From IMG/VR virus record IMGVR_UViG_3300029749_000255: DNA of 6,229 bases; one strand, given 5' to 3'. The notes beneath the pieces were generated by a model. That model saw nothing but the letters and a program-made list of their open reading frames with translations, ran no database searches and was not told the origin of the DNA. Source of the stretch: a virus (lineage: Duplodnaviria; Heunggongvirae; Uroviricota; Caudoviricetes). Each line of letters begins with the position of its first letter. Positions within the stretch are counted from its first letter, which is position 1. Made by a program: the position numbers and the translations under genes. Positions 1 to 6,229 of this stretch are shown piece by piece.

Positions 1-192
1 TCCATTAAAAATGATGGACATTATTTTTGTAGAGCCGGAGGAAACAGACCAGACGGTTTAAATGAGCCGGTTACTTTAAATACCGGGACAGTCCGCTTTA
101 TTACCGGACTGCACGGGAGGCTTTGCGCCTTGAACAGTCCAGCGGGTACGACCGGGCGATGCAGGTCTGGGCCAAAGCGAACGTCGGTTTGA
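1..192 (+). CDS. Possible 3' end of an upstream gene continuing beyond the window; product unknown
   Basis: Frame 1 is open from the window edge to a TGA at 190-192 (63 codons). The peptide has no motif I recognise and is Cys/Gly/Arg-rich, so it may equally be non-coding. Two overlapping minus-strand ORFs (21-296, 101-412) look spurious. Confidence 0.25.
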   Translation, partial: SIKNDGHYFCRAGGNRPDGLNEPVTLNTGTVRFITGLHGRLCALNSPAGTTGRCRSGPKRTSV

Positions 193-239
193 TTTTTGTC
201 TGATGCAGAACATGCGCGAAAAGCGTAAGGAGGTGGACG

Positions 240-434
240 ATGTCTAATATCGATAATAAAGGTTGGGGGTTCCCCGCCCTGTCGAAAAAAGCACATTTCT
301 TTAATTCGGGGGAAGCCATATCACTATGCGGAAAATGGATGTTCACAGGTATCAGGATTGACGAATGGCATGACCATCCTGAGAACTGCGCTATCTGCAT
401 GAAGAAACGCAAAAAGCAGGAAGGCGAAAGCTAA
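240..434 (+). CDS. Small Cys/His-rich hypothetical protein (possible zinc-ribbon), phage-associated
   Basis: 64-aa ORF with a strong Shine-Dalgarno (TAAGGAGGT at 226-234) 5 nt before the ATG at 240. The C-terminal half carries C-x(13)-H-x-H-x(3)-C-x(2)-C, a plausible metal-binding knuckle, and a basic tail. Its TAA stop overlaps the next ATG (TAATG, 432-436), indicating translational coupling. Confidence 0.55.
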   Translation: MSNIDNKGWGFPALSKKAHFFNSGEAISLCGKWMFTGIRIDEWHDHPENCAICMKKRKKQEGES

Positions 435-718
435 TGGCCTATGAACGTGAAAACCTAATCGAAAAGCACCTCGTCGCTGAAGTAAAAAAGGCTGGCGGGG
501 TTGCCTTTAAGTTCGTATCTCCCGGTCTCCGCTCGGTACCAGATCGCATTGTTCTGCTACCCGGCGGTCGCATCGTCTTTGTCGAATGCAAAGCACCAGG
601 CAAACCACCACGACCTGATCAGTTGCGCGAGCATGAACGTCTGCGAAAACTGGGCTTTACCGTGGTAGTACTGGATAGTAAGGAGCTTTCATGTATATTA
701 GGCAAAAAATTACAATAG
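434..718 (+). CDS. VRR-NUC domain nuclease (PD-(D/E)XK superfamily)
   Basis: 94-aa protein with the VRR-NUC layout: GxxxKF ... PDRIVLL ... FVECK ... QLREHERLRKLGFTVVVL (a D ... E-x-K catalytic motif). The start overlaps the upstream stop. The last ~12 codons lie in AT-rich DNA and may be a replaced C-terminal tail. Confidence 0.8.
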   Translation: MAYERENLIEKHLVAEVKKAGGVAFKFVSPGLRSVPDRIVLLPGGRIVFVECKAPGKPPRPDQLREHERLRKLGFTVVVLDSKELSCILGKKLQ

Positions 719-733
719 GAGTCTGTGTAAGCT

Positions 734-1651
734 ATGGCTAAGCAACAAACGAAAGAAATAAACCAAGATGATGTAAAAGACAACAAAAATATGCCACCTC
801 ATATATGCGGCATTATTATGCCAATTGCGGACATAGAAGGTTATCCCACTGGACATTGGAGAAATGTTCATGACATTATTTGTGAAGCATCAAATGATGC
901 CGGATTCAAGGCAAATTTGGTAAGTTCAGATGATGATGTTGCAGTAATACAAAAACGAATTGTTCAAAATCTTTATGAAAACCCCATAGTTGTTTGCGAT
1001 ATAAGTGCTCGAAACGCTAATGTAATGTTTGAATTAGGAATGCGTCTCGCATTTGACAAACCGACCGTAATTATTAAGGACGAGCGCACTCCTTATAGCT
1101 TTGACATTTCATCAATTGAACATTTAGAGTACCCTTCGGATTTAAGATACCAATCAATCAATTTATTCAAAGAAAGACTTGCGAGCAAGATAAAAGAAAC
1201 ATATTTAAAGTCAGTAACTGATCCTGAATACACAACATTCCTCAAACATTTTGGCACTTTCAAAGTTGCACAACTAGACCAGAAAGAAGTATCAGAAACT
1301 GAGTATCTGGCATCTGAGATTAAAGATATCAAATCATTATTGATATCTCTTAGGGCAACAGCAACGACAAAATCCAGATTTTTCGACTCACCGAAAAATT
1401 ACTCGCAGCAGGAAATTGACAACTCTGTAGATATTATTAAAAATGGAGTTGCCAGTTATACTATAAGGAGTGAAGGATTTAGTATATCAAAATCAGCACT
1501 AGAAAAGTTACGCCAAAGACTACACAACGCAGGATTTCAAGTCGAGCAAATAGTATTGACAGGAAAAGAAGTAATTATTCATCTGTCATCACCTTTAATA
1601 AATGAAGAAGAAAATATTTTTAAAGATGCAATAGTAACAGCACTATTATAA
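734..1651 (+). CDS. Hypothetical protein with an N-terminal nucleoside 2-deoxyribosyltransferase (NDT)/TIR-like Rossmannoid domain and a C-terminal domain of unknown function; candidate defence or anti-defence effector
   Basis: 305-aa ORF, by far the longest in this stretch. Hand-sampled GC is roughly 28-40% against roughly 55-70% in the flanking helicase. The N-terminal ~120 aa match the NDT/DNPH1-like pattern: a beta-strand IIMPIAD, then PIVVCDISARNANVMFELGMRLAFDKPTVII, with Glu100 (nt 1031-1033) in the E-L-G position of the family's catalytic glutamate. The C-terminal ~180 aa are charged and helical with no motif I recognise. AGGAG at 717-721 sits 12 nt upstream of the ATG. Confidence 0.75.
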   Translation: MAKQQTKEINQDDVKDNKNMPPHICGIIMPIADIEGYPTGHWRNVHDIICEASNDAGFKANLVSSDDDVAVIQKRIVQNLYENPIVVCDISARNANVMFELGMRLAFDKPTVIIKDERTPYSFDISSIEHLEYPSDLRYQSINLFKERLASKIKETYLKSVTDPEYTTFLKHFGTFKVAQLDQKEVSETEYLASEIKDIKSLLISLRATATTKSRFFDSPKNYSQQEIDNSVDIIKNGVASYTIRSEGFSISKSALEKLRQRLHNAGFQVEQIVLTGKEVIIHLSSPLINEEENIFKDAIVTALL

Positions 1652-1663
1652 ATAACATTTTTA

Positions 1664-1699
1664 AAACAACAAAAGGTCTAAATTGGCCTTTTGTTGTTT
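1664..1699 (+). terminator. Perfect 13-bp hairpin (A/U-rich stem) between the AT-rich ORF and the helicase RBS; possible weak intrinsic terminator or attenuator
   Basis: AAACAACAAAAGG (1664-1676) pairs perfectly with CCTTTTGTTGTTT (1687-1699) around a 10-nt loop. The helicase Shine-Dalgarno AGGAG follows immediately at 1700-1704. The stem is AU-rich, so termination efficiency is uncertain. Confidence 0.4.
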
Positions 1700-1713
1700 A
1701 GGAGCCATATTAT

Positions 1714-3108
1714 ATGCCCCCAAAATATATACCTCGCCCCTACCAAGTTCTCATTATCAACCACGAAACCGAAACCCTGCGCGGCAACATCTGGGCGGGG
1801 ATGGGAATGGGTAAAACCGTGGCAACGCTCACTGCGCTGGAAGATCTCTTTATGGCAGGGGCAGAAACATGCCCCGCACTGGTCCTCGCGCCGCTGCGCG
1901 TGGCTGCCAGCACATGGCCGGATGAAGCACTGAAGTGGGGACATTTGCGCAATATCGAGGTGCAGCCAATTATTGGTAATGCCAAAGCGCGCTCTATGGC
2001 GCTGACGAACAGCAACGCAAGCGTGTTCACCATCAACTACGATAACCTTGTCTGGCTGATTGAAGAATTGGGAGAACGATGGCCGTTCGGTACTGTCATT
2101 CCAGATGAAAGCACCCGGCTAAAATCCTTCCGGCTGCGCGGTGGTGGTAAGCGCGCGGCGGCGCTGGGCAAAGTGGCGCATAAGTATGTCCGGCGCTGGA
2201 TAAATCTCACCGGTACGCCAGCACCGAACGGCCTGGTAGATTTGTGGGGACAATCGTGGTTTGTGGACCAGGGGCAACGTCTCGGGCGCACTTACGGCGC
2301 GTTTACCTCACGCTGGTTCAACTCGATACAGTTTCCGGGGCAGAGCTGGACCAAACTGGAGCCTTTTGCTCACTCACAGGGTGAAATACAGCGAGCGTTA
2401 GCCGATGTAACCCTCTCGCTGGATGCGGCCGACTGGTTCGATATCAAAGACCCCATCCATAACGTAATCCGCGTGGATATGCCACCGAAGGCCCGTCAGC
2501 AGTATCGTGAAATGGAAAAGGAAATGTTCCTCGAGCTGAATGGCGAAGGCATCGAAGCACCGAACGCCGCGGCAAAGACACTGAAGTGTCTGCAAATCGC
2601 CAGCGGCGCAGTATACACAGATGACACCGGAAGTTGGTCAGAACTGCATGACACCAAACTACAGGCGCTGGACAGCATACTGACCGAAGCAGCTGGCGCA
2701 CCTGTGCTGGTTGCTTATCACTGGAAACACGATCTTGAACGCTTGCTTAAAGCATTCCCTCGCGGTCGTCACCTCGACCAGGATCCACAGACACTGCGCG
2801 ACTGGAATTCCGGAAAGATTCCTGTTCTCTTTGCACACCCAGCCAGCGCGGGCCACGGCCTGAACATGCAGGACGGCGGAAATATACTGGTATTTTTCTC
2901 ACACTGGTGGGACCTGGAGCAATATCAGCAAATTATTGAACGTATCGGCCCCACCAGGCAGATACAGGCCGGACACAATCGTCCGGTATTTATTCACCAC
3001 ATTATTGCTGCCGACACTATGGATGAAATGGTGATGGAGCGGCGCAACTCAAAACGAACAGTGCAGGACATCCTGCTCGATGCCATGAAAAAGAGAGGTA
3101 TAGCATGA
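1714..3108 (+). CDS. SNF2-family (DEAD/DEAH-like superfamily 2) helicase, phage-type
   Basis: 464-aa protein with Walker A GMGMGKT (nt ~1798-1818), a DExx box (IPDESTRL), the SNF2-typical motif III LTGTPAPNGL, and a C-terminal helicase domain (HGLNMQ ... QQIIERIGPTRQ). AGGAG at 1700-1704 sits 9 nt before the ATG. GC is high. Confidence 0.9.
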   Translation: MPPKYIPRPYQVLIINHETETLRGNIWAGMGMGKTVATLTALEDLFMAGAETCPALVLAPLRVAASTWPDEALKWGHLRNIEVQPIIGNAKARSMALTNSNASVFTINYDNLVWLIEELGERWPFGTVIPDESTRLKSFRLRGGGKRAAALGKVAHKYVRRWINLTGTPAPNGLVDLWGQSWFVDQGQRLGRTYGAFTSRWFNSIQFPGQSWTKLEPFAHSQGEIQRALADVTLSLDAADWFDIKDPIHNVIRVDMPPKARQQYREMEKEMFLELNGEGIEAPNAAAKTLKCLQIASGAVYTDDTGSWSELHDTKLQALDSILTEAAGAPVLVAYHWKHDLERLLKAFPRGRHLDQDPQTLRDWNSGKIPVLFAHPASAGHGLNMQDGGNILVFFSHWWDLEQYQQIIERIGPTRQIQAGHNRPVFIHHIIAADTMDEMVMERRNSKRTVQDILLDAMKKRGIA

Positions 3109-3305
3109 GCGAGAAACCCGACGATTTACTCACCCCGGATGAAGTATGCCAAAAGTTAGGTATTACACAGAAAACGCTATGTGAGTGGAATATTAAGCAT
3201 CGTCATCGGGCTATCCTGGCACCAATTCGTTTCAGTGCAAAAGTAGTTCGTTATGAGCGCCGAAATATCGACGCTTTTATTCAAAAATGTCGCAGCCAGT
3301 ATTAA
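3105..3305 (+). CDS. AlpA/excisionase-like helix-turn-helix DNA-binding protein (candidate Xis or regulator)
   Basis: 66-aa protein whose LLTPDEVCQKLGITQKTLCEW ... VVRYERRNIDAFI resembles the AlpA/Xis (HTH_17-like) signature (LxxxEVxxxxGxSxxTIYR ... RWxxxDIxxWI). Its start overlaps the helicase stop (ATGA, 3105-3108), with a GAGAGG Shine-Dalgarno at 3093-3098. It lies next to the integrase. Confidence 0.75.
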   Translation: MSEKPDDLLTPDEVCQKLGITQKTLCEWNIKHRHRAILAPIRFSAKVVRYERRNIDAFIQKCRSQY

Positions 3306-4699
3306 CCTCGCCGCCGTAGCAATGCCACCTGCGCAAGTATGCTCCGCTCGTGAGCCTCGAAAGCTTCGCGCTTCAACGCAATCTCTTCCTGTAAAATCTC
3401 ATCAGAAAAGTCGTAATGTTCTGCCATCGGGTCATCTGACTTGCTGGAGTGGTGAAGGCAAAGGAGGCTGATTTCCCTTCGGTCTGAGCGGGAATAGCCT
3501 CTTTCCTTCATCAAGGCAATAACATTGCTCTTAAGGAATTTACGGCACATCGTATTAAATGCACCGTCTTTCCCTTTAACAGTCCCATCATGTTTTATTC
3601 CTTTTACAGCCCCGTCCGGGCTGTATGTTTTCACCAGCTTATCCAGTGATCGTTTTGAAAATGGCTGCATTGGATCACGTGGCTGCAAAAATACATAATC
3701 CCTGTTGCACTCAGGAACTGAATCACGCCAGGCTTTCTGCTCGTCGATAATCCGCCGGATCTCAGGGGTTATCGGCAGGCGGAAAGCCTTTTGTGTTTTC
3801 ATAGCCCCTCGCATGCCGATAACCCCTTCCGGATAAACAATTTCACCAGCCTCCTCGTGAACGTAGTCCCAGCGCAGGTTATGGACATTAATCGGACGAA
3901 CACCAGTGATGATCATGAAGCGAACAGCATTCTTCTGGTGTACAGAGGTGCAGGCAGCAACATTGAGCCAGAGTCGGGCGATTGATTCAATATCGGTAAA
4001 AAGCCGTGTGGGGGTAGGTTTCTGTACGCGGGAGGAAACATAATCATCTGGCAGACTGGCGGCAACATTGCGGCCGTTGCAAAGAGTAGGTGCGCAGAAC
4101 TTCCAGAACCGACGGAGCTCGGCAAACAACTCCAGGGCGTTATTGTTCGAGCGAGTAGCGATCCACTCGTCCAGCACTTCCACCAGCCGATTGTATGTTA
4201 CGTCGCTGAACACCTCGCGCTCGCCGAACGTTGCTTTAATCCGGTCGATACGCACCCCGTAGGTTGTGAAACTGTCCGGGCTCAGCTTCTGCCGGGCGAC
4301 TTTGGCTTTGAGGTCATCCCGGTACATTTCCAGCGCTGCATGTACGGACTCTGCCCGCAGGCCACCGTCAGCCATACCTAGCGCTTTTTCGCGCGCCAGC
4401 TGGATAGCGAGCTCCGGCCACTCGCCGAGCTTTTTACCTTTGAGGCCCATCTTTTTTGGAAACTCGGCGTAAAATGTAACCTTACCGGCTTTGCTGAAAT
4501 CGATACGGAGATAGTTCTCTTTTTCGTATTTGGAACGGCGAGCCACGCCGGAAGCAGCGAGGATGATTTTGGCGGCAGCAACACAGATTTTCATGTGTGC
4601 GCTGGTATAGGGGGGTTTACAGGCGTCCCATTTTTCAGATGCGGCTAAAACATCGTCATTATTGGGGCTATCCGGATTATGTGTTACAGTGCGCGGCAT
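3302..4699 (-). CDS. int: Tyrosine site-specific recombinase (phage-type integrase) with an N-terminal arm-binding-like region
   Basis: Long minus-strand ORF. The C-terminal catalytic region contains a candidate Arg I (ITGVRPINV), a CRKF segment at the HxxR position, LHH (the LGH-like His) and a Tyr 12 residues later (AEHYDF). The N-terminal KYEKENYLRIDFSKAGKVTFYAEF resembles an arm-type binding domain. The ORF track starts at a TTG (4705); I prefer the ATG at 4699, preceded by AAGGA and a 6-nt spacer. Confidence 0.85.
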   Translation of the reverse strand: MPRTVTHNPDSPNNDDVLAASEKWDACKPPYTSAHMKICVAAAKIILAASGVARRSKYEKENYLRIDFSKAGKVTFYAEFPKKMGLKGKKLGEWPELAIQLAREKALGMADGGLRAESVHAALEMYRDDLKAKVARQKLSPDSFTTYGVRIDRIKATFGEREVFSDVTYNRLVEVLDEWIATRSNNNALELFAELRRFWKFCAPTLCNGRNVAASLPDDYVSSRVQKPTPTRLFTDIESIARLWLNVAACTSVHQKNAVRFMIITGVRPINVHNLRWDYVHEEAGEIVYPEGVIGMRGAMKTQKAFRLPITPEIRRIIDEQKAWRDSVPECNRDYVFLQPRDPMQPFSKRSLDKLVKTYSPDGAVKGIKHDGTVKGKDGAFNTMCRKFLKSNVIALMKERGYSRSDRREISLLCLHHSSKSDDPMAEHYDFSDEILQEEIALKREAFEAHERSILAQVALLRRRG

Positions 4700-4705
4700 T
4701 CTCAA

Positions 4706-5175
<470 letters not shown>

Positions 5176-5318
5176 TATTCTGCTCCTGGAGTAGACTATT
5201 GTTGACTTTATAGTGTGAGCCTTCAGGTTCTTATATTTATTTTCGTGATGTGATCATAAATATCAATTATTTCATGAATGATAACACTATCTGTATAAGC
5301 ACTTATTTATAATTATTA

Positions 5319-5352
5319 AAGGCGCGCCTGGCTGGTTAACCTGACGCGCCTT
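5319..5352. terminator. Hairpin between the convergent yfhL and shoB genes; candidate bidirectional terminator
   Basis: AAGGCGCG (5319-5326) pairs with CGCGCCTT (5345-5352) around an 18-nt loop, with A/T-rich flanks on both sides. It lies between the yfhL stop (5175) and the shoB stop (5370). Confidence 0.4.
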
Positions 5353-5369
5353 AAGTACGTTTCCTTATG

Positions 5370-5450
5370 TTATAAGAACAGAAGGATCAGCTGTAAAACA
5401 GCAATGATGATTTTGATGACCCGTTTAATAAGGTATCGGCAATCAGTCAT
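5370..5450 (-). CDS. shoB: Type I toxin-antitoxin toxin ShoB (26-aa hydrophobic membrane peptide)
   Basis: The reverse complement of 5370-5450 translates to MTDCRYLIKRVIKIIIAVLQLILLFL*, matching the E. coli ShoB peptide as I recall it. An AAGGA Shine-Dalgarno sits 6 nt upstream on the minus strand. The ORF is too short to appear in the supplied track. The position between yfhL and acpS matches E. coli K-12. Confidence 0.85.
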   Translation of the reverse strand: MTDCRYLIKRVIKIIIAVLQLILLFL

Positions 5451-5506
5451 TCGTTTTTCCTTAAACAAGGAATGCAGCCGTTCAGATTAGCCCTTACATC
5501 TCCCCA

Positions 5507-5535
5507 NNNNNNNNNNNNNNNNNNNNNNNNNNNNN
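5507..5535. other. Run of 29 N (assembly gap or masked bases) inside the shoB leader / shoB-ohsC regulatory region
   Basis: Directly visible in the sequence; the true length and content are unknown. Confidence 0.99.
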
Positions 5536-5774
5536 GCATGCTGCACTCCACACCAGAGCTTTGACGACACCACTCGTTTCAATGGGGGAATTCTGTGGCA
5601 TGGTATAAAGCACAGCAAAATCGCCAATAACGAAGCCAATTTTAATGTACTTCCGAATTGGCGGTCACGTTAATCTTTCCATCAATATTGTTTTCTTCGT
5701 AAAGGCTCGAGTTTTTATGCTAAAGATTGCAAGTTGCTTGTAAAAGATAACCGCCCTGATCCATAATCGCTCTT

Positions 5775-5852
5775 GTTGAGGGTGCGTGCTGCACAAAATT
5801 AAAGTTGTAAAGTAAACCCCCTGTTCCTTACCAGTTCGGGGGTTTTACTTTT
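5775..5852 (+). ncRNA. ohsC: Candidate OhsC antitoxin sRNA of the shoB/ohsC type I TA locus; boundaries approximate
   Basis: A plus-strand promoter-like pair (-35 TTGTAA 5738-5743, 18-nt spacer, -10 CATAAT 5762-5767) predicts a start near 5775. A GC-stem hairpin at 5812-5848 followed by a U-tract (5849-5853) predicts a ~78-nt transcript. Known synteny places ohsC between shoB and acpS, divergent from shoB. The sequence was not matched from memory. Confidence 0.35.
5812..5848. terminator. Rho-independent terminator hairpin, probably bidirectional (candidate ohsC on plus, acpS on minus)
   Basis: AAACCCCC (5814-5821) pairs with GGGGGTTT (5838-5845) around a 16-nt loop. A T-run follows on the plus strand (TTTTACTTTTT) and a U-rich tract follows on the minus strand. 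It lies 24 nt downstream of the acpS stop (5872-5874). Confidence 0.55.
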
Positions 5853-5871
5853 TAAAGAGAACGGTATTATT

Positions 5872-6229
5872 TTAACTTTCAATAATTACCGTGGCGCAAG
5901 CATAGTGGCGTTCATCTGCCAGCGTTACATGCATATTTACAACGCCGAGCTTTTCCGCCAGTTTTAATGCCTCGCCCCACAGTCGCAGCCGTGGCTTACC
6001 AAGCTCATCGTTAAATACTTCAAACTGATTAAACGCCAGACCATTGCGGATCCCGGTGCCAAACGCTTTTGCTGCGGCTTCTTTTACGGCAAAGCGTTTC
6101 GCCAGAAAACGCACCGGCTGGTGGTGCGTTTTCCAAATTTCCCATTCGTTATCGCTTAATACGCGGCGTGCCAGGCGCTCACCGGATCGGGTGATCACCG
6201 CTTCAATGCGAGCGATCTCCACAATATCC
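5872..6229 (-). CDS. acpS: Holo-[acyl-carrier-protein] synthase AcpS, 3' portion; the 5' end lies beyond the window
   Basis: The translation (...[118 protein letters not shown]) is near-identical to E. coli AcpS. The ORF-track start at 6222 is an internal GTG (Val); the reading frame stays open to the window edge. Confidence 0.93.

What the first reader, a model, noticed from the sequence alone, without database searches (positions are those of the whole stretch)
670..1713. Sharp boundaries of the AT-rich cassette: replaced VRR-NUC C-terminal tail and a perfect hairpin just before the helicase RBS
Composition switches from GC-rich to AT-rich inside the last ~12 codons of the VRR-NUC ORF (the tail KELSCILGKKLQ follows the domain end FTVVVLDS). 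It switches back right after a perfect 13-bp hairpin (1664-1699) that abuts the helicase Shine-Dalgarno. This suggests a ~1 kb insertion between two ancestrally adjacent genes (VRR-NUC and SNF2 helicase, which are commonly neighbours in phage genomes), giving VRR-NUC a chimeric C-terminus. The hairpin may insulate or couple helicase expression.
Basis: partly seen in the sequence, partly recalled or inferred. Interest (0 to 1): 0.5.

Follow-up and report, generated by a model that had tools for sequence, protein, structure and literature searches.

The report
AT-rich accessory gene cassette in prophage
A ~1 kb AT-rich accessory gene (a classic phage "moron", apparently with its own promoter and terminator) sits in a highly swappable slot between a nuclease gene and a helicase gene of an E. 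coli prophage, and it encodes an uncharacterised TIR-like enzyme that is probably an anti-phage defence; the structure is ordinary for phages, but the slot and its cargo are a useful lead.

Summary
GC drops from 0.50 to 0.34 and returns to 0.53. Maximum-likelihood breakpoints are at 686 (support 643-705) and 1731 (1700-1774). The hairpin at 1664-1699 is real: 13 perfect pairs, 15 with G.U and C-G, z = -4.1.

Window 677-1731 is one allele of a hypervariable cargo slot between the VRR-NUC and SNF2 genes of a temperate enterobacterial phage family. Here it is a prophage next to yfhL.
- About 110 related loci show more than 40 cargo architectures, 41 to 3374 nt.
- One is an empty site (L055), where the two genes overlap by GTGA.
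- Sibling phages carry BstA, PDC-S42, methyltransferases or antirepressors there.

- The right breakpoint lies inside the helicase's first six codons, not at the hairpin.
- The VRR-NUC tail is a diverged homolog of the ancestral tail (SKNLEGIL*) plus five extra residues.
- The hairpin is the cassette's terminator-like element. It is present in every orthologous cassette, and 4 of 14 stem pairs covary.

The cargo (305 aa) has a conserved Cap12-like TIR/NDT core with invariant E100 and a hypervariable ACT-like C-terminal domain. It resembles the single-gene TIR-like defences Swarozyc and Evangelion but is not a DUF4062 member. Function is inferred, not shown.

The parts
434..718 (+). VRR-NUC / PD-(D/E)XK nuclease gene (94 aa). 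Positions 434-676 are conserved phage backbone.
   Evidence: phrog_93 endonuclease, E 3e-31. Pfam VRR_NUC is sub-threshold, E 0.002. Positions 434-676 are 100% identical to L003.
677..1731 (+). Variable cargo segment (moron cassette), 1055 nt, GC 0.34.
   Evidence: Homology with sibling prophages stops after ...CTGGATAG and resumes at CCTCGCCCCTACCAAG. Composition breakpoints are at 686 and 1731. The exact cassette is in 24 of 5426 E. coli genomes, always in this slot, and in 3 deposited phage genomes.
677..718 (+). Cassette-borne 3' end of VRR-NUC (SKELSCILGKKLQ*): a diverged copy of the ancestral tail SKNLEGIL* plus a 5-residue extension.
   Evidence: Empty site L055 and most cargo alleles end ...LDSKNLEGIL*. 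The Klebsiella cassette has SKDLSCILDVNSQHESK* and L131 has SKNLSCILDIN*.
672..699 (+). Sigma-70 promoter-like site TGGATA-16-TATATT straddling the left junction (candidate moron promoter).
   Evidence: Consensus scan gives 9/12 matches. The same hexamers and spacing are present in the Klebsiella aerogenes cassette. The region as a whole has no excess of such sites over shuffles, so this is only a candidate.
734..1651 (+). 305-aa cargo ORF. Residues ~22-186 form a TIR/NDT-like (Cap12-like) core with invariant E100 in NVMFELG. Residues 188-210 form a helix. Residues ~222-305 form an ACT-like domain.
1664..1699 (+). Terminator-like hairpin: A-tract / GGTC-loop-GGCC / T-tract. It would read the same way on either strand.
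   Evidence: With an 8-bp stem the following 8 nt, TGTTGTTT, hold 6 T. Equivalent hairpins follow the gene in all orthologous cassettes. 4 of 14 stem pairs change on both sides and 70 of 70 cells stay paired. The sequence is found only in the 24 cassette-bearing genomes, once each.
1700..1731 (+). Cassette-borne translation start of the helicase: SD AGGAG (1700-1704), ATG 1714, first six codons (MPPKYI).
   Evidence: This stretch differs in every cargo allele. The empty site instead uses a GTG overlapping the VRR-NUC stop, behind GGAGGGG.
1714..3108 (+). SNF2-family helicase gene (464 aa). Positions 1732 onward are conserved phage backbone.
   Evidence: Pfam SNF2-rel_dom, E 8e-11. phrog_62 DNA helicase, E 7e-156.

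Best explanation
Window 677-1731 is a phage moron: a horizontally exchanged accessory-gene cassette that appears transcriptionally self-contained. It occupies a hypervariable cargo slot between the VRR-NUC nuclease and SNF2 helicase genes, in the replication-gene cluster of a family of temperate enterobacterial phages. Here the phage is a prophage integrated beside yfhL.

Ancestral state. The two genes overlap (GTGA) and the helicase is translationally coupled to the nuclease through a GGAGGGG Shine-Dalgarno inside the nuclease tail.

What the cassette brings:
- a diverged nuclease tail;
- a promoter-like element;
- a 305-aa ORF;
- an A-tract/GC-core/T-tract hairpin that most likely acts as the cassette's intrinsic terminator;
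- a fresh SD, ATG and six codons for the helicase.

How it moves. Alleles are swapped by homologous recombination in the conserved flanking genes, not by transposition.

Role of the hairpin. It most likely stops transcripts that start at the cassette promoter in lysogens, so the helicase and the downstream Xis-like gene are not transcribed from it. Lytic transcription must read through it or re-initiate.

Cargo. The protein most likely is a single-gene abortive-infection defence. A conserved TIR-like N-glycosidase/NADase core (catalytic E100) would be switched on when the hypervariable C-terminal ACT-like domain senses an infecting phage.

Shown: the boundaries, the polymorphism of the slot, the empty site, hairpin conservation and covariation, and fold and sequence affinity to TIR/NDT domains.
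Inferred: promoter and terminator activity, the recombination mechanism, and the defence function.
For: Composition and hairpin.

Alternative cargos with near-identical flanks.

Slot survey of ~110 loci: lengths of 41-3374 nt, more than 40 architectures, empty sites in L055, L118 and L121.

Known or candidate defence genes in the same slot of sibling phages: BstA at E 1.4e-115 and PDC-S42 at E 6e-40.

The same cargo gene sits in the same slot in phages of Klebsiella (75% aa identity), Enterobacter (69%) and Providencia (58%). Each copy has its own terminator-like hairpin. 4 of 14 stem pairs covary.

The gene is AT-rich (0.32-0.38) whatever the host GC (flanks 0.41-0.61).

No terminal repeats or target duplications at the boundaries. 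The hairpin is not a dispersed repeat.

The cargo is disrupted by IS1 in one genome and by a 4-nt duplication in the deposited phage genome vB_EcoM-606R2. It is therefore dispensable.

The moron definition (GC differs from neighbours, own promoter and terminator, extra DNA relative to related phages) is from PMC3594210.

Cargo protein:
- TIR effector model hit in 65 of 65 members;
- invariant E100;
- core identity 0.71 against 0.12 for the C-domain;
- homologs in a lambdoid nin-region slot and at the edge of a Pseudomonas integrative element;
- characterised analogues with the same core-plus-variable-auxiliary logic.
Against: No expression data.
- The promoter match is 9/12, and the region has no excess of such matches over shuffles (7 found, 5.1 expected).
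- The consensus terminator scan did not call the hairpin. Its G+C core is only 4 bp (-4.0 kcal/mol alone), and the U-tract is part of the 3' arm, so termination may be weak.

The gene is co-oriented with the flanking replication genes, so it could simply be expressed with them during lytic growth.

Covariation in a DNA palindrome can also arise by DNA-level, hairpin-templated processes.

TIR assignment:
- it rests on sub-threshold Pfam hits and one PADLOC model;
- a profile search of PDB sequences found nothing.

The family has no PADLOC model of its own, and no paper was found for it or for the phages.
Confidence: 0.8

Rival explanations
1. The cargo is a lytic-cycle gene rather than a lysogenic defence. 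It would be an NDT/MilB-like nucleotide or nucleoside N-glycosidase, or a signal-degrading TIR-like enzyme, expressed with the replication genes to remodel nucleotide pools or to counter host immunity. The hairpin would then be an mRNA-stabilising or attenuating element.
Against: A hypervariable C-terminal domain on a strongly conserved core (0.12 against 0.71 identity) is the pattern of sensor-effector defence proteins. A terminator and a promoter-like site of its own, together with strong AT-richness, fit lysogenic expression. Homologs also occur outside phages' replication modules, at the edge of a small Pseudomonas integrative element. The gene is disrupted in a deposited phage genome.
Confidence: 0.22
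2. The AT-rich gene is an ancestral part of this phage lineage. The empty and alternative slots arose by deletion or replacement, so nothing was inserted here.
For: The same gene sits in the same slot in phages of four genera at 58-89% identity. This implies long residence or repeated exchange. No empty slot is found among 135 complete E. coli genomes.
Against: Distant relatives (VRR-NUC 48-50%, SNF2 57-64% identical) have the two genes directly adjacent or overlapping (L118, L121). Composition differs by 16-20 GC points from both flanks in every host. The family also occurs in unrelated contexts. Cargo identity (75%) is lower than flank identity (84-94%) in the Klebsiella phage, which argues against simple co-descent.
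Confidence: 0.07
3. The hairpin is a recombination or regulatory site rather than a terminator. Examples would be an attC-like or boundary sequence that mediates cassette exchange, or a structure that masks the helicase ribosome-binding site.
For: It lies at the 3' edge of the cassette and abuts the helicase SD. Its pairing is maintained by covariation.
Against: The homology breakpoint is 32 nt downstream of it. Other cargo alleles have unrelated or no hairpins at that place, and several keep start/stop overlaps instead. The sequence occurs nowhere else in 5426 E. coli genomes. The SD (1700-1704) is outside the stem and unpaired in the centroid structure. All orthologous versions have the stem plus T-run form of intrinsic terminators, and the Providencia one is a canonical stem followed by T8.
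Confidence: 0.05

Closest known systems
Phage morons (Juhala et al. 2000; Cumby, Davidson and Maxwell 2012, PMC3594210)
   Same: Extra DNA between two genes that are adjacent in related phages. GC content differs from the neighbours. A gene flanked by a promoter-like site and a terminator-like hairpin. Dispensable for the phage.
   Different: The cassette does not sit in a clean intergenic gap. It replaces an overlapping stop/start junction and therefore carries rebuilt ends of both neighbours: the nuclease tail, and the helicase SD, ATG and six codons. Promoter and terminator activity are not demonstrated.
Phage accessory regions and defence hotspots (Silas et al., bioRxiv 10.1101/2023.04.06.535777; from my own knowledge, the P2/P4 hotspots of Rousset et al. 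2022)
   Same: Conserved core genes frame a slot whose content changes among near-identical phages. The content includes known defence genes (BstA, PDC-S42), methyltransferases and antirepressors.
   Different: I found no description of this particular slot (VRR-NUC | SNF2 in yfhL-type prophages) in the searched literature. Absence from that library does not prove it is undescribed.
Swarozyc / Evangelion: single-gene DUF4062 TIR-like NADase defences (bioRxiv 10.64898/2026.05.01.722283 and 10.64898/2026.06.25.731849)
   Same: A single protein with a conserved TIR-like core carrying a catalytic Glu (E97 in KpSwz; E100 is invariant here), joined to a diversified auxiliary C-terminal region. Carried on mobile elements.
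   Different: No DUF4062 (PF13271) match in any of 65 members. The nearest sequence models are the Cap12-type TIR and NDT families. The auxiliary domain here is a small ACT-like fold. No activity or defence phenotype is known.
Cap12 / PycTIR TIR effectors of CBASS and Pycsar (Pfam PF10137; PADLOC PDLC00733)
   Same: Best sequence model and best structural match for the core. The NV(m/i)FELG motif is shared with the PF10137 protein encoded in the neighbouring slot of the same prophage.
   Different: No cyclase, STING, SAVED or cNMP-binding partner or domain. It is a stand-alone gene in all contexts examined. Pfam scores are below the gathering threshold.
BstA prophage abortive-infection protein (Owen et al. 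2021, PMC8585504)
   Same: A ~300-aa single prophage gene occupying the very same slot in sibling phages, so it is functionally analogous cargo.
   Different: Unrelated sequence and fold. BstA lies on the opposite strand in the slot.

Membership tests
Phage moron | Extra DNA between two genes that are adjacent in related phages | tested here: met
   Empty site L055, with a GTGA overlap of VRR-NUC and SNF2. Distant relatives L118 and L121 are also adjacent.
Phage moron | Base composition different from the surrounding genes | tested here: met
   GC 0.338 against 0.497 and 0.534. logL gain 51.4 against at most 7.9 in shuffles.
Phage moron | Own factor-independent terminator | tested here: inconclusive
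   A stable hairpin with a T-rich 3' arm, conserved in kind and covarying among orthologous cassettes. The consensus scan did not call it and activity was not measured.
Phage moron | Own promoter, expressed from the repressed prophage | tested here: inconclusive
   TGGATA-16-TATATT matches 9/12 and is conserved in the Klebsiella copy. The region has no excess of such sites over shuffles, and no transcript data are available with these tools.
Phage accessory region / defence hotspot | Conserved flanking core genes with highly variable content among close relatives | tested here: met
   More than 40 architectures in ~110 loci, with flanks mostly 90-100% identical.
Phage accessory region / defence hotspot | Content includes known defence or counter-defence genes | tested here: met
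   BstA at E 1.4e-115 and PDC-S42 at E 6e-40. A DNA cytosine methyltransferase is annotated in L005. DUF6338.
Cap12/PycTIR TIR domain (PF10137) | Pfam model match above the gathering score | tested here: not met
   Best E 0.011, 16.2 bits against a cut-off of 24.7. 14 of 65 members match at E <= 0.1.
Cap12/PycTIR TIR domain (PF10137) | TIR/flavodoxin-like fold with a conserved catalytic Glu after the central strand | tested here: met
CBASS / Pycsar system | Adjacent nucleotide cyclase and a signal-binding domain on the effector | tested here: not met
   No cyclase in any of the contexts examined. The C-terminal domain is ACT-like, not STING, SAVED or cNMP-binding.
DUF4062 defences (Swarozyc / Evangelion) | DUF4062 (PF13271) core domain | tested here: not met
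   No PF13271 hit at E <= 0.1 in 65 members.
DUF4062 defences (Swarozyc / Evangelion) | NAD+ depletion and abortive infection dependent on the catalytic Glu and the auxiliary region | not testable with these tools
   Requires phage challenge and NAD+ assays.
Nucleoside 2-deoxyribosyltransferase family (PF05014) | Pfam model match above the gathering score | tested here: not met
Transposon / IS-type insertion | Terminal inverted repeats and target-site duplication at the boundaries | tested here: not met
   No repeats at 677 or 1731 beyond chance-level matches.

The most novel reading that the evidence does not exclude
The 305-aa protein would define a large, uncharacterised family: about 9400 clusters at 50% identity, across Gamma- and Betaproteobacteria. 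Its members would be stand-alone TIR-like effectors with a hypervariable ACT-like sensor domain. That would make it a new single-gene anti-phage defence, parallel to but distinct from the DUF4062 systems, carried as a self-contained moron that hops between prophage cargo slots. The VRR-NUC | SNF2 slot would be a previously unmined defence hotspot whose other unknown cargos are also immunity genes. These include several reverse-strand membrane proteins, a three-gene module containing PDC-S42, and a 108-aa protein.
Probability: 0.45. Interest if true: 0.6.

Novelty: new member of a known kind. Interest (0 to 1): 0.4.

Why it matters
The boundaries and the hairpin are textbook moron anatomy, so the finding as written is not surprising. 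Three things add value.

1. The slot is an unusually clean natural experiment in how phages splice cargo into an overlapping gene pair. Each cassette rebuilds the end of the upstream gene and the start of the downstream gene. Unrelated methyltransferase cargos even acquire the same ...YDLI* terminus from the shared right boundary.

2. The slot is a rich and apparently undescribed hotspot that already contains BstA and PDC-S42. Its unknown cargos are therefore good candidates for new defence or counter-defence genes.

3. The cargo here belongs to a very large TIR/NDT-like family with no known function. Its conserved core and hypervariable C-terminus mirror TIR-like NADase defences described in 2026, so a defined experiment can test it directly: phage challenge with the E100A mutant as control.

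Tried and rejected
- Transposon or IS-like insertion: no terminal repeats or target duplication at 677 or 1731.
- Dispersed repeat, REP or attC-like hairpin: the 50-nt hairpin region occurs only in the 24 cassette genomes, once each.
- Known RNA family: an Rfam E-value scan found only ohsC, in the host flank.
- Hairpin masking the helicase SD: the SD is unpaired in the centroid structure.
- Imperfect inverted repeat between the cargo start (733-748) and the hairpin/SD region (1694-1709), 75% complementary: it is not stronger than other chance pairs in this AT-rich kilobase and is not conserved in the Klebsiella copy.
- uORF 690-740 as a conserved leader peptide: not conserved in the Klebsiella cassette.
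- Sequence search of PDB with the protein and with a family profile: nothing significant.
- GiPD474, the Gifsy defence protein: it has an ATPase domain, so it is a different family.
- MAFFT alignment of the hairpins for the count of structure pairs: the stems came out misregistered, so pairs were counted by script from the loop outward.
- Literature search for the protein accession and the phage names: no hits.
- Megablast for an empty site in complete E. coli genomes: none found. The empty site was found only in IMG/VR and in distant genomes.
Full report
**What the window is.** The window is the right end of an E. coli prophage.
- On the + strand lie a 64-aa phrog_2358 gene (240-434), a VRR-NUC/PD-(D/E)XK nuclease (434-718), a 305-aa AT-rich ORF (734-1651), an SNF2-family helicase (1714-3108) and an AlpA/Xis-like HTH gene (3105-3305).
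- A tyrosine integrase converges on the - strand (3302-4705).
- The host genes yfhL, shoB/ohsC and acpS follow.
- In complete genomes the element is a full prophage. It has terminase, lysis genes, a Q antiterminator, a DUF5906 protein, DUF2800, DUF2815 and a family A DNA polymerase.
- The same sequence is deposited as three Escherichia phage genomes: vB_EcoM-689R2, -611R5 and -606R2.

**Observation.**
- The VRR-NUC protein ends ...FTVVVLDSKELSCILGKKLQ*.
- GC falls from about 0.55 to 0.35-0.39 across 650-750 and recovers past 1700.
- A two-breakpoint likelihood segmentation gives 686 (support 643-705) and 1731 (support 1700-1774). GC is 0.497 / 0.338 / 0.534. The log-likelihood gain is 51.4, against at most 7.9 in shuffles.
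- The hairpin arms 1664-1676 and 1687-1699 are perfectly complementary over 13 nt.
- In RNA the stem extends to 15 pairs, at -20.6 kcal/mol (centroid) and z = -4.07.
- AGGAG follows immediately at 1700-1704, and the helicase ATG is at 1714.

**A variable slot, not a single insertion.**
- Megablast of 1-3400 against 5426 complete E. coli genomes finds the whole segment in 24 genomes. In many others the flanks match at 95-98% but the middle third is missing.
- The 1011-nt core occurs only in those 24 genomes, always in this place.
- Five sibling prophages carry different genes in the same position:
  - a 265-aa membrane protein on the opposite strand;
  - an Arc/Arc/small-ORF/Rha module;
  - DUF6338 plus a small gene;
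  - a Dcm methyltransferase plus a small gene.
- Ungapped comparison anchored on the two flanking genes shows identity ending after ...CTGGATAG (676/677). It resumes at CCTCGCCCCTACCAAG (1732), with further mosaic patches up to about 1782.
- The right breakpoint is therefore inside the helicase's first six codons. The helicase SD and ATG belong to the variable segment.

**Empty sites.**
- A synthetic junction query (434-676 joined to 1732-2031) found the gene pair in 135 E. coli genomes. None had a slot shorter than about 770 nt.
- I then fetched 80 IMG/VR loci and 36 loci from GTDB species representatives through the helicase protein. Locating both flanks by tblastn gave slot lengths from 41 to 3374 nt.
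- L055 has VRR-NUC 93% and SNF2 95% identical and is empty. It reads ...CTGGATAGCAAAAATCTGGAGGGGATATTGTGAGTTCAGTGTTTACACCCCGC....
- There the nuclease ends ...LDSKNLEGIL* and the helicase starts at a GTG that overlaps the TGA stop, behind a GGAGGGG Shine-Dalgarno inside the nuclease tail.
- Two distant relatives (L118, L121) also have the genes overlapping or adjacent. Adjacency with translational coupling is therefore the ancestral state.
- Clustering the ORFs found in the slots gives more than 40 architectures.
- Representative cargos include:
  - BstA, PADLOC E 1.4e-115;
  - the candidate defence protein PDC-S42, E 6e-40;
  - DUF6338 and a methyltransferase-like protein;
  - Dcm-type and Dam-like methyltransferases, Bro/Rha-type antirepressor-like proteins and several reverse-strand membrane proteins. 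These last assignments rest on RefSeq annotation and on my reading of the sequences.

**The cassette travels as a unit.**
- Homologs of the cargo sit in the same slot in prophages of Klebsiella aerogenes (75% aa identity, integrated at a different chromosomal site), Enterobacter (69%) and Providencia (58%), and on a metagenomic contig (89%).
- The Klebsiella and metagenomic copies share the left junction CTTTCATGTATATTAG.
- Their nuclease tails are SKDLSCIL... and SKNLSCIL....
- The window's SKELSCIL is thus a diverged, in-frame homolog of the ancestral SKNLEGIL. The stop codon is lost and five residues (GKKLQ) are added.
- The promoter-like TGGATA-16-TATATT at 672-699 is preserved in the Klebsiella copy. 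Its -10 element corresponds to the ancestral GATATT.
- The cassette is AT-rich (0.32-0.38) in backgrounds of 0.41 to 0.61 GC.
- There are no terminal repeats or target duplications.
- Exchange by homologous recombination in the conserved flanks is the simplest mechanism. This is inference.

**The hairpin.** Every orthologous cassette has a hairpin of the same design right after the stop codon:

| Locus | Hairpin |
|---|---|
| window | AAACAACAAAAGGTC-TAAATT-GGCCTTTTGTTGTTT |
| L131 | AAAACAACAAAAGGCC-TATTTA-GGCCTTTTGTTGTTT |
| L007 | A10GGCC-ATGAC-GGCCT11 |
| L132 | AAAATAAAAAAGGCC-TTGTAA-GGCCTTTTTTATTTT |
| L124 | ...AAAGAAAAAAAGACCA-TGT-TGGTCTTTTTTTCTTT... |
| L100 | canonical stem followed by T8 |

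- Counting from the loop outward in five of them, 4 of 14 pairs change on both sides and all 70 cells remain paired. The window's T at 1677 gives a G.U pair.
- The sequence is not a dispersed repeat and matches no Rfam family.
- The consensus terminator scan did not report it. The likely reason is that the T-tract is inside the maximally extended stem.
- Taken as an 8-bp stem (-8.3 kcal/mol), it is followed by TGTTGTTT, which holds 6 T in 8 nt.
- The G+C core is only 4 bp, so it may be a weak terminator.
- Other large + strand cargos (Rha/Bro types) also end in GC hairpins with or without T-runs before the helicase RBS.
- Small or methyltransferase cargos instead keep start/stop overlaps with the helicase.
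- I conclude that the hairpin is the cassette's terminator. The cassette replaced translational coupling with an independent SD for the helicase, so the hairpin insulates rather than couples.
- This rests on anatomy and conservation. No transcript data were available.

**The cargo protein.**
- Neither Pfam nor NCBIfam gives a significant hit.
- PADLOC gives a CBASS TIR-effector model at E 1e-6 for the query, and the model is hit by all 65 aligned family members.
- Sub-threshold Pfam hits go to Nuc_deoxyrib_tr (40 of 65 members) and CAP12-PCTIR_TIR (14 of 65).
- An AlphaFold model from a 65-sequence alignment (mean pLDDT 72.9) has an N-terminal alternating strand-helix domain, a long helix and a C-terminal beta-beta-alpha-beta-beta-alpha domain.
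- E100, in the motif NVMFELG, is invariant. The same motif type occurs in the PF10137 TIR protein encoded one slot upstream in the reference prophage.
- Across the family the core (residues 22-186) has a median identity of 0.71 to the query. The C-terminal domain has 0.12.
- The family is very large: 4466 proteins in the 90% clusters and about 9400 clusters at 50% identity with E <= 1e-3.
- Members also sit in a lambdoid nin-region slot and at the edge of a Pseudomonas integrative element, always as stand-alone genes.
- The gene is broken by IS1 in one E. coli genome and by a CAAT duplication in the deposited phage genome vB_EcoM-606R2. It is therefore dispensable.

**Comparison with what is known.**
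- The anatomy fits the definition of a moron: an addition relative to related phages, deviant GC, own promoter and terminator (PMC3594210).
- The slot fits the concept of a phage accessory region (bioRxiv 10.1101/2023.04.06.535777).
- The cargo's logic is a conserved TIR-like core with a catalytic Glu plus a diversified auxiliary region, in a single gene on mobile elements. This matches the DUF4062 systems Swarozyc and Evangelion described in 2026.
- The protein has no DUF4062 match, so it is at most a parallel family.
- It is not a CBASS or Pycsar effector in context: no cyclase is adjacent and it has no signal-binding domain.
- I rate the defence reading at about 0.5.
- A lytic-cycle or nucleotide-metabolism role is the main rival at about 0.2. 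In its favour are the co-orientation with replication genes and the NDT/MilB affinity.

**Verdict.**
- The feature itself is an ordinary kind of thing: a moron in a phage plasticity hotspot.
- The moderate interest lies in the hotspot, which I did not find described, and in the uncharacterised but very widespread TIR-like cargo family.

Noticed in passing
window 1-74 (boundary at 74/75); L001 15169-16000; L006 678-1442: The first 74 bases of the window match none of the 24 E. coli genomes or IMG/VR loci that carry the cassette. Those have the 3' end of a 253-aa PF10137 TIR-domain gene plus a GC hairpin and T-run at that position, and another sibling has an Ant antirepressor. This is a second variable cargo slot, between the DNA polymerase gene and the ANR-family gene. 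This window carries yet another allele, cut off by the window edge.
   Followed up: partly
window 680-740: A 16-codon upstream ORF (ATG 690, MYIRQKITIGVCVSYG*) lies behind a strong AAGGAG (680-685), and its stop overlaps the cargo ATG at 734. It is not conserved in the Klebsiella cassette, so it is probably fortuitous.
   Followed up: partly
window ~1150 (L133 ~3910); NZ_AP045179.1 1259574-1261362: The cargo ORF is inactivated twice independently. A CAAT tandem duplication frameshifts it after about residue 141 in phage vB_EcoM-606R2. An IS1 (~778 extra nt) interrupts it in E. coli JNEC-KY203. This points to dispensability and possibly a fitness cost.
   Followed up: partly
L005, L064, L076, L080, L081, L087, L103: last ~25 nt of the slot: Unrelated + strand cargo proteins (Dcm-type, small methyltransferase, PAPS-reductase-like, Dam-like) all end in ...(G)YDLI*. 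Their ORFs run into a shared right-boundary sequence, TATGACCTCATCTAAAATTTTCAC, which also contains the helicase ATG. This is the mirror image of the chimeric VRR-NUC tail.
   Followed up: partly
L042, L059, L067, L026, L064 (slot, - strand); L035-L037, L046, L073 (slot, - strand): Sibling phages carry BstA (PADLOC E 1e-115) or a three-gene module including the candidate defence protein PDC-S42 (E 6e-40) in the same slot. Several other reverse-strand membrane proteins there (clusters C9, C22, C23, C36, C17) have no annotation at all.
   Followed up: partly
window 5775-5851 and 5507-5535: The host flank contains the ohsC antitoxin sRNA (Rfam RF02495, 99 bits), matching the shoB/ohsC locus annotated in the reference genome. 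A 29-nt run of N masks part of the region.
   Followed up: no
window 75-253 (L001 15995-16173): RefSeq annotates a frameshifted ANR-family transcriptional regulator pseudogene just upstream of the 64-aa ORF in all sibling prophages except L006, where it is intact at 72 aa.
   Followed up: no
window 1087-1098 / 1461-1472: A perfect 12-nt inverted repeat (CACTCCTTATAG / CTATAAGGAGTG) lies inside the cargo ORF, with 362 nt between the arms. It is probably chance in AT-rich sequence.
   Followed up: no

Follow-up and report, generated by a model that had tools for sequence, protein, structure and literature searches.

The window, by which we mean the whole 6,229-nt stretch of DNA that was analyzed, covers the right end of a prophage that is inserted in E. 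coli beside yfhL, shoB/ohsC, and acpS. The prophage carries, in order, DUF2800 and DUF2815 genes, a 209-aa AT-rich gene on the minus strand that has no Pfam or PADLOC match, a DNA polymerase, a TIR protein matched by PADLOC as the candidate PDC-S35, a frameshifted ANR regulator, a hypothetical gene, a VRR-NUC nuclease, the ORF studied here, an SNF2 helicase, an HTH/excisionase-like gene, and finally the integrase. The ORF begins 15 nt past VRR-NUC, 730 nt downstream of the PDC-S35 TIR candidate, and has the orientation of the replication genes. It is exactly the 305-aa frame that an earlier note on this DNA had described. The features at the locus are the following.

434 to 718, plus strand: VRR-NUC nuclease gene, the left flank of the slot
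682 to 1749, no strand: exchangeable cassette of ~1.07 kb in the VRR-NUC / SNF2 slot of the replication module, from comparison with a sister prophage
717 to 721, plus strand: Shine-Dalgarno AGGAG, 12 nt 5' of the target ATG, overlapping the VRR-NUC stop codon (716-718)
734 to 1651, plus strand: target ORF with an ATG start, 305 aa, WP_001551510.1, annotated as "hypothetical protein"
800 to 1228, plus strand: predicted N-terminal NDT/TIR-like alpha/beta domain, aa 23-165, with strand-helix repeats at aa 23-133 and a long helix at 139-162
1031 to 1033, plus strand: codon of Glu100, the predicted catalytic glutamate, invariant in alignments A1 and A2
1229 to 1357, plus strand: conserved linker (TTFLKHFGTFKVA..EV) and predicted helix, aa 166-208, from conservation in alignment A1 and the structural models
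1424 to 1645, plus strand: hypervariable C-terminal domain, aa 231-304, ACT/ferredoxin-like (strand-strand-helix-strand-strand-helix), the proposed sensor
1658 to 1704, plus strand: post-stop hairpin with core stem 1665-1678 / 1685-1698 and a U-rich 3' arm, within the cassette and before the SNF2 RBS
1714 to 3108, plus strand: SNF2-family helicase gene, the right flank of the slot

Base composition sets the target gene apart from its surroundings. A composition count gives it a GC of 0.344 and a GC3 of 0.258, while VRR-NUC stands at 0.491, the SNF2 gene at 0.546, and the ~24.6 kb prophage sequence at 0.491. The gene is therefore the compositional outlier it had been taken for, against 0.49-0.55 in its neighbors; the contrast with the helicase holds, although the 55-70% earlier ascribed to that gene was somewhat high, its 200-nt windows spanning 0.52-0.62. 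Low GC is moreover a property of the whole family, since its genes average 11.4 GC points under their flanks over 156 loci and fall more than 5 points under them in 135 of these.

No convincing promoter belonging to the target itself was found, the 6 promoter-like sites comparing with 3.9 +- 2.0 expected. Since the ribosome binding site overlaps the VRR-NUC stop codon and no promoter stands out, the target may be expressed in lytic growth, together with the lytic replication genes of the prophage, and such expression would suit anti-defense or support of replication equally well. The hairpin 3' of the target stop codon folds at -21 kcal/mol (z = -5.4), and 0 of 200 shuffles were equally stable. 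It was not called by a rule-based terminator scan; on the folding model, it is probably a terminator or insulator ahead of the SNF2 RBS.

At least 80% of the window is present in 37 of 5,426 complete E. coli genomes, and the target gene is found in 24 of the 5,426, each time at >=99% identity. The identical protein also occurs in three Escherichia phage records. The same prophage occupies the same site in E. coli FDAARGOS_1059, but there VRR-NUC and the helicase enclose another gene, which encodes 265 aa on the minus strand, has a GC of 0.327, and is unrelated to the target; the alternative cargo gene, WP_001127515, has no Pfam or PADLOC match. Homology between the window and the FDAARGOS_1059 prophage breaks at ~681 and returns at ~1750, which together with the difference in gene content places the target within an exchangeable cassette of ~1.07 kb. 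Homologs of the SNF2 helicase are found in 1,638 phage records versus 20 for the target. Judged from these comparisons, the target is cargo and not a core replication gene. The earlier note had named a core replication protein of uniform composition as a finding that would count against its interpretation, and the swapped cassette and the record counts point the other way.

Homologs of the target are numerous. The 90%-identity clusters contain 4,466, and at 50% identity at least 4,823 clusters match with E <= 1e-3, of which 909 reach E <= 1e-30. The members are nearly all 270-330 aa in length. On the basis of these numbers, the ORF is a genuine gene and not a chance ORF. The family is present in at least 439 species-representative genomes, with Proteobacteria, Bacteroidota, Acidobacteriota, Verrucomicrobiota, Planctomycetota, Lentisphaerota, Nitrospinota, and Bdellovibrionota among the phyla in the genome listing, as well as in 167 viral contigs. 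On plasmids, it was found in 6 of 72,556 records, all of them distant relatives. Among 50,697 phage records, no classic virulent phage was found with a target homolog, and the phages that carry one are temperate wherever lifestyle could be read.

Shorter and more divergent homologs of 198-217 aa are found in the Gram-positive temperate phages IPP5 and Javan306 of Streptococcus and TMW 1.46 P1 of Latilactobacillus. The IPP5 homolog aligns with an hhalign probability of 97.7% and keeps the sequence NPNAFYELG, and by profile comparison, all 3 are true family members. In each of these phages, the homolog lies in the lysogeny module, sharing the orientation of the repressor and integrase, whereas the antirepressor and replication genes point the other way. 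A fourth distant homolog, of 289 aa, is located upstream of the terminase genes in Dorea phage DO134P1.

The architecture of the protein was examined with an AlphaFold2 model of the full-length target, built from a 49-sequence alignment and of moderate confidence (mean pLDDT 73). At least 55% identity is retained in the N-terminal domain, where members of the A1 set match the query at 65-97%, and the family consensus contains the motifs CGIIMPI, HW, NVMFELGxRLAFDKP, SFD, and EHxxYPxDLR. Identity in the last ~100 aa runs from 77% down to background (<=10%) across the same set, and one member (P0020) shares 84% identity with the target in the N-domain versus 18% in the tail. The tails of 382 proteins fell into 188 BLAST clusters, of which 147 were singletons. 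From the alignments and models, the target is one of a very large family, so far without a name, in which a conserved NDT/TIR-type domain is combined with a hypervariable tail. An NDT-type fold at the N-terminus and a C-terminal part matching nothing recognizable had both been proposed before, and both held up, whereas the extents given for them did not: conservation continues past the proposed ~120 aa to about aa 205-208, and instead of ~180 aa, the hypervariable stretch comprises only the last ~100 aa.

Between these 2 parts, a helix at aa 188-208 appears in both predicted models, and aa 172-186 are of low confidence. The region aa 166-208 is possibly a stalk or oligomerization element, by its likeness to the KpSwz protein discussed below. 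A disordered spacer is predicted between the helix and the C-terminal domain, which is itself compact, with a pLDDT of 85-93 over aa 231-304.

The N-terminal domain, aa 23-165, very probably has a fold of the NDT/DNPH1/MilB type, with weaker links to TIR. Its nearest structures in Foldseek are MilB, NDT, and DNPH1 rather than canonical TIR, and TIR structures were not among the top 50 hits. When PDB sequences were searched with an N-domain profile, 16 weak matches came back, all of them DNPH1 or NDT; trimming to the N-domain was needed, the full-length profile having returned only coiled-coil noise. The family sequence VMFELGxRLAFDKP aligns without gaps over the DNPH1 segment VGYELGRAVAFNKR, and in every top HMM alignment, the invariant Glu100 in MFELG falls on the Glu of VGYELG in DNPH1. 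The YELG glutamate is the catalytic nucleophile of DNPH1, and a PDB entry of DNPH1 described as a "glycosyl-enzyme intermediate" fits this role. The placement of Glu100 at the catalytic position of an NDT/DNPH1/TIR-like fold, which the earlier note had suggested, is thus borne out by Foldseek and by the profile alignments, and its codon is GAA at 1031-1033, within NVMFELGMRLAFDKP, as that note had it.

A second position departs from DNPH1. The Asp of the IHEQD segment is the second catalytic acid of DNPH1, and D->A and D->N variants at this residue are included in the PDB set. In the alignments, this Asp falls on Ile76, which is invariant in the target family, and is therefore not conserved. 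The active site of the target is thus no copy of that of DNPH1, and its chemistry may differ.

The family falls outside all Pfam, NCBIfam, and PADLOC family models. PF05014 scores 13.2 bits for the target protein, under the Pfam gathering threshold of 28.8, and is touched by 45 of 49 members, all below threshold, at 13-17 bits and a best E of 0.0037. PF10137, the TIR domain of Cap12/Pycsar, scores 16.2 bits against a cut-off of 24.7 and is touched by 16 of the 49. The PADLOC TIR effector model PDLC00733 matches all 49 members with a best E of 1e-8, and no PADLOC system model other than this generic TIR effector matches the target. An hhalign comparison with the neighboring PF10137 TIR protein, PDC-S35, places NVMFELG over NVVLEMG, at a probability of 2.7% with a single-sequence template. 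The NCBIfam search of the target gave no meaningful match, and the only PHROG matches are the unannotated phrog_3634 (E 1e-18) and phrog_10872.

Across 156 loci, no conserved partner gene was found beside the family gene; the largest neighbor cluster accounts for 16 of the 156 and comes from one Bacteroides phage lineage. Integrases are found near the gene at scattered offsets in 12 loci, and the VRR-NUC/SNF2 placement recurs in ~8. In a Klebsiella lambdoid prophage, the gene lies between the replication genes and the nin/Q region, while in Pseudomonas, it is at the margin of a small integrase island and in Aeromonas, in an island of unknown genes. On Acinetobacter plasmids, a relative with 26% identity in the N-domain is fused to TPR and lies between 2 TIR-domain genes, adjoining BrnTA, a PIN protein, and a restriction enzyme.

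Defense-gene neighbors were counted by family, pooled over the 148 genes within +-2 positions at 37 genome-derived loci. PADLOC matches among these include mad3, mad8, AriA, and PDC-S06 (2 each), along with dCTP deaminase, PDC-S01, IetA, a DRT-type reverse transcriptase (1 of the 148), GajB, SoFic, and LmuA, all being matches to single HMMs that do not prove complete systems. Pfam matches include TIR_2, NACHT, an AbiEii-type AAA_21, and BrnA, alongside housekeeping genes. These counts are uncontrolled and are suggestive of a defense-type neighborhood for the family.

Several known systems resemble the target in part. The closest in design are Swarozyc and Evangelion, single-gene TIR-like NADase defenses with the DUF4062 domain (PF13271), which consist of a TIR-like core with a catalytic Glu (E97 in KpSwz, E87 in Eva01), a stalk, and a diversified auxiliary domain (bioRxiv 10.64898/2026.05.01.722283; 10.64898/2026.06.25.731849). 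In KpSwz, binding of the phage portal by the auxiliary domain switches on NAD+ hydrolysis (bioRxiv 10.64898/2026.05.01.722283; 10.64898/2026.06.25.731849). The target shares this architecture, being a single protein of similar size with an N-terminal TIR/NDT core and its Glu (E100), a helical stalk, and a diversified C-terminal region, encoded by one gene on mobile elements. Both groups are distributed over prophages, plasmids, and defense islands and are transferred horizontally. PF13271, however, is absent from the table of the first member, from the 25 most frequent of the 36 families matched by 49 members (the other 11 match few members), and from everything that the 4 distant homologs matched at E <= 1. 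The DUF4062 motifs (the F11 aromatic, an acidic-SYT motif with Glu-Tyr, and Q/W/E), which were compared by description only, are not seen in the target family, which has Glu-Leu in MFELG and no SYT. For lack of a PF13271 match in these tables and of these motifs, membership of the target in DUF4062 was rejected.

The N-glycosidases of the NDT superfamily share with the target a flavodoxin-like alpha/beta fold and a [YF]-E-x-G Glu after the third strand. MilB is a CMP/hmCMP hydrolase. Unlike MilB, DNPH1/Rcl, and the NDTs, the target family has a conserved insert (TPYSFDISSIEHLEYPSDLRY) and a C-terminal extension of ~140 aa, and its genomic setting is of a mobile, immune type in contrast to the metabolic setting of those enzymes. 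The effector of retron Ec86 (Eco1) contains an NDT-like domain, depletes adenine derivatives, and acts as an oligomer, so that an NDT-like domain in an anti-phage effector has a parallel there. Ec86 requires a reverse transcriptase and msDNA, however, whereas no RT or ncRNA is conserved beside the target family. No RT was found in the window or the ~24.6 kb prophage, and Rfam matched only ohsC.

Membership in a retron, which would call for a conserved RT or msr/msd RNA partner, and in a Thoeris-like system, which would call for a conserved operon partner, was rejected for want of such a partner, given the neighbor clusters described above. The TIR effectors of the PF10137 type (Cap12 / PycTIR) differ in a similar way, there being no CD-NTase, cyclase, or other signaling partner near the target family. 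A two-gene system with the upstream PDC-S35 TIR was likewise considered and rejected: the 2 genes occur separately in other genomes, and in FDAARGOS_1059, PDC-S35 stays while the target is swapped out. We rate the target family as an unnamed sister family within the NDT/TIR superfamily, one that would pair a conserved effector with a variable sensor, a logic already familiar.

The earlier note had proposed the gene as a candidate for defense or anti-defense, and the NDT-type fold, the invariant Glu, the variable tail, the cassette, and the defense-type neighbors all support that proposal. We lean, with moderate confidence, toward a stand-alone protein of anti-phage (or anti-competitor) immunity that spreads horizontally, here as a moron in the cargo slot of a temperate E. 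coli phage. The gene and its cassette behavior, the fold, the Glu at the catalytic position, the division into conserved core and variable tail, the solitary state, and the mobile and defense-type surroundings come from the data, whereas we infer the defense role, activation by a trigger, the substrate, and an abortive outcome. In the proposed mechanism, the hypervariable ACT-like domain, on its helical linker, would keep the enzyme inactive until it recognizes a phage-derived protein or ligand. Once released, the NDT/TIR domain would attack an abundant metabolite, NAD+ or a (deoxy)nucleotide, with Glu100 serving to break its N-glycosidic bond, and loss of this metabolite would starve phage replication and abort the infection. 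Each element of this mechanism has a validated precedent in the DUF4062 proteins and the retron Ec86 effector. If the target is a defense protein, we would place NAD+ slightly ahead of nucleotides as its substrate.

A more specific proposal is that the target is the founding member of a phylum-spanning family of single-protein sensors, in which an NDT-type N-glycosidase acts on nucleotides and not NAD+, and an exchangeable ACT-like tail reads a phage protein or a small-molecule cue. We consider this unlikely. By analogy with MilB and DNPH1, the substrates might be, for instance, dNMPs, ATP-family metabolites, or hydroxymethylated phage nucleotides.

The same fold and location can be read in favor of the phage rather than the host. 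A counter-defense enzyme might destroy a host immune signal or substrate (cADPR isomers and cyclic or modified nucleotides are examples) or remove a toxic nucleotide, with the tail fitted to different host systems. The chemistry is compatible, as an N-glycosidase could inactivate nucleotide signals, and the gene shares its direction with early and replication genes, or lies in the nin region, in this prophage and in Klebsiella lambdoid phages. The tight coupling of the target to VRR-NUC, with no clear promoter, points in the same direction, as does an Acb2/Tad1-hairpin gene in the Klebsiella phages that carry the family gene, which suggests that those phages collect anti-defense cargo. Yet the distribution is not what would be expected, with many non-phage chromosomal loci beside housekeeping and defense genes among the species-representative genomes and no classic virulent phage among the phage records. 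The Gram-positive phage homologs, in the lysogeny module and transcribed with the repressor, also argue against it, and known anti-defense proteins are mostly small sponges or phosphodiesterases. On balance, a counter-defense role seems improbable. Alternatively, the protein might serve nucleotide metabolism in the phage as a DNPH1/MilB-like N-glycosidase of (deoxy)nucleoside monophosphates, either adjusting the nucleotide pool or removing modified or damaged nucleotides on behalf of the adjacent DNA polymerase/helicase module. Such a role would account for the closest structures being nucleotide N-glycosidases and for a gene embedded in the replication module, in a placement that recurs elsewhere. 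We regard it as very improbable, because such a role is difficult to reconcile with a gene so much rarer in phage records than the adjacent helicase, swapped for an unrelated gene in a sister prophage, and found by its family in many unrelated contexts that lack replication genes. A hypervariable C-terminal domain is also hard to square with a housekeeping enzyme, and the Asp studied in DNPH1 is not conserved.

The N-domain might instead be a non-catalytic, SLOG-like ligand-binding domain, or the protein a generic toxin or addiction module serving competition between elements or the maintenance of plasmids and prophages. Invariance of the Glu and its surrounding motif across phyla, in alignment with catalytic glutamates, argues against the former, and the lack of a conserved partner to supply a signal or an antitoxin argues against both, so that we hold these alternatives to be quite improbable. 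This leaves a stand-alone immunity protein as the interpretation that we prefer, and the target as a strong, testable candidate for a new single-gene defense family whose logic has precedents.

If this is validated, a "hypothetical" family of at least 4,800 clusters, spread over hundreds of species from Proteobacteria to Bacteroidota and Acidobacteriota, would become a recognized defense system. It would also mean that, within the NDT/TIR superfamily, a conserved N-glycosidase core was joined to a swappable sensor tail on more than one occasion, and the 305-aa target would offer a compact model for how such enzymes are restrained and activated. Should nucleotides prove to be what is attacked, both the effector chemistry and the sensor class would be new for stand-alone bacterial immunity. 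With a defense role validated, the VRR-NUC / SNF2 junction of the replication module would be a cargo hotspot worth mining.

Literature searches found no paper that contains the accession, the name of the phage, or the invariant peptide, and TIR and NDT both go unmentioned in a metagenomic-selection paper. An exhaustive survey of E. coli TIR proteins relied on HMMER domain annotation. Since the target passes no Pfam threshold, domain-based surveys of this kind miss the family. In current annotation, its members are labeled "hypothetical" and sometimes, wrongly, "RNA helicase."

The prophage that carries the target has a putative second NADase-type gene, that of WP_001551506, which is a TIR protein of PF10137 (the Cap12/PycTIR type) and matches PDC-S35, a candidate single-gene system in PADLOC (E 1e-108). 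The gene lies 730 nt upstream of the target, with the DNA polymerase gene on one side and an ANR-family regulator on the other, the latter annotated as a frameshifted pseudogene in every genome inspected. A 209-aa minus-strand gene is a third gene of the replication module that stands out by its base composition, and searches of Pfam and PADLOC returned no match for it. In E. coli FDAARGOS_1059, whose sister prophage we refer to as L171, the exchangeable slot between the VRR-NUC nuclease and SNF2 helicase genes holds WP_001127515 in place of the target, on the opposite strand and likewise AT-rich. This protein also has no match in Pfam or PADLOC and is further uncharacterised cargo of the VRR-NUC/SNF2 hotspot. 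Coordinates are those of the window, of L171, or of L001, a locus with ~24.6 kb of the target's prophage.

L001 19169-19930, ending at window ~4: WP_001551506, 253-aa PF10137 TIR protein, PDC-S35 match
Window 69-247: ANR-family transcriptional regulator, annotated frameshifted pseudogene
L001 16365-16994, minus strand: 209-aa gene, GC 0.287, between DUF2815 and DNA polymerase
L171 3660-4457, minus strand: WP_001127515, 265 aa, GC 0.327, counterpart of window ~682-1749

Across 156 loci (L011-L170), the mean GC of the target family is 0.378 and stays low whatever the GC of the host, while the flanks reach 0.69. This suggests either frequent transfer or selection for AT-richness. Several family members (P0047, P0057, P0086, and P0100) are called "RNA helicase" by NCBI or UniRef, which looks like a propagated misannotation, as neither sequence nor model offers any support for a helicase.

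The Klebsiella lambdoid prophages with a family member (L003-L006) contain an Acb2/Tad1 hairpin-domain gene (PF24729, ~14156-15130), and carry candidate defence and likely anti-defence cargo together. On an Acinetobacter conjugative plasmid (L177 3591-5806), a three-gene cluster adjoins BrnTA, a PIN-like gene, and an AlwI restriction enzyme, and may represent a multi-gene relative whose target-type N-domain works together with TIR proteins. Its genes are as follows.

TIR protein, 136 aa
Fusion of TPR repeats with a distant relative of the target N-domain, 407 aa
TIR protein, 182 aa

The target itself has been disrupted in strain JNEC-KY203 (L174 601-2295; window ~734-1651), where an IS1 inserted after about codon 47 leaves two ORFs of 47 aa and 272 aa. 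The insertion amounts to a natural knockout, a possible sign of a fitness cost.

The integrase end of the prophage adjoins yfhL, just upstream of shoB and ohsC, a host type I toxin-antitoxin pair present in the window.

Window 5370-5450, minus strand: shoB toxin ORF, as annotated in L001
Window 5508-5536: run of 29 masked N, host intergenic region from shoB to ohsC/acpS
Window 5775-5851, plus strand: ohsC sRNA, Rfam RF02495, 99 bits

Because of the masked bases, one ORF translation contains "XXXX" and BLAST matches fall in two pieces.
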